DNA from: an uncultured bacterium | GTDB lineage: Bacteria; Krumholzibacteriota; Krumholzibacteriia; Krumholzibacteriales; CAZTHK01 | DNA length: 64,000 bases | Direction of reading: 5' to 3' | Assembly: GCA_964613215.1 (NCBI GenBank) | Contig: CAZTHK010000002.1 | Location: 149,685 to 213,684 of the forward strand | Shown here: positions 1-64,000 of the stretch, one piece after another | Layout: every line of letters begins with the position of its first letter | Numbering within the stretch: the stretch's first letter is position 1 | Notes under the pieces: generated by a model | The model's input: the letters and a program-made list of their open reading frames with translations, nothing else | Databases searched by the model: none | Told to the model about the DNA's origin: nothing | Translations under genes and position numbers: made by a program

Positions 1-920
1 CTCCGGTAATGGTGGAGGAAGTATTCAGATTTCTGGTTAACCATCCCCGGGGATTTTACGTGGATGGAACAGCAGGAACTGGCGGGCATATGGAGTATCT
101 GCTGGAGAGGGGCGGGGAAGAGATAAGCCTCCTGGGGATCGATATCGACCCTGAAGCTATCCGGAGGGCAACTGCCAGGTTGAGCAGGTACGGGCGGAGG
201 GTGGATTTGAGGGTTGGCAATTTCGCAGATATAGACAGATTTTGCGAGGGACGGCAGGTTTCGGGAATTTTTCTCGATCTTGGCATTTCCTCATTGCAGA
301 TCTCAGACCGGGAGCGTGGTTTCAGTTATATGAGCGACGGAGAGCTGGATATGAGGATGGGTACTCAGGGACGGTCAGTGAGTGAATTTATCGCCGGCGC
401 TGAAGCCGGAGAGATAGACCGGATTATTTGCAGGTATGGAGAAGAGAGAAAACACCGGGCTATAACCAGGGAAATAGACAGGATGAGACGTTCAGAAACA
501 TTTGCCCGGACTTCCCAGTTGAGGGAAGCGGTAGCCAGGGCGGTACCGGAGAGGAAACTTATCGCCTCCCTGGCCAGAACATTTCAGGCCTTTCGCATAT
601 GGGCCAATAACGAGCTGGAGAATCTTCAGGAGTTTCTGCCCCGGGCGGTCAGGGTTCTACGGGCCGGCGGCAGGATAGTGATAATAAGTTATCATTCCCT
701 GGAAGACAGGATAGTAAAACAGTTCCTTAAGGGTGAAGAGAAGGGTTGTATCTGTCCTCCGGATTTTCCCCGCTGTGCCTGCGGAAGGCTTCCCACCCTG
801 AAGATATTGGCTCCCAAACCGGTACGGCCGCCGGAAAGTGAAATAGAGAAAAACGTAAGATCCAGGAGTGCCAAGCTCCGGGCTGCAGAGAGGAATCAAA
901 ATGAGTACATTCCCAGATAA
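1..920 (+). CDS. rsmH: 16S rRNA (cytosine1402-N4)-methyltransferase RsmH/MraW, 5'-partial (reading frame open to window edge)
   Basis: SAM-MTase motif DGTAGTGGH near N-term; position first in dcw cluster; frame has no stop back to nt 3. Confidence 0.85.
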   Translation, partial: PVMVEEVFRFLVNHPRGFYVDGTAGTGGHMEYLLERGGEEISLLGIDIDPEAIRRATARLSRYGRRVDLRVGNFADIDRFCEGRQVSGIFLDLGISSLQISDRERGFSYMSDGELDMRMGTQGRSVSEFIAGAEAGEIDRIICRYGEERKHRAITREIDRMRRSETFARTSQLREAVARAVPERKLIASLARTFQAFRIWANNELENLQEFLPRAVRVLRAGGRIVIISYHSLEDRIVKQFLKGEEKGCICPPDFPRCACGRLPTLKILAPKPVRPPESEIEKNVRSRSAKLRAAERNQNEYIPR

Positions 921-1326
921 GTCCTATCCCTTTTCCGGGATAGTAAAGAAGGTGCTGGAAGGAAGAATAAGCCCTCTGAATTTTATGATAATGCTCGGAT
1001 TTTTCTCCACTCTGATTCTCTTCTATATCTCTCTTCACGTTCACTTTCTTTCCATGGCTGCTGATATCAGGGATTGCAGGGAGAGGCTGCTGATGATGAG
1101 AGATCAGAATGCCAGACTGACCACTCGATACAATGAGATGATTTCTCCCTCCCGTATTATTCCGGCTGCCAGGCAGCTTGGGCTGAAGGCGGGAAAGCAT
1201 GGAGAGATTATCAGATTTGCCTTGTATGGGGGTAAGGAAGGGGATGATGACAATTCAAGCCGGTCTTATGCTTCCATAGCTCCTGCCGACAGTCTCGGGA
1301 ATTTTAAATCGCCGGGGGTAAAATGA
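901..1326 (+). CDS. FtsL-like small division protein (single TM + coiled-coil), start chosen at ATG 901 (MSTFPDK...) rather than track start 868
   Basis: 141 aa, one hydrophobic helix (FMIMLGFFSTLILFYISL), sits between rsmH and ftsI as ftsL does; 3' end overlaps ftsI ATG (ATGA); overlaps rsmH 3' end by 20 nt. Confidence 0.5.
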   Translation: MSTFPDKSYPFSGIVKKVLEGRISPLNFMIMLGFFSTLILFYISLHVHFLSMAADIRDCRERLLMMRDQNARLTTRYNEMISPSRIIPAARQLGLKAGKHGEIIRFALYGGKEGDDDNSSRSYASIAPADSLGNFKSPGVK

Positions 1327-3452
1327 ACGGTTCTTTTCCGTGGGGAAGGGTAAAATTCATTTCCATCATTTTTGCCATCCTGGTGGGGGTCATAGTCTTT
1401 CGCCTGGTAAGAGTCCAGATTGTGGATCATCAGATTTACATGGAGAAGGCCAGGAAGCAGTGGCAAGAAAAAAAAGTATGGTATGCCAGGCGGGGAAGCA
1501 TATTCGACCGCAACGGTGTTCCGCTGGCTATTACTCATACCACCTTCACTGTGGGTGTAACTCCGCCCTCCTGTCCGAAAAACGGAGAAGCACTTGATAC
1601 CATGGCTGAGATTCTACCGGTCAGAAGGAACAGATTGAAAAAGATTATGTCTCTGGACAGAGAGTATGTTCAGCTTGCCAGGGACCAGAGCCTTACCAGG
1701 AAGGAGGTGGGGGAGCTGAGTTCCCTGGGAGGAGTTAAGCTCGATCAGAACCAGGAGAGGCTCTACCCCTCCAAATCGATCCCCCTGCATATTCTGGGGA
1801 AGGTTAATTGCGAGGGATGGGGAGCCGGAGGTATTGAGGGGGCTTTCGATCATCTCCTCCACGGTGAAAACGGATGGCTGTTGATCAACAGGGATGCAAA
1901 GAATCGTGATATACCTTCCCTTAATGCTCCGGGCAAAAAACCGGAAAATGGCAGTGATCTTTATCTTACTATAGATTCGAGGGTTCAGGCGGTGGTCGAT
2001 TTTGAACTGACTTCGGCGGTGGAGAGGTACGGTGCCCTGGGGGGAGTGGTTATAGTGGTGGATCCCGACACCGGAGAGATAATAGCCATCTCCGAAAGAT
2101 TCGGGTGGGAGGATGAGGAGGATTATGAGGGGAGAGCCATCCAATCAGTCAGCTGTACCTATGAGCCCGGGTCCACCTTTAAAATGATTACCGGTTCGTA
2201 TCTTCTGGAAAGGGGCAGGGTGGATCCATACGATGTGTTCTATGCTGAGAATGGCAAGGCTGATTTTCCCTTCGGTACCTTCAGGGATGATCATCCTCTG
2301 GATAGATGGCTGACCTTCAGAGAATCATTTGTGAAATCCAGCAATATCTGCACTATTAAAGCGGTGATGGGTTCCGATCCCGAAGATTATTACAGTTATG
2401 TTATCAGATTCGGTTTCGGCGGGTGGACCGGTATTCCCCTTCCGGCGGAGTCGAGGGGTACCCTGAGGCACCCCGATAAATGGTCCGACCGGTCACTTCC
2501 CAGTATCTCCATAGGACATGAGATAGCAGTTACCCCCATTCAGATGGTGATGGCATACAGCGCTGTCTGTAATGGCGGAACCCTGTTAACTCCGGCTCTG
2601 GTTCACAAGGTGGATGACCGGAAGGGTAATGTTGATCTCCGGGAAGGACCTGTGGTGGTGAGGAGGGTTCTTTCGCCGGGCACGGTCGAGATACTTAAGG
2701 AATTCTGCAGAAGAGTGGTAACCGGTGGCACCGGGAAGCTGGCGGAGGTGGAGGGAATACCGGTAGGGGGTAAGACAGGGACCTCCCAGAAGGCGGACGG
2801 GAAGGGTTACATAGACAATGCCTATACAGCGAGTTTTATAGGCTTTGCTCCGGCCGACCGGCCTGAGCTCGTATGTCTGGTTATGCTGGATCAACCCGAG
2901 TTCCCCTATTACTACGGGGGACAGTCGTCGGCGGTGGTGTTCAGCAGGATTATTAAGGGAGTCAACCTGGCTACCGATATCTTCTACCATTGTGAAGGTT
3001 ACCGTATGGTACTGGAGAAGAGGGAAAAGGATCTGGTGGAGGTTCCCAACTTTCTGAAATTAACCGGGGATCAGGCGGCAAAACTGGCATCCGGCAGCGG
3101 CCTGTCTATTGCCACATCCGGCGGTGGAGGGAGGATTTATTCCCAGTCCCCTTCCCCGGGGGGTATGATCGAGCGGGGTGGAGAGGTGAGACTGATCTGT
3201 GGAAGACCGGGACAGGATGAGGAGAAGCGGGTTGAAGTGCCCTGTCTGAAAGGCCTCTCCATCCGGGAAGCCAGAAGATTGCTTATGGCCGCCGGATTAG
3301 GATGCAGATTAAGTGGAATGGGTGTAGTGCAACGGCAGTTTCCCCGCCCCGGCAGCAGGGTAAGGTGGGGCTACCGGGTGCTGCTGAGGTGCTCGCTGAA
3401 GGATATGGTTAACGGAGGCGCCCGGGCAGGGGAAGAGGGGAGGAATGGGTGA
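1323..3452 (+). CDS. ftsI: Peptidoglycan D,D-transpeptidase (class B PBP, FtsI/SpoVD-like) with C-terminal PASTA domain
   Basis: SXXK (STFK), SXN (SSN), KTGT motifs; N-terminal TM; C-terminal PASTA-like segment; dcw position. Confidence 0.9.
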   Translation: MNGSFPWGRVKFISIIFAILVGVIVFRLVRVQIVDHQIYMEKARKQWQEKKVWYARRGSIFDRNGVPLAITHTTFTVGVTPPSCPKNGEALDTMAEILPVRRNRLKKIMSLDREYVQLARDQSLTRKEVGELSSLGGVKLDQNQERLYPSKSIPLHILGKVNCEGWGAGGIEGAFDHLLHGENGWLLINRDAKNRDIPSLNAPGKKPENGSDLYLTIDSRVQAVVDFELTSAVERYGALGGVVIVVDPDTGEIIAISERFGWEDEEDYEGRAIQSVSCTYEPGSTFKMITGSYLLERGRVDPYDVFYAENGKADFPFGTFRDDHPLDRWLTFRESFVKSSNICTIKAVMGSDPEDYYSYVIRFGFGGWTGIPLPAESRGTLRHPDKWSDRSLPSISIGHEIAVTPIQMVMAYSAVCNGGTLLTPALVHKVDDRKGNVDLREGPVVVRRVLSPGTVEILKEFCRRVVTGGTGKLAEVEGIPVGGKTGTSQKADGKGYIDNAYTASFIGFAPADRPELVCLVMLDQPEFPYYYGGQSSAVVFSRIIKGVNLATDIFYHCEGYRMVLEKREKDLVEVPNFLKLTGDQAAKLASGSGLSIATSGGGGRIYSQSPSPGGMIERGGEVRLICGRPGQDEEKRVEVPCLKGLSIREARRLLMAAGLGCRLSGMGVVQRQFPRPGSRVRWGYRVLLRCSLKDMVNGGARAGEEGRNG

Positions 3453-4921
3453 AGCTTTCCAGGCTGATCGAGAATATAAATATAGTGGAAAGGAAAGATT
3501 TCCGGGATGTGGAAATTACCGGAATCACCCCGGATTCCAATGAAGTCAATCCGGGATATATATTCGTAGCAGTAAAGGGGACCAGAGCCGATGGTCATGA
3601 TTTTGCCGGGCATGCCCTGGAAAGGGGAGCATCGGCGCTGGTTGTGGAGAAAAGGGTGGAATCCGGAAGGCCTCAGCTGGTGGTGAATGACACCTCCCTG
3701 GTTCTTGCCCTGATAGCTAAAAAATTCTACGGCCATCAGGATGAGAAATTAAGGCTGGCAGGGATCACCGGAACCAACGGCAAGACCTCTACCTCTTTTC
3801 TTCTTCGTTCCATCATGGAGCATTCCGGTGTAAGAACGGGAATTATGGGGACAGTGGGATACGGGTCAGACAAACAATTGAACCACAGTACTTATACCAC
3901 TCCGGGAGCGGTAGAACTCTACCGGACCCTGGCGGAATTCGAACAGCGGGGGGTTGAGAATGTAGTAATGGAGGTAAGTTCACATGCTCTGGCTCAGTCC
4001 AGAGTGGGGGGGCTGCAGTTCGACATAGCCATATTCACCAATATCACCAGGGATCATCTGGATTATCACGGGACCTTTGAAGAGTATGTCGAGGCCAAGG
4101 CAAAATTGATCAGTGCTCTGAAAGGCGGAGAACATGAGGGGGTGCTGATTTACAACCGGGATGATAGTTATGTCTCCATGCTGGCCGGGAGGTTCCGGGG
4201 TAAAAGGGTATCCTTTGGGTTGAGCGATCAGGCTGATGTTCGGGCAGGAGGGATTAAGGCCGGTATGGAGGGGACCCATTTCGATATTGTCGCCGGTGGG
4301 GATATTACCCATGTGGATATGAAACTGCTGGGTGAATTCAGTATATATAATGCTCTGGCTGCGGCCGCTGCGGCTGGCTGCATGGGGATAGAGAAAGAAA
4401 ATATTAAGAGGGGGATAGAAAGAGTGGGTTCGGTACCCGGCCGGTTCCAGGTGATAACTGCTCCGGGAGCCCCCAGGGTGATAGTGGATTATGCCCATAC
4501 TCCGGATGCTCTGAAAAATCTGCTCAACTTCTGCAGCAGGCTGGGGGCGGAGAGAATAATTACGGTATTCGGTTGCGGAGGGGACAGGGACCGGGGAAAG
4601 AGACCGCTGATGGGCAAGATAGCCGGAGAGTACAGCGATCTGGTGCTGGTGACCAGTGATAACCCCCGTACTGAGAACCCACTGGCAATTATTAAAGATG
4701 TGGTGGAGGGAGTGGAGCAATCCGGTACTGACTGCCGGATTCTGGAAAACAGGAGGGAAGCTATAAGGGAAGGAGTTATGGAGGGGAGGGAGGATGAGCT
4801 GGTGATTATTGCGGGAAAGGGTCATGAATGTGTGCAGATACTCAGGGATACCAGGATTCCCTTTTCTGATGTGGAAGAGGCCAGAAAAGCAATAGAGCGA
4901 CGGAGGATATCATCGGAGTAA
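3449..4921 (+). CDS. murE: UDP-N-acetylmuramoyl-L-alanyl-D-glutamate--2,6-diaminopimelate ligase MurE
   Basis: P-loop GITGTNGKTST, DNPR signature, overlaps ftsI stop. Confidence 0.9.
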   Translation: MKLSRLIENINIVERKDFRDVEITGITPDSNEVNPGYIFVAVKGTRADGHDFAGHALERGASALVVEKRVESGRPQLVVNDTSLVLALIAKKFYGHQDEKLRLAGITGTNGKTSTSFLLRSIMEHSGVRTGIMGTVGYGSDKQLNHSTYTTPGAVELYRTLAEFEQRGVENVVMEVSSHALAQSRVGGLQFDIAIFTNITRDHLDYHGTFEEYVEAKAKLISALKGGEHEGVLIYNRDDSYVSMLAGRFRGKRVSFGLSDQADVRAGGIKAGMEGTHFDIVAGGDITHVDMKLLGEFSIYNALAAAAAAGCMGIEKENIKRGIERVGSVPGRFQVITAPGAPRVIVDYAHTPDALKNLLNFCSRLGAERIITVFGCGGDRDRGKRPLMGKIAGEYSDLVLVTSDNPRTENPLAIIKDVVEGVEQSGTDCRILENRREAIREGVMEGREDELVIIAGKGHECVQILRDTRIPFSDVEEARKAIERRRISSE

Positions 4922-4989
4922 CACTGAGATGGATTGCGGATAAACTCAAAGAGGCGGGTTACCGGGATGGAGACCCCGGAGAGGGACGG

Positions 4990-6321
4990 GTGCGGGGATT
5001 CTCCATTGACACCCGCCGGGATTGCCGGCAGAAGCTCTTCGTGGCTCTGCCCGGCGGGCAGGGGGATGGCCATGATTATCTGGAAGATGCGGTGAAGGAG
5101 GGAGCCAGGGGGGTTATGATTTCTTCGGACCGGGATTTCAGTATTTCCGCAGGGCATGGTGAAGTGGCTGTGTTTAAAGTGTCCGATCCCCTGTATGGGC
5201 TTCAGACTATGGCTCAGGAATACTGCAAGGAGATTGATCCGGCCATTGTAGCCATTACAGGGAGTACCGGCAAGACCACCACCAAGAATCTGATAGCATC
5301 CATACTGGGGAGTAATTACCGCAGTTACTCCACCCCCGGCAATATGAATAATCATATCGGACTGCCACTTACCGTTCTGGGTATGGAGGGGGGAGAGGAA
5401 TTGCTGGTGGTGGAAATGGGAGCCAACCATAAGGGTGAAATAAAGAGACTTTGTGAGATATGCAGGCCCACTACCGGGGTGGTTACCAATGTGGGCAGGA
5501 GCCATCTGGAATTCTTTGAGTCCCTGGAGGGTGTTGCTGCGGCCAAGGCGGAACTGCTGGAGGCGCTTCCCCCTGAAGGACAGGCGGTTCTCCCCGCAGA
5601 TGACCGGTTTATCGATTTTCTCAGGGGCAGGACCGAAGCTTCTGTGATCACTTTTGGTTTCCATGAGCAGGCAGACTGGAGTATCGGGGAGGTTATCCCT
5701 CTGGACAGCGGGGGATATGAATTCACGGTGGGTGGAAATGTAATGAGGACGGTCATGCCGGGAAGGCATAATCTTCTTAACGTGGCGGCGGCGGTGGCAA
5801 CTGCTGCTTCACTGGATATCGATATGAAAGAAATCATCTCTGCAGTGGCCGATATCAGGCCCGATCCCGGGAGGGGGGGACTATTTGATATTGGCGGGAT
5901 AATTTTCATGAATGACTCATACAATTCAAATCCCGACTCCCTGAGGGTCTCTGTGGATACATTCATGGAATTGGAGGTAGAAGGAAACAGATGGCTGGTT
6001 CTGGGGGATATGCTGGAGCTGGGGGAGCAGAGTGAAGGGTTACACCGGGAAGCTGGAGAATACTGCGGCAAGGCGGGGGTGGATGGATTGGTTACTCTGG
6101 GGGATAAAACAGTGGAACTGAGCCGGGCCGCTGCGGAACAGAGAAAAGCTCCCTCCAACATAAGCCACTTCATGGAGGTGGAGAAGCTGAGTCATTATCT
6201 TAACCGTTTTCTCCAGCCGGGGGATGCCGTTCTGGTAAAGGGTTCGCGGGGCATGCGGATGGAAAGGGTTATGGAAATTATCGAGAAGCTTCGTGAAACG
6301 GAGAGAAGAAGGATAAACTGA
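4990..6321 (+). CDS. murF: UDP-MurNAc-pentapeptide synthetase MurF (track start is GTG at 4990; true N-terminus probably further upstream, see findings)
   Basis: ITGSTGKTTTKN P-loop, Mur ligase C-terminal domain; dcw position. Confidence 0.85.
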   Translation: MRGFSIDTRRDCRQKLFVALPGGQGDGHDYLEDAVKEGARGVMISSDRDFSISAGHGEVAVFKVSDPLYGLQTMAQEYCKEIDPAIVAITGSTGKTTTKNLIASILGSNYRSYSTPGNMNNHIGLPLTVLGMEGGEELLVVEMGANHKGEIKRLCEICRPTTGVVTNVGRSHLEFFESLEGVAAAKAELLEALPPEGQAVLPADDRFIDFLRGRTEASVITFGFHEQADWSIGEVIPLDSGGYEFTVGGNVMRTVMPGRHNLLNVAAAVATAASLDIDMKEIISAVADIRPDPGRGGLFDIGGIIFMNDSYNSNPDSLRVSVDTFMELEVEGNRWLVLGDMLELGEQSEGLHREAGEYCGKAGVDGLVTLGDKTVELSRAAAEQRKAPSNISHFMEVEKLSHYLNRFLQPGDAVLVKGSRGMRMERVMEIIEKLRETERRRIN

Positions 6322-7406
6322 TGCTGTACTATATATTATTTCCCCTCAGAGAATACTTCTTTGTTTTCAATGTATTCAGATATATAACCTTCCGGGCCGC
6401 CTACGCCACCGTTACCGCCCTGCTGATCTCCTTTCTGCTGGGCCCCCGGCTGATCAGATGGCTCTCCCGCCTTCAGATAGGTCAGAGGATCAGGAGGGAG
6501 GTCCCGGAGACGCATAACCACAAGGCGGGAACTCCCACCATGGGAGGGCTGCTGATACTTAGCGCCATAGTGGTTCCCACCCTGCTGTGGGCGGATATCA
6601 GAAATGAATTTATTCAGCTGGTTCTGGTTTTCACGGTTTGGATGGGTTTCATCGGATTTGTGGATGATTATCTCAATGTTATAAAGAAGAAGGACAAGGG
6701 GCTGGTAGGACGCTACAAGCTTATCGGACAGTTCTCCTCCTCCCTGATTCTGGGGCTGTTTCTTTATTTCAATCCCATAATTGAGCAGAATGCCACCCTC
6801 ACTGCCATTCCCTTCTTCAAGGATCTGTATATAGACTGGGGTATTCTGTACATCCCCCTGATTATGGTGGTGGTTACCGGCACCTCCAATGCCGTCAACC
6901 TCACCGACGGCCTGGACGGCCTGGCGGTGGGAGTGGCTGCATTTTCCTTTTTTGCCTTCGCTGCACTTTCATATCTGAGCGGGAACAGTGTCTTCTCCGG
7001 ATACCTCAACATACTCTATCTCGAGGGGGCCGGCGAGCTGGCCATTTACTGTATGGCCGTAGTGGGTGCGGCCCTGGGGTTTCTCTGGTTCAATTCCCAT
7101 CCCGCTCAGATATTCATGGGAGACACCGGTTCCCTTGCCCTGGGAGGGGCCCTGGGTACCATTGCAGTACTGCTCAAGAGGGAGCTGTTGCTGGTGGTAG
7201 TGGGCGGTGTTTTTGTGGTGGAGGCGCTGTCTGTGATAATCCAGGTGGTCTCTTACAGGCTCAGGGGTAAGAGGGTGTTCCGGATGGCTCCGCTTCATCA
7301 TCACTTCGAGATGAAGGGGTGGCCGGAGAACAAGGTGGTGGTGAGGTTCTGGATAATTGCAGTGCTTCTGGTTCTGCTGAGTATAAGTACACTTAAACTG
7401 AGATAG
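6321..7406 (+). CDS. mraY: Phospho-N-acetylmuramoyl-pentapeptide transferase MraY
   Basis: 10 TM integral membrane protein, conserved DDxxN..HHH motifs (PLHHHFE), TGATG overlap with murF. Confidence 0.95.
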   Translation: MLYYILFPLREYFFVFNVFRYITFRAAYATVTALLISFLLGPRLIRWLSRLQIGQRIRREVPETHNHKAGTPTMGGLLILSAIVVPTLLWADIRNEFIQLVLVFTVWMGFIGFVDDYLNVIKKKDKGLVGRYKLIGQFSSSLILGLFLYFNPIIEQNATLTAIPFFKDLYIDWGILYIPLIMVVVTGTSNAVNLTDGLDGLAVGVAAFSFFAFAALSYLSGNSVFSGYLNILYLEGAGELAIYCMAVVGAALGFLWFNSHPAQIFMGDTGSLALGGALGTIAVLLKRELLLVVVGGVFVVEALSVIIQVVSYRLRGKRVFRMAPLHHHFEMKGWPENKVVVRFWIIAVLLVLLSISTLKLR

Positions 7407-7416
7407 GATTTACTGA

Positions 7417-8811
7417 ATGTACCGGAATAATGAAATGAAGGGAGATATTTCCAGGATGGCGGAATTCTACCGGGGGAGAAGAGTTCTGGTACTGGGGCTG
7501 GGCAGGAGCGGTCTGTCCGCAGTCCGGCTGCTCAGCGGCAGGGGAGCAGTGGTCAGCGCAGCCGATGAAAACATCCGGCTGGAGCAGGGTAATATTCCCG
7601 GTGAGGTGGATTTGATCCTGGGCTCTTTTAATAGTATTGATCCGGAGCAATTCCAGGAAGTTATTCTCAGTCCGGGGGTTCCTGCCGCCCACCCGTTTGT
7701 GGAAGAATCAATCCGGGCCGCTGTTCCGGTAATCAGCGAACTGGAGCTTGGTTACAGATTCTGCGGGGGAGATATCATAGCGGTAACCGGTTCCAATGGT
7801 AAATCGACCACCGTCTCCATGATAGGGGCGATACTGAGTCAGGGAGGATATCAGGCTGTAGTTGCCGGCAATGTTGGCATCCCCTTCTGTTCGGTGGTGG
7901 AGGGAGCGGCTGCTGATACGGTTTTTGTGGTTGAAGTGAGCAGTTTTCAGCTGGAAACCATAAGGGATTTTCACCCCCGGGTTGCCGGAATTCTGAATCT
8001 CACCCCCGATCATCTGGACCGTTATGAGAGCGAAGAACATTACTACCGGGTGAAGGGGAACATCCTGCACAACTGCAACTCCGAAGACCTGTTCTTCTAT
8101 AATGCGGATGACCACAGATGCCGCCGGATAGCTTCCCGGTTCGATGGCAGAAAAACGGGCTTTTCTTCGTCGGGGGAGTTGGAACAGGGTATTTGCCTGA
8201 AAGGAAATGAAATAGTCAGTTGCGGTGGAGGCAGGGAGGATGTATTGCTCCGGCGCCGGGACATCGGGGTGGTGGGATTGCACAATGTGGAAAATGCCAT
8301 GGCGGCCATATCCTCCCTTACCGGCTATGACTTCACTCCCCCGGTATTCAGGGAGGCCCTCTCCGGTTTTGAAGGGCTGCCCCACCGGATGCAGAAGGTT
8401 GCCGCCCTGGAAGGGGTGGAATATTACAATGATTCAAAAGCCACCAATGTGGAAGCTACAACTATGAGCATAGGGGGGCTGAAAAAGAAGGTGATCCTGA
8501 TTGCGGGGGGGTATGACAAGGGGGGGGACTATTCCAGACTGGAAGAGATAAGGAAAAATCTGGCCGGAGTAGTGGTGATAGGTGACACTGCGGATGTTCT
8601 GGAGAGTATCTTTCAGCCTCATGTTCCGGTTTGCCGGGCTTCGGATATGAAGGAGGCGGTGGATAAGGCATCCCGGAAGGCTGCTCCGGGGCAGCTGGTG
8701 GTGCTTTCTCCCGCCTGCGCCAGCTTTGATATGTACCGCAATTTCGAGCAGCGTGGTGAAGTTTTCATGGAGGCAGTCAGAGAACTGGAGAAAAAAAGCC
8801 ATGAAGGATGA
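7417..8811 (+). CDS. murD: UDP-N-acetylmuramoylalanine--D-glutamate ligase MurD
   Basis: VTGSNGKSTT P-loop, Mur ligase domains. Confidence 0.9.
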   Translation: MYRNNEMKGDISRMAEFYRGRRVLVLGLGRSGLSAVRLLSGRGAVVSAADENIRLEQGNIPGEVDLILGSFNSIDPEQFQEVILSPGVPAAHPFVEESIRAAVPVISELELGYRFCGGDIIAVTGSNGKSTTVSMIGAILSQGGYQAVVAGNVGIPFCSVVEGAAADTVFVVEVSSFQLETIRDFHPRVAGILNLTPDHLDRYESEEHYYRVKGNILHNCNSEDLFFYNADDHRCRRIASRFDGRKTGFSSSGELEQGICLKGNEIVSCGGGREDVLLRRRDIGVVGLHNVENAMAAISSLTGYDFTPPVFREALSGFEGLPHRMQKVAALEGVEYYNDSKATNVEATTMSIGGLKKKVILIAGGYDKGGDYSRLEEIRKNLAGVVVIGDTADVLESIFQPHVPVCRASDMKEAVDKASRKAAPGQLVVLSPACASFDMYRNFEQRGEVFMEAVRELEKKSHEG

Positions 8812-9973
8812 GAGAAGATACGACATCCGGCTTTTATTCGCCACCCTCAGCCTGGTGGCATTGGGGGTGATAATGGTTACCTCGGCCAGTGAAACCGTAG
8901 TGGATGATGGATTCCGCTCTCCCCTTATCTTCATGCAGAAGCAGGTGGTAAGGGTCTCTCTGGGCATCCTGGCTCTTCTAATATTCATGAGAGTGAAGTA
9001 TACCCTGCTTCGCCGTTGGTCCGCAGTGATTGCGGGGTTCTCCATAATTCTTCTGCTGTTGGTCCTGATTTACGGAATAAAGGTAAGGGGAGCAAGAAGG
9101 TGGCTGAGTATATTCAACTTCACCCTTCAGCCGGTGGAGATGGCAAAGCTCTCCCTGGTGATTTTTCTGGCGGCAAAACTGGCCGGCTGGAAGGGGAGGG
9201 TGAAGGATTTCAAACACGGAGTCCTTCCGCTGCTGGGGGTGGCTGTGTCCATGGCGGTGCTGGTAGCCCTTCAACCGAATATCAGCAATGTAGTATTCAT
9301 TATAGCAATTACCTTCCTGATGCTGTTCATAGGGGGGTGCAGGCTTATCCATCTGTTTCCCCTGTCGGCGGCATTGGCACTCTTCCTGATGCCCGTCTTT
9401 TTCATATTTCCTCATGTGCAGCAGAGGATCATAGCCTTCATAAACAGAGGGGAGTGTCTGGCCGGGGTCAACTGGCATGTAGAACAGTCGCTGATAGCCC
9501 TGGGATCGGGTTTCATATTCGGATTCGGTCCGGGCAGGGGGAACCAGAAGTTCAGTTTTCTGCCCGATTCACATACAGATTTTATCTACTCCATAATGGG
9601 CGAGGAACTGGGAATTATAGGAACTTTACTGGTTCTATCACTGTTCGTGATGATTATCAGGCGTTCCCTCAAAATCGCCAGGGAAGCTCCCGATAATTTT
9701 GGTTATTTGCTCTCTCTGGGGATCGGTTGTTTCATCTTCATCACAGCCATGCTGAATATTTCGGTGACGCTGGGGTTGATTCCCATTGCCGGGCTGCCTC
9801 TGCCATTTGTAAGCTACGGCGGCTCTGCTCTGGTAACCTCCATGGCGGGAGTGGGGATACTGCTCAACATATCCCTGCACGGAGAAAAGAAGAGGAAGGT
9901 ACGGTCTGCGGTGGAGAGGAAGAAGGCCAGGGGTATCTATGCCAGACCGGGCAAAAGAGGAAGAGGAAAGTGA
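8801..9973 (+). CDS. ftsW: Peptidoglycan glycosyltransferase FtsW (SEDS family); start set to ATG 8801 (MKDERRYD) overlapping murD stop region instead of track 8726
   Basis: ~10 TM SEDS protein, conserved C-terminal PFVSYGGS motif, dcw order. Confidence 0.85.
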   Translation: MKDERRYDIRLLFATLSLVALGVIMVTSASETVVDDGFRSPLIFMQKQVVRVSLGILALLIFMRVKYTLLRRWSAVIAGFSIILLLLVLIYGIKVRGARRWLSIFNFTLQPVEMAKLSLVIFLAAKLAGWKGRVKDFKHGVLPLLGVAVSMAVLVALQPNISNVVFIIAITFLMLFIGGCRLIHLFPLSAALALFLMPVFFIFPHVQQRIIAFINRGECLAGVNWHVEQSLIALGSGFIFGFGPGRGNQKFSFLPDSHTDFIYSIMGEELGIIGTLLVLSLFVMIIRRSLKIAREAPDNFGYLLSLGIGCFIFITAMLNISVTLGLIPIAGLPLPFVSYGGSALVTSMAGVGILLNISLHGEKKRKVRSAVERKKARGIYARPGKRGRGK

Positions 9974-9979
9974 GATAGC

Positions 9980-11125
9980 ATGTCCGAACTGAGAGTTGTA
10001 TTTACCGGTGGTGGTACGGGAGGACATGTCTATCCCGCCCTGGCTGTTGCAGATGAGTTAAGTAAGAGAAGGAGTAATATCAGTATTCTGTTTGTGGGAA
10101 CCAGAAGGGGTCTTGAATCCACAGCAGTGGAGAAGGCAGGGTACCGGATACGCTTTATCTTCTCCGGAGCGGTAAGAGGCAGGGGGACGGCCGCCAAACT
10201 GGTTACCCTGGCCGCCCTGTCGGTGGGGTTCTTCCAGGCATTGGCTATACTGATTTCATTCAGGCCCCACATTGTTTTTGGCTCGGGTGGCTATGCCAGC
10301 GCAGCCGTAGTGCTGGCCGGGGTCCTGCTGCGCTGCAGGATAGTTTTACAGGAACAGAATTCCATTCCCGGTATGACCAACCGGCTTCTCGCCCCGGCGG
10401 CCCGGCGAATCTATCTGGGATATCCCCGGGCCAGGCAGTATTTCAGAAGGAAGGACAGGCTGGTGGTAACCGGTAATCCGCTGAGAGACAGGATAACCAC
10501 CCAGGCTGAAGGGGACTGCGGCGATTTCGGTCTACGCAGTGATCAGCCGGTTATACTGGTTTTCGGTGGAAGCCAGGGAGCACATTCCCTCAACCGGACA
10601 GCGGTTGATTACGTAAAGCAGAAGGATGATGTTCAATTGATAATTCAGACCGGCCGGAGGGACTACCAATGGGTGAAGGAGAGGCTGAGGGAGGTTTCCG
10701 GCAGGGTATATATTTCAGCCTTTATTTCAGAGATTCAAAAGGCTTACCGGGCAGCCGACCTTGCAGTGGCCAGAGCGGGAGCCTTGAGTGTTGCCGAGCT
10801 TTCTGCGGTGGGACTTCCCGCCGTTCTGGTGCCTTACCCTTACGCCACCGATAATCATCAGTTCTACAACGCAGAAGAGGCGGTAAAGGCAGGTGGAGCT
10901 GTAGTTATAGGAGATCGGGAATTCAATATATCAAAATTGAAAGAGGTTCTGGATGACATACTTTTCTCCCCTCGGAAACTCCAGCAGATGAGCAGGGCAA
11001 TGAAGTCGGTGGCCAGGGAGGGAGCCTCCCGACGTATTGCCGGCGATATGCTGGATATCAGCGGGGAGGAGGGGAACCTCCGGAAGGAAGACAGTGATAT
11101 GGAGAAAAAGGACTTGAACAGTTAA
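9980..11125 (+). CDS. murG: UDP-GlcNAc:lipid I GlcNAc transferase MurG
   Basis: GGGTGGHVYPALAVA N-terminal motif, GT28 family. Confidence 0.9.
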   Translation: MSELRVVFTGGGTGGHVYPALAVADELSKRRSNISILFVGTRRGLESTAVEKAGYRIRFIFSGAVRGRGTAAKLVTLAALSVGFFQALAILISFRPHIVFGSGGYASAAVVLAGVLLRCRIVLQEQNSIPGMTNRLLAPAARRIYLGYPRARQYFRRKDRLVVTGNPLRDRITTQAEGDCGDFGLRSDQPVILVFGGSQGAHSLNRTAVDYVKQKDDVQLIIQTGRRDYQWVKERLREVSGRVYISAFISEIQKAYRAADLAVARAGALSVAELSAVGLPAVLVPYPYATDNHQFYNAEEAVKAGGAVVIGDREFNISKLKEVLDDILFSPRKLQQMSRAMKSVAREGASRRIAGDMLDISGEEGNLRKEDSDMEKKDLNS

Positions 11126-11139
11126 TACGGAGACAGGGC

Positions 11140-12522
11140 ATGTTTGGAAAGGACAACTACATATTCTTTGTGGGAATAGGGGGAATAGGGATGAGCGGGA
11201 TCGCAGAAGTGCTTATTAACCTGGGGTTCCGGGTGGGTGGTTCAGATATCAATAAATCTCCCATAACAGAACGTCTCCGGGAACTGGGTTGCACGCTGAA
11301 ATATCAGCACCACCCCGGGAATATCGAGGATGCCGACATAGTGGTGGTTTCATCAGCTATCGGATCGGGTAACCCCGAGGTGGAATCAGCCAGGGAGAGG
11401 GGAATACCGGTGATTCCCCGTACCGAAATGCTGGGTGAGTTGATGAGGATCAGGACCGGCATTGCCATTGCGGGAACTCACGGCAAAACCACTACCACCT
11501 CACTGGCGGCGGCGCTACTGGACCGGGCCGGGTTCGATCCTACTGCCATTGTGGGGGGAAGGGTAAAGAGTATGAGAACCAGTGCCAGGCTGGGCAGGGG
11601 AGAGTTCATGGTGGCCGAAGCGGATGAGAGCGACGGCAATTTTGTACATCTCTCCCCGGTTTACGCAGTTATTACTAATATTGATCTGGAGCATGTCGAT
11701 TTTTACGGCGGTCTGGAGGAGATTAATGATGCCTTCATAACTTTCGCCAACCGGGTTCCCTTCCACGGTTCAGTAATTTGTTGCGGGGATGATCCCAATG
11801 TGAGGGCCCTGATGCCCCGTATCGAAAGAAAAGTAGTGACCTATGGAATGGAGGGGGATGTCGACATCAGGGGAGAGATAACCGGGATGAATTGGAAGGG
11901 TAGCACCTTCAGAGTTCTGGCGGAAGGGAAGGACAGGGGGGAATTGTTCCTGTCACTTCCGGGCCGTCACAATGTCAGTAACGCCCTGGCGGTATGTACT
12001 CTGGCTGAGGAGCTTAATATAGGATACTCCAGCCTGAAAGCTGCCCTGTCCGGATTCCAGGGGGTCAACCGCCGGTTCGAAAAGATGGGGGAGGGAGCAG
12101 GAGTGGTGGTGATGGATGATTATGCTCATCACCCTACCGAAGTCAAGGCCACGGTCAGTACCGCCAGAAAGGTGAGCGACCGGAGGCTGGTGGTGGTGTT
12201 TCAGCCTCACCGTTATACCCGCACCAGGGATATCCATCAGAGGTTCAGGGACAGTTTCGACCAGGCGGATGAAGTATTTATCACTGAAATATATCAGGCG
12301 GGGGAACGCCCCATACCGGGGATCAGTGGAGAACTGGTATACCGGGCGGTGCTGAGGGGAAATGTGAACAAGGTCAGTTATGTACCTGAATGGGACGATC
12401 TTTTGAAGGCAGTGGAGAACAGTGTGGAGGCCGGAGATCTGGTGTTCACCCTGGGAGCGGGGAATATAAGAAAATTGGGCAAGGAACTTCTGGAACTGCT
12501 GAAACAGAGGGAAGAAAGATGA
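11140..12522 (+). CDS. murC: UDP-N-acetylmuramate--L-alanine ligase MurC
   Basis: IAGTHGKTTTTS P-loop; Mur ligase domains. Confidence 0.9.
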   Translation: MFGKDNYIFFVGIGGIGMSGIAEVLINLGFRVGGSDINKSPITERLRELGCTLKYQHHPGNIEDADIVVVSSAIGSGNPEVESARERGIPVIPRTEMLGELMRIRTGIAIAGTHGKTTTTSLAAALLDRAGFDPTAIVGGRVKSMRTSARLGRGEFMVAEADESDGNFVHLSPVYAVITNIDLEHVDFYGGLEEINDAFITFANRVPFHGSVICCGDDPNVRALMPRIERKVVTYGMEGDVDIRGEITGMNWKGSTFRVLAEGKDRGELFLSLPGRHNVSNALAVCTLAEELNIGYSSLKAALSGFQGVNRRFEKMGEGAGVVVMDDYAHHPTEVKATVSTARKVSDRRLVVVFQPHRYTRTRDIHQRFRDSFDQADEVFITEIYQAGERPIPGISGELVYRAVLRGNVNKVSYVPEWDDLLKAVENSVEAGDLVFTLGAGNIRKLGKELLELLKQREER

Positions 12523-13265
12523 AATTTAAACGCAGAAAGAAGATGGTCATTCGCAAGAAGAGGCGAAACAGAAGGATTATCTGTATGGTGGTAGCGATAG
12601 CGGTTATTTCAGCCGGAGGGGGATGGTTGATTACCGCCAGCGATTGGTTTTCCATAGAAGAGGTCAGATTACTGGGAAGCGATGATCTCCCGGTCGATTC
12701 GCTCAGGACAGTGGCAGCAGGATGCATAGGTGAAAATTTACTGACTCTTTCCATCTCTGATCTGGAGAAGAAGTTCAAGAACTTTCCCATCATCAGGGAT
12801 GTGGAGTTCCGGCGCAGATTCTTCCATCGTCTGGACTGTTACTTCAGAGAGCGCAGGCCGGTCGCACTTCTGGCGGGGGAAAAATTCATGGAACTGGATT
12901 CAGAGGGGGTAATAATCGGGGGGGAGGAAAGGAGCTCCAACCTGGATCTGCCGGTGATTACCGGAGTAACCCTGAGGGATGGGGAAAATGATGACAGAGA
13001 AAAGCTCAGCCATGCCCTGGAGGTTTTGAGCCTGTTGAAGAATTTCGGTTTTTGCCCCTCCCGGCAGCTTTCCGAAATACATGTTAAGGAGGGAAATGTA
13101 GTCTTGATATGGATGGAAACAGGGACCAGGGTATATCTGGGAGAAGGAAACTTTGATAGTAAGATTCGTAAATTCCGGGCTATATACGGAGAACTTAACA
13201 GGGATAGCCGGTTTCCCGGTTTTATTGATCTGCGCTTCGATCAGCAGGTAATAGTAAGAGGATAG
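12519..13265 (+). CDS. ftsQ: Cell division protein FtsQ/DivIB-like (POTRA); start set to ATG 12519 (MKFKRRKK) overlapping murC stop (ATGA)
   Basis: basic N-term, single TM (ICMVVAIAVISAGGGW), POTRA-like region, position between murC and ftsA. Confidence 0.7.
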   Translation: MKFKRRKKMVIRKKRRNRRIICMVVAIAVISAGGGWLITASDWFSIEEVRLLGSDDLPVDSLRTVAAGCIGENLLTLSISDLEKKFKNFPIIRDVEFRRRFFHRLDCYFRERRPVALLAGEKFMELDSEGVIIGGEERSSNLDLPVITGVTLRDGENDDREKLSHALEVLSLLKNFGFCPSRQLSEIHVKEGNVVLIWMETGTRVYLGEGNFDSKIRKFRAIYGELNRDSRFPGFIDLRFDQQVIVRG

Positions 13266-13284
13266 ACAGAGGAAGGTTCTGGAT

Positions 13285-14511
13285 ATGTCATCTGAGTTCA
13301 TTGTCAGTCTGGATATCGGAACTACCAAAATTGCGGTACTGATAGGCGAGTTGCACCAGGGAGGAGAGTTCAGTATCGCCGGCAGGGGTATCAGCAAATG
13401 CAGGGGAATGAAGAAGGGTGCGGTGGTGGATATGGAGAGGGCGGTAGATTCTGTCAGGGAGGCCAGAGCACGGGCTGAGGACGAAGCAGGAGTAGAGATA
13501 AAGGGAGTATGTGCAGGGTTGAGTGGTTCTCATATCAGAGGAATCAACGGAGGAGGGGGGATATCCATACCGCGGGGAAGGGGAAGGATCACCAGAAGGG
13601 ATATAAGAAAGGTCTGTGATGTAGCCGGAGATATAGAGTTGCCCGGAGAGGTGGATATTCTGCATACCGAGATTCAGGAGTTCCTGGTAGACGGCCAATC
13701 CGGCATAGCCGATCCCCTGGGTATGTCGGCAGACCGGCTGGAGGCCAAGGCCCATATCATTACCGGTCTGGAGAGCCATATCGATAATGCTCTCAATGTA
13801 ATCAGGAAAAGCGGAATGGATGTTATGAACCTGGTATTCAATCCTCTGGCCCTGGCTGAATCGGTACTGACCGGTCAGGAGAAGGAGGAGGGAGTGATAC
13901 TGATAGATATGGGAGGAGAGTTGACCAACTATGCTCTCTTCTACGGGGGGAGTGTAAGGGAGAGCGGGGTGGTGCCGGTGGGAAGCGGAAATATCAGCGC
14001 TGATCTGGCCATAGGGCTGAGGATTTCATCCCGCCGGGCGGAGACACTGAAGATAGAACATGGTGTCGCCTGTGCCACCATGGTGGATGGAGAGGAGAGT
14101 GTGGTTCTGGAGAGAAATTACGGAAGGGAAAACAGAAAAGCCGGCCTTCACCTCCTCTCAGCTATTATAGAGCCCAGGTGTGAGGAGATATTTTCACTGA
14201 TCAAAGATAAGATATGGGGTAAAGAGTCCTATAAAAAGATAAGGGGAGGGATAGTCCTGGCAGGCCGCGGCTCTTTGATGAACGGGATGGATCACGTGGC
14301 CGGGCAGGTCTTCGGGTATCAGGTAAGATGCGGAGATTTGATCAATCCGGATGGCCTGTCAGCCGGCCTGCCCGGAGGACCATGGGGTACCTGTGCGGGT
14401 TTATTGCTGTACGAACTGGATTTTCTTTCCCGGCAGGAGGGCACATCCATCTGGTGGGACCGGTTTGGAAGAATGATAGATGGGTTAAAGAAAGCAGGAG
14501 GTTTAATATGA
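13285..14511 (+). CDS. ftsA: Cell division protein FtsA (actin-like ATPase)
   Basis: N-term [15 protein letters not shown] actin-fold phosphate-1 motif; position before ftsZ. Confidence 0.9.
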
Positions 14512-15746
14512 AAAGAAAGGGGAGAACCATGAGGTTCGAATTCGATGATTATGACGAGGTTGCCAGCCTGAAAGTAGTTGGAGTCGGCGGTGCCGGAGGC
14601 AATGCAGTGAACCGGATGGTGGCATCCGGACTGGAGGGAGTAGAGTTCGTAGCGGTGAATACCGATGCCCAGGTGCTGGAACTTTCCTGCGCCCACAAGA
14701 AAATTCAGATAGGGGCAAAGCTTACCAAGGGGCTGGGCGCCGGAGGTAATCCGGAGGTCGGCAGACAGGCTATGGAGGAGGATGGTGATCTGATCGGAGA
14801 GGTCATTCAGGGCACCGACATGGTTTTTGTGACAGCGGGGATGGGAGGCGGAACCGGTACCGGAGCAGCGCCGGTAATTGCAAAGGCAGCCAGGGAGAAT
14901 GGTATCCTCACCGTAGGCATAGTGACGCGTCCCTTCTCATTCGAGGGGAAGCGAAGGGAAAAGCAGGCTCTGGAAGGCATGGAAGCCATGAAGGAGAATG
15001 TTGACACCCTGATAGTAATTCAGAATGACCGTCTTCTCTCTCTGGTTCCCCAGGATACCCCCATGATGGAGGCTTTCTCTAAGGCGGATGAGATTCTGCA
15101 TCAGGCCACCAAGGGGATTTCCGATCTAATCATGGTACCCGGCCTGATTAATCTTGACTTTGCCGATGTACGTTCTATTATGAGTGGCATGGGTGATGCA
15201 CTTATGGGAGTGGGCGTAGCCAGTGGCAAGGAAAGGGCTGTGGAGGCGGCACAGATGGCTCTTAACAGCCCCCTGCTGGACGATGTATCCATAAGTGGGG
15301 CCAAAGGTGTTCTGATCAACATTACCGGTAGTCAGCGGATGACTCTGCACGAGGTTTCCCACGCTACCAGAATAATCAGCGAAGAGGCCGGTGAGGATGC
15401 CAACGTTATATTCGGAGCGGTAGTGGATGACAGCATGGAGGATGACATTTCGCTTACTGTCATTGCAACCGGATTCAACCGCCGGGTTCGTGAAATCCCC
15501 CGTTCTTTCAGGATGGAGCAGCGGGAGGAGGATATCATAGATATAACTTCGGTGGATGAGCGGGAAAGTTACGCCCGGTCCGATGACATTCCGGAAGTGG
15601 AATCCGGCAGGGTAACTTCTCAGGGCGAACAGAATTACCACCTGAATGTGCCGGCCTTCACCAGGGAGAGAGAATGTGGGGGAGAAGACTACAACCGGGA
15701 GCGGAACCTGGATGTGCCTACATTTCTCAGGAAACAGCTGGATTAG
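14508..15746 (+). CDS. ftsZ: Cell division GTPase FtsZ; start at ATG 14508 (AGGAGG 7 nt upstream, ATGA overlap with ftsA); an alternative start is ATG 14529 (MRFEFDD)
   Basis: [11 protein letters not shown] tubulin signature; long C-terminal linker ending in conserved DVPTFLRKQ FtsA/ZipA-binding peptide. Confidence 0.9.
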
Positions 15747-15761
15747 ACCAGGAGAGCAAAC

Positions 15762-17402
15762 TTGTCCTTTTGGGGTAAAATTTTCGGACGGGAGAGGGAC
15801 AGGGATTATAAGAGGGGTATACAGTATTACAATGAGGGTAAGTATGAGCAGGCGGTGGAGGAGCTGGAGAAGGTAATCGGTGAAGCGGGCAGGAATAATC
15901 CCTCCTACGCTCTGGGTATGTTTTATGCGGCGGAGTCGCATGTTCATATAGGAAATGCCAAGTTTCACTCGGGGAATTACCAGGGGGCCCTTTCGCATTT
16001 CAAGAAGGCCCTGGAGGAAAATCCCACCTATCCGGATATCTATTACCGGGTGGGGGTTATATATCACCGTCTGGATAAGCCGGACATGGCGGAGAAGTAT
16101 CTTAATAAGGCCATCCAGCTGAACAGCCGTTATTTCGAGGCGATATGTTATCTGGGAATGCTGCTGTATGAAGAAGAAAGGAAGAAAGAGGCCGGTTCTC
16201 TCTTCCAGAGGGCTATGGAGATCGGGAGGGAGATGCCCACCACCATAAGTAAGTATCTGAGCACACACCTGGACAGCGAGAAGACGGACATACCGCCGCT
16301 GAAGAAATTGAAGGATGTAATCTCCTCCGACAGCGATTTTGAAGTAATGGTTAAAAATGGTGTAGCCGCTTTTAACACTAGCGATTATGAAAGGGCTGCA
16401 GAATCCTTTGCCCGGGCCTGCGAGCTGCATCCGGATTATGCCGATATAAGATTCAAGCTGGGGCTGTCATACCTGAAGCAGTCCAGGTATACGGAGGCCG
16501 GCCAGCAGCTGAACAGGGCACTGGAGATCAATGAGAATTATACCGAAGCCAGGTTTTATCTGGGACTGGCCTATCTGGATCAGGGAATGTACAGGCGGGC
16601 ACTGGAACATTTCGAGAGAGCCAGCAGGGAGAAACCCGGCTACGCGGACATTCTGTGTTATCTGGGGGCGGCCTATTTCTATCTGGGGGAAGAGAATAAG
16701 GCCAGGGAGGCTCTGGAAGGGTCACTCAAGATATCTCCGGACTACAGAAAAGCCCAGAATTACTATGGCCTGCTCCTCTACTCCATGGGAGAGAGCGAGA
16801 GGGCGGTAGAGTATCTCTCCAGTGCAGTAAACGGGGAAGAGAACAATCAGTCGGCCAGTATAAGCCTGGCCCTGATGCACATGAGGAAGGGGAATCTGGA
16901 AGAAGCAATGGGTATACTTCACGGTATCCTGGAGTCGGGGGGAGAGAGTGCCGATCTGCTATACTTCGTGGGTGAGGTTAACATGGGTCTGAACATCCTG
17001 GAGGAAGCGGAGAGATTTTACCGCAGGGCCCTTGAGAAGAATCCTCATTTCCTGCGGGCCAGAGAAAAGCTGGCCTATATACTGGTGAAGAAGGGGGATT
17101 ATGACGGAGCGGAAGAGCTGATCAGCTCCAACTCGGGTAATTTCGCCGACATCTACAAGATCATGGGAGACATCAAGTTCTTCAAGGAGGATCTGGAACA
17201 GGCGGAGAAGTATTACCGCAAGAGCCTGGAGGTGAATGCCGAGTATGGAGAAGCGATGGTATCACTGGCACTGGTTCTCAGAAAGAGTGGCAGGGAGGAT
17301 GAGGCGGATAAATTGTTGAAACGGCTGCTGGAGATTGATCCTCAGAATGTGATGGCCCGTAATCTCATTAACCTGGATCCTCTGGATCTTGATTCCGATT
17401 GA
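15762..17402 (+). CDS. Tetratricopeptide (TPR) repeat protein, TTG start
   Basis: multiple 34-aa repeats with W/LG/Y..A....Y..A...P pattern throughout 546 aa. Confidence 0.7.
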   Translation: MSFWGKIFGRERDRDYKRGIQYYNEGKYEQAVEELEKVIGEAGRNNPSYALGMFYAAESHVHIGNAKFHSGNYQGALSHFKKALEENPTYPDIYYRVGVIYHRLDKPDMAEKYLNKAIQLNSRYFEAICYLGMLLYEEERKKEAGSLFQRAMEIGREMPTTISKYLSTHLDSEKTDIPPLKKLKDVISSDSDFEVMVKNGVAAFNTSDYERAAESFARACELHPDYADIRFKLGLSYLKQSRYTEAGQQLNRALEINENYTEARFYLGLAYLDQGMYRRALEHFERASREKPGYADILCYLGAAYFYLGEENKAREALEGSLKISPDYRKAQNYYGLLLYSMGESERAVEYLSSAVNGEENNQSASISLALMHMRKGNLEEAMGILHGILESGGESADLLYFVGEVNMGLNILEEAERFYRRALEKNPHFLRAREKLAYILVKKGDYDGAEELISSNSGNFADIYKIMGDIKFFKEDLEQAEKYYRKSLEVNAEYGEAMVSLALVLRKSGREDEADKLLKRLLEIDPQNVMARNLINLDPLDLDSD

Positions 17403-18934
17403 TATCCCACTCAATTATACGTGATGAAATAATACTGGAAAATTTTCCTGACCCCCGCCGGAATGCTCAGGAGGTATGGGTGGGTTACCCCGCTCCATAC
17501 AGAGTGGCCATGTCCAACCTGGGCTTTCAGTTCATTTATGGCAGGTTCAGGAATAACCCCGGATTCAGGGTGGAACGGTTCTTCTCCGATACTGCTCCTC
17601 TCACCCTGGAATCTCAGAAGCCGGTATCCTCCGCCCGGGCACTGATATTTTCAATATCCTACGAAGACGACTATCTGGAATTAGTAAGGATAATCAGAAC
17701 ATCAGGTATGGATCCCCGCAGGAGGAACAGGAAGGAAGGACCGGTAATAGTAGCGGGGGGGATAGCGGTGAGTGCTAACCCTGTACCCCTTTCGGGGATT
17801 GCCGATGTTATTGCCCTGGGGGAGGGGGAGACGGTATCGGAAGTTATAATGGAGGGATTGGAGAACTGTCCCCCCGGAAAAAAAGAAAGACTGCTGGATT
17901 ATCTTGCCGGTAGAGAAGGTGTCTTTCTGCCGGAGAGGGATGGGGAAGGAGTAAAAATTCCCGGCAGATACAGGGGGGGTGATCTGCCTGTATCTGTGAT
18001 AGTCAGCCCGGAGACGGTGTTTGCAGACACATATCTGATGGAGATAGCCAGGGGATGCCCGGGCCGCTGTTCATTCTGTCTGGCCAGTGTTCTTTACAGT
18101 CCCTGGAGGTTTATGGCCTGCCGGACATTCCAGGAAAAGTTATCTGTGGCTGTTGATAAGATCTCCGGGGTGGGGCTGGTCAGTACGGCTGTGGCGGCGC
18201 ATCCCGGGTTCGTCGAAATAATGAAACTGCTGCTGAACAGGTCGATAAGAGTATCCCTGAGTTCCATCAGAGCGGAGGATATGAATGAGGAAAAGGCCGG
18301 CCTGATAGGTGAAGCCGGGATCAGGAGTGTCTCCCTGGCTCCGGAGAGTGGCAGTGAGCAACTTCGTTACCGTTTGGGAAAGCGTGTGGATGACCGGGTA
18401 TATGCGGGGGTGGTGAGATGGCTGGCTGAGAGAGGGGTAAAAAACTTTACTATCTATCTTATTACCGGTATACCGGGGGAGGAGGATTCCCTGCAGCAGA
18501 CCCGCCGGTTTATCAGAAATCTCAATGCTGCAGCAGAGGGTGGCAGAGTTAATGTGCATCTCAATATCCTTGTTCCCAAGCCGGGAACCCCCATGCAGTT
18601 TTATCCCCTGCCACCGGCAAACCAACTGAACCGGCGTATTTACGGGATAAAATCGATCTGTTTGGAGGAGGGGGTGGGTTTTAAATACAAGAGTGTAAGA
18701 TCCTCTATCAGGCAGGCTCTTCTCTCTCTGGGGGGAGAAGGGATTGGGGAGGGATTAATTCGATATTCAGAGGGGGGAACCTCATGGCGGAGGGCCATGG
18801 AGGACAGCGGTGTCGATATCAGGCTTCCCCATCTGACAAAGGGGAGGGACTGGGAATTTCCCCACTACCGGATATATGGAGCGGGAAACAGAGAGACACT
18901 CTACCGCAGATTTGCCGGCTCAAGGGGAGAATAG
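17399..18934 (+). CDS. B12-binding-domain radical SAM protein (TTG start overlapping TPR stop)
   Basis: N-terminal B12-binding-like region (VGYPAPY...SNLGFQFIYG), CxxxCxxC cluster GCPGRCSFC. Confidence 0.75.
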   Translation: MISHSIIRDEIILENFPDPRRNAQEVWVGYPAPYRVAMSNLGFQFIYGRFRNNPGFRVERFFSDTAPLTLESQKPVSSARALIFSISYEDDYLELVRIIRTSGMDPRRRNRKEGPVIVAGGIAVSANPVPLSGIADVIALGEGETVSEVIMEGLENCPPGKKERLLDYLAGREGVFLPERDGEGVKIPGRYRGGDLPVSVIVSPETVFADTYLMEIARGCPGRCSFCLASVLYSPWRFMACRTFQEKLSVAVDKISGVGLVSTAVAAHPGFVEIMKLLLNRSIRVSLSSIRAEDMNEEKAGLIGEAGIRSVSLAPESGSEQLRYRLGKRVDDRVYAGVVRWLAERGVKNFTIYLITGIPGEEDSLQQTRRFIRNLNAAAEGGRVNVHLNILVPKPGTPMQFYPLPPANQLNRRIYGIKSICLEEGVGFKYKSVRSSIRQALLSLGGEGIGEGLIRYSEGGTSWRRAMEDSGVDIRLPHLTKGRDWEFPHYRIYGAGNRETLYRRFAGSRGE

Positions 18935-19141
18935 CTCCGGATGCGTTATTATTGGCCGGGTAGTTAGTAGCGCAAATAATAGCCGGCGCAGCATTGCATA
19001 TGCTGATTGAAGCAGATGAATATATCTCTCAGCTCAATCAGCAATGTTTAAGAAAATTACCTGGACAATATATATTGAACGTCCCGGCAGAAAGAGAGTC
19101 CGGAACTTCCATAATTGTTTCCACCCGGAAATATGATGATT

Positions 19142-19330
19142 CTAAACCACCTTCTTGACTCTGCCACTCCGGATGCATTTGGAGCATACATAGGACTTGC
19201 GGACCTTACCATCTATCTCCACTCTTATTTTCTGAAGATTGGGCATCCAGCGTCTCTTGGACAGGTTATGTGAATGGCTCACCCTGTTTCCGGTTATGGG
19301 TTTTTTGCCGCATATGGCGCATACCTTACT
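19142..19330 (-). CDS. rpmB: 50S ribosomal protein L28 (start MSKVCAICGKKP; track ORF extends further upstream to 19396)
   Basis: 63-aa protein MSKVCAICGKKPITGNRVSHSHN...RVKKVV typical of bL28. Confidence 0.85.
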   Translation of the reverse strand, partial: SKVCAICGKKPITGNRVSHSHNLSKRRWMPNLQKIRVEIDGKVRKSYVCSKCIRSGRVKKVV

Positions 19331-19656
19331 CATCTCTTTCCTTCCCTGTTTAGTTAAACAGGCTTTTAATTTAAAGAATAAAACCAGGTTTGGCAAGGTA
19401 ATTATAAGTCAAATTTCAGTGGTTTAGGTGGTATCCTGCAGCCGGTTAATTATTTGCCGTTACACCATATTTCCCGGGCCAGTCTTTTAACAGGCTGCTT
19501 TCATTTTCAGCAGACGGTCCGTAAATATAGAGATTGGCGGTTATCCATAGAAATAAATAAACTCTTGATAATTAAAAAGGTTCTGATAAGATAAATATAT
19601 AAATCATGTTATATAAATTAAGGGAAATGGCTTGTAGAGGTTCTAAGGAGTTTGTC

Positions 19657-19745
19657 TGATAACCGCAGGGCAGAGTTCCACCGGCTTGCCCGTGGGTGGA
19701 TGTGAACTCCGCCCGAACGGGCGGCTAGCGAAGTTTGTATTTTGA
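19657..19745 (+). promoter_or_regulatory. Conserved leader element copy 1: motif AACCGCAGGGCAGAGTTCC + hairpin CCACCGG../..CCGTGGGTGG (19661-19699), followed by GC hairpin CCGCCCGAACGGGCGG (19709-19724) and U-tract (19734-19744)
   Basis: shared with copies at 50888, 57641 (and degenerate 22727, 62255); hairpin stems differ in sequence but keep pairing; located 155 nt upstream of HK ATG. Confidence 0.5.
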
Positions 19746-19815
19746 TCAAGTGCAATGGGTCTGCTCATGGTTATCTGCGTTCTATAATTTATGAACTCAA
19801 ACGGAGAAAATCATA

Positions 19816-22641
19816 ATGACCGAGAATTCCAGAATAGAGGAGATCAGAAGAAGTGAGCAGGGGCTCAGGGCCATCCTCAATTCCATAGGTGATGCCGTTA
19901 TAGCAACCGACCGGGAGGGCAGGATAACTCGTATTAATCCGGTGGCAGAGAAGATGACCGGGTGGAGTTTCCGGGAGGCTGAGGGTAGACCGCTGGAGGA
20001 TGTTTTCAGGATAGTAAACAGCCAGACCGGCGAGCCGGTGGTGAATCCGGTAAGGGATGTGATGGATAGCGGAAATATTACCGGACTGGGGAATGATACC
20101 ATATTGATCTCCAGGGACGGAAGCGAGTACCAGATTGCCGACAGCGCATCACCGGTGCTAAACAGGGAGGGTGTGATTACCGGTGCAGTAATGGTATTCC
20201 GGGATGTGACGGAGGATTACCGGATTCGAGAGGAACTGGAAGAAAACCGTCTCTTTATGAGCGGAATTCTGGATAATATCCGGGAGGGTATCAGTGTTCT
20301 GAACAGAGACCTGGCCATTCGTTATACCAACACCCTGATGGAAGAATGGTATAAGGATAATCTTCCCCTGACCGGAAAGAAATGTTACGCCGCCTATCAG
20401 GGGAGGGATAAACCTTGTGATCCATGTCCCATCCTTAGAAGTATGCAAACAGGCAAAACGGAATTCAATATTGTACCCGGGCTTCCAGGTTCTCCGGCGG
20501 AGTGGCTGGAGCTCTACAGCTATCCCTTCAAGGATCGAGAGTCCGGTGAAATAACAGGAGTTATAGAATTTGTCCGTGATATCACCCACAGAAAACGTGA
20601 GGAGGAGCGGGAAAGAAACCTGGACCGGATCAACCGGATAATACTTGGTGCTGAAAACCTGGAGGAGATGCTCGACCAGGTTCTAAAAGCCACCCTGGAT
20701 ATATTACAGTGCGACCGGGCATTCCTGCTGTTCCCCTGTGATCCCGGAGCAGCCACCTGGAAAGTCCCTGTCGAGCGGACCAGCCCGTCCTGGCCGGGTG
20801 CTGCGAAGGAAGGGGTGGAGATGCCTATGAATGAGGGAACCGGGAAAAGCATGGAAATCCTGCTGGATGCTGACGGACCTGTCTCTTTCGGACCCGGTTC
20901 CGCACACCGGGTGGATTCCTTCAGTGCCAGAGAGTATAGAGTCAAGTCGATACTGGCTGCGGCACTCTATCCCCGGGTGGGTAAAGCCTGGGGTTTCGGG
21001 TTGCACCAATGCTCTCATCCCAGGGTTTGGAAGGATCATGAGAAGCAGCTGTTCAAGGACATAAGCAGGCGTCTGGCCGATGGTCTCAGCAGCATGCTGC
21101 TCTTGAGGGATCTTCAGGCGAGTGAGAAGAAACTGAGAATAACTCTGGATTCGATAGGTGATGCGGTTATAGCCACTGATGCCGGATGCAGGGTGGTCAG
21201 AATGAATCCGGTGGCGGAAAAGTTGACCGGCTGGAAGAGAGAGGAAGCTACAGGCAAGCCGCTATCAGAGGTATTCGATATAGTAAACTCAAGAACCCGC
21301 CAGCCGCTGGAGAATCCCGGAGAGAAGGTACTGAGGGAGGGGAAGGTGGTGGGATTGGCAAACCACTCCATGTTGATATCCAGGGATGGCAATGAATATC
21401 AGATTGCCGACAGCGGTGCCCCCATACGTGACCGGGAGGGGGATATAAAGGGAGTGGTTATTGTCTTCAGTGATGTCACCGAAGAGTATATGATGCGGGA
21501 GGAACTTCATAAGGCACAAAGGCTGGAGTCGGTTGGTACCCTGGCGGGGGGAATCGCTCATGATTTCAACAACATCCTTCTGGAGCTGTTCGGTAACATC
21601 TCTCTGGCCGGATCGATGCTGACTCCGGACAGTGAAGCATACCGGTGCATAGCGGATGCAGAGGCATCCCTGGAGAGGGTGAAGAGCCTTACCAATCAGC
21701 TGCTTACCTTCAGCCGGGGAGGAGCACCGGTGAAGGAGGCGGTTTCAATTACCGAGCTTATCAGGGATACCGCCGGTTTCAACCTCTCCGGAAGCAAGGT
21801 CAAGCTCGATTTCAGGGCGGACCGTGAGCTGTGGCCTGCTGATGCGGACAGGGGCCAGGTCAGCAGGGTTATATCCAATCTGGTGGTTAACGCCAGGCAG
21901 GCAATGCCGGAGGGTGGAAATCTGCACATCAGGGCTGAAAATATTGAGATAGCAGAGGATGTATATCCCCTGCTGGAGGGGGGAAGGTATTTGAAAATAA
22001 CAGTCCGTGATGAAGGTATCGGAATCGCTCCCAGGCACCTGCCCAGGGTGTTCGATCCCTACTTCACCACCAAACAGAAGGGAAGTGGCCTTGGCCTGAC
22101 TGCTGTTCATTCCATCATTGCCAGGCACGGAGGCCATATCACTGTGGATTCAGAACCGGGGAAGGGAACCACCTTTGTAATTTACCTGCCTGCTGCCAGG
22201 CGGGAGGAGATAAAAGAGATTGAATCCGGAGCGGGGGTGGGTGAAGCGTCATCACACCGTATGAGTGGCAAGGTACTATTAATGGATGATGATGAGATGG
22301 TCAGGAATACGGCAGCTAAGATGATGAATAACATAGGCTTGGATGTGGAGAAGGCAAAAGAGGGAGAGAAGGCTGTAGAGATGTACCGGGAGGCGGTGGA
22401 TGCGGAAGAGCCATTCGATGCGGTGATAATGGATCTGACTGTGCCGGGTGGAATGGGGGGGAAGAAGGCGGTCAAGGAAATTCTGCAGATTGATCCTGAT
22501 GCCAGAGTGCTGGTTTCCAGTGGTTACTCCACCGATCCGGTTATGGCAAACTACCACCAATACGGATTCACCGGAGTGGTGGTAAAACCATATACTATGG
22601 ATGAGCTTGTGAATGCACTCTCCCGGGTGCTGGAAGAGTAA
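19816..22641 (+). CDS. Hybrid sensor histidine kinase/response regulator with two PAS domains and a GAF-like domain
   Basis: repeated PAS core IGDAVIATD..R(I/V)...NPVAEK.TGW; H-box GIAHDFNNIL; HATPase G-boxes (GSGLGL); C-terminal receiver (VLLMDDDE...VIMDLTVPGGMGG). Confidence 0.85.
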   Translation: MTENSRIEEIRRSEQGLRAILNSIGDAVIATDREGRITRINPVAEKMTGWSFREAEGRPLEDVFRIVNSQTGEPVVNPVRDVMDSGNITGLGNDTILISRDGSEYQIADSASPVLNREGVITGAVMVFRDVTEDYRIREELEENRLFMSGILDNIREGISVLNRDLAIRYTNTLMEEWYKDNLPLTGKKCYAAYQGRDKPCDPCPILRSMQTGKTEFNIVPGLPGSPAEWLELYSYPFKDRESGEITGVIEFVRDITHRKREEERERNLDRINRIILGAENLEEMLDQVLKATLDILQCDRAFLLFPCDPGAATWKVPVERTSPSWPGAAKEGVEMPMNEGTGKSMEILLDADGPVSFGPGSAHRVDSFSAREYRVKSILAAALYPRVGKAWGFGLHQCSHPRVWKDHEKQLFKDISRRLADGLSSMLLLRDLQASEKKLRITLDSIGDAVIATDAGCRVVRMNPVAEKLTGWKREEATGKPLSEVFDIVNSRTRQPLENPGEKVLREGKVVGLANHSMLISRDGNEYQIADSGAPIRDREGDIKGVVIVFSDVTEEYMMREELHKAQRLESVGTLAGGIAHDFNNILLELFGNISLAGSMLTPDSEAYRCIADAEASLERVKSLTNQLLTFSRGGAPVKEAVSITELIRDTAGFNLSGSKVKLDFRADRELWPADADRGQVSRVISNLVVNARQAMPEGGNLHIRAENIEIAEDVYPLLEGGRYLKITVRDEGIGIAPRHLPRVFDPYFTTKQKGSGLGLTAVHSIIARHGGHITVDSEPGKGTTFVIYLPAARREEIKEIESGAGVGEASSHRMSGKVLLMDDDEMVRNTAAKMMNNIGLDVEKAKEGEKAVEMYREAVDAEEPFDAVIMDLTVPGGMGGKKAVKEILQIDPDARVLVSSGYSTDPVMANYHQYGFTGVVVKPYTMDELVNALSRVLEE

Positions 22642-22726
22642 TTGGCGGCATTTCACTTTCATAATCAAATATAATGCTTTACCGGGCCGGAATATTTTTA
22701 GCGGGTAAATAAGATTACTATTCAGA

Positions 22727-22766
22727 AGGGGGATTGAGAGTGTTTCCGGTTGACCGTGGGATATAT
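22727..22766 (+). repeat. Degenerate 4th copy of the GAGTTCC-hairpin motif (GAGTGTTTCCGGTTGACCGTGGGATATATG)
   Basis: alignment to copy 3 (GAGTTCCACGGGTTTGGCCGTGGGTTATG). Confidence 0.3.
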
Positions 22767-23107
22767 GGAGAGGGTTCAGCAGGACAGGCAGATTTGGAAT
22801 CCTTATCCCGGAATGGATTCTTTTCACTGATTTAAACCACGAATACGGAAGGGCTGTTCCGGATGTTGCTGGCCTGTATTTTCTGCAGAGGACAGAAAAC
22901 CTCAGAAATCCTTAACAATTCTCACCGGTTTCTGTCAAAGGAAAGCAAGCAGGTTTATCTCTCTGCATAAGGCTCCGGCTGAGTTGGGGGATTTTTCTGG
23001 AACGCCAGCCAGAGTTATAATAGGATAAAGTCTGTTAGAAGGAGCTGCTGTAGCCGGAACGGGTGGGGAATTATGTTGTTTAATCTGCAGGGAGTATATT
23101 CAGGGAG

Positions 23108-25216
23108 ATGAATATGGCAGAGAGTTGGGAAAAAAACAGGGATCCCCTTCTGGAGCGCAGCCAGTATGTTAAGGGAGTAGGTCCGACCAGACAGGTTCTT
23201 CTGTCCAAACTGGGGATAGAGACGGTGGAAGACCTTCTGAGGCACTACCCCCGGGATTATTACGACCGGAGTGAATTTGTTCCGGTGGGCAAGATAAAAC
23301 CAGGCCAGACAGCTACGTTCTCAGCTACTGTGCTGGTGGTTTCAAGCAGGAAGATAGGACGCCGCAGGACCATACTTACCGTTGCGGTGGGGGATGAGAC
23401 GGGGGTGGTAAACCTGGTCTTTTTCAATCAGCCTTATCTGGAGAAGTATTTCAGCCAGGGTACCAGGATCATCGCCAGCGGAAAACTGACCCTGTTCAGG
23501 GGGGAAAAGCAGATTACCGCCCCCGAGTTCGAGATAGTAAGGGGCAGTTCCAGCGATTTTCCCCTGGATACAGGTAGAATTGTGCCGGTATATCCGCTTA
23601 CTGCCGGTATTTCACAGAGGATGATGAGAAAGATCATCAGATCTGCCCTGAACAAGGCTTCCGGGCATATCACTGAGAATCTGCCCTCCTCCCTGATCCG
23701 GAAGTACCATTTTCCGGAAAGAGTTGAGGCCTTCCGGCAGATACACTATCCCGACCATCACCGGAAGCTGGAGGAGGCGGTAAGGCGGCTGAAGTTCGAG
23801 GAGGTTTTCTTCCTGCATCTGCTATTGAAACTAAGGCGCCATAATGTGATAGAGAAGCGTCCCCGGCCGCCGTTTAAATTGCCTCACCCCCTGTTGGACA
23901 GGTTTCTGGATAATCTTCCCTTCTTATTTACTCCCGCCCAGGAGAAGGTACTGGGGGAGATAAAGGATGATATGCTGAATGGTTCCGGCCTCAACCGGCT
24001 GCTCCAGGGGGATGTCGGTTCGGGCAAGACTGTAGTGGGGATGGCAGCCATGATGCTGGCTGTGGACAATGGATTTCAGGCAGCCCTGATGGCCCCCACC
24101 GAAATACTGGCCCAGCAGCATTATCTCAAGGCGCTGGAGTACACTGAAGATATCCCTCTGAGGATAGAGCTTCACATCGGTTCCATCAGCAGGGGGGACA
24201 AGGAAGCCCTGAAGAAGGATATTAAGAGTGGTGAGGTTGATATAGTTATAGGTACTCATGCCCTTATTCAGGAGGATGTGGAGTTCAAGAGGCTGGGGTT
24301 CGCCATCGTGGATGAGCAGCACCGCTTCGGGGTGAAACAGAGAGCCAGCCTGGGAGACAGCAGGACTCTCCCCCACTTCCTGGTGATGACTGCTACCCCC
24401 ATACCCCGGAGCATGGCCCAGACTGTATACGGAGATCTGGATCTTTCGGTTATAGATCAGATGCCCAGCGGTGAGAGAAGAGTGGATACCGATTTGGTGG
24501 ATGAGAATGACAGGGATCGGGTTTATCTGAAACTCAAGCAGGAATTCGACAGGGAGAGGCAGGCGTTTATACTATATCCCCTTGTGGAAGAGAGTGAGAA
24601 GAGTGATCTCAGGGCGGCTACCGCAGGGTTCGAAAAGCTGCAGTCGGGGCCTTTCAGAAACTACCCTCTTGGTATCCTGCACGGCAGGATGAGTTTTGAG
24701 GAGAAGGCCAAGGCCATAGAGATGTTCCGGAAGGGGGAGATTCTGGGTCTGATAACTACTACAGTTATCGAAGTGGGGGTGGATGTTCCCAATGCCTCCG
24801 TGCTGGTGATAAACAATCCGGACAGATTCGGCCTGGCCCAGCTTCACCAGCTCCGGGGGAGGGTGGGCAGAAGTGGCGAGAAGGGTTACTGCTACATGAT
24901 CATAGAGGAGGGTATGGGAGGGAGTACCATGGAGAGGCTGCAGTTTTTTTCCCGCAATGGAGATGGATTTGCTGTGGCGGAGAAGGATCTTAAGATGAGA
25001 GGGCCGGGGGAGATCTGGGGGATAAGACAGTCCGGGTACCCATCCTTCAAACTTATTAATCCGTTGACGGATAAGGAAATGGTGGAGAGTAGCTGGAGGG
25101 AGAGTGAGAAGCTGGTAGCGGGCGATCCTGAACTGAAAAACAGGGAGAACAGGGTTGTTTCCAGATACTTTCGCCGCTATTATAAACCAAAGATGGAACT
25201 TGCAGAAATCGGTTAG
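23108..25216 (+). CDS. recG: ATP-dependent DNA helicase RecG
   Basis: Walker A GDVGSGKT, DEQH box (VDEQHRFG), wedge/helicase domain order. Confidence 0.9.
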   Translation: MNMAESWEKNRDPLLERSQYVKGVGPTRQVLLSKLGIETVEDLLRHYPRDYYDRSEFVPVGKIKPGQTATFSATVLVVSSRKIGRRRTILTVAVGDETGVVNLVFFNQPYLEKYFSQGTRIIASGKLTLFRGEKQITAPEFEIVRGSSSDFPLDTGRIVPVYPLTAGISQRMMRKIIRSALNKASGHITENLPSSLIRKYHFPERVEAFRQIHYPDHHRKLEEAVRRLKFEEVFFLHLLLKLRRHNVIEKRPRPPFKLPHPLLDRFLDNLPFLFTPAQEKVLGEIKDDMLNGSGLNRLLQGDVGSGKTVVGMAAMMLAVDNGFQAALMAPTEILAQQHYLKALEYTEDIPLRIELHIGSISRGDKEALKKDIKSGEVDIVIGTHALIQEDVEFKRLGFAIVDEQHRFGVKQRASLGDSRTLPHFLVMTATPIPRSMAQTVYGDLDLSVIDQMPSGERRVDTDLVDENDRDRVYLKLKQEFDRERQAFILYPLVEESEKSDLRAATAGFEKLQSGPFRNYPLGILHGRMSFEEKAKAIEMFRKGEILGLITTTVIEVGVDVPNASVLVINNPDRFGLAQLHQLRGRVGRSGEKGYCYMIIEEGMGGSTMERLQFFSRNGDGFAVAEKDLKMRGPGEIWGIRQSGYPSFKLINPLTDKEMVESSWRESEKLVAGDPELKNRENRVVSRYFRRYYKPKMELAEIG

Positions 25217-25248
25217 CTGGTGCTTTAATTAAACAGGGAGGTGGGACA

Positions 25249-25797
25249 TTGATTTCCAGGGAGGAAGCATGGGAAATGGTCAGGAACAATATTTCCCAGA
25301 AGAATTTGAGAAAGCATGTACTGGCGGTAGAAATAATAATGAGAAGGCTGGCCCGGGAATTCGACCGGGATGAGGAGAAGTGGGCCATGGCCGGACTGCT
25401 CCACGATCTCGATTATGAGAAGACCGCTGAAAATCCCAACAAGCACGGGTATCTTACTCTAGAGATGATCCAGGAGCTGGACGTGGATGATGATATCCGG
25501 CATGCCATCCTCGCTCATGTGGGGCATGTGGAGAGGAAGTCCATGATAGACAAGGCCATATACTGTGCCGATCCTGTGACTGGCTTGATTGTTGCATCAG
25601 CCTTAATGCACCCCACAAAGAGTCTGGCTGGAATGGATGCCGAATTTGTGGGTAGGCGCTTTGAGGAGAAGAGGTTCGCCGCGGGGGCGGACCGGAATGC
25701 CATTGCAACATGTAAGGAGCTGGGCCTGGATTTGCAAAAGTTTCTCGAGATTTCGCTGGAGGCCATGGAATCGATCTCCGGCAGGCTCGGTCTTTAG
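25249..25797 (+). CDS. HD-domain phosphohydrolase (small HD superfamily protein), TTG start
   Basis: H...HD motif (LLHDLDY), ~180 aa HD fold. Confidence 0.65.
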   Translation: MISREEAWEMVRNNISQKNLRKHVLAVEIIMRRLAREFDRDEEKWAMAGLLHDLDYEKTAENPNKHGYLTLEMIQELDVDDDIRHAILAHVGHVERKSMIDKAIYCADPVTGLIVASALMHPTKSLAGMDAEFVGRRFEEKRFAAGADRNAIATCKELGLDLQKFLEISLEAMESISGRLGL

Positions 25798-25831
25798 GTT
25801 ACCGGCTCGAAAGGATTAAAGGAGCAATTCT

Positions 25832-26410
25832 ATGATCATCACATGCGACGGATGCGAGACCAAGTATCTGCTTAGTGATGAAAAGGTCCCCACTGATGGG
25901 ATTCGTGTAAAATGCCCCAAATGCCGGTACGTGTGGAGGCTGAATCCGCCCACCCACGGAGTGGATTCCGATTTTGAGGTGTCAGGTTCCGGTTTTAGCG
26001 GTCAGGCCGCTGCGCCTGAACAGCCGGAGAGGGGATGGGCCTCCATGGGTGAGCAGAGTACGGTTGTCTCGGAGAAGCCGGAGCCTCCCATGATGGAGGA
26101 ACAGGTGGAAATCACGGAGGAGAAGCCGGAGGTTGCACCGGAGGAACCTGTTGATAACCCGGAGCTTCGGAAGAAGCGGGAGAGGGCACGGAGACAGGCG
26201 AGGGTTTTCGCCAGCGATATTCTCATCTATAACAGGGAAAAGCGGGACGGGGGTTTGGCCAACGGTGATCTTATGACTGCACTCGGCCCTGAGATAAAGA
26301 AGGCCTGGGAGGCCTACAAGGTAAAGGTCGGTCCCGAAATACCAGAAGCCAGTGATTATTTCCGTGAAGCTCTCAATGAAATTCTGGCTGACGGAGAGAA
26401 GATATTCTGA
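25832..26410 (+). CDS. MJ0042-type zinc-ribbon protein with acidic linker and conserved C-terminal domain
   Basis: N-terminal CDGC...CPKC zinc ribbon (MIITCDGCETKY...VKCPKCRYVW), Glu/Pro-rich linker. Confidence 0.6.
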   Translation: MIITCDGCETKYLLSDEKVPTDGIRVKCPKCRYVWRLNPPTHGVDSDFEVSGSGFSGQAAAPEQPERGWASMGEQSTVVSEKPEPPMMEEQVEITEEKPEVAPEEPVDNPELRKKRERARRQARVFASDILIYNREKRDGGLANGDLMTALGPEIKKAWEAYKVKVGPEIPEASDYFREALNEILADGEKIF

Positions 26411-26448
26411 AGCAGAGTGTAAAAAAGATATCTATCTATATCCTGAAC

Positions 26449-27255
26449 ATGTATCCCGAACTGCACCGGCAGTTCTTCGGGGAGGACAGTCTTCCCGGTG
26501 AGGTGGAGGTAAAGGAATACAAAACCTACCATTGGTTCATTAAGGCACTTAAAAAGCATGACCAGGGAGCCCCCGGTATCGTTCTGTTCCTGCCCGGTGA
26601 AGAGTTGGATCCCTCCCGGCTGAGGGAGATACGGCTGGTGGAGATGGAGGCTCCCATATACATCATTACCGAGGGTTTCAGTGAAAAGGATTACCTCACC
26701 TGCCTCTCCATGGGGGTAAGTGAGATAATCCAGCCCCCCTTCGTAAGTGGTGATTTCAAGAGAATAATGAACGGAAAGGCAGGGGAGGATATCCCCTTTC
26801 CCCGCAATGGTGACGTTATAAGAGAGGGTCATATCAGGCTCGATTTTCTGCTGCCCAGCAAACTATCCCGGATACTGGGAGTTAACCGTCTAATCTCATT
26901 TCTGGGCGCGGAATTCGGTTTTCCCCCGGAAGAATGCAGGGTTAACCTTCCCATGGTGATGGATGAAGTATTGAGCAATGCCATCCTGCACGGTAACAAG
27001 GGGGATGAGAGTCTTAAGGTAAGGGTGAGGATCTACATCAGTTCCAAGAGGATATTCATCCAGGTGGAGGATCAGGGAGAGGGATTCATTCCCGGACATA
27101 TAGATGACCCCACCCGGATGAAGAATATATACAGAAATTCGGGCAGGGGGGTTTTTCTGATAACCAGGCTTATGGATAAGGTAAGATTTCGAAATGATGG
27201 CAGGATGGTGGAGATAGAAAAGTTCAATACCCCCGCCGGCGGTAAAACAGGCTGA
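26449..27255 (+). CDS. Pseudo-receiver + HATPase_c (RsbW/SpoIIAB-like serine kinase / anti-sigma factor family)
   Basis: C-terminal GHKL ATPase motifs (NAILHGN...VEDQGEGF...GRGVFLITRL); N-terminal REC-like fold lacking obvious phospho-Asp. Confidence 0.55.
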   Translation: MYPELHRQFFGEDSLPGEVEVKEYKTYHWFIKALKKHDQGAPGIVLFLPGEELDPSRLREIRLVEMEAPIYIITEGFSEKDYLTCLSMGVSEIIQPPFVSGDFKRIMNGKAGEDIPFPRNGDVIREGHIRLDFLLPSKLSRILGVNRLISFLGAEFGFPPEECRVNLPMVMDEVLSNAILHGNKGDESLKVRVRIYISSKRIFIQVEDQGEGFIPGHIDDPTRMKNIYRNSGRGVFLITRLMDKVRFRNDGRMVEIEKFNTPAGGKTG

Positions 27256-27617
27256 AGCCTCTGCCGGATTTTATCCTTACGGGTGAACACTACTGTCCCA
27301 ACGTTTCTGAATCCAGGATTTCTGCATTGGTATCATTGAAGTTACAGTCCAATAAATCAACGATTCTGCTTCAAATCGATTATGAGCAATTTCTATTCAA
27401 TTAGCTTTATTTCAATAAATTGTGTGAATTAATATAATCCCGTTGGGACACTGGTGACTGGTGAATATTCCAATGGATCAGCGGCAGACGGTGGGATCTT
27501 CGAAGTGGAGTAATTTTCTGTGCCGGCAGTAATTATTACTGTCAGGCTGGAGTAATACCATGGGAGTTGAAGTCGTTGAGTTATTTTGGTAGATCCTGTG
27601 GGTAAGGGGGTTGGGGA

Positions 27618-28064
27618 TTAATTTCCCGATTCTCCCCACTTCTCCCTGGAAATCTTGTCCAGCAGGTTGTCTATCTGGCTTCTGATCTTCTCATTCTGAT
27701 CCGGTTCGAACAGAACCTTCTTTACCCTGCCCCGTTCGTCCCTCTTCACATACCGGAGAGCCTTGAGGTATTCCAGGGGCATCAGAATATCCTTGCTCAC
27801 CCTGCTCTCTATCAGCTTGCCGTCCAGGTTCTTATCCGGATTGTTATAGGGATGCATGCCCAGTCCCCATCCGTGGACGAACATGCTGCATATGATGGCT
27901 CTGAAGGTATTCTGACGCTGGATGGAGTCCAGTTCGAAGGTATCCTGGAACTTGTCCATCACCCCGTCTATAACCTTCTGGAGCTTGGTAAGAACTTCCT
28001 TCTTGGGTTCCATATTGAGGAGGCGGTGAAATACCTCCCTTAGTATCTTTTCGGTAATCTCCAT
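27618..28064 (-). CDS. Hypothetical protein (last gene of minus-strand lpxL-like/GT4/MFS operon)
   Basis: 148-aa ORF downstream of MFS gene, same strand, 23-nt gap. Confidence 0.45.
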   Translation of the reverse strand: MEITEKILREVFHRLLNMEPKKEVLTKLQKVIDGVMDKFQDTFELDSIQRQNTFRAIICSMFVHGWGLGMHPYNNPDKNLDGKLIESRVSKDILMPLEYLKALRYVKRDERGRVKKVLFEPDQNEKIRSQIDNLLDKISREKWGESGN

Positions 28065-28087
28065 ATTTACCTCCGGCGGTTGTTACT

Positions 28088-29377
28088 TTAGTCATACCGC
28101 TGCTTCATAAACGGTACCCAGAGTATACCTGTAAATGCAAGAAAGAGACCAAGGATGTAAAGGAGGGTGCTTTTATCTATAAATCCCGAAAGAGTGGTGA
28201 AGAGGAAGGCGGAAATTAGAAACAGGGTTCTGGTTGATATCTCCCTGAAGGAGAAAAGTACCGCTCTGGTGTGCTGATTCGATTTTTCCTGAAGCTGGGA
28301 TTCGGCCAGTATGAACAGGGGGGAGGCGGCCAGCCCTCCAAGCGCAGAGCCGGCGGCTATGGTGCCGTAATTGCCTCCGGCGGCGATCAGAGCGGAGGCG
28401 GGAGCGAACAGCAGGAAGAATAGGGAGTCGATCTTATCCAGAATGCGGGAACTGATATTATTGATCAGCAGTGAGCCCAGGCCCATACCCACTCCGGTGG
28501 ATATGCCGGCTACACTCAGACCCAGGGAGCTTCCCTCCGGCGATGCCTGTTTGATCAGCACCACTGACATCACCAGAAATCCTCCCGCACCGAAGAATAT
28601 CAGTGACTGAACCCCCAGGGGAAGGGCGATCAGGGGGGATTCCTTAATCTCCCGGAGGGCCGATTTGATGGCTTTGACCACGGTAAGCCCGGGGCGGGTG
28701 CTGTCCACGCCGCTATGGCCTGGGGAGCAGGGATTTTCTGCGTTCCTGGCCACCGCTATGAACATCAGCAGGAAGGCTGATATTATATAGGTGGCTCCAT
28801 CCAGATAGAAGCAGGTTTCCCAGGCCAGATAATCGAATATCAGTCCACCACCCAGAAATCCTCCGATCACTCCCACTATACCTGCAGCCCAGAGTATTGA
28901 ATTTATCTTGATCAGTTTGCCGGGCGGGACCAGCTCCGGAATCAGGCTGGATTTGGCAGGCAGGAAGAAAAGATTACCTGCAGATACCAGAAACACAATG
29001 AACATGACCGGGATCAGGCGGCCGGTATACATGAATGTGAGTGGTATCAGCATCACCAGCAGTCCTCTCAGCAGGTCGGTGATCACCAGTACCCACCTCT
29101 TGTCCATCCGGTCGATCAATGCTCCGGCAAAAGGTGCCAGGGTGAGGAAGGGGAGAAACATGGCCAGGAAGTTGACCGAAAGCATCATGCTGGGATTTTC
29201 GGCGAACCTGTTGATCAGGGCAACCAGGGAGAAGTTATTCAGCCGGTCTCCGAACAGGGTTATCGCCTGAGCCACCCAGAACATGGTGAGAAGATTCAGA
29301 GAGAAGTGGTATTTCTGCTGACTGCTGTATCTGTTCTGTTCACTGCTGTGATTCTTCTGTTCCCTGCTGCTATTCAT
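28088..29377 (-). CDS. MFS transporter (possibly LplT-like lysophospholipid transporter given operon context)
   Basis: 12 predicted TM helices, MFS-type loop motifs; ATGA-type overlap with upstream GT gene. Confidence 0.8.
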   Translation of the reverse strand: MNSSREQKNHSSEQNRYSSQQKYHFSLNLLTMFWVAQAITLFGDRLNNFSLVALINRFAENPSMMLSVNFLAMFLPFLTLAPFAGALIDRMDKRWVLVITDLLRGLLVMLIPLTFMYTGRLIPVMFIVFLVSAGNLFFLPAKSSLIPELVPPGKLIKINSILWAAGIVGVIGGFLGGGLIFDYLAWETCFYLDGATYIISAFLLMFIAVARNAENPCSPGHSGVDSTRPGLTVVKAIKSALREIKESPLIALPLGVQSLIFFGAGGFLVMSVVLIKQASPEGSSLGLSVAGISTGVGMGLGSLLINNISSRILDKIDSLFFLLFAPASALIAAGGNYGTIAAGSALGGLAASPLFILAESQLQEKSNQHTRAVLFSFREISTRTLFLISAFLFTTLSGFIDKSTLLYILGLFLAFTGILWVPFMKQRYD

Positions 29378-30537
29378 CCTGCTGACCGGCCGGTTTTCTC
29401 CAGTAGATTTTTCTTTCTGTTAATTCCCAGAGTGCGGCAGAAACATTTCTCCAGCATTCCCCCCACAGTGGCCCAGGAATATAGCAGAGCCGTTTCCCTT
29501 CCCCGCTTTGCCATAGCCGTTCCTGACTCCCCGTTTTGGGCAATCCTTATTATGGAATCCGCTATGGAAGCGGGGTCACGGGGCCGGGCCAGTAAACCGT
29601 TATTCCCATGATCGACTATGGCCCGGTAACCCGGTATTCCGGAAGCTACCACCGGCACCCCCGATGCCATCGCCTCCAGCAGGATAATGCCGAAGCTCTC
29701 CCGGCCGGTAGCAGGAGAACAGAATATATCGGCGCTGGCATAGTAGCGGGGAAGCAGGGAGGGCGGAACCCTTCCCGCCGTGACGATCTCTCCGCTGTAG
29801 AGACGGATCTGGCCGGGGGTAAACAGTTTTCTTAGCTTTCCCTCCCCCACCAGGATAAGTCTGATCCTGCGATTGATTTTCCTTCTGATCAGGGGAAGGC
29901 TCTTTAGCAGGTAGGGAAGGCCTTTTCTCTTGTCCATCCTGCCCACAAATAGAATATTCAGGCTGCCGTCATTGAATTCATCCAGGGGAGGGTTGGATGG
30001 GTGAAAGCGCTCACAATCCACCCCGTTTGGTATGATGGTATACTCGCCGGGGAAGTATCTGGCGGCGAACTGTCTGGCCGATGGCGACACTGCAATCCTG
30101 ACATCCAGCTTCTCCGCCCTCTTGAGCAGGGGTTTCTGAAAAATTCTGTATCCCAGATTGCTATCGGCCGCTGCATGGAAGGTTCCCACCAGTTTCTGAC
30201 CGGGGAGGGCGGCCTTGAGGGCAACCAGTGGAAGGGAGGGCACCAGGGGGCAGTGAGTCTGAATAATATGGAAATTTTCTCTCCGGAATATCCTTTCCAT
30301 CTGCCCCTTCAGGTTAAATCCAAGGGTGACGTTTACCCAGGCTCCGTTAACCGGGACCAGGGCATTTCTGCCGATCCGGATAACCCCCTCGCAGGGTTGA
30401 CAGTCACGCCCATACCGGGTGGTAATAATGGTTACCCGGTGGCCCCTGGACCTAAGCTCCCGGGCGGTGTAATGAACCGCCTCGGTTACTCCGCCGGGTC
30501 TGGGATAGTATGATTGTGACACGATGCCTATATTCAT
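29374..30537 (-). CDS. Glycosyltransferase family 4 (GT-B fold); start at ATG 30537 (MNIGIVSQSYYP) overlapping lpxL-like stop as ATGA
   Basis: GT4 N-term (SYYPRPGGV), C-terminal E-X7-E-like region (FGIILLEAMASGVPVV). Confidence 0.8.
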   Translation of the reverse strand: MNIGIVSQSYYPRPGGVTEAVHYTARELRSRGHRVTIITTRYGRDCQPCEGVIRIGRNALVPVNGAWVNVTLGFNLKGQMERIFRRENFHIIQTHCPLVPSLPLVALKAALPGQKLVGTFHAAADSNLGYRIFQKPLLKRAEKLDVRIAVSPSARQFAARYFPGEYTIIPNGVDCERFHPSNPPLDEFNDGSLNILFVGRMDKRKGLPYLLKSLPLIRRKINRRIRLILVGEGKLRKLFTPGQIRLYSGEIVTAGRVPPSLLPRYYASADIFCSPATGRESFGIILLEAMASGVPVVASGIPGYRAIVDHGNNGLLARPRDPASIADSIIRIAQNGESGTAMAKRGRETALLYSWATVGGMLEKCFCRTLGINRKKNLLEKTGRSAG

Positions 30538-31385
30538 ATCTCTCTGCTCCAGAGATTTCTGAACATGCACCACTGATCGTAGTTTTCCAGAATAATACCT
30601 TCCATCTTGCCATACAGCAAATTGATTATTTCCTCATCCCTCATATTCATACTCATATCTTTATTCAGAACCTCCCTGATAACTATATCATAGCTGTCGT
30701 TTCCCCTTCTCCTGGAATAACCGGCCAGCACAGGTGCTCCCGAATGCCGGTGCAGCCGGACTGCCCCCCCAGGCATAATAACTTTTCTTCCGAAGAAGGT
30801 TACCGGTATTCCGCCTGTGTATATATCTCCGTCCAGAAGAAGTGCCGCTATTCCGCCCGATTTAAGCCCCCTTAAGAGCTTCCTGTAGGAGTGACCGGGA
30901 TTGATCACCCGTATTCCTGTTTTTTCCTTGGTTTCCTTCACCGGAGCGGTAAACAGGGTGTTCATCTGCACGCCGGCTACCACATACATCTTATATCCCA
31001 GGCTGCTGAGGTAGAATGCCGCCCTTTCCCAGTTCCCAACGTGAGCGGTAATGAGAATAGCTCCCGGACCATTCCGAACCGCCCTTTCCAGTATCTCTCT
31101 CCCGTGGAAGGTGATACTCTCCGGATACACAGCACCTCCGGTTGCACTCAACTCGAACATATCGATGATATTGGCGGTATGATTCCTGAATATATTAAAT
31201 ACAGTACTCCGGCCGGCCTCCTTGCCCACGGTCAACAGGTTATTTTTTATGTTGTTCCTTCTGTTAACGGATATCAGGTACAGTATTGCCGCCGATATGT
31301 CCCTCAGCAATCTCTTTATTATCCCGGGGCATGCCCCGGTCAGGGCTGTAACAGTACTGTATATGAGGTTACCTGCGTAAGTCAC
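30534..31385 (-). CDS. Lysophospholipid/lipid A acyltransferase (LpxL/HtrB-like LPLAT superfamily)
   Basis: HX4(D/E) acyltransferase motif ITAHVGNWE; size and fold of lauroyl/myristoyl acyltransferases. Confidence 0.7.
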   Translation of the reverse strand: MTYAGNLIYSTVTALTGACPGIIKRLLRDISAAILYLISVNRRNNIKNNLLTVGKEAGRSTVFNIFRNHTANIIDMFELSATGGAVYPESITFHGREILERAVRNGPGAILITAHVGNWERAAFYLSSLGYKMYVVAGVQMNTLFTAPVKETKEKTGIRVINPGHSYRKLLRGLKSGGIAALLLDGDIYTGGIPVTFFGRKVIMPGGAVRLHRHSGAPVLAGYSRRRGNDSYDIVIREVLNKDMSMNMRDEEIINLLYGKMEGIILENYDQWCMFRNLWSREI

Positions 31386-31650
31386 AATTATTCCAGAATA
31401 GGCAGTAGCCTCCGGCTTGTCAAGGATGTACCCTGCAGGATTTTCCTGATTTTTCCGGTCAGAATATCTATCCGCTATACTGTTCAGTAAAGGTAATGAT
31501 AATTGCGGTGTATACAGGCCGCTCTGTTTCAGCTATCCGGCAGAAACAGAATGGATCCCGGAGTAAAATCAAGTAAAAATTTGAGCTCAAATACCAAATG
31601 CCGCACCTTTTGAACCTTACGAAGTTTTCAGGGGAAGAGGCACTCCATGC

Positions 31651-31847
31651 TCAACCTCAATCCGTCAATAACACCATTGATGCCGGTCGGCCCGGTGGCC
31701 AATTGACGCCGCTTTTTCTTCCATTCCCGGAATCTGGCAACTCCACCATCCGGGGATGAATAAGAAGAGGCCTGATGTGGGCAGGTTGGCCTGTCAACGG
31801 AAAGAATCTCTGGTCCGGTCATTGTAGTTTTACCGGATTGAGGTTAA
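31651..31847 (+). mobile_element. MITE-like element copy A (197 bp) with perfect 10-bp TIRs CCTCAATCCG (31655-31664) / CGGATTGAGG (31834-31843), flanks TCAA/TTAA
   Basis: related copies at 45787-45967 (same orientation) and ~35462-35647 (inverted); 40-nt near-identical block GCCGCTTTTTCTTCCATTCCCGGAATCTGGCAAC. Confidence 0.75.
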
Positions 31848-31974
31848 ATGCCGGACTGCTGATTGTGGGAGATATGTTATTAATACCGCCATTTGTATTA
31901 ACAGGTAAGTTGCTTTATTCCAGTGGCACACTTCTGGCAATTGTATCTGTACCGCTGTAAAGAAGGGAGTCGGA

Positions 31975-32394
31975 TTGCAAGTTTCCACTGAGAATACACT
32001 TTTCATGCAAAAAGCAATTTATTACCTCAGCAGGATTATAGCTGCCAGGGGTGTTATCGAAGTGACTGACCGGAAGATCAACTTTCAGGTCTCGTCACTG
32101 GATTGCTCCTTCGGGATTAATGACCTGTCCATTGACATCTGCTCGGTAAAGGATGTATCACTGGCCGGGGGGGATTTCCACATGAAGGTTGTGGTAATTA
32201 CGGAGGAGAAGGACTATGAATTCGTTCTGTCCAAGGGGAAGGAATTCTACGATCTTCTGAACAGGCTGTGCCGGGACCCGGTGGGAGAGAGTATGCATGG
32301 AGGCGGAGAAATGAATGAGTGCGAGTGTGGCTGCAAGATAAACAGCAATTACCGGTACTGCCCCTGGTGTGGAAAGAAGAACGCAGCTGGCTAG
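31975..32394 (+). CDS. Hypothetical protein with C-terminal zinc-ribbon (CECGC...CPWC)
   Basis: 139-aa ORF; 4-Cys ribbon at C-terminus. Confidence 0.45.
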   Translation: MQVSTENTLFMQKAIYYLSRIIAARGVIEVTDRKINFQVSSLDCSFGINDLSIDICSVKDVSLAGGDFHMKVVVITEEKDYEFVLSKGKEFYDLLNRLCRDPVGESMHGGGEMNECECGCKINSNYRYCPWCGKKNAAG

Positions 32395-32406
32395 CAGAAA
32401 TTCCTG

Positions 32407-32628
32407 TCAGAATATTTTCCTCACCAGATAAAGAATCAGGGTAAGAACTACTGATATAAGTATTGCACTGGTGACGGGTATGTATATGTGGATATTCTCC
32501 TTCTCGATCCTTATGTCGCCGGGGAGGTTAAACAACCAGGAAAATCCACCCTTCCATACCAGCAGGCCTAGTATGGTTATCACTATTCCCACTATAAATA
32601 TGATATGTCCGGCGCTGCGAAATGGCAA
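32407..32628 (-). CDS. DUF2905 family small membrane protein
   Basis: 73 aa, two TM helices flanking NLPGDIRIE..N motif typical of DUF2905. Confidence 0.55.
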   Translation of the reverse strand: MPFRSAGHIIFIVGIVITILGLLVWKGGFSWLFNLPGDIRIEKENIHIYIPVTSAILISVVLTLILYLVRKIF

Positions 32629-32997
32629 TTAATTCTCCTTCTTCCGGAGGGGAATGTCTTAAACGGCGGGTTCGATAATAACTGCCGTGTTTACTTTATA
32701 TAACTTCAGCACTGACCTGGTATTTTAACATTTGCCCCGGCTTAATCAAATCATAATCGATACAGATTGCTGGCCGGCCGGATTATCTCTTGATGATTCA
32801 GAATCAACAGGCAGGTGTGGTTTGCTGCAGTAACATTCATGTTTCCTTCCGGTTGAGAATACAGAGACCCATAAGGCCGGGTTTATCCCCTCTGATCACA
32901 TAATTATCACCTGAACATCGTCATTTGATAGCGTGAAGCATTGATCTGGCAGTTTAATCAGGGGATATCTGTTCAGGCAGGTCTCATGAATATATAA

Positions 32998-35271
32998 CTA
33001 TATCATAAACAGATACTGCAACTTCATGAAGTACTGGCGGTCGGTTACAGCATAACCCTGCCTGCCGTAATCCTCCATGCCGGTTTCCCGGTAATCGTAT
33101 GTGGATCCGATGTAGAAGACGGTGAATGAATTAATCCGGTAGCTCAGCAGGGGATCAAAATCCCAGTGCCCGAACCGGTCGTTGTACTGGGCAACCAGGC
33201 GGAGGGAAAGTTCCCTGGATATCTGAAGGGATAACCTGGTCCATAGAATTGACTGGGAGAACAGACGCTCACCACTGTCAAGACCGTCACTGTATATTCT
33301 GCTGAAGTCAGCCGATAACAGCATCCTGTTCAGGGGCTTTATTTCAGCTGAAAATCCGTATCTGATTTCTTTCCCCATAACCATGTCCCGGCGGGCGATT
33401 CTGTGGCCGTAGTTGATATTGGCACCAAGTTTGAGTGCCCCGGTGGGCTGGGTGCTGAAGTAGGTATGGGCCTGCCAGATGTCTCTGAATTGTATATCCC
33501 TGAACAGCTCGTTGCTCCGCATATAGCTGGAGTGTATCCTCGTCTGGCCGGCCCGGAAGGACATCACCATATCGGTGTTGATCCATTCATCCTTCCTTGT
33601 TCCGCTGAAGTTCCATTCCCTGGCCATATGGATATTTCCCTCCAGGGTTTCCAGGACTTTGCTGTGGTCGAACCTCAGTATGCCCCAGCCGCCCAGCATG
33701 CCCATGCGAGCGTTGTTGGATGGCTCCATCCCGTTGTCAGCCCGGAAGGTGGGGCTGAGCTCCCGGTAGCTGGCTTTCAATAAGTAATTTGCGGTATTTC
33801 TTGAAACCTCACCGGTGAAGGCGTGGCCGGGAAAAGCTTCTCCGTCCAGGGCGGAGGTGTAACTGCCTCCATCGAATGTTTCTGTCCGAAGGGCCTTGTC
33901 ACCCAGGGCGGGATTGTCAACCTCCCTGGTATAGCTTGAGAGGAATTGGAAACGGGCGGAGTTGCTGGGGGAGAGGCGAATGTTGCCGTCTATCCCGGCC
34001 AGGGAGCCGGAGCCTCCCTGATCGAAGCGCCGGTCGGTGGCAATAATACCCAGATGAGACTGCTCTCCCAGGTCACGCTTGTATCTCAATATATTGGAAT
34101 AGCTCTTTCCATTCTGCACTATCTCGCTCTTCTCCTCGAAGGGGATTATTATGGCTGAATGCTGGTCCCGGGCGGTAAGCAGGGCGAGGCTGTTGGGACC
34201 CTTGCGCCATGTCAGTTTGCCGGCTATGATAGGGTCATTGATAGCCCGGGTGTAGACAGCATCGAAGTAGGTGTCGAAGAGATCGCTGCCCTCCTGGAAG
34301 AAGGGCCTCTTCTCCGGGTACTGGAGTGCGAAGGTGGTATTGACATCGATCTGGGCGGCATCGGCTTCCACCTGGCTGAAGTCAGGGTTCAGGGTCACTT
34401 CCGCCTTGAGTTCGGAGGATATGTCGTAGGAAATGCCCAGGGCTGCGTCGGCCACCAGGTCGCCGTTATCCAGGTAGCCGCTTTCATTCATGGAGGCGGA
34501 CTGGTGAGCAACTACCGCCGGAAGCAGCTGAAACCCCGACCCCGGCTCAACGCCGGAGATCCCCTCCATGATTCCCCACTGACAGGGCCAGCAGGATTCG
34601 TCGCGGTCGTATGCGGCCCAGGAGTACTGATAACGCGATTCCCGGGGGCGGTTTCGCCAGAAATCCACTCTCCAGACCTGTTCCCGGCGGTTCGGAAAAT
34701 GAAGGCTGGCAAAAGGTATGGCCATCTCCACCACCCACCCGAAGCTGGTAATCCTTCCGGCTGTTTCAAAGATCATGTCATATGACATATCCTCATCATT
34801 GGATGAGGAGTACAGAATATCTCCGGGTATACCGTAGGGGTTGGAGAGGATTTCATAGGCATAGGTGGCCTCTCCGTAGGTATCCAGGCACAGCCCCACA
34901 TAATCATCCGAATAGAACTTATCCCTCTCGCAGAAGGAGGCCCTTACCTTTTCGGGATTATCATAACAGAGCCAGCCCAGATAGAGGTTTTCCCGGTCGT
35001 AGGTGACCATTACCTCGGTCTTGACTTCGGGCTCCGTCTGGTCACCCGGATTGTGCTCCACGAAGTTTTCCGCCAGGGCGGCTCCCCTCCATCCCGGGTC
35101 ATCCAGCCTGCCGTCTATCTCTATGGTTCCGCGAGCCGGTGATACGTTAAGCCGGGGATGGTAGACCGGGGTGAATTCACCGCCATCCTCTGGGAATACA
35201 GGTGAAGTTCCGGACAGGATTATAACCGGCAGTACTATTGTAATTATTATAATGTAACCGGGATGGTTCAA
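32998..35271 (-). CDS. DUF5916 / CBM9-like domain outer-membrane protein (757 aa, signal peptide)
   Basis: N-terminal signal peptide; CBM9/DOMON-like N-domain (IDGRLDDPGW...ENFVEHNP) followed by long beta-rich C-terminal region ending in aromatic residue. Confidence 0.65.
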   Translation of the reverse strand: MNHPGYIIIITIVLPVIILSGTSPVFPEDGGEFTPVYHPRLNVSPARGTIEIDGRLDDPGWRGAALAENFVEHNPGDQTEPEVKTEVMVTYDRENLYLGWLCYDNPEKVRASFCERDKFYSDDYVGLCLDTYGEATYAYEILSNPYGIPGDILYSSSNDEDMSYDMIFETAGRITSFGWVVEMAIPFASLHFPNRREQVWRVDFWRNRPRESRYQYSWAAYDRDESCWPCQWGIMEGISGVEPGSGFQLLPAVVAHQSASMNESGYLDNGDLVADAALGISYDISSELKAEVTLNPDFSQVEADAAQIDVNTTFALQYPEKRPFFQEGSDLFDTYFDAVYTRAINDPIIAGKLTWRKGPNSLALLTARDQHSAIIIPFEEKSEIVQNGKSYSNILRYKRDLGEQSHLGIIATDRRFDQGGSGSLAGIDGNIRLSPSNSARFQFLSSYTREVDNPALGDKALRTETFDGGSYTSALDGEAFPGHAFTGEVSRNTANYLLKASYRELSPTFRADNGMEPSNNARMGMLGGWGILRFDHSKVLETLEGNIHMAREWNFSGTRKDEWINTDMVMSFRAGQTRIHSSYMRSNELFRDIQFRDIWQAHTYFSTQPTGALKLGANINYGHRIARRDMVMGKEIRYGFSAEIKPLNRMLLSADFSRIYSDGLDSGERLFSQSILWTRLSLQISRELSLRLVAQYNDRFGHWDFDPLLSYRINSFTVFYIGSTYDYRETGMEDYGRQGYAVTDRQYFMKLQYLFMI

Positions 35272-35461
35272 TGATCCTCTCCATCGTTGCAGATTTGGTT
35301 AGATGCGGCAAGATGTGCCGGTGGCACATCTTAGTTCTTATACGTTTATTTCTCCGGATAAGTTTCCTGTTTCCCGGATTATGAAATTGGAGGGAAGCAT
35401 AGAGAAGTTCCCCGCCGTTTTCCGGGCCGGATGTATTTAATATTATAAAATAATCTGCTGT

Positions 35462-35647
35462 TCTCAACCGGCATAATTATTTTTACCCGGATTATTCACG
35501 AGAAGTTACAGCTTTCACTCTTGACCGGTACTAATTATTCATCCCCGGGTGGTGGAGTTGCCAGATTCCGGGAATGGAAGAAAAAGCGGCCTCAATAAGC
35601 GACAGGTGCAAACAGCATCGATGGGATTATTGACTGATTGAGTTTAA
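35462..35647 (-). mobile_element. MITE-like element copy C, inverted relative to copy A; 5' half near-identical to A, 3' TIR degenerate
   Basis: reverse complement aligns with A over ~110 nt including TTAAACTCAATCAGTCAATAA end and GCCGCTTTTTCTTCCATTCCCGGAATCTGGCAAC block. Confidence 0.65.
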
Positions 35648-35777
35648 CCTCAGCAGGGTGTTGATTCCGGCGGATCAGAGCCGTATGTAAACTCATCATC
35701 CCGCTGGACACCAGGCCGGTAATTTGTTATAATTATTCAAATTATAGTAGTATTAAACTTGACGGGAGTTACCGGAA

Positions 35778-38297
35778 ATGATCTTGCCCTGGAGAAGAAT
35801 AGCGGTGTCTACGGCGGTTCTGGTTTTGATTTCGGCGGGGAGTATATTCCCGGATCAGTCACCGGAATTTGACCGCAGCGTGGAAGAGATACAACTTAAA
35901 ATAGAACAGCGGGGATACCACTGGACCGCAGAGCATAATTCCATCACAGAGTTGAGCGGGCGGGAATTTCAGCGAATGCTGGGGGCCAGGATACCCCGGG
36001 GGTTGAAGAGGAGGCTGAAGGAGAAGGGGGATGATCATTATCTCTCTTCCTATGCCCTGCCGTCCAGCTACGACTGGCGCGATTACGGTATGGTTACACC
36101 GGTAAGGGACCAGGGGAGCTGCGGCAGCTGCTGGGACTTCGCCGCCATGGGGGCACTGGAAGCAGTTCTTATGATAAATGAGGGGATAGAGTACGATCTG
36201 TCAGAGCAGCAGATCCTGTCCTGCGAGACCGGTGGATACGGCTGCGACGGAGGGTGGTACTCCTGGGCATGGGACTATATCAGGGATAACGGTTCGGTAT
36301 CGGAAACCTGCATGCCCTACATGGCCTCCGATACCATTCCCTGTACCGATTCCGGCTGTGAGAAACTGGCCACCAACGGCGGCTGGGTGGATGTTCCCAA
36401 CAATGTAACCGCCATCAAGGAGGCGGTGATGATATCACCGGTGGCTACCACTTTTCATGTATACGATGATTTCAGATACTACGGCGGCGGCTGCTACGAG
36501 CATGAGGGGAATGATCCCATAAATCATGCCGTGGTTATAGTGGGATGGTGCGATACCATGTGTGCGGGGGAGGGAGCCTGGCTGGTAAAGAACAGCTGGG
36601 GAACCGACTGGGGCCTGGACGGATATTTCTGGATAAAGTATGGAAGCTGCAATATCGGGTATGCCACCCAGAGGGTAATGTACGATTCCGGCACCGACAT
36701 AGTCTATCAGGGTAACAGCATAGAAGATCCGGGAGGGGATGGGGACGGAAGAGCGGACCCGGGTGAGACTGTGGATATGACAGTGGATATTTTCAATGAG
36801 ATCATTTCACCCGCCAGAACCGGTATAAGTGCAACCATTTCATCCCTGTCGGAAATCGCAGAAGTAATACAGCACTATTCTGATTATCCCGATATGCCCC
36901 CGGGCGGAAGCTGCGGCGGCAGCCCGCCCTTTGAGTTTACCGTAGATCCCTTCGCCGCTCCCGGTTCAGAGGCGGAGTTTGTGATAACCATCAGTGCGGA
37001 CGGAGCATACTCCAGCCAGGATACCTTCAGTATCATGACAGGGGACTGTCCCGTTCTGCTGGTGGATGATGACGACGGTGCCGGTCTGCAGGAATACCTG
37101 GAAGTTTCCCTGGATAATAACAATTACCTCTTCGAGGTGTGGGATGAGAGCGAATCAGGCTATATAACCGGTTCCGTGATGCTGGATTATTCCGTGGTGG
37201 TGTGGATGACCGGGGTGCAGGGAGATATAGAGGAGGATAACCGGACAGCTGTATCCTCTTTTCTGGATAGTGGGGGGAGGCTTCTGATTACCGGTCAGGA
37301 TATCGGCTGGCAGCTCAACCATGACAATATCCCTGAGGAGGAGCAGTTTTACCGTGATTATCTGCGTGCTGAATACATCTCGGATGATTCGGGATACCGG
37401 AGCCTGACCGGAGTGGCCGGTGATCCGGTGGGGGATGGGTTGTTCTTTGACATAGGAGGGGGAAGTGGCAGCTGTTCCCAGGATTATCCCAGCGAGATAG
37501 AACCTTACGGAGGGGGCAGTGCCGTTCTTGAGTATGCCTCCGGCGAGGAGGGGGCGGTGAGATACCAGGACACTGAAAAGCTGATATATCTGGCCTTCGG
37601 CCACGAGGCGGTCAATACCTCTGCGGACAGGGATACCCTGATGAGAAGATGTCTGGAGTGGCTGGTTGATCAGTGGCCTGATCTGGAGCAGCCCCGGGTC
37701 CAGCTGGTTTCTCCCGACGGTGGTGAGGAGATGGAAGGGGGGGAGAGTTTCGAGATAACATGGAGCGCCTCCGATAACAGGGGGGTAAGTGATATCGACA
37801 TACTGCGTTCCTATGACAGCGGGGCCACCTACCCCGATACCGTCGCCCTGGGAGAGCCCAATGACGGAAGTTACATGTGGACCATTCCGGACAGTTCCTC
37901 TTCCACATCCAGAATCAGGGTTATTGCCCATGATTCTGCCGGATTGAGTATGTACGACCAGTCGGATTCAGACTTCTCCACCTCTACCACCTCCGGCAAT
38001 GAGAAGGTACCGGCGGCGGGAAGGGTGAACCTGTCCCAGAACTTCCCCAATCCCTTTAATCCCTCCACCAGCATAGAATTTAATGTCCCCCGTCCAATGC
38101 ATGTCAGGATCGAAATCTACGGTGTCAGGGGCCGGCTGGTAAAGAGGATTCTGGATGAAAGGGTGGAACGGGGACAGCATGAGGTAAAGTGGGAGGGCAG
38201 GGATTCACAGGGCAGGCCGGTGGCATCGGGATTGTACTTCTGCCGGTTGTTTACCCCGGAGGTGACCAGATCGGTCAAAATGGTGCTGATACGGTGA
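35778..38297 (+). CDS. Secreted papain-family (C1) cysteine peptidase with T9SS (Por) C-terminal sorting domain
   Basis: signal peptide; active-site Cys context QGSCGSCWDFAA, His (NHAVVIVGW), Asn (NSWGTDWG); C-terminal ~80 aa with NFPNPFNP...GLYF motif typical of T9SS CTD. Confidence 0.85.
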   Translation: MILPWRRIAVSTAVLVLISAGSIFPDQSPEFDRSVEEIQLKIEQRGYHWTAEHNSITELSGREFQRMLGARIPRGLKRRLKEKGDDHYLSSYALPSSYDWRDYGMVTPVRDQGSCGSCWDFAAMGALEAVLMINEGIEYDLSEQQILSCETGGYGCDGGWYSWAWDYIRDNGSVSETCMPYMASDTIPCTDSGCEKLATNGGWVDVPNNVTAIKEAVMISPVATTFHVYDDFRYYGGGCYEHEGNDPINHAVVIVGWCDTMCAGEGAWLVKNSWGTDWGLDGYFWIKYGSCNIGYATQRVMYDSGTDIVYQGNSIEDPGGDGDGRADPGETVDMTVDIFNEIISPARTGISATISSLSEIAEVIQHYSDYPDMPPGGSCGGSPPFEFTVDPFAAPGSEAEFVITISADGAYSSQDTFSIMTGDCPVLLVDDDDGAGLQEYLEVSLDNNNYLFEVWDESESGYITGSVMLDYSVVVWMTGVQGDIEEDNRTAVSSFLDSGGRLLITGQDIGWQLNHDNIPEEEQFYRDYLRAEYISDDSGYRSLTGVAGDPVGDGLFFDIGGGSGSCSQDYPSEIEPYGGGSAVLEYASGEEGAVRYQDTEKLIYLAFGHEAVNTSADRDTLMRRCLEWLVDQWPDLEQPRVQLVSPDGGEEMEGGESFEITWSASDNRGVSDIDILRSYDSGATYPDTVALGEPNDGSYMWTIPDSSSSTSRIRVIAHDSAGLSMYDQSDSDFSTSTTSGNEKVPAAGRVNLSQNFPNPFNPSTSIEFNVPRPMHVRIEIYGVRGRLVKRILDERVERGQHEVKWEGRDSQGRPVASGLYFCRLFTPEVTRSVKMVLIR

Positions 38298-38541
38298 GCG
38301 CCCGGGGAAGGGGGTGTCTTTTCTAGCCGGCTGAGAGGAGCCGGCCGGGACAAATGCCTGTCAGCCCCGTAGCGGGAGTGAAACTGACCGGTATGTTAAA
38401 GTGAAGGTTACCGATCCTGCAAGTCCGGATTAAAGAGAGTTGAAGGGAATGGATAGAATCTCACCTTGACTGAGACGGGGCTACCAATACCGCTTTCTGC
38501 AATTACAGGTAAAAGTGATCCATCTGCCGGGAGGCGGGGAG

Positions 38542-39402
38542 TCAATCGTCGAATCCTTCGAAGTTCCTGTCCCTGTATGCATCGCAACGTGAGCAGAGCT
38601 CGATCTTCTCACGCTCTCCCCGGGAGAGGTAGAGGGCGTACTTTCTCCTGGTTTCGCCATTCCATATGTCCAGAACACTCTCCTCTTTTACATCCCCGAT
38701 AACCGCCCGTCCGGCAATATCCCAGCAGCACAGCACCGCCCGCCCGTCGGTATAGAAGAACATCTCCTCCCTCATTTTGATACAGGGTTTTCTTACCATC
38801 TCAACCCCATTCTCCCATGCCCAGGTATACAGAGGCACTATCAGGGCCTTATCCGCCCGCTGGCCCCAGTATTCCATGAAGTCATCCTGCTCATCCCTGT
38901 TGATATCCATATCGATCATCCTGACCTCTACCACCACCTGCCGGTCGCTCTGAGAGCTTATCTCTATAAATTGGTTGATATTATCCACCACCCTGTGATA
39001 GTCCAGCCCCACCCTGCACTGGCCGTAGGTTTCCGGCGAGAAGGCATCCACACTGAACCTTACCAGATCGAGCCCGGCTTCTATCAGCTGTTTCGATTTC
39101 TTCCCGCTTAGCAGGTTTCCGTTGGTGTTTATCTCCACTATGGCGGTGGGATCGGACTTGATGTATGAGATAATCTGAGGAAGCCTCTTATCCAGCAATG
39201 CTTCATTCTGAAGGAAGGGCCGGTAAGTAATCCCCAATCCCCTGGTTTCATCAACTATCTTCTTCCATATCCAGTCCGGCATTATCACCGGTTTTCTCTC
39301 TATCTTCTTCTGGGGGCAGAAGGGGCATTTGGCATCACAACCGATAATACTCTCTATCTGAATGTAACCGGGTTGTTCCGGCAGTTTCAAATGTTGGTTC
39401 AA
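38542..39402 (-). CDS. Radical SAM protein with SPASM-like C-terminal Cys cluster
   Basis: CxxxCxxC (CDAKCPFC), C-terminal CCWD...CSRCDAY cluster; 3-nt gap downstream of waaA on same strand. Confidence 0.75.
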   Translation of the reverse strand: MNQHLKLPEQPGYIQIESIIGCDAKCPFCPQKKIERKPVIMPDWIWKKIVDETRGLGITYRPFLQNEALLDKRLPQIISYIKSDPTAIVEINTNGNLLSGKKSKQLIEAGLDLVRFSVDAFSPETYGQCRVGLDYHRVVDNINQFIEISSQSDRQVVVEVRMIDMDINRDEQDDFMEYWGQRADKALIVPLYTWAWENGVEMVRKPCIKMREEMFFYTDGRAVLCCWDIAGRAVIGDVKEESVLDIWNGETRRKYALYLSRGEREKIELCSRCDAYRDRNFEGFDD

Positions 39403-39405
39403 TTT

Positions 39406-40719
39406 CTACCTTTCTTCTTCCAGGTATTCTTTCACTAAATCTAAACAATAAACGGCTGCTCCGCAATTATCCATGATATAATTCCTGGCTATCTTTCCGG
39501 TACTCTCCAGCAGCTCCCGGTCGGAGAGCAGCTTTTCCACCCCCTCTTCCAGGTCGCCGGCGGAATTTACCACTGTACCCGCGCCCAGTTTCACCAGCTC
39601 CCGGGCCTCCAGGGAGTTATCTATACGGGGTCCGAAGAAGACCGGCAGTCCGAATATGGCCGGTTCCATTACATTATGAACGCCGGTGGTGTAGCTGCCT
39701 CCCACATAGGCAATATCCCCCGCCCGGTAGAGTTCTGCCAGATACCCTATACCATCAACGATGATTACCGGCTTGGTTACCTTCTGCTCTCCCTCAATCC
39801 GGGATATGGCTGTATGAGAGAGATTCGATTTGTCCAATGCGCCGGATATTTCATCCAGCCTGGAGGGAGACGGTTCATGGGGAGCAAGTATCAGGGCCAG
39901 GTCCGGGATCCTATCCCTGAGTTTGCTGAAAGCGGGAATGACCACCTTTTCATCCGGCGGCCAGGTACTTCCCGCTATCAGAAAAGGCCTGGAGTCCTCT
40001 TTTAGAGCGGGGGGCAGCTTAACCGCGGAGCTCTCCACCCTGTCGCATACCTGGTCGAATCTGGTATCCCCTCCGGTTACCACCTCCACACCATCTCCCG
40101 AATGTTCTCTGAATCTTCCGGCATCCTCATCAGAGATGGCGGCTATGGCGGAAAGCATGCCGTAAAGCCCGCCGTAGAACTTCCTGCTCAGCGGATTCAA
40201 TCTCCCTGAGCCGGGTGACAGGGTGCCGGAGAGAAGGAGCTGGGGAATGGAACGGCGATTTGCCTCTGTTATCAGATTGGGCCAGAGATCGAATTTGACG
40301 TAGACTATCATGTCAGGCTTGAGAATATCCAGGCAGCGGTTGACATTGCTGCGGCTGTCAACGGGATAGTATTCCACAAATTTCAGAGAGGGGATCCTCG
40401 ATGACCGGTCGAATTTCTGGAAGTAATTCATCCCCGAAGGCGAGAAGAAGGTAAGAGCGAGGTTGAGGTCATCTCCGTATTCCTGCGACAAATGTTTCAT
40501 CACCGGTTTGGCCTGTTCGAATTCACCCACCGAGGAGACGTGAAACCATACCAGGCGCTTTGCCGGCGGAAGCTTCCGTGACTTCTCACTCCATCTATCC
40601 TGCCAGTTTTTTCTCCCCTCCAGACCTTCGGCTATCTTATCATTGAACAGTGCTCCCACCCTGGCAGAGGCTCTGGCCAGGGGCAGCAGCATGTTGTAAA
40701 GCAGGTTATAAATACTCAT
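39406..40719 (-). CDS. waaA: 3-deoxy-D-manno-octulosonic acid (Kdo) transferase WaaA/KdtA
   Basis: GT30-type N-terminal domain plus GT-B C-terminal domain, ~430 aa; LPS-core neighbourhood. Confidence 0.8.
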   Translation of the reverse strand: MSIYNLLYNMLLPLARASARVGALFNDKIAEGLEGRKNWQDRWSEKSRKLPPAKRLVWFHVSSVGEFEQAKPVMKHLSQEYGDDLNLALTFFSPSGMNYFQKFDRSSRIPSLKFVEYYPVDSRSNVNRCLDILKPDMIVYVKFDLWPNLITEANRRSIPQLLLSGTLSPGSGRLNPLSRKFYGGLYGMLSAIAAISDEDAGRFREHSGDGVEVVTGGDTRFDQVCDRVESSAVKLPPALKEDSRPFLIAGSTWPPDEKVVIPAFSKLRDRIPDLALILAPHEPSPSRLDEISGALDKSNLSHTAISRIEGEQKVTKPVIIVDGIGYLAELYRAGDIAYVGGSYTTGVHNVMEPAIFGLPVFFGPRIDNSLEARELVKLGAGTVVNSAGDLEEGVEKLLSDRELLESTGKIARNYIMDNCGAAVYCLDLVKEYLEEER

Positions 40720-40797
40720 CCATGAATCTCCCTCGGATTTTCCTCATCCGTTATGCCTTCGGCCCGGCATGTTATAGTATAGTAATGTAAATCTCCG

Positions 40798-41841
40798 TCA
40801 TCTGGCATTATCTTTTTCCCTGTTTCCACTCCCTGTTTCAACTATCTCGTAAACCGCCTGTTCGGCCTGCCGTGGTTTTATCCGCCTGAGGCATTTTCTG
40901 TTTCTCAGCAAACAGGGGCTGGCCCCGTTCCGCGAACAGGGGCGGCACCAGAGTGGTACCTCCAGAACTTTGCTGGAGGGAAGGGAGGGAAAGTACCCGA
41001 ATTCTTTCACCGTAGGCCCGAACAGGGCCACGCAGGGGGTGCCCACCGCTTCGGCCATGTGAAGGGGCGCCGAATCGTTGGTTACCAGCGCCGCGCATCT
41101 CTCCAGGCAGGCCGCCGTCTCCAAAAGTGAAAGCCTGCCGGTCAGATCGGTCACCTCTCCTTCCACCTGTCCGGTAATCTCCCGGCTGATCTGCATATCA
41201 CTCTCTCCGCCCGTGATTATAACCTGTATTCCCCCGGAGGTAAGCCTTTCTATCAGCCGGGCATAGTATTCCGCCGGCCATCTCTTGGTCTCCCATCTGG
41301 CTCCGGGAGCTACTGCCACGGTATTTTTGGCGGATATGCCCGTTCCTTTCATGATCCGGACGGCCTTTGCTTTTTCTTCCCTTCCGGGCTGAAGGCTGGT
41401 GGATAGGTGGCCGGTTTTAATTCCGAGTTTTCCGGCCAGCTCGAGATAACGCCGGGTAAGGGGAGTTATACTGCGGAAGAGGTTAATCTTCAGATATATC
41501 AGAAAGAATTTGCTGCCCTGTCTCTTGCTCAGCTGAATCTTCCGGGAGGCGGAGAGTGAATGGTGCAGTATATTACTTCTTAAAACATTGTGGGCATCGA
41601 TAATAATATCGAAATTCTCATCCTTGAGTCTTGCCCTCATATCCATGAGTTCCCCAAAATTCCCTTCTCCCAGTTCATGGATCCGGTCGACTCTGCTGTC
41701 GTTATCGAATAAGGAAGCATACTTCTGCTTGCATACCAGATGGAGTTCACCGGAGTGGTAGTGATCCTTGAGTACACTTATTAATGGGGTTGCCAGAATA
41801 AGGTCTCCAAGGGAACCAAATCGAATAACCAGTATCTTCAA
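40798..41841 (-). CDS. ADP-heptose:LPS heptosyltransferase (GT9, WaaF/WaaC-like)
   Basis: GT9 N-terminal MKILVIRFGSLGDLILATP motif; ~345 aa. Confidence 0.8.
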   Translation of the reverse strand: MKILVIRFGSLGDLILATPLISVLKDHYHSGELHLVCKQKYASLFDNDSRVDRIHELGEGNFGELMDMRARLKDENFDIIIDAHNVLRSNILHHSLSASRKIQLSKRQGSKFFLIYLKINLFRSITPLTRRYLELAGKLGIKTGHLSTSLQPGREEKAKAVRIMKGTGISAKNTVAVAPGARWETKRWPAEYYARLIERLTSGGIQVIITGGESDMQISREITGQVEGEVTDLTGRLSLLETAACLERCAALVTNDSAPLHMAEAVGTPCVALFGPTVKEFGYFPSLPSSKVLEVPLWCRPCSRNGASPCLLRNRKCLRRIKPRQAEQAVYEIVETGSGNREKDNAR

Positions 41842-42157
41842 ATCAGGCCATCTCCCTTTCTGTAGCTTGCCGGATTCAGGGATGACTATATGATATGACT
41901 ATCCACAAGTCCAGCCGAATATAATCAGACCGGTGTATATTGATAATTGATTTGATGAGATAATCCATAATTATTTCACAATAAGAAAAAATATTCTTGA
42001 TTGAGCAATAAATTTATACTAAATTAGGTTATGAATTGGACAATAATTCGATATTTGTCTTATTATGGTTGATTCAGATTGGTGATTAGCTATATTAGCC
42101 TCGATTAACAAGTTACATTGATACAATTAACATGGAAAAAGAAAGGAAAGGGTTAGT

Positions 42158-42721
42158 TTGGTTAACAAAGAGGTTGAAATCGGTGCCCGTATAAAAAGCT
42201 ACAGGTTGGCTAAAGGGTTAACATTGAAGGATATAGAGAACCTGACCAATGTTTCGGCCACTCATGTCTCGGAGATTGAGCGTGGTATGACTTCTCCCAC
42301 CATGGGGGCACTATCCAAGATTGCCAGGGCCATGGATGTAGATGTAGCATACTTTGTCAAGAAGAAGAATATCTCAAAGCTTTCTGTTTTAAACGAAAAT
42401 GAGAGGAAGAAGATGCAGTATGAGGACTGGGGGGCCACCTATTATTCCCTTACCAAGGACCTCTCCAATCCGAAGATCTCCTTTCTGGAGGTTGAGCTGG
42501 AGCCGGGGGTGAAGAGGCCGGAAGAGACCACCACTCATGAGGGCGAGGAGTTTGCGCTTGTAACCAAAGGAGTTATGGAGATAATCATAGGTGAGGAGAA
42601 GTATATCCTCAAGGAGGGTGACAGCATCCACTACAAGGCCACCATGCCTCATGCCATGCGCAATATAGGGGATGCCAAGTGCAAGGCTATCTGGGTTACC
42701 ATGCCCCCCTACAGTCTGTAA
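42158..42721 (+). CDS. XRE-family HTH + cupin transcriptional regulator (PuuR-like), TTG start
   Basis: N-terminal HTH_XRE (LKDIENLTNVSATHVSEIERG), C-terminal cupin_2 (HEGEEF...GDSIHY). Confidence 0.75.
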   Translation: MVNKEVEIGARIKSYRLAKGLTLKDIENLTNVSATHVSEIERGMTSPTMGALSKIARAMDVDVAYFVKKKNISKLSVLNENERKKMQYEDWGATYYSLTKDLSNPKISFLEVELEPGVKRPEETTTHEGEEFALVTKGVMEIIIGEEKYILKEGDSIHYKATMPHAMRNIGDAKCKAIWVTMPPYSL

Positions 42722-42733
42722 GATCAATATAAT

Positions 42734-43324
42734 TTGAATTATCAGGAGGTTCTGAGAGAGATGGTATCGAAGCAGGAGATTGGCAGAAGGATGAAGAAGG
42801 TAAGGGAGCAGAAGCATCTAACCCTTAAGAATGTCGAAGCCAGAGCGGGGATTTCGGCCACCCACATATCAGAGATAGAGAGGGGAAAGACCTCCCCCAC
42901 CATTAATGCACTTATGCGTATAGCTTATTCCCTGGGCAAGGATCCGGCCTATTTCATAGAGAATGATGAGCTGGATGATGTATCCTTTGTTGCTCTCGAG
43001 GACAGAAGCGAGATAGAGCTGAATCGGGCCAGGGGTGTCCGGGAGATGTTGACCAGATCGATTCCGGGTGGAAGGATAAATGCCCAGTTTATTAACATGG
43101 GTCCGTCGGGAGGGGAGAAGATCAAGGTACATACCCATATCGGCGAGGAGGCGGCGTTGGTATTGAAGGGCGATGTCCGTTTCCGGGTGGATGGAAAGGA
43201 TTATCAGCTCGGTGCCGGTGACAGCATCTACTATGAGGCAGACCTGGAGCACGGTTATCTCAACATGTCTGATGAGCAGGAGGCCAGAATCATATGGTTC
43301 GGTTCTGAGAGGAGAATAGACTGA
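42734..43324 (+). CDS. XRE-family HTH + cupin transcriptional regulator, tandem paralogue
   Basis: HTH_XRE (LKNVEARAGISATHISEIERG) + cupin (HIGEEA...GDSIYY). Confidence 0.75.
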   Translation: MNYQEVLREMVSKQEIGRRMKKVREQKHLTLKNVEARAGISATHISEIERGKTSPTINALMRIAYSLGKDPAYFIENDELDDVSFVALEDRSEIELNRARGVREMLTRSIPGGRINAQFINMGPSGGEKIKVHTHIGEEAALVLKGDVRFRVDGKDYQLGAGDSIYYEADLEHGYLNMSDEQEARIIWFGSERRID

Positions 43325-43442
43325 CCGTTAAGCCCAGTTGATTGCAAGAACCGCTATTCCCGCCGGAATAGCGGTTTTTTTATTGACAGTGGATTCAGTA
43401 TGTATCTATAGTTTCATTAAGATTCACGAGGGGGTGTAATCT

Positions 43443-43793
43443 ATGGAAGAGCAGAGAAAAAACTCAGTTACCAGTGAAGAATTTCTGTTTTCACACCTGA
43501 TTGCGATGTTTCAGACTCTGGCGCTTCAGCAGCTGGGCAAGTTAACCAGTCCGGTAAGCGGCAAATTGGAGCGAGATTTGCAGCAGGCAAAGATAACAAT
43601 AGATATGCTGGAAATGATAAATAATAAGATGAAGGGTAATCTCAATGAGAGAGAAAAGAAGCTTCTGGGCGGTGTCCTTATGGAACTGCAGATGAACTAC
43701 GTGGATGAATCCAAGAAGAAGGACCAGGCCGGGGAGATGGAGGAAGAGGCTGGGGGAGAAGAAGAGGATGAAGATAAGAACAAGAATGAGTAA
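43443..43793 (+). CDS. DUF1844 domain protein (acidic C-terminal tail)
   Basis: conserved FLFSHLIAMFQTLALQQLG core typical of DUF1844; Glu-rich tail. Confidence 0.6.
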   Translation: MEEQRKNSVTSEEFLFSHLIAMFQTLALQQLGKLTSPVSGKLERDLQQAKITIDMLEMINNKMKGNLNEREKKLLGGVLMELQMNYVDESKKKDQAGEMEEEAGGEEEDEDKNKNE

Positions 43794-43823
43794 AGAATAC
43801 CGCATTTACAGGGAGGATAAGTA

Positions 43824-45698
<1,875 letters not shown>

Positions 45699-45786
45699 CA
45701 GTTGCCGGACCGGATATTTGAGACAGGAAATTGCGGGGGTTGATTATCAGCCCCCGCTTTGTGTATATAACCTGGCGATCTGACTA

Positions 45787-45967
45787 TTAACATCGATCCG
45801 TCAATAATATTATTTATGCTGATTGACGAAGCATTCTCTGCCATTCCCGTAATCCGGCAGCCACACCACCTGCGGAGGGATAAATGGAGAGATAATACAG
45901 GAGGGCTGGCCTGTCACCGGAAACAATTTGTAGCCCGCTCAGCATGATTTTAACGGATTGAGGTTAA
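45787..45967 (+). mobile_element. MITE-like element copy B (181 bp), TIRs CATCGATCCG / CGGATTGAGG (8/10 match), flanked by TTAA on both sides
   Basis: aligns with copy A at both ends and over the internal CCATTCCCG.AATC.GGCA block; lies in convergent ompA/mazG intergenic region. Confidence 0.7.
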
Positions 45968-46009
45968 TCTGAACAGATCAGGAAGTAAGGAATTAACCAG
46001 ATCAGATAT

Positions 46010-46831
46010 TCAGGGTTGCTCTTTCGACTCCTGCCACAGCTCCTCCATTCTGTGCAGGGGGAGTGATTCCAGCTTTTCGCCCCTCTCACCGGCAAGTTCT
46101 TCCATCCTGCGGAAGCGCCTATGGAATTTGGAGTTGGTCTCCTCCAGGGCATTCTCCGGTTCTACATTGAGTCTTCTGGCCAGGTTCACCACGGTAAACA
46201 GTATATCTCCGATCTCCTCCCTGATCTCCCGGTGTGCCCGCCTGCTGATCGATTCCTCCAGTTCCTTCTTCTCCTCCTCCAGCTTTTCCATGATTCCGGA
46301 GATGCCGGGCCAGTCGAATCCGAAATCCGCAGCCATCTTCTGGAGCAGGCCGGCCTTCCGAAGGGGGGGCATTACGGGGGGAAGCGAGTTCATCGAATAG
46401 TGTTCCTTTCTGTTCTCCTTCTCCTTCTTCTTGACCCGCTCCCAATTCCTGATACTGTCGGATACCGTTTCCACCCTCTCCGAATCGCCGAACACATGGG
46501 GATGGCGGCGGATTATCTTGGCATGAGCCCGCGATATTACCTCCTGCAGGGAGATATCCTCCTCCCTGGCAAGCAGCTGGTATGTGAACATCCACAGGAA
46601 AAAGACATCCCCCAGTTCTTCGATAATTCTCCCGGTTCGTCCGGATTTCTCAGCCTGAAGGAGTTCGTAACCCTCATCGATAAGGTCGGTGATGATACTA
46701 TCCATGGTCTGGGCCCTGTCCCAGGGACAGCCGTTTTCACCCCTGAGGGTGTTCAGGGTTTGCCTCAGCGAAGATATCGCTTCCTCTATGGTATTGTGGC
46801 GGTTTTTCATAGGGGTGGAAGTATATACCAT
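46010..46831 (-). CDS. mazG: Nucleoside triphosphate pyrophosphohydrolase MazG (start may be the ATG at 46810, MKNRHN)
   Basis: tandem MazG domains, GCPWD and EE.GD motifs. Confidence 0.8.
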   Translation of the reverse strand: MVYTSTPMKNRHNTIEEAISSLRQTLNTLRGENGCPWDRAQTMDSIITDLIDEGYELLQAEKSGRTGRIIEELGDVFFLWMFTYQLLAREEDISLQEVISRAHAKIIRRHPHVFGDSERVETVSDSIRNWERVKKKEKENRKEHYSMNSLPPVMPPLRKAGLLQKMAADFGFDWPGISGIMEKLEEEKKELEESISRRAHREIREEIGDILFTVVNLARRLNVEPENALEETNSKFHRRFRRMEELAGERGEKLESLPLHRMEELWQESKEQP

Positions 46832-46894
46832 ATTGAAACAGTCTACAAATATTGATATTATAAAAATTCTGGATCGATTAAGGAGGAGGGCTGT

Positions 46895-49669
46895 TTGATA
46901 CTGGATAAAATTATTTTAAGGGGAGCCAGGGAGCATAATCTGAAAAATATAGATCTGGAGCTCCCCCGGCAGAAGCTGATAGCCATAACCGGAGTATCCG
47001 GCTCAGGAAAGTCATCTCTGGCCTTCGATACCATATATGCGGAGGGGCAGAGAAGGTATATCGAGTCGCTTTCCACCTACTCCCGGCAGTTCATAGAGAA
47101 GATAGGAAGGCCGGACCTGGACGATATATCCGGTATCAGCCCCACCATCGCCATCAGGCAGAAGAATACAGTAACCAGCGCCCGTTCCACCGTTGGTACC
47201 GCCACCGAAGTATACGACTATATCCGTCTTCTGTTCGCCAGGGTGGGAAAGACCATATGCCCCCGGTGCGGAGTGGAGGTCAGGTCTTACCCCTCAAGTG
47301 AAGTTACCGATATTGTAATCAGCAGGTTCGATGGCCAGAGGGTCTATCTGCTGATACCTCAGAGTGAGATGGAGCCGGATGAATGGGAGACCAGAAGAAC
47401 CTATCTCCTCTCCAGGGGATTTACCAGGCTGCTTATAGACGGAGAGGTGGTCAGGGTGGATGAGCTGGATGATCCGCCCGGCGGTTATGAAGAGCTGTTT
47501 ATACTGCTGGACCGGGTTGAGGCTGACGGAAGCAACCGCTCCCGTATAACCGAATCGGTGGAGCTGGCCTACCGGGAAGATCCGGAAGTTATAGTGGTGG
47601 AGGATGCGGAGGGAGAGGGAAGATTCCGTTTTACCCGGACCCCCTCCTGTCTCGAATGCGGACGTTTCTTCATCGAACCCACCCCCCTGCTCTTCTCCTT
47701 CAATAATCCCTACGGGGCATGCCCCGAATGCAAGGGCTTCGGTGACAAGATGGAGTTCTCCGAGGAGTTCATCGTACCCGACCGCAATCTGGCCATCAGG
47801 GATAAGGCTGTAGACCCCTGGTCCCGGGAGAGATTTTCCCACTTCCACCGGCGGCTGATGGATTTCTGCCGTACCAGGGGTATTCCGGTGGATAAGCCCT
47901 GGAAGGATATGGATGAACAGCACCGGGAGATTATCATGGAAGGAGAGGAGGACTATGTGGGGGTTATTCCCTTCCTGGAGAAGATGAAGAGGAAGAGTTA
48001 CAAGAAGGGACACCGTTTCTTCACCAGAAGATATATGGGTTATACCACCTGCAGGACCTGTAGGGGGAAGAGGCTGAGAGAGGAGGTCTTCGACGTAAAG
48101 ATAGGTGATTACCATATTGGTGATATCAACGCCATGGTTCCCGGCCGGGTTCTCTCCTTTCTGGAGCACTGCGATTTTACCGAAAGGGAAAGCAGGATAG
48201 TGGAGGATGTGCTGACCGAACTGAGATCGAGGCTCACCTTCATGATGGAGGTGGGACTGGACTACCTCACCCTGGACCGTATTACCAGAACCCTCTCCGG
48301 GGGTGAGGCACAGAGGATAAACCTGGCCAACGCCCTGGGGGCCAACCTTGTGGATGCGGTTTATATACTGGATGAACCATCCATAGGGATGCATGCTGCG
48401 GATAACCGTAAGCTGATATCGGTGGTGGAGAAGCTGAGGGACCGTGGGAATACTGTGATCATAGTGGAGCATGACCCCGATATAATAAGATCGTGTGACT
48501 ACCTGGTGGATCTGGGGCCGGGACCTGGAACCAGGGGGGGAGAGGTGGTTTTCAGCGGTACGGTCGAACAGGCGGAGAAGAGCAGGGTGGAAGATTCACT
48601 CACCCTGGATTGGGTATTCAGGGATCATCAGCTGGAGAAGAGGGAGCGGGGGAGGGCGGTGCCTGAGGGTGAGATATCACTTAAGGGAGCCCATCTGCAC
48701 AATCTGGACTTTATAGATGTCGATTTTCCCATGGGCTGCCTGGTCTGTGTTACCGGTGTCTCCGGTTCGGGCAAGAGCTCCCTGGTGGTTGATACCCTGC
48801 ATAAGGCATTGTCCAGAAAGTCGTCGGTCAGATATCTGGATGCCCGGTCCTGCCGGGTTAAGGGAGCCCTGGACAGGGTTCTGCTGGTGGATCAGAGCCC
48901 CATAGGATCCACTCCCCGCTCCAATCCGGTGACCTATCTGAAGGCATTCTCCATGATCCGGGAGGCCTTCGCCAACCAGAAGGAATCGATTGCCAGAGGC
49001 TATAAACAGGGCAGATTCAGCTTCAACAAGCCGGAGGGACGCTGTTCCAGATGCAGTGGAATGGGCTACCGCAGGGTGGAGATGCATTTCATGGCAGATA
49101 TCTTCGTCCCCTGCGAGGTCTGCGGGGGCAAGCGGTACAACCGGGAGACACTGGAGATACTATACAAGAACAAGAATATCAGCGAAGTACTGGACCTTAC
49201 TGTGGATGAGGCTATACTATTTTTCAGTGAAATCCCCCGGCTGGGTGAGAAGCTGTGGATACTATCCAGGGTGGGCCTGGGTTACCTTCAGCTGGGTCAG
49301 CCGGCCAATACACTCTCCGGCGGGGAGTCCCAGAGGATGAAGATAGCCAGGGAACTGTCCCGCGCCGGGGGGGAGGGGAATTTATATATTCTGGATGAGC
49401 CGACCACCGGTCTCCATATGAGTGATGTGAACAGGCTTATCTTCGTTCTGGACGAGCTGGTAAGGGCTGGTCATACCGTGCTGGTAATAGAACATAACAT
49501 GGAGATAATAAGATCATCAGACCATATTATAGATATGGGACCGGGTGGTGGAGACCGGGGAGGAAGGGTTGTGGCTGAGGGGTTGCCTGAGGACATAATA
49601 CGCTCCAGGGAGTCGGTAACTGGAAAACATTTGAAGGATTACCTGGTAAAGTTCAGCAGGGAGGAATAG
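46895..49669 (+). CDS. uvrA: Excinuclease ABC subunit UvrA (TTG start, AAGGAGGAGG RBS)
   Basis: two ABC ATPase modules (GVSGSGKSS twice), zinc-finger Cys pairs, 924 aa. Confidence 0.95.
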   Translation: MILDKIILRGAREHNLKNIDLELPRQKLIAITGVSGSGKSSLAFDTIYAEGQRRYIESLSTYSRQFIEKIGRPDLDDISGISPTIAIRQKNTVTSARSTVGTATEVYDYIRLLFARVGKTICPRCGVEVRSYPSSEVTDIVISRFDGQRVYLLIPQSEMEPDEWETRRTYLLSRGFTRLLIDGEVVRVDELDDPPGGYEELFILLDRVEADGSNRSRITESVELAYREDPEVIVVEDAEGEGRFRFTRTPSCLECGRFFIEPTPLLFSFNNPYGACPECKGFGDKMEFSEEFIVPDRNLAIRDKAVDPWSRERFSHFHRRLMDFCRTRGIPVDKPWKDMDEQHREIIMEGEEDYVGVIPFLEKMKRKSYKKGHRFFTRRYMGYTTCRTCRGKRLREEVFDVKIGDYHIGDINAMVPGRVLSFLEHCDFTERESRIVEDVLTELRSRLTFMMEVGLDYLTLDRITRTLSGGEAQRINLANALGANLVDAVYILDEPSIGMHAADNRKLISVVEKLRDRGNTVIIVEHDPDIIRSCDYLVDLGPGPGTRGGEVVFSGTVEQAEKSRVEDSLTLDWVFRDHQLEKRERGRAVPEGEISLKGAHLHNLDFIDVDFPMGCLVCVTGVSGSGKSSLVVDTLHKALSRKSSVRYLDARSCRVKGALDRVLLVDQSPIGSTPRSNPVTYLKAFSMIREAFANQKESIARGYKQGRFSFNKPEGRCSRCSGMGYRRVEMHFMADIFVPCEVCGGKRYNRETLEILYKNKNISEVLDLTVDEAILFFSEIPRLGEKLWILSRVGLGYLQLGQPANTLSGGESQRMKIARELSRAGGEGNLYILDEPTTGLHMSDVNRLIFVLDELVRAGHTVLVIEHNMEIIRSSDHIIDMGPGGGDRGGRVVAEGLPEDIIRSRESVTGKHLKDYLVKFSREE

Positions 49670-50647
49670 ATGAAGATACTGATAACCGGCGGCGCCGGAT
49701 ATATAGGCAGCGTGGTAACAGAAAGCTTCCTGGACCGGGGCTACCGGGTGGTGGTGGTAGATGATCTCTCCACCGGCCATCTGGATGCCCTCGACAGCAG
49801 GGTGGAGTTTCACCGGGGGGACCTCAGTGACAGGGAATTCATTGCCCCCATTCTGGAAGAGGGTATAGAAGCGGTGTGTCACTTCGCCGCCTTTTCCCTG
49901 GTGGGCGAGTCGGTTAAAAATCCGCTGAAGTACTACAGAAACAACGTGGTAGGCGCCTATGTCCTGCTCCGGGCGATGAAGGATACGGGGGTGGGCAACT
50001 TCCTCTTCTCATCCACAGCAGCGGTATACGGAGAACCCTCCAGTACAACCATAACAGAGGATGCCCGCTTGAGGCCGGTCAACGCCTACGGCAACACCAA
50101 GCTGGCCATAGAGAAGATGCTGTGGGACTGTTCCAGGGGCTGGGATCTCGGATACATCTCGCTGCGCTACTTCAATGCCGCCGGGGCAAGCTCCCTCCAC
50201 GGAGAGGATCACCGTCCCGAGACCCATCTGATTCCCATCGTTCTGGAGAAGGCCATGGGACAGCGGGATGAACTCATAGTCTATGGCAATGACTATCCCA
50301 CCGCAGACGGAACCTGCATCAGGGATTACATACATGTGAAGGACCTGGCCACTGCCCATGTGCTGGGACTGGAGGCGATGATGGAGGGTTACCATGGAGC
50401 TCTCAACCTGGGCAACGGAACGGGTTTCTCCGTGCTGGATGTTATAGAAGCTGCCGAAGAGGTTACCGGCGTGGATATCGACTATGTTATGGGCAACAGA
50501 AGGGAGGGTGATCCGGCTGTGCTGGTAGCGTCTTCCAGGCGGGCGGAGGAGATTCTGGGATGGGAGAGAACATATCCCGATATTGTTGATATTATTAGAG
50601 ATGCATACAACTGGAAGAAGCAGTTCCCTCAGGGTTATGAAAAATAG
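49670..50647 (+). CDS. galE: UDP-glucose 4-epimerase GalE
   Basis: GGAGYIGS Rossmann motif, catalytic YxxxK (YGNTK), SDR-extended family. Confidence 0.9.
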   Translation: MKILITGGAGYIGSVVTESFLDRGYRVVVVDDLSTGHLDALDSRVEFHRGDLSDREFIAPILEEGIEAVCHFAAFSLVGESVKNPLKYYRNNVVGAYVLLRAMKDTGVGNFLFSSTAAVYGEPSSTTITEDARLRPVNAYGNTKLAIEKMLWDCSRGWDLGYISLRYFNAAGASSLHGEDHRPETHLIPIVLEKAMGQRDELIVYGNDYPTADGTCIRDYIHVKDLATAHVLGLEAMMEGYHGALNLGNGTGFSVLDVIEAAEEVTGVDIDYVMGNRREGDPAVLVASSRRAEEILGWERTYPDIVDIIRDAYNWKKQFPQGYEK

Positions 50648-50887
50648 AAAACGGATGAAAAGAGGGGCCAACATGGAAAATAATTAGCCGTTTTCGGCAC
50701 CCTTTACCCTATTTATTATTCAGGTAAAGCCAAAAAAATAAGGTCATATAATTAGCATAATTATTAACTTGTTATAATAAAATAAGTTAGCATCACACCA
50801 TACCTCTGTTTATTAAAAAAATCAGCCATTCCCACCTGGTTCCTCCGTGGCATGCAAGTTGCGTTTTACAGGTTGGTTATAGCTCTA

Positions 50888-50978
50888 TTGACCCGAGGGG
50901 CTGAGTTCCGCCCGCCTGCACCCGGGTGAATGTAATCCTTCCCGGGGCAACGAGCCGGGCTCGTACTTTTGAGGTACG
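50888..50978 (+). promoter_or_regulatory. Conserved leader element copy 2: CCCGAGGGGCTGAGTTCC + hairpin CGCCCG../..CGGGTG, then hairpin CGAGC-CGG-GCTCG + ACTTTTG
   Basis: 163 nt upstream of HK ATG 51054; also shares proximal box TATCTGCGT (51000-51008) with copy 1 (19767-19775). Confidence 0.5.
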
Positions 50979-51053
50979 TGCCAGGGGGCTCGCCCGTAAA
51001 TATCTGCGTGGAGTTGTATCCGTTTTAACCGGTCAAAAGGGAAAAGCTGAATT

Positions 51054-53534
51054 ATGCGATCAGGTGAAATCATAAACCTGCTTAAATCTCTTCGTCTGAA
51101 TCCTCACGGAGGATCCATCTGTTCTGTTCTGGGTGTTCTGGAGGATGCTCTCCGGCCTGCATTCCGGCAGCACAGTCTGGTACTGCATATTCCGGGCGAG
51201 AGGATGGTTTATATTACCAGCTGGCCTATGGGGATAGACCGGGACATATTTGCAGAGGCCCTCAATATCAGCAATACCGGCGACCTTGAGTGGGTGATTC
51301 TCAATATCGGCAGTGAGGGAGAGGCGAGGACCGGGGATGATGAAATATCAGTCTGCCGGATACCGTTGTACCGCCGTCACCGGAGTTTCGGTTTCCTGTC
51401 CCTGATCAGGTGGGATGGCAGTTCATTCGATAATTCGGGAAGGGAGGCGCTTCCCCTTCTTTCTGAGGTGTTCTCACTGATAATTGTGCCCTGTATCGGG
51501 GACAGCGGGAGTGAACCTGCCGGGTCGGGCCGGGAACCAACACTGAAGGAGCAGCTGCTGGATGCGGCGGGGTACGATGAGGATATGGAGACGGTCTTAT
51601 CCAGGATGATGGAGCTCTCCCGGGCGGATTACTGCGGTTTCTTCTCATCCGGTAATGGTGCAGATATTTATCTGATGCTGGGTTCACCGAAGCTTGCCGG
51701 CGCCATAGGTGAGGTAGAACACAAACTTGTCAAGGCATACAGTATGTTTTCCAACACCGCCGAACCGGATGATTTTACCGGGAGGGTATTTTACCGGAGT
51801 GGCGGAGTGGGGGATATCTATACGGAGGGCGATTCCGCCATAAAGAGCCATTTCCTGGTACCTGTTCTCTACGGTGGAGAGGTCAGGGGAATCCTGTTCT
51901 TCGGCAGTGTCCGCAGGGAGGCATTTGTCAGGGAGAACATATCGGTATTCCACTCCATGGCTGACAGCAGCGGGGAGAGGGAGAGAGTTGTTCATTCCCT
52001 GGAATCCGATTCCGGTATGCTGGAGAGATGGTTGTCAGTCATACCATTCGGCTGTGCCCTTATATCACCATCCGGGGAAATTATAACCTCCAACCGGAGA
52101 TTCCGGGATATTCTGGGAATAGGGGGCCGGATACCCCCCAGCATAACCGGTATAAACAGGGTAAGTGAATACAATTTCAAGGGATTGTGGAAGGAATTCA
52201 ATGCTACTCAGAATGAAATGGAGGGAAGGCTGCTGAGCTCCGGCTCGGAGAACGGAGGAATCCTCTCGGTAACCTGGGTGAATGCCCCCTCCTGCAGTGG
52301 TGAAAGCGGTTCCCTGGTGATGATTCAGGATATTACCGGGCAGATGAGGAAGAGGGAGGAGGAGAGGCGATTCGTAGCTACGGTGGCACATGAGCTCAGA
52401 ACCCCTCTTACAGCATTGAAGAATTCCCTCAAGATTCTGATGGAGCTTGCCGGTAAAGAAGACAGAGCTGATGCCGGAAATAGTGATAAGGCCGGACCGG
52501 CGAAAAAGTTTCTGACCACAGCAACGAGGACGCTGAACAAACTCAGTGTGCTGGTGGATGGATTGATTGATGTATACAAATTATCCGGTAGTGAGGATAC
52601 CGTGGATGCAGAGGTGGTGGATGTGAAGGATTTCATCGGGGAAGCCTCCACCCTGTTCATGGAATCGATGAACAGGAAGAATATACGGTTCCGGGTAGAG
52701 ACCGGAAGCAGCATATCTGAGATGGAGCTGGACAGAAACCGGATCGAGCAGGTAATCCAGAATCTGATCTCCAACTCGGTAAAAAACACCATTGCCGGCG
52801 GTGAGATTTCGGTGACTGTTTCGGCAGCCGGGAAGCCGGCCAGGAAACTCTTCCCCCTGGTTCCCTGGGACTATCTGCCCCGGCCGGAGGTGATCGACAT
52901 TGCAGTGAGGGATTCGGGGAGTGGTATCCCTGATGAAGTATCGGAATACATCTCCGGAGAGAACGGTGACTACGGGGTGAGGAAACCACCCGGGCTGGGG
53001 CTGCTGATATCCAGGGAGCTGGTAAAACGTCATGGAGGGAGAGTAGAGATAGAATCGGGCCGAGATATCGGAAGTGTGGTGCATCTGTATCTCTTCCGCC
53101 GGATAGAGACCGGCATGATGGTCAGAACGGTGGAAAACATTCAGAGCATAGTTAATGACTTTCTTAAGAAGGGGAAGTCACCGGTGGTCTATACCCTGGT
53201 AAAGAAGGGCGGGGGATGCTGGATCGAGCTGTCGGGAATGTGGCGGAAGAGTCCTGTGCTCGAACCGGAATCTGCCGAGATCAACGACCTGGAGCTTTAT
53301 CTCTGGCCTCTGGGAGAGAAGATAGCCATCGGTGTTACCTGCAACCAGAACATGATTGAACAGCCCGTCTCGGCCCTGTCAGCAGGCCGGGAGGGATTGA
53401 GGGTGGTAAAGCCGCCCGACAGCGGTGTAATCGATATAGGATGGGCGGTCAGCCCCCGGGATGGAATAAAATTTGCGGAACTGCTTGATAGATCCTTAGA
53501 GATGGTCAGAGAGCGGGTTACCGCTACCGTTTAG
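51054..53534 (+). CDS. Sensor histidine kinase (GAF-like/PAS-like sensory region, HisKA, HATPase) with ~170-aa C-terminal extension of unknown function
   Basis: H-box FVATVAHELRTPL; N, G1, G2 boxes (NLISNSVKNT...GLGL); extra domain after HATPase. Confidence 0.8.
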   Translation: MRSGEIINLLKSLRLNPHGGSICSVLGVLEDALRPAFRQHSLVLHIPGERMVYITSWPMGIDRDIFAEALNISNTGDLEWVILNIGSEGEARTGDDEISVCRIPLYRRHRSFGFLSLIRWDGSSFDNSGREALPLLSEVFSLIIVPCIGDSGSEPAGSGREPTLKEQLLDAAGYDEDMETVLSRMMELSRADYCGFFSSGNGADIYLMLGSPKLAGAIGEVEHKLVKAYSMFSNTAEPDDFTGRVFYRSGGVGDIYTEGDSAIKSHFLVPVLYGGEVRGILFFGSVRREAFVRENISVFHSMADSSGERERVVHSLESDSGMLERWLSVIPFGCALISPSGEIITSNRRFRDILGIGGRIPPSITGINRVSEYNFKGLWKEFNATQNEMEGRLLSSGSENGGILSVTWVNAPSCSGESGSLVMIQDITGQMRKREEERRFVATVAHELRTPLTALKNSLKILMELAGKEDRADAGNSDKAGPAKKFLTTATRTLNKLSVLVDGLIDVYKLSGSEDTVDAEVVDVKDFIGEASTLFMESMNRKNIRFRVETGSSISEMELDRNRIEQVIQNLISNSVKNTIAGGEISVTVSAAGKPARKLFPLVPWDYLPRPEVIDIAVRDSGSGIPDEVSEYISGENGDYGVRKPPGLGLLISRELVKRHGGRVEIESGRDIGSVVHLYLFRRIETGMMVRTVENIQSIVNDFLKKGKSPVVYTLVKKGGGCWIELSGMWRKSPVLEPESAEINDLELYLWPLGEKIAIGVTCNQNMIEQPVSALSAGREGLRVVKPPDSGVIDIGWAVSPRDGIKFAELLDRSLEMVRERVTATV

Positions 53535-53548
53535 AAAGGAGAAGATAG

Positions 53549-53956
53549 ATGCATGAAGGAAGGATTCTCATCGTCGAGGATGATGAGGATATCGTTGAAA
53601 CCGTAAAGTACAGTCTCGAATTGAGGGGATTCGAAGTAGATGCCGTTTACGACGGGCTCCATGCCCTTCGCAAGGCCAGAAAAAATGAGTATGATCTGAT
53701 GCTGCTCGACATCATGCTTCCCGGTAAGAACGGTTATGAAGTAGCCAGGATACTCAAGGAGGAGATGGAAGAGGGCAAGATAAGGCCATTCCGGATCCTG
53801 GTTCTTACCGCCCGCAAGGTGGACAAGCCGGAGCGGGAGGAATTTCTGAGAACCTGGTCCCAGGTTGATGAATTCATGTATAAGCCGTTCGAGATAGATG
53901 ATCTGATCGACCGGATCATATATCATCTCAAACAGAATCTGCAGGAGGCCTATTAA
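53549..53956 (+). CDS. Stand-alone response regulator receiver (CheY-like)
   Basis: ILIVEDDEDI...LMLLDIMLPG phospho-Asp pocket; 135 aa, no output domain. Confidence 0.85.
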   Translation: MHEGRILIVEDDEDIVETVKYSLELRGFEVDAVYDGLHALRKARKNEYDLMLLDIMLPGKNGYEVARILKEEMEEGKIRPFRILVLTARKVDKPEREEFLRTWSQVDEFMYKPFEIDDLIDRIIYHLKQNLQEAY

Positions 53957-54003
53957 GAGGATGGAGCAGGTTTATCGGCTCCGGTGCCGGGCAGGAAGAA
54001 AAC

Positions 54004-54687
54004 ATGCGAAATGAAATGATCGAAGGGCTCAGGCCCGACGACTATCTTACATCCATATTCGACAGCTCCCCCTTTGCCCTGATATCCCTGGATATGAGGC
54101 TGAGGGTGGTGCTGTTCAACCGCTCTGCTGAGAAGCTGACCGGGCTGAAGCACCGGGATGTAGCGGGACTGAGGATAAACAGGATAATAGAGTATAAGCA
54201 TATCAGAAATATAATAGATCTTATCAGAAAGAGGGGCAGCGTATATCTCAGCTCATACCTGGCCAGGCTAAGGGGCAGTGGCAACAGAGAGATCCCGGTC
54301 AAACTCAGCATATCACCACTGGAGGATAACCAGCAGAGGCTGCTGGGCATCCTGCTTATCGCTCTCGACATCAGGGAGATAAAGCGCCTCCAGTCACACC
54401 TGCTCGATGCCGAGCGGCTGGCCGCAATCACAGAAACCGCAGTGAGTATCAATCACGAGATCAACAATCCCCTGTGCTCCATCCTGGGCAACACCCAGCT
54501 GCTGCTTATGAACAGGGAGAAGCTGGATAAGAAGACTATCCGCAAGCTGGAGAGCATAGAGAAGGAGATAATGCGGATACAGAAGACCGCCCGGAAGCTT
54601 TCCCGGATCACTAGGCCGGTGCTGAAGGAGTACGTCAGCGGTACCAGAATGCTGGACGTGGAAAAGTCAGGTACCGATAAAGATTAG
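54004..54687 (+). CDS. PAS domain + HisKA (phosphoacceptor) protein lacking ATPase domain
   Basis: PAS (LRVVLFNRSAEKLTGL), H-box HEINNPL; ORF ends ~70 aa after H-box with no GHKL motifs. Confidence 0.65.
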   Translation: MRNEMIEGLRPDDYLTSIFDSSPFALISLDMRLRVVLFNRSAEKLTGLKHRDVAGLRINRIIEYKHIRNIIDLIRKRGSVYLSSYLARLRGSGNREIPVKLSISPLEDNQQRLLGILLIALDIREIKRLQSHLLDAERLAAITETAVSINHEINNPLCSILGNTQLLLMNREKLDKKTIRKLESIEKEIMRIQKTARKLSRITRPVLKEYVSGTRMLDVEKSGTDKD

Positions 54688-54833
54688 ACATAGAATTCTG
54701 CACAGAGATAACTAAGCTTTACATAAAAATCAACAGAAGAATCCGGCATAAAAGTTGTACCAGTAACAAATAGCATGAATTATAATAACTTCATGCAAAG
54801 TCTGATAGTTACAGCCCCAGGCACAAGAAATAG

Positions 54834-54861
54834 TTGACATTACCGCCAGAATAGTTAACAT
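54834..54861 (+). promoter_or_regulatory. Sigma70-type promoter for tRNA-Phe: -35 TTGACA (54834-54839), 16-nt spacer, -10 TAACAT (54856-54861)
   Basis: perfect -35 hexamer, appropriate spacing, 11 nt before tRNA 5' end. Confidence 0.5.
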
Positions 54862-54872
54862 TACTGTCTGAT

Positions 54873-54945
54873 GGGAAGGTAGCTCAGTCGGTAGAGCAAC
54901 TGATTGAAAATCAGTGTGTCGGCGGTTCGATTCCGTCCCTTCCCA
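54873..54945 (+). tRNA. tRNA-Phe (anticodon GAA), 73 nt, CCA not encoded
   Basis: hand-folded cloverleaf: acceptor GGGAAGG/CCTTCCC, D-arm GCTC-AGTCGGTA-GAGC, anticodon stem ACTGA/TCAGT with loop TTGAAAA, T-arm GGCGG-TTCGATT-CCGTC, discriminator A. Confidence 0.9.
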
Positions 54946-54977
54946 TATTGTTATTTGCCACCAGATAATTAATTGTT

Positions 54978-55169
54978 TTAACCAGCCTTGTTCTCTGACT
55001 CTATCTTCTTCATCAGTTTTTCATGTTGGCTGGAAGCCTGTGTTATCCTTGCCAGAATTGCCAAAAAACATGCACCACAGATAATTCCGACACCCATTGT
55101 AGCTTCCGTTAAAAATAAAGCTCCAACAAAAGCCACTAATAAAGCGATGATAACCAGTAAAATAGTCAT
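54978..55169 (-). CDS. Possible small membrane protein (63 aa)
   Basis: ORF only; two hydrophobic segments; no homology recognised. Confidence 0.25.
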   Translation of the reverse strand: MTILLVIIALLVAFVGALFLTEATMGVGIICGACFLAILARITQASSQHEKLMKKIESENKAG

Positions 55170-55585
55170 TTTACCTCCTGATTTAATCTATTGTACAAAG
55201 ACCTTCCCGAGTTACAATAAAGCAAAGTTTTTATTATTTCTTAAATTGATTTTTAATATTTCCCCAGCTCCATGAAATTAGTTTATCACGAATCAACTTT
55301 AAACTCTATATTGCAGCAAAGCGCTGAGTATGAATTCGTAATGATTTTTCCAGGTTTGGGCCGGCATATAATAATAATTCCTGGATAATAAACTTTTTTC
55401 TGCAGATCACCCTCGTTTGATTGAGAAATACTTTCGCTCTAACATGTTGTTCAATACACTTATGTAAGGGAAAAAACAGAACGGTTAATAGTGGTTCCCG
55501 GGTTTCCCTGTGAATCCTGGTGATTCTCGGGATACTACCCGGACCTGGTTAGGCATTCGGCCAGGTCTACACTATCACCGGAGCT

Positions 55586-55602
55586 TAAGGCCGGCTGATA
55601 TG
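55586..55602. promoter_or_regulatory. Operator-like inverted repeat TGTCA-CTTTC-TGACAG, related to the AbiEi promoter palindrome
   Basis: shares core TGTCA-N5-TGACAG with 56078-56102 site; a further TGACA half-site follows 10 nt downstream. Confidence 0.3.
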
Positions 55603-56044
55603 AAAATGTTATAAATTGTCACTTTCTGACAGTATCTGACATATAACGGATGGATATACCGAATAACTGGTTGTTTTATAGATTCTTGTTAATCCGGGCA
55701 GTTAAATTAAATGTGGAGTTTCCCCAAAAAATGATGCAGGAATTTCATAAGATAATAAATAACAAGCCGTTATTAATATTGATAAGTGGAATATGTTTTC
55801 CGGGGTTTTTTCATCCGTTGCCTGGTGCTTCAAAACCCTCTGCGGGGAGAGCGGGCATGGTTTTCTGCCCCGGAGGGGCAGAAAGAGCGAGCCCGAGACG
55901 GGAGCTGCGATTCCCACGCTGGGGGAGTCGACAGCGATTTTGAAACACCAGGCAGCGGAATCATAGAGGTCGAATGAAAATTGGGGAAACTCCAGAGAAG
56001 AGTTACCTTGGTTTTTCTGATTTCGCTATCAGTTCGAATATTTC

Positions 56045-56102
56045 TTGCATAATCAAGCTTTATGTATATAATTGATAGAAACTGTCACAATATGACAGTT
56101 TC
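56045..56102 (+). promoter_or_regulatory. abiE promoter (-35 TTGCAT 56045-50, -10 TATAAT 56067-72) with overlapping perfect palindromic operator GAAACTGTCA-CAATA-TGACAGTTTC (56078-56102)
   Basis: 10-bp perfect inverted repeat with 5-nt spacer starting at predicted TSS, immediately upstream of AbiEi-like gene. Confidence 0.5.
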
Positions 56103-56110
56103 TTGCAAAT

Positions 56111-56761
56111 ATGAGGTATATAATGCAACCATTGACCAGGAAAGTTTTTGAAGAACTACCGCGCAGTGATTTCACCATGGAGGATGTAATTGCCTTATTC
56201 CCCGTCAATGGTCAGCGCAGGTACGGGCTGGTAAAACGGGCTATTGCCAGTGGAGAGGTGATTCATATCCGAAGGGGGCTTTATTGTCTCGCTCCACAGT
56301 ACCGGAAGAGAAAGGTGAATCTATATTCTTTAGCTCAGCGCATCAACGGTCCCTCGTATATCAGCCTTGAATCAGCCTTGAGTTGGTATGGTTGGATTCC
56401 CGAAGCCGTATATACACTAACCAGTGTATCATTAAACAGGTCCAGGGATTTCGATACTCCCCTGGCTTTTTTCAGCTATACCAGGGTTCCCCAGAAGGTC
56501 TTTTATACTTCTGTGCAAAGGATTACTGATGATGATGACAATTCTTTTCTGATGGCAACACCGCTGAAGGCTCTGGCTGATTATGTGTATGTGAATAAGA
56601 AGGACTGGGCTGGTGCAAAACCTGTAACCGAGAGCATGCGAATCGATCGGGAGGAGTTAGGATCAATAACTGACGGCGAGATTCAACTGCTGATCAGTAA
56701 TTACAATAGCCGTAGAGTTAAAAAATTTCTTAAGGGATTGGAGAGGGATCTTAAATCATGA
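56111..56761 (+). CDS. AbiEi-like antitoxin/transcriptional regulator (type IV TA); probable start at second ATG 56123 (GAGG 6 nt upstream)
   Basis: N-terminal winged-helix region with conserved IHIRRGLYCL (AbiEi_4-like), ~210 aa, translationally overlapping downstream nucleotidyltransferase gene (ATGA). Confidence 0.65.
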   Translation: MRYIMQPLTRKVFEELPRSDFTMEDVIALFPVNGQRRYGLVKRAIASGEVIHIRRGLYCLAPQYRKRKVNLYSLAQRINGPSYISLESALSWYGWIPEAVYTLTSVSLNRSRDFDTPLAFFSYTRVPQKVFYTSVQRITDDDDNSFLMATPLKALADYVYVNKKDWAGAKPVTESMRIDREELGSITDGEIQLLISNYNSRRVKKFLKGLERDLKS

Positions 56762-57624
56762 GCGTTAAAATTATTCAGAACAGGCTTGATTCCTATAATT
56801 GCAAAACGGACTTGGAGGAGGAGCAGGCTCTCCGGGAAATCACTCAGGAAGTTTCACTGGCGGCGCTGTCGAGAACCGATTTTTTCAAATCCGCAGCATT
56901 TCAGGGGGGGACCTGCCTTCGTATATTTTACGGATCCAACCGTTTCTCGGAGGATTTCGATTTTCTTTTAAAGAAACCTGACGGCAGTTTTAATCTGAGC
57001 CCCTATTTGAATAAAGTTTCAGATGAATTGGATGCATATGGTTACAAACTGGAATTATCAGACCGGTCGAAGGAGGGAGGCACAGTTAAAAAAGCATTTA
57101 TCAAGAATTCTTCGATCGGTAAAATTTTAAGGTTGAAGTATTTGAAACCTGATAGATCCATGCGTAAAATCAGAATTAAGTTCGAAGTCGATACCAATCC
57201 CCCGGCGGGAAGCAATTATGAAGTCAAATATATGGATTTTCCATTTGTTAGTTCAGTAACAGTTCAGGATCTTCCCAGCCTTTTTGCCGGTAAAATACAT
57301 GCAATGTTGTGCAGGGATTATGTGAAGGGAAGGGACTGGTATGATTTCATCTGGTATACCTCGAGGGGAACCGGTATTAACTACCGGTTTCTTGCTTCGG
57401 CTCTAAAGCAGCAGGGCCCATGGAGGGGGGAGGATATGGAGGTTGGCAGCAGATGGGTTCTGGAGGCACTGCGAGAGAAGATAATCACACTTGACTGGAA
57501 GAAGGCAAGAGAAGATATAAGGCGGTTTTTACAGCCCTCCGAACTGGCATCGCTGGAGCTGTGGTCGCAGGAGCTATTCCTTGACCGCCTGGAAAATTAT
57601 GCTTCCGGAATGAATAAATATTAG
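56758..57624 (+). CDS. AbiEii/AbiGii-family nucleotidyltransferase toxin (type IV TA, DUF1814)
   Basis: conserved GGTCLRIFYGSNRFSEDFDF nucleotidyltransferase motif region; 288 aa; paired with AbiEi-like gene. Confidence 0.75.
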   Translation: MSVKIIQNRLDSYNCKTDLEEEQALREITQEVSLAALSRTDFFKSAAFQGGTCLRIFYGSNRFSEDFDFLLKKPDGSFNLSPYLNKVSDELDAYGYKLELSDRSKEGGTVKKAFIKNSSIGKILRLKYLKPDRSMRKIRIKFEVDTNPPAGSNYEVKYMDFPFVSSVTVQDLPSLFAGKIHAMLCRDYVKGRDWYDFIWYTSRGTGINYRFLASALKQQGPWRGEDMEVGSRWVLEALREKIITLDWKKAREDIRRFLQPSELASLELWSQELFLDRLENYASGMNKY

Positions 57625-57640
57625 TGAAATACTATTCTAA

Positions 57641-57690
57641 TAACCCTGAGGGTAGAGTTCCACGGGTTTGGCCGTGGGTTATGTACTAAT
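57641..57690 (+). promoter_or_regulatory. Conserved leader element copy 3: AACCCTGAGGGTAGAGTTCC + perfect hairpin CCACGG-GTTTGG-CCGTGG + GTTATG
   Basis: begins 17 nt after AbiEii stop, 230 nt upstream of cstA. Confidence 0.45.
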
Positions 57691-57921
57691 CCAAAGGGCA
57701 GAATTCAATCTGTTAGCACATAAGTGCATGTAATCCCCCCGGAGGGCTTCCAGCTGAGTGGGTAATTTTTATAACTAATGCAACGGGCCTGCCCGTGAAT
57801 GACCACATTAAAGTTATTGTTATTCCCCCCCGGCTTGTTGTAGAATGAAAGGTTGTTAATTTTGCAACCAGGCCGACGGCCGGCCGGTGGAGACCGGAAC
57901 AGCAGATAACTGGAGGGATTT

Positions 57922-59640
57922 ATGACTACCACATTGATCCTTATAATCGGTCTGGTACTGTATGTTCTGCTTTACTTCATATACGGTAAGAGGCTGGAAA
58001 GGATTGTAAAGGCCGACGACAGCTGTGAAGCACCCTCTCACCGCTATTACGATGGGGTGGATTACATACCGGCGAAGAGGGAGGTGCTTTTCGGTCATCA
58101 CTTCGCCTCCATAGCGGGTGCTGCTCCCATAATAGGACCGGTGCTGGCAATGGCCTGGGGCTGGGCTCCGGCCATTCTGTGGGTGTGGCTGGGAAATATC
58201 TTTATGGGAGCGGTTCATGATTATCTGGCGGTTATGGCATCGGTGAGATACCGGGGAAAATCGATACAGTTTGTTGCCTCCGATCTGATATCCAGCCGTA
58301 CGGGGAAGAACTTCTACTGGCTGGTCTTCTTTCTGCTTATTCTGATCATAGCCGCCTTCGGAGCGGTTATCGCAGGGATGTTCATACATGATCCCTCTGT
58401 GGCTTCATCATATATATTCATTATTATCTCAGCCCTTCTGCTGGGTGTGATGATGTACCGGCTTAAATGGAATTTTATCCTTTCCACGGTGATAGGGGTT
58501 GTCCTGCTGGGATTTTCACTGTGGCTGGGGATAAGGGTTCCCATAACCCTGGGCTGGAACAGCTGGATCCTGATCCTGTTTTTTTACATCATCATAGCTG
58601 CTTCCATACCGGTTAATATACTGTTGCAGCCCCGGGACTATCTGAATTCATATCTGCTCTACGCCGGGCTGATAATAGGAGGGCTGGCTGCTCTGTTCAG
58701 CCTGCATAAATTCGCAGTACCGGCATTTACCACCTTCGCTCCGATTATCTCCCACGGGAAGCCCACCCCATTCTGGCCGGCCATTGTTCTTATAATTGCC
58801 TGCGGGTCTCTGTCGGGTTTTCACTCACTGGTGGGGTCGGGCACAACTTCCAAACAGATCAATTGTGAATCAGATGTTCTTCCCATAGGCTACGGGTGCA
58901 TGCTGGCGGAGGGTTTTCTCTCCACCATTGTTATTATATCCATAGCCGGTTTCGGATACGGGCTGCTCAAGGCGAAGGCGGGCGCCGAAATAACCAGCTG
59001 GGGAAGCGACTACACCCGGCTTATGATGGAGCACTATCCCAAGGCGGTGATGTTCACCCATTCCTACTCCGAGATGGTGGATTCAACCTTCCTCAAATTC
59101 ATCCCGCAGAAGATAATCGCCGTGCTGGCGGGGATGTGGGTCGCCTCATTTGCCCTTACCACTCTGGATACCACCAACCGGCTGGCCAGGTACACCATTG
59201 CTGAGATGCTCAAACCCCTGGAGGATAGCGCCCGGGGACTGTACAACATTCTCTCCAACAAGTGGGTAGCATCTGTGATACCGGCAGCTATTGGTATGTG
59301 GCTGGCCTGGAGCAGGAACTTCACCATACTTTGGCCCTCCTTCAGTACTGCCAACCAGCTTATCGCATCCATAGCACTTCTGACCACTACGGTGTGGCTT
59401 AAAAAGAGAGTGAAAGCAGGCAGCATGAAGATTGCCCTGATACCTGCCATGATACTGTGGTTTACCGTAACCGGGGCGATAGTCTGGTTCGGAGCAGCCG
59501 TTCTGCCTTCCACCATCAGCACCGATCCGGCCACCGGAATTGCAGTAACCCTGATCGAGGTAGTAATGTTCGTTCTGAATATCGTATTTATCCGGGATTT
59601 TATTATAAGCTACAGGGAGCCGGTAGAGGGTGAAGTTTAA
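57922..59640 (+). CDS. cstA: Carbon starvation protein A family transporter (CstA)
   Basis: conserved FGHHFASIAGAAPIIGPVLA motif, ~16 TM, 572 aa. Confidence 0.9.
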   Translation: MTTTLILIIGLVLYVLLYFIYGKRLERIVKADDSCEAPSHRYYDGVDYIPAKREVLFGHHFASIAGAAPIIGPVLAMAWGWAPAILWVWLGNIFMGAVHDYLAVMASVRYRGKSIQFVASDLISSRTGKNFYWLVFFLLILIIAAFGAVIAGMFIHDPSVASSYIFIIISALLLGVMMYRLKWNFILSTVIGVVLLGFSLWLGIRVPITLGWNSWILILFFYIIIAASIPVNILLQPRDYLNSYLLYAGLIIGGLAALFSLHKFAVPAFTTFAPIISHGKPTPFWPAIVLIIACGSLSGFHSLVGSGTTSKQINCESDVLPIGYGCMLAEGFLSTIVIISIAGFGYGLLKAKAGAEITSWGSDYTRLMMEHYPKAVMFTHSYSEMVDSTFLKFIPQKIIAVLAGMWVASFALTTLDTTNRLARYTIAEMLKPLEDSARGLYNILSNKWVASVIPAAIGMWLAWSRNFTILWPSFSTANQLIASIALLTTTVWLKKRVKAGSMKIALIPAMILWFTVTGAIVWFGAAVLPSTISTDPATGIAVTLIEVVMFVLNIVFIRDFIISYREPVEGEV

Positions 59641-59911
59641 TCTGTTCGGATATATAAAGAATCTGCTGGCAGGCTTTGACAGGCTTTCCAGAGACAGAGC
59701 GACCGAAACCCTGGAGTATGAACTTCAGGAGATGGAGTTCGCATTCGTTCAGATGCTGTTTTCTTCTTTTATAGGGTTGCCGGCTGTGCCGGAATCTGTG
59801 GCTCTGGAAGTTCTTCCCCATATGCAGGATGAGCTGGCCAGGCTGGAGGGACGGGCAGCCGGTTCTGAAGATCTCCTGGCGGAACTGTTCGGAAAACTGG
59901 ACTTTGAATAA
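59630..59911 (+). CDS. Small acidic hypothetical protein (93 aa, GTG start overlapping cstA stop)
   Basis: tight coupling: overlaps cstA by 11 nt, ends 1 nt before ArsA-like ATG; GAGG 6 nt upstream. Confidence 0.4.
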   Translation: MKFNLFGYIKNLLAGFDRLSRDRATETLEYELQEMEFAFVQMLFSSFIGLPAVPESVALEVLPHMQDELARLEGRAAGSEDLLAELFGKLDFE

Positions 59912-59912
59912 G

Positions 59913-60806
59913 ATGAAATGCTACTTCTTTACAGGTAAGGGGGGAACGGGAAAGACCACCGTGGCTGCTTCCCTTGGCTGGCAGCTGGCACAGAGGGGGC
60001 AAAGGACTCTCCTGGTCTCCCTCGATCCGGCCCACAGCGTGGGGGATTTCTTCTCTGCTGATATCGATGGGGAAAAAGAGATTATTCCCGGGCTCATTGT
60101 CCAGGAGCCCGATTTCGACAGCATAAACAAAGAGTACATAAGCCAGCAGCTGGATACACTCAAGGGCATGAACCGCCAGCTTACCGTGTTCAACCTGGAA
60201 CACCTTCTGGACAGCCTGGAATACTCGCCCGGCCAGGAGGAATACGCCACCATCCTGCACCTGAAAAGGACCCTGCAGGAAAATAAAAACAAATTTGATT
60301 TTATTATATTCGACACTCCCCCCACCGGCATGATACTGCGGATGTTTTCGCTGCCCTTCCGCTCGAAGCTCTGGCTGGAGAGGCTGATCAAACTGAGAAA
60401 AAAGATCGTGGACAGAAGGGAGCTTATAGGGGATATCAGAAAAAGGGAGGATGCGGATAACTATTACCGGAATGATAAGGTGCTGAAAAAGCTAAAGGAA
60501 CTCCTGGAGGATTATTCCCGGCTGGCTGATTTCTTCCAAAGGGAAGCACATATCTATCTGGTGATAAACAACGACCCGCTGGCCCTCCGGGAATCGGTAC
60601 GGCTTCGGGATAAGCTGAAGAATATGGAGATTAACTTATCCGGGGTAATAAACAACAAGTTCGATGAGTCTGACAGCACAGAGCAGCTGGAAGAAGCGGG
60701 ATTCGATCCCGGCAGTATGATAATAATAAAATCAGGGATAAACAGGGCAGAGGAAGGATACACAGTACCGGTAGATCTGATCGAGAAATTAACCAGTCAT
60801 GAGTGA
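59913..60806 (+). CDS. ArsA/Get3-family P-loop ATPase (single-domain, 297 aa); start at ATG 59913 (MKCYFFTGKGG)
   Basis: deviant Walker A GKGGTGKTT, DTPPTG signature (ArsA DTAPTGH-like), LDPAHS motif. Confidence 0.8.
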   Translation: MKCYFFTGKGGTGKTTVAASLGWQLAQRGQRTLLVSLDPAHSVGDFFSADIDGEKEIIPGLIVQEPDFDSINKEYISQQLDTLKGMNRQLTVFNLEHLLDSLEYSPGQEEYATILHLKRTLQENKNKFDFIIFDTPPTGMILRMFSLPFRSKLWLERLIKLRKKIVDRRELIGDIRKREDADNYYRNDKVLKKLKELLEDYSRLADFFQREAHIYLVINNDPLALRESVRLRDKLKNMEINLSGVINNKFDESDSTEQLEEAGFDPGSMIIIKSGINRAEEGYTVPVDLIEKLTSHE

Positions 60807-61419
60807 GACCCTGTTAATTAATATATTTATAATTATCTCTATAATTCTGATGGTGGGCTACTTCTTCGGCAGGCGTAAGAACCAGGCCATCGCAGCCTCA
60901 GCGATCAGTGCCCTGAATAAAGCGCTAAAACCCGAAGATCAGAAAATAACCAATATCGGTGGCGTAATTGGATATCACGTGGAGATGTCCTTCGGCAAAA
61001 AAAGAAATATCCAGCAGGTCAAAGGCACCATTACCATGCTCCCCCGCCACAGCCTGCTGTATCTGCCCATATCCATGATCTTCCGCCGCTTCGACCGGTT
61101 TTTTATTACCATAAAATTAAAACAGCTTCCCACAGAAAAGGAAGCCCGTATCTTTGAAAGGCGTTTCTACAATAAGCACAGAAAAAACACGGGGACACAT
61201 CTGCAGCGGGAAGAATTTAATCCTGGCTCCGGGGATTATATTTATCTCTATGAAAACGATGCGGACCTTAAGATTCTCAAAGCCATTATGGACAAGATAG
61301 AAGATCCTGAAAGATTAAAGGAAACCTCCATGCGGCCCGACAGCAGCGAAGTAGAGTTGCTGTTTGTTCCAACAGTGGGGGAGAACAGAGTATTGATATC
61401 TATTCTCAGAAGCATTTAA
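60799..61419 (+). CDS. N-terminally anchored membrane protein, hypothetical (overlaps ArsA-like stop by 8 nt)
   Basis: single N-terminal TM (LLINIFIIISIILMVGYFF), no recognised domain. Confidence 0.45.
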   Translation: MSETLLINIFIIISIILMVGYFFGRRKNQAIAASAISALNKALKPEDQKITNIGGVIGYHVEMSFGKKRNIQQVKGTITMLPRHSLLYLPISMIFRRFDRFFITIKLKQLPTEKEARIFERRFYNKHRKNTGTHLQREEFNPGSGDYIYLYENDADLKILKAIMDKIEDPERLKETSMRPDSSEVELLFVPTVGENRVLISILRSI

Positions 61420-61438
61420 CTTTTACAGGCTTAAGTAT

Positions 61439-62203
61439 CTAATCCGCACTTACATTTTTGCGAAGCTCAACCACCACTGAATCTGTTAACATGGTTTCAT
61501 GCGGTTGCCCTACTCCAAGGATCCAGGAGCTATCAGGTCTGGCAAATTGATAGACCGGATAGTAGGCATACCCGTCAGCCCTGGATACCTTCCATTCCTC
61601 CACAAATACCGAGTCTTCATCAACAACAACCCGGGTCGAGTGAACCTCCGGGAAATGGTCTTTGGATCCTCCCTCAAACATCCATATTTTTCCATAGAAG
61701 GCCATTGCCACTTGTGAGTCGAAAGAAGTTGGTGGAAGGGGGGAAAGGTCGCGGACCACCGGCTTATTACCATTCTCTCCAAGAAATGCTATTAAGACCA
61801 GTGTGCCAACCAGAACTGAGGGCACAATGAAGATTAACCGGCGCCACCAGGCCGACCGGATTCTGTTCAGTCCTTCCGGTGAAGCATACCCATCACAACC
61901 AGTTTCCCGGATGGATTCTGTTTCTGCCTCATCTGATTCTAAAAGTTCCTCAAGAGTTTCTATGGCAGCTTCTTCATCCTTCCGCATTACCTGAAGCTCA
62001 ACCGGTCCCGTTATCACGTTGTATCCGGCACCGATTCTGCCCAGCCCGAATAGATACTGAACACCTTCACCCTTAGCCAGAGATTCGATTCCGGCATCAG
62101 CCAGCAGTGACTTTGCAATGGACAGCAGCCCCGGGTCGCCTGTCCGGAGTATGGTGACCAGCATATCCGAGTGAGAACCGTTATTGTTGGAACTGAAAGG
62201 CAT
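61439..62203 (-). CDS. DUF2007-domain membrane protein
   Basis: N-terminal DUF2007-like putative signal-transducing domain (LVTILRTGDPGLLSIAKSLLADAGI), central TM helix. Confidence 0.5.
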   Translation of the reverse strand: MPFSSNNNGSHSDMLVTILRTGDPGLLSIAKSLLADAGIESLAKGEGVQYLFGLGRIGAGYNVITGPVELQVMRKDEEAAIETLEELLESDEAETESIRETGCDGYASPEGLNRIRSAWWRRLIFIVPSVLVGTLVLIAFLGENGNKPVVRDLSPLPPTSFDSQVAMAFYGKIWMFEGGSKDHFPEVHSTRVVVDEDSVFVEEWKVSRADGYAYYPVYQFARPDSSWILGVGQPHETMLTDSVVVELRKNVSAD

Positions 62204-62254
62204 TTTATTCTCCCCCCCTGGTTGACAGGATTGGATTCAGCTGTTTATTTCATA

Positions 62255-62305
62255 AACCTTGTGAGGGACCCCAGTGACTTCCAGTCTGTCCGGAGGGTGA
62301 AAATC
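62255..62305 (+). repeat. Degenerate 5th copy of the GAGTTCC-hairpin motif family (AACCTTGTGAGGGACC..AGTGACTTCC..CCGGAGGGTGAAAAT)
   Basis: shares AACC..GAGGG..AGT..TTCC..GGTGAA(T) spacing with copies 2 and 3. Confidence 0.25.
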
Positions 62306-62708
62306 GAGCCCCTCTAAGATATGCTATATCATATACTCAATTTATCAAAAATCCAACGTACCTGCTGATTTTTAAGTGAAAGCCAATAATGGAGAATATC
62401 ACATTCATTTGGGACGATTCAAGATTAGTTCTGATGTCACGAGACGGCTCGAGGAGATCAGTGCCGTTCCGGTTGCTAAAATTATGAAAAATGAGCGATA
62501 ATCTTCGATTTGAGCATGTGCAATTTTATCACAAGTTGCATTTTTTATATATTTTTCTTGACAGCATTTTACAGGCAATTTTTCTATTTTGTGATCACAG
62601 CAATTAATTCGGCCGGCGAGGGCTATAGAACCCTCTCTAGGGGAAGATTCAACACTGTCCGGACTCTTTTCCTGGGTTGATGCGCTTTAACGCCTCTGTG
62701 GGGCTTCT

Positions 62709-62737
62709 GTGTTCGTGTCAAAAACCTATGGTATAAT
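62709..62737 (+). promoter_or_regulatory. Extended -10 promoter TGGTATAAT (62729-62737), weak -35 GTGTTC
   Basis: perfect TATAAT with upstream TGn; ~115 nt upstream of HNH gene ATG in AT-rich block. Confidence 0.4.
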
Positions 62738-62851
62738 AAATCTGGCTATTGGTTTATTGGTGTTTCGATAGCCGGGGTTAAACATTGTAGAATCAATCAC
62801 CGTCGATCAGAGATAGGGGAATAAATAAAGAAGCACCAGGTGAGGAGGAAG

Positions 62852-64000
62852 ATGATGAAGCTGTCGGGCGGCATCAATCCGGACGATAAATTCGCTGAAA
62901 ATAGTTCATTAAGATGCAACCCTGATTCCAGGGCAGGGGCCCTTAAGCTTCTTTCAGACTCAAAGCTTCTCTTGGAGCTGGAGAGCCTGCGGGGAAGGGA
63001 AAGAGAGACTACGCTTAATATACTTCTTCATCTGAACGAAGTGGAAAGGCGGCGGCTCTATCTTCCCAGAGGGTACAGTTCTCTGTATGACTACTGCACC
63101 CGAAAGCTGGGATATTCTCCATCAGCGGCAATGAGGAGGATAAAGTCGGCCAGGTGTATCGCCAGGTATCCGGAAGTATACCGGATTCTGGAGAAGGGTG
63201 AACTTAACCTCTGTTCTGTTGCCAGGATTTCGACTGTTATAAATCCGGGTAATAAAATTGAGCTTCTGTCCCGGGTTAGAGGGAAATCATACCGGGAGAT
63301 AGAAGATATATTGGCCAGTTACAATCCGAAGCGATTTACCAGGGAGAGTGTAAAACCCGTGTTCGTTATGAAGAAAACAGATAAAATCTCCGGAGATTCA
63401 TCGACTGGCCGTTCTCCACATAAAGACAAACCTGCCACATCTGCCTCTGTGACAGCAGGAGATCATTCAGATGGTAATAGTGGTAAAAGTTCGACCACCA
63501 ACGTTGGTGGTCGAGAATTTACCACCGGCAATGCCAGCAGTACCGATATGATTCTGACAGAGATAAAGAATGGCGCAAAAGGGGAAAGCTTTCAACTTAA
63601 AAAGAAATACCGGCTCTCATTCACTGTTGACAGTGAGACCATGGAGAAGATCAAGCTGGCCATTTCTCTTCTCTCCAACAGATTTCCCACCGGAATAAAG
63701 TACGAAGAGCTCTTTGTGATTCTGCTCAACGAGTATCTGGACCGTAATAATCCGGAAGCAAAGAATAGTAGAAGAAAAGAGAAAAAACAGAGCAATAAAT
63801 CTCACACTCAAAAAAGGCCTGGCCAGAAGAAGCCGGCGCATTCAAATAATTCAAGCAAAGAACCAACTCGTTCCATTCCCCGGAAGGTCAGAGACGAGGT
63901 GTTTACCAGGGATGGAGGCAGGTGCACCTTTGTCGGTGATGACGGTGTGAGATGCAGCTGCCGGCATAACCTTCAGATCGACCATATTGTTCCCTTTGCC
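62852..64000 (+). CDS. DUF222 + HNH endonuclease domain protein, 3'-truncated by window end (not in ORF track because no stop)
   Basis: my translation: MMKLSGG...LYLPRGYSSLYDYCTRKLGYSPSAAMRRIKSARC (DUF222-like) ... IPRKVRDEVFTRDGGRCTF..C..LQIDHIVPFA (HNH); GAGGAGG RBS 4 nt upstream. Confidence 0.7.
   Translation, partial: MMKLSGGINPDDKFAENSSLRCNPDSRAGALKLLSDSKLLLELESLRGRERETTLNILLHLNEVERRRLYLPRGYSSLYDYCTRKLGYSPSAAMRRIKSARCIARYPEVYRILEKGELNLCSVARISTVINPGNKIELLSRVRGKSYREIEDILASYNPKRFTRESVKPVFVMKKTDKISGDSSTGRSPHKDKPATSASVTAGDHSDGNSGKSSTTNVGGREFTTGNASSTDMILTEIKNGAKGESFQLKKKYRLSFTVDSETMEKIKLAISLLSNRFPTGIKYEELFVILLNEYLDRNNPEAKNSRRKEKKQSNKSHTQKRPGQKKPAHSNNSSKEPTRSIPRKVRDEVFTRDGGRCTFVGDDGVRCSCRHNLQIDHIVPFA

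Follow-up and report, generated by a model that had tools for sequence, protein, structure and literature searches.

The three related non-coding repeats of about 180 bases each that lie within a 64-kb window (the whole stretch of DNA analysed) of an uncultured Krumholzibacteriota-like genome raise two questions: what kind of sequence they are, and whether the two inverted copies, A and B, brought in the three genes between them. The first-pass annotation had proposed a MITE-like family, and all three copies were located where it had them, although its coordinates took in the 4-nt flanks. Copy A occupies 31655-31843 on the plus strand (189 nt), starts with CCTCAATCCGTCAATAA… and finishes with …CCGGATTGAGG; it is flanked by TCAA on the left (31651-31654) and TTAA on the right (31844-31847), a putative 4-bp target duplication in which the left flank, read directly from the sequence, is 1 base off the right one. 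Copy B (35462-35643, minus strand, 182 nt) has an intact 5' end (ACTCAATCAGTCAATAA) with TTAA outside it (35644-35647), and its inner (3') end is degenerate (CCGGTTGAGA), without a matching flank. Copy C (45791-45963, plus strand, 173 nt) lies between TTAA at 45787-45790 and TTAA at 45964-45967, which form a perfect 4-bp direct repeat. The TTAA-type 4-mers reported in the annotation were therefore present, but its A/B/C labels were inconsistent, the TTAA/TTAA copy being the one at 45787.

The ends common to A, B, and C are CCTCAATCCG(TCAA) and …CGGATTGAGG, beside the TTAA-type 4-mers. The terminal inverted repeat (TIR) is perfect over 10-12 bp in A, in keeping with the perfect 10-bp repeat described earlier; two mismatches affect the 5' TIR of C, whose 3' TIR is intact, and in B the 3' TIR is degenerate. 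The subterminal GTCAATAA is present in all three copies, as had been claimed, and A and B, whose 5' ends point outward, both retain (C/A)CTCAATC(C/A)GTCAATAA. No ORF is shared or conserved among the copies, C carries a 16-nt deletion relative to A, and the G+C content of the elements (45-53%, versus 51% for the window) shows that they are not AT-rich. As in MITEs, they are shorter than 500 bp (173-190 nt) and without coding capacity, and their TIRs fall in the range of ~4-30 bp. A relic of the family had also been suggested near 22862, but the similarity there is at chance level (best blastn E = 5.7; no nhmmer match at E <= 10).

The similarity among the three copies is far above chance: in global alignments of the interiors only, compared with shuffles, z was 13.6 for A-B and 11.8 for A-C, and the core motif occurs three times against 0.00 expected and the end motif three times against 0.13 expected. 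With blastn, A and B are 86% identical over 111 nt, and A and C are 72% identical over 146 nt, with a second aligned segment of 31 nt at 81%. The near-identical internal block that was noted previously is real, with 41 nt of A (31708-31748, plus strand) matching B (35550-35590, reverse complement) exactly, within a 56-nt stretch at 98% identity. Logan contig L121 terminates inside both 41-nt blocks, at window positions 31719 and 35579; since these contig ends fall inside the shared block, short-read assemblies of this organism break exactly here. Along its length, the identity of B to A is 72%, then 98% in the 56-nt core, and then roughly random (Fisher p = 7e-5). The description of the 3' halves as diverged is better restated, as the 3' half of B has no detectable homology to A or C (z = 0.2-1.2). 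This mosaic suggests a short gene-conversion tract between A and B; B may be an older or chimeric copy whose 56-nt core was homogenised with A, probably by short gene conversion between nearby inverted copies.

The same core could also be read as a sign that the elements, MITEs by origin, were later exapted, so that the conserved core or the TCAAT motifs would now bind a protein or help to regulate the flanking envelope genes (lpxL, OMP, protease, and OmpA). The contrast between the core and the sequence alongside it, the five TCAAT/ATTGA motifs found in every element, and the cell-envelope genes that adjoin all three copies are in favor of this, but we regard it as improbable: the core of C is only 73% identical to that of A, which argues against strong constraint on it, and a simpler account of the mosaic is gene conversion between two inverted copies that lie 3.6 kb from each other. 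Three copies are, moreover, too few for calling the association with envelope genes non-random, and the predicted promoters fall outside the elements. The latter observation also bears on the suggestion that the elements donate promoters, which did not hold up, as the best sigma-70-like promoters (lpxL and protease) and the conserved sigma-54-like box (139-aa gene) are all external to them, and native promoters are likely to lie outside the elements. It is very doubtful that the 56-nt core, at 98% identity in inverted A and B, is a maintained module, be it an operator or RNA that co-regulates envelope genes or the substrate of a recombination switch through which the 3.6-kb stretch of OMP, DUF2905, and zinc-ribbon genes changes orientation with respect to the promoters of lpxL and the protease. 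Gene conversion between copies of a mobile element is the reading we prefer for the core.

Metagenome contigs were scanned with a 22-base pattern covering the ends only, which returned L123 and L124. On the first of these (SDBS01066864.1), a metagenome contig unrelated to the window, a fourth element, D, was found at 124-313; at 190 nt, it is almost the same length as A (189 nt), its TIR is perfect over 14 bp, with the same 14-bp ends, and 9 TIR bases beyond those specified by the search pattern agree. Its flanks, TTAG/TTAG, are a perfect direct, not inverted, repeat. The interior of D shares nothing with those of A, B, and C (z about 0), and shared ends together with an unrelated interior correspond to the type II MITE pattern of PMC10969869. 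Other searches added no members. The L124 match was put down to chance, as the inverted repeat there cannot be extended; a 23-base core pattern gave 0 matches in metagenome contigs; and a 17-base core scan of genome contigs gave at least 116 loci in unrelated phyla, none of which extends past ~30 nt, and these were rejected as chance matches. In viral contigs, the only match to the 17-mer end falls within an ORF on a fragment of a T4-like phage, without a partner end, and was treated as chance. The phage-fragment match agrees with D at 5 extra bases. No element copies were observed across about 100 kb of relatives' loci, and the interior of A, B, and C was unrelated to any sequence retrieved. 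The known family comprises four elements, three in the 64-kb window and one on the other metagenome contig.

Empty sites were then sought in relatives, which are syntenic but distant (53-82% amino acid identity), and two of the three window sites, A and C, proved to be "empty" in them. At site A, the spacer is 59 nt in relatives L131, L129, and L130, versus 589 nt in the window. In all three, lpxL (63-65% amino acid identity; the L129 and L130 proteins are identical to each other) is divergent from the adjoining upstream gene, which in L131 is the 139-aa gene (82% amino acid identity) and in L129 and L130 is truncated by the contig end, so that only its conserved 5' end is visible. Between lpxL and the 139-aa gene of the window, a lineage-specific insert of 488 nt (31432-31919) is missing from the 59-nt spacers of the relatives, with conserved spacer edges on both sides. 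A is the central part of this insert, and the remaining ~290 nt are unique and unexplained; neither terminal repeats nor other copies were found for these extra ~290 nt or for the spacer around B. Because the ~290 nt are also lineage-specific and the relatives are distant, the exact insertion junctions at site A are unreadable. At site C, the MazG-OmpA spacer of relative L122, which shares 12-gene synteny, is 75 nt, scarcely more than a terminator hairpin, versus 311 nt in the window. The equivalent hairpin is found at the same position in the window (45733-45757), and C lies between it and the MazG stop codon. Judging from these spacers, A and C were inserted in this lineage only, A in a divergent promoter spacer and C beside the terminator hairpin that serves both of the convergent genes.

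These comparisons also bear on whether the repeats might be structured non-coding or cis-regulatory RNAs rather than mobile DNA, with the "TIRs" as a closing helix. The elements do fold better than shuffles (z = -3.7 for the plus strand of A and -2.4 for that of C), local hairpins such as GTCAAT…ATTGAC survive the 16-nt deletion in C, and A and B are each oriented toward the adjacent downstream gene. However, the two strands fold about equally well, as inverted repeats should, and in the RNAalifold consensus the covariation term was unfavorable (positive) on both strands, with 2-4 compensatory pairs only; searches of Rfam were empty at the gathering score and yielded no meaningful match when relaxed to E <= 10. 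Each of the three copies has a gene context of its own, C lying between convergent genes, and they share no common position relative to genes. B is without the 3' half, D retains the ends and not the interior, and the element is missing from relatives at the same sites; it is therefore very unlikely that the repeats are RNAs of this kind.

The first-pass annotation further read A and B as the arms of a composite transposon with cargo, and its identification of the bracketed genes was correct: they encode a DUF5916/CBM9 protein, a DUF2905 protein, and a protein of 139 aa whose C-terminus carries a CxxC…CxxC zinc ribbon. On this reading, a MITE-bounded, TIME-COMP-like unit of 4 kb would have brought all three genes together. 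The inverted geometry is real, with both intact 5' ends facing outward, the outer flanks TCAA and TTAA differ by one mismatch, and mobilisation of intervening DNA by MITE pairs has been demonstrated (PMC4133298). We nevertheless give the reading very little credence. In L131, the 139-aa gene is already divergent next to lpxL, with a 59-nt spacer and no element, and L129 and L130 have the same spacer, with the upstream gene cut by the contig end; because the gene adjoins lpxL in a relative without the element, the left junction predates A, and A was inserted between resident neighbors. The outer flanks do not discriminate for a composite unit, since TTAA is the general target. The G+C content of the bracketed genes (51.7%) is close to that of their surroundings (52.9-53.4%), the inner end of B is degenerate, and no second copy of the A-cargo-B unit was seen. 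The annotation had asked whether the cargo is absent or relocated in relatives. The 139-aa gene is in place beside lpxL in L131. The neighborhood of the DUF5916 gene differs in each of the five relatives compared, which could be taken in favor of the composite reading but, as it differs every time, says nothing about site B or the cargo. An exact-protein look-up of the 139-aa protein matched the same contig only, with no identical protein in other strains. By these comparisons, A and B simply happen to lie on either side of three resident genes, which they did not import, and the claim that the pair carried an outer-membrane gene cassette was removed as unsupported.

We hold with good confidence that A, B, and C represent a non-autonomous DNA transposon of the cut-and-paste type (MITE, 173-190 nt). 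The earlier proposal of a non-autonomous TIR element family at TTAA-like sites is borne out by the independent element D, with the same ends and TTAG/TTAG flanks, and by the two empty sites. The elements are an ordinary kind of mobile DNA that was inserted between pre-existing genes. A DDE-type transposase encoded elsewhere would recognise the terminal inverted repeats CCTCAATCCGTCAA and place the element in intergenic DNA at tetranucleotides that resemble YTAR (TTAA, TTAG), duplicating the 4-bp target, and the family may still be mobile. That the window encodes no transposase agrees with a Pfam scan, in which none of the ORFs >= 180 aa contained a DDE transposase domain; no parent IS with these ends and no transposase were found in the window or elsewhere. 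An IS200/IS605-derived PATE was rejected, as it would be expected to have subterminal hairpins in place of TIRs and to insert 3' of a tetranucleotide with no duplication, whereas true 10-14-bp TIRs are present here and D is bordered by a direct 4-bp repeat; so was a DGR or retron, as all copies are intergenic and the same scan of ORFs >= 180 aa gave no reverse transcriptase. Two of the three comparable flank pairs are perfect (TTAA/TTAA in C and TTAG/TTAG in D, with TCAA/TTAA in A and none for B). As TTAA is palindromic, the window flanks could equally be an extension of the TIR, and D alone separates the two readings; a duplication length of 4 bp rather than TA is what we infer, and an IS630-like TA duplication would still be compatible.

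As for parentage, a 4-bp YTAR duplication has been documented for IS5 (PMC5009759). All intact flanks here, among only four elements, are TTAA or TTAG, i.e., YTAR, and the elements are further like IS5-family IS and derived MITEs in their apparent 4-bp duplication and intergenic insertion. However, IS5-family ends start with GG or GA, whereas the present elements begin with CC, and the IS1380 family has CC ends and a 4-5-bp duplication. From the flanks, IS5-like parentage is plausible, and the IS1380 family fits equally well.

The family adds a MITE to a candidate phylum known from metagenomes alone and implies a still-unseen transposase. Two intergenic regulatory regions, by lipid A and outer-membrane genes, would have been remodelled through insertion, one of which sets a conserved, predicted sigma-54-like promoter apart from the neighboring lpxL promoter.

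Among known systems, the Neisseria Correia elements are similar in that they are intergenic, bounded by TIRs, roughly 100-200 bp long, and have a TA-containing target. A further resemblance is their capacity to form long hairpins and to part promoters or create new ones; they differ from the present family in having 26-bp TIRs, a TA duplication, hundreds of copies, documented promoters of their own, and an IHF site. TIME-COMPs, composite non-autonomous transposons from two Tn3-derived MITEs (PMC4133298), likewise consist of two miniature elements, intact at their outer ends, that enclose several kb of ordinary genes, but the ends of A and B are not 38-bp Tn3-type inverted repeats, the apparent duplication is 4 bp rather than 5-6 bp, the A/B unit bears no sign of ever moving, and one cargo gene is ancestrally next to its outside neighbor. 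The prokaryotic type II MITEs reviewed in PMC10969869 include Chunjie (Geobacter), QMITE2 (Coxiella), and MITEAba12. The present family differs from these in that no cognate IS was found, it is not AT-rich, its host is of an uncultured Krumholzibacteriota-like lineage, and three copies lie within 64 kb; it resembles them in being shorter than 500 bp, non-coding, and intergenic, with 10-14-bp TIRs, apparent short flanking direct repeats, strong self-folding, and variable size and sequence, its members united by their ends alone.

A, B, and C are three copies of a short noncoding repeat from an uncultured lineage and make up a small MITE family. Direct reading of the sequence and alignment bore out the repeat at the three places listed by the first-pass annotation, whose coordinates take in the 4-nt flanks; with the ends set by the inverted repeat, A occupies 31655-31843 (+ strand, 189 nt), B 35462-35643 (- strand, 182 nt), and C 45791-45963 (+ strand, 173 nt). 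By blastn, A and B are 86% identical over 111 nt and A and C 72% identical over 146 nt and 81% over a further 31 nt, and global alignments of the interiors alone score 11.8 to 13.6 standard deviations over shuffles. The core motif occurs exactly three times in the 64 kb (0.00 expected), as does the end motif (0.13 expected), and a profile search found no fourth copy in the window. A supposed relic of the family near 22862 proved to be at chance level (blastn E = 5.7; no nhmmer match at E ≤ 10). The terminal inverted repeat of A is perfect over 10 to 12 bp, (AA)CCTCAATCCG / CGGATTGAGG(TT), and GTCAATAA lies directly inside the 5' end in all three copies. C lacks 16 nt relative to A, and its 5' repeat contains two mismatches; B retains the 5' end, its 3' end being reduced to CCGGTTGAGA. 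The flanks are TCAA/TTAA for A, TTAA/TTAA for C, and -/TTAA for B. No ORF is shared among the copies, indel lengths are not multiples of three, and the G+C content of the elements is 45 to 53%, versus 51% for the window. In line with what had been proposed, a transposase domain is absent from all ORFs of at least 180 aa in the window.

A lies in the 589 nt that separate two divergent genes, an lpxL-type acyltransferase gene (30534-31385, -) on its left and a 139-aa zinc-ribbon gene (31975-32394, +, TTG start) on its right; B lies in the 506 nt that separate another divergent pair, encoding a DUF5916/CBM9 protein (32998-35271, -) and a protease of the papain family (35778-38297, +); and C lies between convergent OmpA-family (43824-45698, +) and MazG (46010-46831, -) genes. 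Thus, the three share no fixed position with respect to genes. Two more noncoding gaps of unusual length show no significant MITE similarity: one of 369 nt between the DUF5916 and DUF2905 genes (32629-32997) and one of 466 nt between PAS histidine kinase and RecG genes (22642-23107), which contains the supposed relic. Among named homologues, those nearest to the DUF5916 protein are from Krumholzibacteriota or Latescibacteria, and the source MAG is Krumholzibacteriota-like. Farther along, a 216-aa ORF and an AbiEii toxin gene (56111-57624) lie downstream of a tRNA gene (54873-54945), and at 62.3-64.0 kb an incomplete ORF (>390 aa) with a C-terminal HNH nuclease motif runs off the right end of the window; this tRNA-downstream region (54873-57624 and 62.3-64.0 kb) may be a small island.

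The similarity between A and B is a mosaic. Identity is 38/53 (72%) in the 5' segment and 55/56 (98%) in the core (31708-31763 versus 35535-35590), which contains a 41-nt exact block (Fisher p = 7e-5 for 5' segment versus core), and past the core the similarity is not significant (z = 0.2 to 1.2). We infer either that gene conversion acted over a short tract between the inverted copies, which lie 3.6 kb from each other, or that one copy is chimeric. A Logan contig from the same organism (L121, 3861 bp) starts and ends within the two 41-nt A/B blocks; contigs from k-mer assemblers break at repeats, as this one does.

In the collections searched, the nearest relatives were at 53 to 82% amino acid identity, and two loci, sites A and C, were informative. 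One relative's contig (L122, GCA_975972845.1) has the gene order of the window: PAS-HK, RR, HK, epimerase, UvrA, MazG, OmpA, DUF1844, two HTH-cupin genes, GT9, KdtA, and radical-SAM. In L122, MazG and OmpA are 75 nt apart, a distance filled almost entirely by a single terminator hairpin. The corresponding spacer in the window measures 311 nt, and C lies in it with the equivalent hairpin (45733-45757) on one side and the stop codon of MazG on the other. Synteny stops right past the radical-SAM/SPASM gene (window 35778-38500 versus L122 18669-20798), beyond which L122 carries BlaI/BlaR-like genes and the window carries the C1 protease, B, DUF5916, DUF2905, the 139-aa gene, A, and lpxL. At site A, three other relatives' contigs (L131, L129, and L130) encode lpxL at 63 to 65% amino acid identity, divergent from an adjoining upstream gene, which is the same 139-aa gene in L131 (82% amino acid identity) and is truncated by the contig end in L129 and L130. 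In all three the spacer is 59 nt, and its conserved edges are found in the window as GTGCCACTGG (31920-31929) and GTACATCCTTGACA (31418-31431), both in reverse complement reading; 31432-31919 (488 nt) is thus lineage specific. A forms the central 189 nt of this stretch, and the other ~290 nt (31432-31650 and 31848-31919), lineage specific but outside the MITE, are not repeated elsewhere in the window and lack terminal repeats. No copies of the element were found in ~100 kb of relatives' DNA.

These comparisons bear on the proposal that A and B form a composite transposon that delivered the three genes between them. The geometry stands, in that A and B lie in inverted orientation and each has its intact 5' end facing out, and MITE pairs are capable of mobilizing the DNA between them (PMC4133298). 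The evidence speaks against delivery of the cargo, however: the 139-aa gene was already beside lpxL before A inserted, the cargo G+C of 51.7% equals that of its surroundings, and the outer flanks, TCAA and TTAA, are simply the preferred target. We therefore read the bracketing arrangement as the product of two separate insertions on either side of resident genes. The DUF5916 neighborhood is different in each of five relatives, which says nothing for or against cargo delivery.

The elements had also been suggested to donate promoters, but the best predicted sigma-70-like sites for lpxL (31423-31395) and the protease gene (35705-35733) lie outside them, and the matches that fall inside B are all weak (9/12). 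A sigma-54-type -24/-12 box, TGGCACacttcTGGCA (31922-31936, +), precedes the TTG start codon of the 139-aa gene by ~39 nt and is conserved base for base in L131, L129, and L130; in these relatives it lies ~10 nt from the lpxL -35 box, whereas in the window 488 nt are inserted between the two. The visible effect of A is that two divergent promoters which formerly overlapped now lie ~490 nt from each other; any effect on regulation would be speculative. MITEs are a well-known kind of element, and neither the cargo nor the promoter embellishment is supported.

Among JGI metagenome contigs, a scan with the core pattern gave 0 matches, and a scan with the ends only (22 specified bases, 140 to 170 nt apart) gave two contigs, L123 and L124; the L124 hit is a chance match, its inverted repeat failing to extend. 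L123 (SDBS01066864.1) carries element D, 190 nt long, whose 14-bp inverted repeat, CCTCAATCCGTCAA, is perfect and matches at 9 bases beyond those in the search pattern; TTAG flanks the element on either side in direct orientation. A pair of 61-nt direct repeats with 79% identity to each other (L123 5-65 and 360-420) encloses D, a further two-copy repeat of ~200 nt occupies L123 1826-2186, and the host genome appears to be repeat-rich. Separately, 22 nt identical to the 5' end of D, CCTCAATCCGTCAATAATTAGG, 5 bases longer than the search pattern, occur at 5621-5642 of a viral contig (L128, IMGVR_UViG_3300020161_001149), within the final ORF of a fragment from a T4-like phage; no partner end was found on this 5.7-kb contig, and the match is probably due to chance.

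The interior of D is unrelated to A, B, and C in either orientation. This also weighs against the repeats being an RNA element, a reading to which the good folding of the copies (z = -2.2 to -3.7) lends itself; since both strands fold equally well, as is usual for inverted repeats, the covariation term of the consensus fold is unfavorable, Rfam gives no match, and sites A and C carry evidence of insertion, we consider that reading very improbable. The TTAG direct repeat of D, unlike the TTAA flanks in the window, allows a duplicated target to be told apart from an inverted repeat with a palindromic extension. It is possible that TA is duplicated next to a 15-bp repeat, but covariation between the left-adjacent base and the fourth base of the flank (A with A, G with G) slightly favors a 4-bp duplication. 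IS5 elements make a 4-bp duplication at YTAR, a target type that accommodates both the TTAA and TTAG flanks seen here (PMC5009759). Ends and size held in common with different interiors argue that the ends are recognized by a trans-acting protein, and type II MITEs are defined by the same combination, which is how D compares with A, B, and C (PMC10969869).

Follow-up and report, generated by a model that had tools for sequence, protein, structure and literature searches.

The closest described relatives of the gene pair analyzed here are the AbiE systems of S. agalactiae and L. lactis (COG5340-COG2253) and Rv2827c-Rv2826c of M. tuberculosis together with the MenA/MenT systems, which also combine a DUF1814 toxin with a COG5340-type antitoxin. 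MenT toxins modify the acceptor ends of tRNAs. Autoregulation by the AbiEi protein via inverted repeats in the promoter is established both for S. agalactiae and for Rv2827c (PMC3985639; PMC7319586), and the multiple operator sites of Rv2827c span the promoter, with two pairs within -1 to -131 (PMC7319586). According to a 2026 preprint, S. agalactiae AbiEi neutralizes its toxin by inducing auto-phosphorylation at T65, and the preprint proposes type VII for this system. The locus studied here, from an uncultured member of the Krumholzibacteriota, resembles the S. agalactiae and L. lactis systems in its bicistronic overlap, with a winged helix-turn-helix-type regulator upstream of a DUF1814 nucleotidyltransferase. 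Its features are as follows; coordinates refer to the whole 64-kb stretch of DNA that was analyzed, hereafter called the window.

54872-54946, + strand: tRNA-Phe (GAA), detected by ARAGORN and with 74 bits in Rfam.
54978-55169, - strand: sm63, predicted gene for a 63-amino acid small membrane protein with two TM segments (ORF, Shine-Dalgarno, independent gene call).
55613-55637: O_far, second intact operator-type palindrome, TTGTCAC-TTT-CTGACAG (core TGTCA-N5-TGACA at 55617-55631).
55714-55994, + strand: 281-nt unit with an AT-rich arm and a structured core; its ends form a perfect 14-nt inverted repeat, TGGAGTTTCCCCAA / TTGGGGAAACTCCA.
55815-55958, + strand: ~145-nt four-branch core (closing stem P1 of 21-23 bp; hairpins P2, P3/P4, and P5).
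56017-56032: degenerate palindrome CTGAT-N6-ATCAG, roughly where homologues have the distal operator.
56045-56072, + strand: abiE promoter (-35 TTGCAT, 56045-56050; 16-nt spacer; -10 TATAAT, 56067-56072).
56078-56102: O_prox, perfect 10+10 palindrome GAAACTGTCA-N5-TGACAGTTTC, candidate operator.
56123-56761, + strand: abiEi, predicted 212-amino acid antitoxin and autorepressor (COG5340 type).
56758-57624, + strand: abiEii, predicted 288-amino acid DUF1814 nucleotidyltransferase toxin.
57636-57679, + strand: copy 3 of a ~50-nt genome-native intergenic motif, ..ATAACCC..AGGG.AGAGTTCC....CCGTGGGT.ATGT.
57805-57921, + strand: native cstA upstream/promoter region, also conserved ahead of cstA in relatives L003 and L013 (alignment A2).

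AbiEii matched Pfam PF08843 over residues 34-260 (116.7 bits against a cut-off of 22.5; E 2.1e-33) and the PADLOC AbiEii profile PDLC02293 (E 1e-99). It carries QGGTCL...RFSEDFDF, and its motifs (Q49-G50-G51; R62-F-S-E-D66-F-D68; K179...R186; R192-D193-W-Y-D196) agree with all the DUF1814 definitions of Dy et al. 2014, namely hG[G/S]x~15DhD with a conserved Arg for motifs I and II, Lys/Arg for motif III, and +DxxD for motif IV (PMC3985639). The residues G50, G51, R62, S64, D66, D68, K179, R186, R192, D193, and D196 are invariant in eight homologues. The corresponding positions nearly coincide in numbering: they are G50/51, R62, D66/68, K179, R186, and RDWYD 192-196 here, and G49/50, R63, D67/69, K173, R180, and D192 in S. 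agalactiae AbiEii. A Ser is found at the phosphoacceptor position: S64 lies two residues ahead of D66, as T65 does relative to D67 in S. agalactiae, and thus has the same location with respect to the motif II aspartates, an equivalence by position only.

The start of abiEi is fixed by GAGG-6 nt-ATG and by the N termini of homologues; a second in-frame ATG lies upstream, at 56111. When the ORF was read from the latter, the PADLOC AbiEi profile PDLC02240 was matched at residues 5-214/216 (E 9.5e-59), and AbiEi also matched 18 further PADLOC AbiEi models as well as NCBIfam TAA_AbiEi (E 2.1e-14; profile positions 21-164/172). The equivalog cut-off of TAA_AbiEi was missed (53.6 versus 150 bits), and the Pfam check proposed in the preliminary description gave sub-threshold scores (AbiEi_3_N, 17.2 versus 26 bits; AbiEi_4, 15.4 versus 25 bits). 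Since AbiEi is below the Pfam gathering cut-offs, the antitoxin is assigned from its PADLOC and NCBIfam matches together with gene linkage; judged by these scores, AbiEi is a member of a divergent subfamily and not an equivalog. Unlike the S. agalactiae and L. lactis proteins, its sequence is too distant for PDB or Pfam-AbiEi matches, and neither sequence nor profile searches of the PDB returned a match. The AlphaFold2 model had a mean pLDDT of 51.4, too low for a fold search (two-domain fold like PDB 6Y8Q). AbiEi has >2000 homologues, many of them named "predicted transcriptional regulator of viral defense system" by JGI. It is shorter than Rv2827c, which is itself described as larger than AbiEi (PMC7319586). 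The two genes overlap by 4 nt (ATGA, 56758-56761), and the antitoxin-then-toxin order is also found in L033 and at least seven other loci (L017-L020, L025, L026, and L028). The overlapping pair proposed earlier is borne out by the PF08843, PADLOC, and TAA_AbiEi profiles, and on this sequence evidence it is an AbiEi/AbiEii toxin–antitoxin of known, ordinary kind. The type IV label given to it corresponds to the traditional class of the family, but the 2026 preprint moves S. agalactiae AbiE to type VII.

The promoter TTGCAT-16-TATAAT reported ahead of abiEi is present. A generic promoter scan missed it because the -35 fits TTGACA at only 3/6 positions; aligned homologues start their -35-like element with TTGC(A/T/C), and a TATAAT-like -10 (TATAAT, TATACT, or TATACA) is present in most of them. 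The perfect palindrome described over the predicted start was also found: O_prox begins 6 nt after the -10 and spans the expected transcription start. The TGTCA-N5-TGACA core occurs twice in the 64 kb versus 0.02 times expected (100-fold over), and 0/100 shuffles reached 2. Ten of the 11 homologous loci carry the core site upstream of abiE, and in nine of the 11 it is promoter-proximal; in nine homologous loci, the abiEi start is preceded at 31-40 nt by a site of the TGTCA-N5-(C/T)GACA type, and eight have two core sites exactly 70 bp apart. Because the core is conserved upstream of 10/11 homologous abiE loci, O_prox is very likely the AbiEi operator. The palindrome had been suggested to serve negative autoregulation by AbiEi, and its likely operator role is supported: the same core and promoter position recur in homologous loci of other organisms. 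Inverted repeats overlap the promoter in the S. agalactiae and L. lactis systems too, but the operator there consists of two 23-bp repeats 3 bp apart, whereas it is a compact 19-25-bp palindrome here (ACTGTCA-N5-TGACAGT). Also unlike those systems, the present subfamily normally has two palindromes 70 bp apart flanking the promoter. This dual-site layout is echoed by the multi-site promoter of Rv2827c, although the sites here are self-palindromic and those of Rv2827c are 23-bp repeats with 13-bp gaps.

A second TGTCA-N5-TGACAG site had been placed 480 bp upstream; it is present (55617-55632), but the distance is 466 bp. The 47 nt around O_far (55599-55645) are 72% identical to those around O_prox (56065-56111), and O_far resembles the distal operator of L034 in reverse orientation (81% over 32 nt; E 0.4). 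The half-site flanks differ, being AAATTGTCA / TGACAGTAT in O_far versus GAAACTGTCA / TGACAGTTTC in O_prox. In comparison with the homologous loci, the canonical distal operator position (70 bp) is not conserved. CTGAT-N6-ATCAG is at most a tentative counterpart of the distal operator; DNA homology to other cassettes begins only at 56037. The simplest reading of O_far is that the second operator of a standard 70-bp pair has been displaced.

On the left, the order UvrA-epimerase-HK-RR-PAS-HK-tRNA-Phe is kept in relative L029; tRNA-Phe is the synteny breakpoint, and the right flank is unlike that of L029. The ~1.1 kb after tRNA-Phe had been described as AT-rich and essentially ORF-free. The 1.18-kb spacer (54947-56122) is indeed AT-rich (GC 39% versus 51% for the window), but it contains sm63, which has an AGGAGG Shine-Dalgarno 4 nt ahead of its ATG and a promoter-like TTGTAA-16-TACAAT at 55217-55190 (promoter scan), and which also figures among the called genes of an independent assembly (Logan contig L001). 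The 63-amino acid protein had no above-threshold match in Pfam or NCBIfam. The GC-rich piece at 55480-55600 was taken to be structured, but its fold z values (-1.9 and -1.4) are not significant. On the right, the GAGTTCC motif (at 57655) is real, with two related copies in the window at 19.66 kb (19655) and 50.89 kb (50885), each of which precedes a + strand ORF by 160-290 nt. Copy 3 is outside the abiE cassette as delimited by alignment, in which cassette homology stops at 57596-57625, and the right limit of genome-specific DNA is set by the cstA upstream region.

Homology to other abiE cassettes is limited to 56037-57625 (~1.6 kb). The abiE genes have a GC3 of 0.47-0.50 versus 0.61-0.71 in flanking genes. 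The closest AbiEi homologues (61-73% identity) belong to MAGs of Planctomycetota, Lentisphaerota, Victivallales, and Clostridiaceae; none is named as Krumholzibacteriota. Homologues at 48-50% identity over their full length occur on 25 plasmids; these "nucleotidyl transferase AbiEii/AbiGii toxin family protein" genes (Sphingomonadaceae, Arcobacter, and others) each have an adjacent upstream small gene, as here. Seven of the plasmids are conjugative, whereas the present pair lies on the chromosome and has no mobility genes in its vicinity. The proposed comparison of the tRNA-Phe locus revealed no abiE beside cstA or tRNA-Phe in any sampled relative, but the relatives are distant (CstA 86% and PAS-HK 60% identity) and their flanks are also rearranged, so the absence of abiE elsewhere is no proof of recent insertion.

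Between O_far and the cassette lies the 281-nt unit, which is 85% identical to L035 over 55719-55994 and 75% identical to L036, with fold z values of -7.2 (+ strand) and -10.1 (- strand). Its ~145-nt core (fold z -7.8) is carried by three other Krumholzibacteriota-type genomes, away from abiE. In core alignments A4 and A6, 95.4% of the cells are paired versus <=54% in slid controls, and 11 pairs have changed on both sides (compensatory). The covariance model R1 of the core scored 160-163 bits in five loci, and strand-specific G-U pairs point to the + strand. The perfect 8-bp hairpin noted earlier at 55864-55883 is real and corresponds to stem P4, but the stem is 10 bp long (55862-55884). The statement that it fits no known RNA was upheld, as no Rfam 15 family reached the gathering score for 55714-55994; the matches were at chance level (E 2-7), and none was common to the homologous copies. 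The element shares a long closing stem, a multi-branch core, an intergenic location, and terminal inverted repeats with orphan structured bacterial ncRNAs and with MITE-type repeats that have folded transcripts (ERIC, Correia). It differs in being apparently single-copy, in having no target duplication, and in its covarying stems. The structured element is conserved in its own right and does not belong to AbiE. Since it is present in Krumholzibacteriales relatives that lack abiE there, at least this part of the locus looks native to the lineage.

Here, we propose with considerable confidence that the ~1.6-kb abiE cassette (promoter, operator, abiEi, and abiEii) was probably acquired horizontally and resides in a rearrangement-prone region after tRNA-Phe, between the lineage-native RNA-like element and cstA, working by the mechanism of the characterized AbiE family. 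From that family we infer toxicity, antitoxicity, DNA binding, and phage defence. Free AbiEii, with its DUF1814 Pol-beta fold, would arrest growth, and tRNA acceptor-end modification is its most likely activity, with nucleotides added to tRNA 3' ends as by MenT. The C-terminal domain of AbiEi would neutralize AbiEii, while its N-terminal winged helix-turn-helix would bind the start-site palindrome and repress its own operon. Phage infection or cassette loss would free AbiEii.

A less probable, though substantial, alternative is that the pair acts mainly as an addiction/stabilization module or a stress-responsive toxin–antitoxin rather than in abortive infection. AbiE stabilizes plasmids and ICEs (PMC3985639; PMC11062541), and homologues turned up on plasmids, whereas none did in phage genomes. 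In E. coli, S. agalactiae AbiE protected against none of 32 coliphages, so defence should not be taken for granted. However, L. lactis AbiE does confer phage protection, as do related DUF1814 systems; PADLOC classes the AbiEi/AbiEii profiles as defence proteins; and the chromosomal cassette has no mobile element left to stabilize. As to origin, the whole of 54947-57700 could be one genomic island that integrated site-specifically at tRNA-Phe and later lost its integrase, in line with the adjoining tRNA, the low GC of the segment (39-45%), and the synteny breakpoint relative to L029. This seems improbable. The preliminary description, which suspected an acquired island at 54.9-57.7 kb, correctly found no integrase and no att repeat: neither an integrase nor a fragment of one was seen, with no Pfam match in any frame of 54947-56122 and no integrase in the L001 gene table, and the 20-nt tRNA 3' end has no second match at <=3 mismatches in the 64 kb. 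The sole repeat is the 10-nt AT-rich TATTGTTATT, which is at chance level and has its right copy inside the conserved cstA promoter. The foreign GC3 of abiE agrees with acquisition, but the homologous part is confined to the cassette, and the structured element inside the segment is common to relatives without abiE.

The DNA between the two operators allows two further readings. The 281-nt unit might be a MITE-like mobile element inserted in the abiE promoter region, splitting the 70-bp operator pair; we consider this unlikely. L036 (17-23 nt) retains the sequence of its perfect terminal inverted repeats, and L035 retains it at one end; the immediate neighbours of the unit differ from genome to genome, and 56037, where cassette homology breaks off, falls precisely between the -35 and the position expected for the distal operator. 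The extra DNA between the operators (466 - 70 = 396 bp), however, is larger than the unit by 110 bp. Neither copy inspected has a target-site duplication, no second copy occurs in the window, each related contig has a single one (328 kb of related DNA), and there is none in the plasmids, phages, or viral contigs searched. Moreover, compensatory stem changes and strand-specific G-U pairs are unexpected from independent decay of transposon ends, and in relatives the unit remains in broadly the same region, close to the cstA block. It is more doubtful still that O_far is functional, with AbiEi bound there controlling the structured RNA or looping to O_prox, coupling the host RNA to the toxin–antitoxin. 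O_far has an intact core, which chance is very unlikely to have produced a second time, an extended -10-like TGtTATAAA (55607-55615) directly precedes the site, and the RNA, on the + strand by its G-U pairs, lies downstream. Against this, the other three genomes have the RNA element without such a site or abiE, the half-site flanks are unlike those of O_prox, and 466 bp is far from the 70-bp spacing of the family.

Returning to the proposed horizontally acquired cassette beside a native element, we see about an even chance that the 55815-55958 core represents an undescribed structured ncRNA family limited to Krumholzibacteriota-type bacteria, transcribed from the + strand and independent of AbiE. 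The arrival of abiE or a later rearrangement would have left it between a copy of the AbiEi operator and the abiE promoter, and its expression may now be AbiEi-controlled. With the abiE pair being of a known kind, this RNA-like element is the sole novel item at the locus.

The two overlapping genes downstream of tRNA-Phe form, as the preliminary description had proposed, an AbiEi/AbiEii pair, an identification borne out by profile matches (PF08843, PADLOC, and NCBIfam) and by the complete set of toxin motifs. The features of the locus are as follows (window coordinates).

54872–54946, plus strand: tRNA-Phe(GAA), called by ARAGORN and Rfam
54978–55169, minus strand: predicted 63-aa two-TM gene with a perfect AGGAGG Shine–Dalgarno sequence and a sigma-70-like promoter
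55613–55637: O_far, a full second operator-type palindrome 466 bp upstream of O_prox
56045–56050 and 56067–56072, plus strand: abiE promoter, TTGCAT and TATAAT with a 16-nt spacer
56078–56102: O_prox, perfect palindrome GAAACTGTCA-N5-TGACAGTTTC
56123–56761, plus strand: abiEi, 212 aa, the ORF being also open from an ATG at 56111
56758–57624, plus strand: abiEii, 288 aa
19655–19697, 50885–50930, and 57636–57679, plus strand: copies of the GAGTTCC motif

AbiEii matched PF08843 at 116.7 bits (cut-off 22.5) and the PADLOC AbiEii model with an E value of 1e-99. AbiEi matched the PADLOC AbiEi model over its full length (E 9.5e-59), in addition to 18 other AbiEi models; its match to NCBIfam TAA_AbiEi (E 2e-14) is under the equivalog cut-off of that model. 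Pfam places the toxin above its cut-off, whereas AbiEi_3_N and AbiEi_4 match the antitoxin in the expected N-terminal region at sub-threshold scores. All residues of the family-defining toxin motifs (Dy et al. 2014, PMC3985639) are present, namely G50-G51 (motif I), R62, D66, and D68 (motif II), K179 and R186 (motif III), and R192-D193-x-x-D196 (motif IV), and they are invariant in eight homologous toxins (62–75% identity). According to a 2026 preprint, in which AbiE is reclassified as type VII, binding of Streptococcus agalactiae AbiEi to AbiEii leads to auto-phosphorylation of the toxin at T65, the residue two positions ahead of its first catalytic Asp; the equivalent position here is instead an invariant serine, S64. 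The AlphaFold2 model of AbiEi reached a pLDDT of 51 with a 30-sequence alignment that is too uniform, and sequence and profile searches of the PDB reached no solved structure for it. The genes overlap by ATGA. The start of abiEi is placed at 56123 on the basis of GAGG 6 nt upstream, the same call in an independent assembly, and the N termini of homologues, since the equivalent Met is the start in all 29 that were aligned.

Inspection of the sequence confirmed the promoter and the perfect palindrome as they had been described, and the core TGTCA-N5-TGACA occurs twice in the 64 kb against an expectation of 0.02. The strongest support for reading the palindrome as a predicted AbiEi operator is comparative. 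We examined 12 metagenomic loci with AbiEi homologues of 50–69% identity, together with the two closest (72–73%). Eight loci have a common layout with two palindromes exactly 70 bp apart: (A/C)C(T/C)GTCA-N5-(C/T)GAC(A/G)G, ~15 nt, TTGCA, ~17 nt, a TATAAT-like -10, ~10 nt, the second palindrome, a Shine–Dalgarno sequence, and ATG. Two have a single palindrome, and one (L019) has lost the entire operator/promoter region. Because the layout recurs in homologous loci, the palindrome is a conserved cis element of the 212-aa AbiEi subfamily, positioned such that a protein bound to it would obstruct RNA polymerase, and this placement agrees with the autoregulation by AbiEi that is established for abiE. 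The operator of S. agalactiae consists of two repeats of 23 bp with 3 bp between them, and that of Mycobacterium tuberculosis Rv2827c of two pairs (PMC3985639, PMC7319586). In this subfamily the sites follow a different, more compact grammar: ACTGTCA-N5-(C/T)GACAGT, usually two, 70 bp apart, on either side of the promoter. In L019 (1100–1170), ~130 bp including both operators and the promoter are missing, and the conserved upstream sequence (..TCCGTTGTCATGCGA) is joined directly to the abiEi start; this copy is therefore presumably transcribed by read-through, without autoregulation. A block TATATC(C/T)G(T/C)TGT(C/A)ATG(C/T)GA is also conserved (L018 ~3850, L020 ~430, L021 ~165, and L019 ~1135), ~130–150 nt upstream of the abiEi start, with ~30 nt between it and the distal operator; it could mark either the boundary of the cassette or the beginning of a divergent gene.

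In the window, DNA homology to other abiE cassettes has a sharp left limit at 56037, 8 nt ahead of the -35, and the canonical position of the distal operator holds only a weak palindrome, CTGAT-N6-ATCAG (56017–56032). The 47 nt in which O_far lies match the region of the proximal operator at 72% identity, and the extra DNA between the operator sites amounts to 396 bp (466 - 70). O_far may be either the distal operator, displaced by an insertion or by an inversion, or a duplicated site. Simple matching left its orientation undecided (21.2 versus 22.4 mean matches), so that the inversion scenario is a conjecture. In the window as in the relative L035 (~2085–2100), a CTGA(T)-N6-(A)TCAG palindrome is found 22–32 nt beyond one end (a2) of a 281-nt unit, and it may be a part of that unit, for example, a terminator or a binding site, rather than a decayed AbiEi operator.

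The 281-nt unit (55714–55994) has a perfect 14-nt inverted repeat at both ends and folds far better than its shuffles (z -7.2 and -10.1). Searches of Rfam, plasmids, phages, and viral contigs gave no match to it, and a literature search found no mention of its conserved core sequence. Homologues were found by searching the minus-strand translation of the unit against 1.84 billion protein representatives, which returned three tiny spurious ORFs on contigs each carrying a homologous element (L035, L036, and L037); a pattern search added L013, from the same genome as L037. The elements and their closing-stem sequences are as follows.

Window 55815–55958: RNA-like core of ~145 nt, closing stem CCTGGTG / CACCAGG
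L035 2179–2326, minus strand: RNA-like element
L036 2837–2981, minus strand: RNA-like element, closing stem ATTGGTA / TACCAAT
L037 6022–6167, minus strand: RNA-like element, closing stem ATTGATTA / TAATCAAT
L013 13603–13748, plus strand: RNA-like element

The element is thus present in three other Krumholzibacteriota-type genomes, none with abiE nearby. In L013/L037 (Krumholzibacteriales, CstA 86% identical) it lies just downstream of a cstA-DUF7990-ArsA-206aa block, and L035, which has an 84%-identical gene in common with L013, is likewise a relative. The AT-rich arms on both sides of the L036 copy form a long inverted repeat. Run over the window and 328 kb of related DNA, the covariance model detected no additional copies.

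In the core, the junction and the P3/P4 sequence are nearly invariant. The closing stem of 21–23 bp is wholly different in sequence between genomes with its pairing kept, and P4 and P5 show compensatory changes as well. On the hand-drawn structure, 95.4% of the paired cells are complementary, against at most 54% with the partners slid, and 11 pairs are changed on both sides, a number reached in none of 500 shuffles. The covariation support for an RNA structure is good but short of conclusive because there are only four distinct sequences. The G–U pairs on the plus strand of the window would be A–C mismatches on the opposite strand, which favors an RNA reading in the same direction as abiE. The perfect 8-bp hairpin previously noted at 55864–55883 is real and without an Rfam family, but it is in fact the 10-bp stem P4 (55862–55884) of this larger element. 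We consider it somewhat probable that the element is a lineage-restricted structured RNA gene and prefer this reading to that of a MITE, which seems unlikely. A retron ncRNA was rejected, as no reverse transcriptase is encoded nearby and the core has the form of a four-branch junction, not an msr/msd layout.

The preliminary description regarded abiE as part of an island adjacent to tRNA-Phe. The foreign look of the genes holds: their GC3 is 0.47–0.50 versus 0.61–0.71 in the neighboring genes, the nearest homologues occur in other phyla and on plasmids, and abiE is absent from all relatives sampled, all of which speaks in favor of a foreign origin. A single tRNA-integrated island is disfavored. 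As already reported, there is no integrase or att repeat: neither the gene table of the independent assembly nor 54947–56122 contains an integrase or its remnant, that interval also holds no pseudogene of a second abiE, and the tRNA 3' end is not repeated in the window, the sole att-like repeat found being a chance-level 10-mer. Homology to other abiE cassettes is confined to 56037–57625, the cstA promoter is native from ~57805 onward, the GAGTTCC motif at the right edge belongs to a genome-native repeat, and the structured element is common to relatives. What had been taken for an island is best seen as an imported 1.6-kb cassette within an intergenic region that is mosaic and rearranged. The relatives diverge too far from the window to mark the insertion ends; those found by CstA (at most 86% identity) have only the cstA-DUF7990-ArsA block in common with the window, and those found by the PAS-HK (at most 77%) have the left flank in common with it as far as tRNA-Phe and no more, the nearest contig (L032) ending just after the kinase gene.

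The tRNA gene is a synteny breakpoint: UvrA-epimerase-HK-RR-PAS-HK-tRNA-Phe is kept in the relative L029, and different genes follow there. A tandem 21-nt direct repeat, AATAGTTGACATTACCGCCAG / AATAGTTAACATTACTGTCTG (54829–54870), immediately precedes it and holds a promoter-like TTGACA-16-TAACAT; L029 has a similar TTGACA...TTAACAT. The following 1176 bp (54947–56122) are indeed AT-rich (39% GC versus 51% for the window) but not free of ORFs, as had been stated, given the credible 63-aa gene on the minus strand. This gene is convergent with tRNA-Phe, has no above-threshold family match, and has no equivalent after tRNA-Phe in L029. The segment at 55480–55600 is a GC-rich patch (54%) in AT-rich DNA, and the structure attributed to it was not upheld: it folds not significantly better than shuffles on either strand and has no Rfam match, coding signal, or homologue in any fetched locus.

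The GAGTTCC motif at the right edge (57636–57679), correctly noted before, is a copy of a genome-native repeat found also upstream of two other genes. It spans ~50 nt (TCT.ATAACC(C)..AGGG.AGAGTTCC.C..G..TG.CC.TGGGT.ATGT), and each copy lies 160–290 nt upstream of a plus-strand ORF (19816, 51054, and 57922, the last being cstA). The motif could act as a cis-regulatory RNA or be bound by a protein, and none was found upstream of cstA in the relatives. A sigma-54 promoter was rejected by eye from its unsuitable spacing and bases. Downstream, the end of cstA is overlapped by a 93-aa DUF7990 gene, and an ArsA/ParA-like ATPase gene comes next (57922–60806). The conservation of this trio across several phyla (L003, L005–L007, L009–L011, L013, and L014) suggests a functional unit.

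The AbiE pair is one more member of a family with thousands of members, here in a host of the poorly studied candidate phylum Krumholzibacteriota, and brings no conceptual change. Modest, testable novelty lies in the operator grammar and in the conserved RNA-like element. The grammar is recognizable and unlike the two characterized AbiEi operators, and its subfamily, with >2000 members in metagenomes, offers convenient material for work on DNA recognition by AbiEi-type regulators. The element is a candidate for a new class of ncRNA, absent from databases, that can be searched for by a covariance model.

Follow-up and report, generated by a model that had tools for sequence, protein, structure and literature searches.

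An operon joining a CstA-family permease to an ArsA/Get3-family ATPase and a small membrane protein with a CCDC47-like fold

The 64,000-nucleotide window analyzed here, from a contig of an uncultured bacterium of the Krumholzibacteriales, carries four genes in one chain on the forward strand: cstA (57922..59640), cstX (59630..59911), a gene for an ArsA/Get3/TRC40-family ATPase (59913..60806), and cstY (60799..61419). The ORF listing and a direct reading of the junctions showed that cstA and cstX overlap by 11 nt, that 1 nt separates cstX from the ATPase gene, and that the ATPase gene and cstY overlap by 8 nt, exactly as an earlier note on this DNA had described. The intergenic leader/promoter region 5′ of cstA (57625..57921, forward strand), whose sequence was also read directly, contains a Shine-Dalgarno sequence (GGAGG, approximately 57913-57917) located 6 nt upstream of the cstA ATG. 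A single weak sigma-70-like match lies at 57817-57846, and promoter-like matches in the leader were no commoner than in shuffled sequences; no Rfam family was matched in the leader at E ≤ 0.1. The cstX gene begins with GTG at 59630, 10 nt downstream of AGGGAG, and overlaps the end of cstA (TAA, 59638-59640). The ATPase gene begins with ATG at 59913, one base past the TAA of cstX, and ends with TGA at 60804-60806, within the overlap created by the ATG of cstY at 60799. A mechanical ORF list places the start of the ATPase earlier, at the ATG at 59829; the start was taken as 59913 based on the gene call on an identical public contig (L001) and on the homologue alignment, with the P-loop at residues 8-16. 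The operon is flanked upstream by an AbiEi/AbiEii pair and downstream by a convergent DUF2007 gene, and no ars genes (arsR, arsB, acr3, or arsD) were found in the cluster or in approximately 3-4 kb on either side.

The first gene encodes a 572-aa permease of the CstA family, which matches PF02554 across profile positions 3-556 of 560 (E = 1.4e-126). This family (TC 2.A.114) consists of pyruvate/peptide transporters, which are widespread importers, many of them encoded beside an ArsA-like ATPase. The window CstA and E. coli CstA are not orthologues, to judge from the score of 188 bits that the former reaches against PRK15015, far under the equivalog cutoff of 1188, and no solved structure was detectable for the window protein by sequence. 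E. coli CstA and BtsT are H+ symporters that work without an ATPase, and thus an ATPase is not intrinsically required for CstA. For pyruvate uptake, E. coli CstA requires YbdD, a small co-encoded protein (PMC5847655).

The second gene encodes an acidic protein of 93 aa, CstX, assigned to DUF7990 (PF25952). Conservation of this small ORF had been singled out by the earlier note as a point to check, and it proved to be strong: a profile search recovered 1025 homologues, with PF25952/DUF7990 in 120 of the 120 matches listed, and an alignment of 26 members showed a mean column identity of 56% and invariant residues, as did further family alignments (A2 and A3). On these alignments, the ORF is a real gene. 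The family is acidic (median pI 4.65), and the AF2 model, with a pLDDT of only 60, places helices at residues 5-48 and 55-89, so that CstX is predicted to fold as a hairpin of two helices whose tip, around a GLPxxP hinge, is hydrophobic. Such a tip is likelier than a transmembrane segment (TMS), since the maximum 19-residue Kyte-Doolittle hydropathy (KD19) of 1.5-1.6 is borderline for a TMS and the segment is split by GLPxPP. Sub-threshold matches to NCBIfam NF041419 (cory-CC-star) in all 26 members, the best at 7e-7, suggest a distant relationship with that family. The window CstX itself was rejected as a cory-CC-star equivalog, because it scores 16.3 bits against the at least 80 needed and its C-terminus (...KLDFE) lacks the Cys-Cys expected from the family name. 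Pfam searches with CstX and 25 relatives gave no consistent match, no match to DUF466 even at E ≤ 10, and no Asterix-like partner.

The third gene encodes a single-domain P-loop ATPase of 297 aa that matches PF02374 (E = 2.7e-48) and TIGR00345 (GET3/ArsA/TRC40; 166.9 bits against a cutoff of 135), in agreement with its earlier identification as an ArsA/Get3 protein by the motifs GKGGTGKTT and DTPPTG. The catalytic motifs are intact, and GKGGxGKS/T, SLDPAH (DPAH switch I), YSPGxEEYA, and FDTPPTG are conserved across the family. Its nearest solved relatives are ArsA and Get3: the protein is collinear with ArsA (1f48) and, over approximately 250 residues that include the helical subdomain, with archaeal Get3 (3ug6 and 3zq6, ~1e-25). 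Only distantly related to it are the BagA/BagB models and the Rv3679/Rv3680 structures. A conserved Cys pair (CXXC) is absent across 76 family members, and in the sequence alignment the helical subdomain (residues 150-215) contains 0% Met and 48% charged residues, compared to 10-13% Met in 3ug6/3zq6. As for ArsA, the metalloid-binding cysteines are missing from the window ATPase, whose single Cys is non-conserved; the His of DTAPTGHT is replaced by Leu or Met throughout the family (DTPPTGM/L), and no ligand or allosteric site matching the ArsA metalloid site was recognizable in the sequence. Assignment as an ArsA arsenical pump ATPase was rejected, with 91 bits against the TIGR04291 equivalog cutoff of 650 and a length of 297 aa compared to two fused halves (~580 aa) in ArsA. 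The earlier view that the enzyme is unlikely to be an arsenical pump subunit is thus borne out by both its missing cysteines and its context.

The last gene encodes CstY, a protein of 206 aa with an N-terminal transmembrane anchor at approximately residues 5-23 (KD19 2.71), after which come RRK and an alpha/beta domain in the cytoplasm. The family is basic (median pI 9.9) and comprises 262 representatives among 1.84 billion proteins. A Foldseek search of the PDB with the AF2 model (pLDDT 94.1, pTM 0.86) returned 7tm3_4, 9i78_4, and 6w6l_7 at the top (probability 1.0, TMq 0.45-0.65), with E-values among the three of 6.5e-7, 9.4e-7, and 1.7e-3, while the next ones had E > 0.02 and a TM of approximately 0.2. 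All three were checked to be chains of CCDC47 and are the sole PDB matches of the CstY fold. The corresponding Pfam family (PF07946) was matched by 26 of 29 CstY members at E ≤ 0.1 (best 1.3e-5), under the gathering score in all but one (P0019, a precomputed assignment); the window CstY, at 22.6 bits, is below the gathering score of 27.7. Moreover, the CstY motif GYFxGRRxN aligns with NYIIGKNKN of CCDC47, where an N-out anchor is likewise followed by a basic stretch. In its modeled structure, CstY therefore shares the fold of the transmembrane and globular domains of CCDC47, a likeness that is new here. The transmembrane segment opens the CstY chain, and the globular domain closes it at residue 206; Pfam searches detected no enzyme or sensor domain in either CstX or CstY.

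The order cstA-cstX-ATPase-cstY, on one strand, is retained in approximately 74 of the 84 loci of a first set (78 of them independent) from Syntrophales, Desulfohalobiaceae, Desulfobacterales, Spirochaetota, Krumholzibacteriales, and Neomarinimicrobiota. It recurs in four of five extra loci, archaeal MAGs included, sampled at the outer margin of the CstY family. Conservation at this level excludes chance, and the linkage is not incidental: the operon is a real, strongly conserved unit, as its reading as one module had supposed, and homologues of the ATPase co-occur with cstA and the small ORF almost without exception. The CstY family occurs in 238 species genomes, and the best-matching 80 of these, which were examined, are all bacterial. 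An archaeal (Thermoproteota) locus (L085/L086) holds all four families, and the CstY family profile matches an archaeal protein (P0309) at E = 3.8e-24 in a cstA-DUF7990-ArsA context. The cstX and ATPase genes overlap or abut in 57 of 70 loci, which is consistent with 1:1 co-production, and the gap between the ATPase gene and cstY has a median of 15 nt. The spacing between cstA and cstX is usually approximately 87 nt rather than an overlap. Departures from the arrangement include a locus with cstY directly after cstA and no ATPase gene (L008) and one genome in which cstX-ATPase-cstY is present with no cstA within 6.7 kb (L009).

A pairing of CstA with an ArsA/Get3-like ATPase and a small acidic partner, which the earlier note took to be undescribed, was in fact published from comparative genomics as cstA-cstX-arsA(-cstY) operons (Castillo and Saier, 2010, Int J Microbiol 2010:187373; PMC2963123). 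These authors found 26 clusters of cstA with an arsA homologue, 24 of them with a CstX of approximately 90 aa and five archaeal ones with a single-TMS CstY of approximately 210 aa, and the operon is carried by Thermococcus kodakarensis (PMC2963123). The trees of CstA, CstX, and ArsA were parallel, CstX was never found without CstA, and Hyperthermus butylicus was reported to have CstA, CstX, and CstY without an ArsA homologue (PMC2963123). That the ATPase energizes CstA was proposed in the same study, so the idea of an ATPase-assisted accessory likewise predates the present analysis (PMC2963123). The 93-aa protein of the window is the CstX of Castillo and Saier, as judged from its Pfam family and from the PF25952/DUF7990 protein that lies between cstA and the ATPase gene in archaeal loci (L085-L087). 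The 206-aa protein likewise corresponds to their CstY in its size, its single TMS, its place at the end of the cluster, and the profile match to P0309.

We favor, at a probability of roughly 0.45, a reading in which the four products form one membrane complex that serves as an ATP-driven accessory acting on CstA. CstA would be the permease, and CstY would be its single-pass anchor, with a basic cytoplasmic domain at the membrane face. CstX would be an acidic two-helix hairpin produced in a fixed ratio with the ATPase, a putative deviant-Walker-A enzyme of the SIMIBI class (the P-loop NTPase class that takes in MinD, ParA, ArsA, and Get3) that would dimerize upon binding ATP. CstX and CstY may then hold the ATP-bound dimer on CstA, where uptake may be driven or gated by its ATP cycle. 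This would parallel ArsA, which makes the secondary carrier ArsB an ATP-coupled pump, and the control of related ATPases by small partners such as ArsD or MinE. A role of CstX and CstY as transporter subunits fits their persistence with CstA in the absence of the ATPase, as in L008 and H. butylicus. The physical complex, its protein-protein contacts, and its effect on transport are inferred; in their favor are also the conserved four-gene linkage, the intact catalytic motifs of the ATPase with ArsA and Get3 as its nearest solved relatives, the complementary charges of CstX and CstY, the parallel trees (PMC2963123), and the precedent of CstA-YbdD in E. coli (PMC5847655). Arguing against the complex are the ATPase-independent work of CstA and BtsT in E. 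coli, the lack of a recognizable equivalent of the ArsA metalloid site in the ATPase, the trio without a nearby cstA in L009, the low-confidence fold of CstX alone, and the fact that the eukaryotic relatives Get3 and CCDC47 act in membrane-protein biogenesis rather than transport.

In a reading that we consider less likely, CstX, the ATPase, and CstY would form a dedicated biogenesis/chaperone module that helps to insert, fold, stabilize, or hold the large multipass CstA. In such a prokaryotic counterpart of GET/PAT, CstY would be a CCDC47-like scaffold and the ATPase an ATP-dependent holdase or targeting factor. The Get3-style insertion or chaperone role raised earlier gains support from the CCDC47 fold of CstY, backed by its exclusive PDB matches, the Pfam matches in most members, and the common topology of an N-out anchor and a basic stretch, as well as from the passing TIGR00345 score of the ATPase and its collinearity with archaeal Get3. 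In eukaryotes, CCDC47 is a subunit of the PAT complex and scaffolds a chaperone for multipass membrane proteins, and CstA is itself multipass. The same role loses support from the ATPase, which has neither the Get3 CXXC nor a Met-rich client-binding subdomain, and CstY lacks the ribosome-binding latch helices and lumenal domain of CCDC47 as well as a detectable Asterix-like partner. Moreover, there are few precedents for a private ATP-dependent chaperone of one transporter made in a fixed ratio, and the E. coli homologues of CstA assemble without such factors. More doubtful still is a stronger form of this proposal, in which CstY and CCDC47 would be true homologues and the trio a prokaryotic biogenesis or chaperone device, dedicated to CstA in archaea and bacteria and related by evolution to parts of GET/PAT.

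It is improbable that the trio serves a separate purpose and is tied to CstA only metabolically, with CstA merely co-regulated. Such a purpose may be the sensing or handling of the imported substrate or energy state, or a stress response like that of the mycobacterial Get3-like BagAB, whose models, with the Rv3679/Rv3680 structures, are distantly related to the ATPase. The trio without an adjacent cstA in L009 would fit, as would the usual cstA-cstX spacing, which may allow expression levels to differ. However, adjacency to cstA is near-universal in bacteria and archaea, neither CstX nor CstY has a detectable enzyme or sensor domain, and the reported confinement of CstX to genomes with CstA and the parallel component trees (PMC2963123) also argue otherwise. 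A remnant or variant arsenical pump (an ArsA without ArsB), or a set of incidental neighbors, is very improbable. The ATPase does match the Pfam ArsA_ATPase family, with ArsA among its best PDB sequence matches, but the TIGR04291 score, the one-domain architecture with a lone non-conserved Cys, the lack of ars genes nearby, and the conserved four-gene order all point away from it.

If the ATPase energizes or gates CstA, the operon would add to the arsenic pump another instance, unrelated to arsenic, of a secondary carrier turned ATP-coupled. If it encodes a biogenesis device instead, Get3 and CCDC47, two eukaryotic families of membrane-protein assembly, would be joined in one prokaryotic operon; true homology of CstY would moreover overturn the published view that PAT components, CCDC47 included, are missing from prokaryotes and would indicate the origin of the CCDC47 globular domain. 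Under either reading, the strict four-gene conservation makes for a compact, genetically testable system, and genetic tools exist for Thermococcus kodakarensis.

Among known systems, the operons of Castillo and Saier are the closest, with CstA first, a CstX of ~90 aa, a single-domain ArsA homologue of ~300-330 aa, a single-TMS CstY of ~210 aa last, and, as in the window cluster, no ars genes. Their CstY was confined to five archaea, whereas here it extends to the 238 species genomes (the best 80 examined being bacterial) and to archaeal MAGs; their CstX was described as single-TMS, whereas a hydrophobic hairpin tip appears likelier here, and the CCDC47-like fold of CstY was unremarked by them. 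The ArsAB pump shares with the window operon an ATPase from a common superfamily branch, a small partner encoded beside it, and the notion that a soluble ATPase docks onto a secondary carrier. In contrast to ArsA, the window ATPase is one domain rather than a fused pseudo-dimer, lacks the metalloid cysteines, and has the His of DTAPTGHT replaced, and its carrier would be CstA rather than ArsB/Acr3, with no ArsR or ArsD. As in Get3/TRC40 systems, the ATPase passes TIGR00345, has a deviant Walker A and DPAH, and adjoins a membrane-anchored partner; unlike Get3, its sequence lacks the CXXC zinc-binding dimerization motif and the Met-rich hydrophobic client groove, and its partners are CstX and CstY rather than a Get1/Get2-type receptor.

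CstY resembles CCDC47 (7TM3, 6W6L, and 9I78) in its single anchor, basic stretch, alpha/beta cytosolic domain of common fold, and N-out/C-in topology, with a weak but consistent sequence-profile similarity. It differs in the absence of the lumenal acidic domain, the C-terminal latch/coiled-coil ribosome-binding helices, and the Asterix partner, and in its setting, a transporter operon in place of the Sec translocon. Lastly, the CstA-YbdD and BtsT-YjiX pairs of E. coli likewise consist of a CstA-family permease followed by a small co-expressed protein, there of the DUF466 family, although CstX has no detectable similarity to DUF466 and the ATPase and CstY are additions that E. coli lacks.

By the ORF list and junction reading, the cstA gene (57922-59640, +) heads a run of four forward-strand genes; it has GGAGG 6 nt 5' of its ATG, and its stop codon is the TAA at 59638-59640. 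The 93-aa ORF cstX, named like cstY after Castillo & Saier 2010 (PMC2963123), begins with GTG at 59630, overlaps cstA by 11 nt and ends at 59911. The ATPase gene starts with ATG at 59913, 1 base past the TAA of cstX, and stops with TGA at 60804-60806; the 206-aa ORF cstY starts at 60799 (+), with an 8-nt overlap. The ORF list and junction sequences thus reproduce exactly the four ORFs, overlaps and spacing described in an earlier note. A mechanical ORF list also gives a longer ATPase ORF from 59829; the start at 59913 was preferred because of the gene call on an identical public contig (L001) and because the family alignment places the P-loop at residues 8-16. Upstream of the module lies an AbiEi/AbiEii pair, and downstream of it a DUF2007 gene in convergent orientation. 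The ORF list and Pfam scan of the neighbours show no adjoining ars genes, which agrees with the claim that no arsenite-pump genes are adjacent. An Rfam scan of the cstA leader gave no match, and promoter and terminator scans at the module gave no matches above background.

The upstream stretch (54872-57831) may be a small islet inserted at tRNA-Phe. Beyond the tRNA-Phe gene (54872-54946), GC content is low (0.39-0.45) over a stretch where an AbiEi-like antitoxin gene (56111-56761) shares 4 nt with the gene for an AbiEii toxin (56758-57624; PF08843, E 2e-33). This low-GC stretch lies between the copies of a 17-nt imperfect direct repeat (54946-54962 and 57815-57831, 82% identical) that could be due to chance, and no integrase was seen within 54872-57831. 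The ORF-poor segment 55650-56000 contains nested inverted repeats (outer, 55714-55727 and 55981-55994, 14 nt, 100%; inner, 55814-55835 and 55938-55959, 22 nt, 91% complementary) and had no Rfam match. Just 5' of tRNA-Phe ends the gene for a 227-aa protein (54004-54687), whose sequence, read by eye, looks PAS-like at the N-terminus and has a dimerisation segment resembling HisKA; as no ATPase domain is apparent by eye, it may be a truncated sensor kinase. On the other side of the module, the product of the DUF2007 gene (61439-62203, -) is 254 aa long and has a predicted membrane span as well as, at its N-terminus, the DUF2007 domain ("putative prokaryotic signal transducing protein", E 1e-8); the gene ends 20 nt from the cstY stop and is not conserved beside the module in other loci.

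The four-gene linkage is real and ancient. A word-indexed search found 62 relatives of the 206-aa protein, and in neighbourhood look-ups Desulfovermiculus and a Krumholzibacteriales MAG proved to carry all four genes, which are spaced identically in the MAG. Scanned over one genome per GTDB species, a CstY-family profile (A1) matched 238 genomes, from which the 80 best-matching loci were fetched. All ORFs of the loci were extracted and searched with iterated HMMs seeded by the four window proteins. The order cstA, cstX, ATPase gene, cstY on one strand was found in approximately 74 of 84 loci, which include six repeat fetches (the window's own contig or two MAG contigs) and hence represent 78 independent loci. 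The linkage to cstA therefore does recur, as the earlier note had asked, and chance juxtaposition is ruled out. Most exceptions are contig ends, and two are real. In a MAG (L008, 1-1552), cstY directly follows cstA while cstX and the ATPase gene are absent, which suggests that CstY can act with CstA alone. In a Syntrophales locus (L009, 6737-8624), cstX, the ATPase gene and cstY occur without cstA within 6.7 kb; this locus is flanked by a divergent PAS histidine kinase and a LuxR-type response regulator upstream and by a baeRF (bacterial archaeo-eukaryotic release factor family 3) protein downstream.

An exhaustive HMMER search found only 262 CstY family members, of approximately 200-260 aa or shorter fragments, in 1.84 billion representatives. 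Four members from the distant tail of this search all lie within the four-gene context, including one from a Thermoproteota archaeon (L085/L086) and one with archaeal-type neighbours (L087; for example SRP54 and thermosome). The cstX-ATPase junction is overlapping or abutting in 57 of 70 loci, and the ATPase-cstY gap has a median of 15 nt. The cstA-cstX gap is usually about 87 nt, and the 11-nt overlap is therefore particular to the window's clade. CstY and CstX had no tblastn match on PLSDB plasmids.

Several loci carry additional elements. A second, diverged CstY paralogue lies beside the module in 12 of the 84 loci, either downstream (L019, L030, L038, L050, L064, L069, L073, L079, L081) or upstream of cstA (L060, L077, L083). 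In Desulfohalobiaceae/Desulfovermiculus, a rubrerythrin/DUF2383-like gene lies between cstA and cstX (L003, on the same contig as L041, 3434-3925; L004, 1951-2442), and long cstA-cstX gaps in L025, L027, L031 and L042 suggest the same insertion. A similar gene is found 1.8 kb downstream in a Krumholzibacteriales locus (L002, 8380-8859). The Desulfovermiculus module is flanked by pyruvate:ferredoxin oxidoreductase genes, and in a Desulfovermiculus MAG an 855-nt interval lacking a convincing ORF lies between the ATPase gene and cstY (L003, 5146-6000), as also seen in L004.

Precomputed hits place CstX in Pfam DUF7990 (PF25952). Only 4 close relatives came from a word-indexed search using the 93-aa protein by itself, and a profile of locus-derived sequences was needed; this retrieved 1025 homologues, with PF25952 on all 120 matches listed, which are near-consensus only and give no view of distant members. 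These homologues and a mean column identity of 56% in a 26-member alignment establish the 93-aa ORF as a real gene. The alignment has a conserved core (ELENIFALLLLGSFVGLPxPPxFLAVELLPxMExEL...DMLAE), and the family is acidic (median pI 4.65). The NCBIfam model "cory-CC-star" weakly matched 26 of 26 members (best 7e-7, far under cutoff), pointing to a distant actinobacterial relative. Searches against Pfam at E<=10 gave no consistent match and no Get1/TMCO1, Asterix or DUF466 signal, and the profile matched nothing meaningful among PDB sequences. Prolines break the hydrophobic stretch, and its KD19 of 1.5-1.6 makes it a borderline candidate for a membrane span. AlphaFold predicts two long helices meeting at a GLPxxP hinge with a pLDDT of only 60, too uncertain for a fold search; this model would fit a protein that folds on a partner.

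The ATPase matches PF02374 (E 2.7e-48) and scores 166.9 bits on the NCBIfam GET3/ArsA/TRC40 subfamily model, above the cutoff of 135, and 91 bits on the ArsA equivalog, below its cutoff of 650. These scores bear out both its earlier assignment to the ArsA/Get3 family and the view that it is unlikely to be a canonical arsenical pump subunit. Over about 250 residues its sequence aligns collinearly with archaeal Get3 (3ug6, 3zq6; E ~1e-25) and with ArsA halves. Because GKGGxGK(S/T), SLDPAH, YSPGxEEYA and FDTPPTG are kept across 76 family members, the protein should be an active, ATP-dimerising SIMIBI enzyme, with dimerisation expected from its family. The same 76 members have no conserved cysteine pair and therefore lack the Get3 CXXC motif and the ArsA metalloid site. 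The His of DTAPTGHT in ArsA is replaced by Leu or Met, and the segment corresponding to the client-binding helices of Get3 contains no methionine and 48% charged residues, whereas archaeal Get3 segments contain 10-13% Met. The missing hallmarks indicate that the ATPase is not a canonical ArsA, nor is it a tail-anchor chaperone of the canonical kind; a canonical arsenic pump is ruled out by the equivalog score and the missing cysteine pair.

In the CstY family, which is basic (pI 9.9), a clear membrane span at the N-terminus precedes GRRxN, and TNIGGxxGYH and LPRHSLLYLP are also conserved (A1). By the positive-inside rule, the domain of about 180 residues is probably cytoplasmic. An AlphaFold model built with the family alignment (pLDDT 94.1, pTM 0.86) gave three leading Foldseek matches in the PDB, namely 7tm3_4 (E 6.5e-7, TMq 0.65), 9i78_4 (E 9.4e-7) and 6w6l_7 (E 1.7e-3), with all others at E>0.02 and TM of about 0.2. 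A sequence probe confirmed all three as CCDC47, from the mammalian multipass translocon and the fungal SND3 translocon. Independent sequence evidence agrees: the Pfam CCDC47 model (PF07946) matches 26 of 29 members at residues ~9-105 (best 1.3e-5), the window protein, at 22.6 bits, falling short of the gathering score (27.7), and one family member has a precomputed PF07946 assignment. The CstY profile matched nothing meaningful among PDB sequences, and hhalign with the single human CCDC47 sequence was weak (E 0.026, probability 1.9%). It pairs GYFxGRRxN with NYIIGKNKN and LPRHSLLYLP with LKRQDLLNVL, a motif alignment that is suggestive and short of independent proof. PAT components are stated to be absent from prokaryotes (PMC9630114), and the literature searched makes no mention of prokaryotic CCDC47/DUF1682 relatives. 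Unlike CCDC47, CstY lacks the lumenal domain and the ribosome-binding latch helices.

We tentatively favour a reading, with a probability of roughly 0.45, in which the four products would form one membrane complex and the ATPase cycle would drive or gate CstA. It is favoured because the linkage is strict, because the cstX-ATPase junction fits co-production at 1:1, and because CstX/CstY stay with CstA in loci that lack the ATPase (L008 and, in the 2010 paper, Hyperthermus). It is further favoured because E. coli CstA requires a small partner, YbdD (PMC5847655), and because ArsA-ArsB provides a precedent. The main rival, that CstX, the ATPase and CstY are a dedicated biogenesis or chaperone module, draws on the role in membrane-protein biogenesis played by eukaryotic relatives of the ATPase and of CstY alike, with CstA as a multipass client; however, the ATPase is missing the Get3 client-binding hallmarks and CstY the CCDC47 latch, and we regard this as rather unlikely. 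The Syntrophales trio without a nearby cstA would suit an independent function merely co-regulated with CstA, which seems improbable.

The CstA of the window (PF02554, E 1.4e-126) had no related solved structure in a PDB sequence search. The earlier note knew of no described pairing of such a transporter with an ArsA/Get3-like ATPase and a small acidic partner; this claim of novelty fails because cstA-cstX-arsA(-cstY) clusters were reported in 2010 (Castillo & Saier 2010, PMC2963123). That study found a ~90-aa "CstX" in 24 of its 26 clusters and a ~210-aa single-TMS "CstY" in five archaeal clusters, with parallel protein trees and no ars genes in the cstA-arsA-homologue clusters. In its proposal, the ArsA homologue would supply CstA with energy, CstX would be the coupler and CstY an auxiliary protein; the literature searched contained no later work on CstX/CstY and nothing on DUF7990. 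Protein sizes, gene order and topology in the window match these clusters, and the window is identified as cstA-cstX-arsA-like-cstY because archaeal loci share the small-protein Pfam family and encode a protein with detectable homology to the 206-aa one. The window is thus one more, bacterial, member of a known, uncharacterised operon type. Whereas CstY was reported from five archaea, it is widespread in bacteria in this analysis, and the new element is its predicted CCDC47-like fold beside a Get3-family ATPase.
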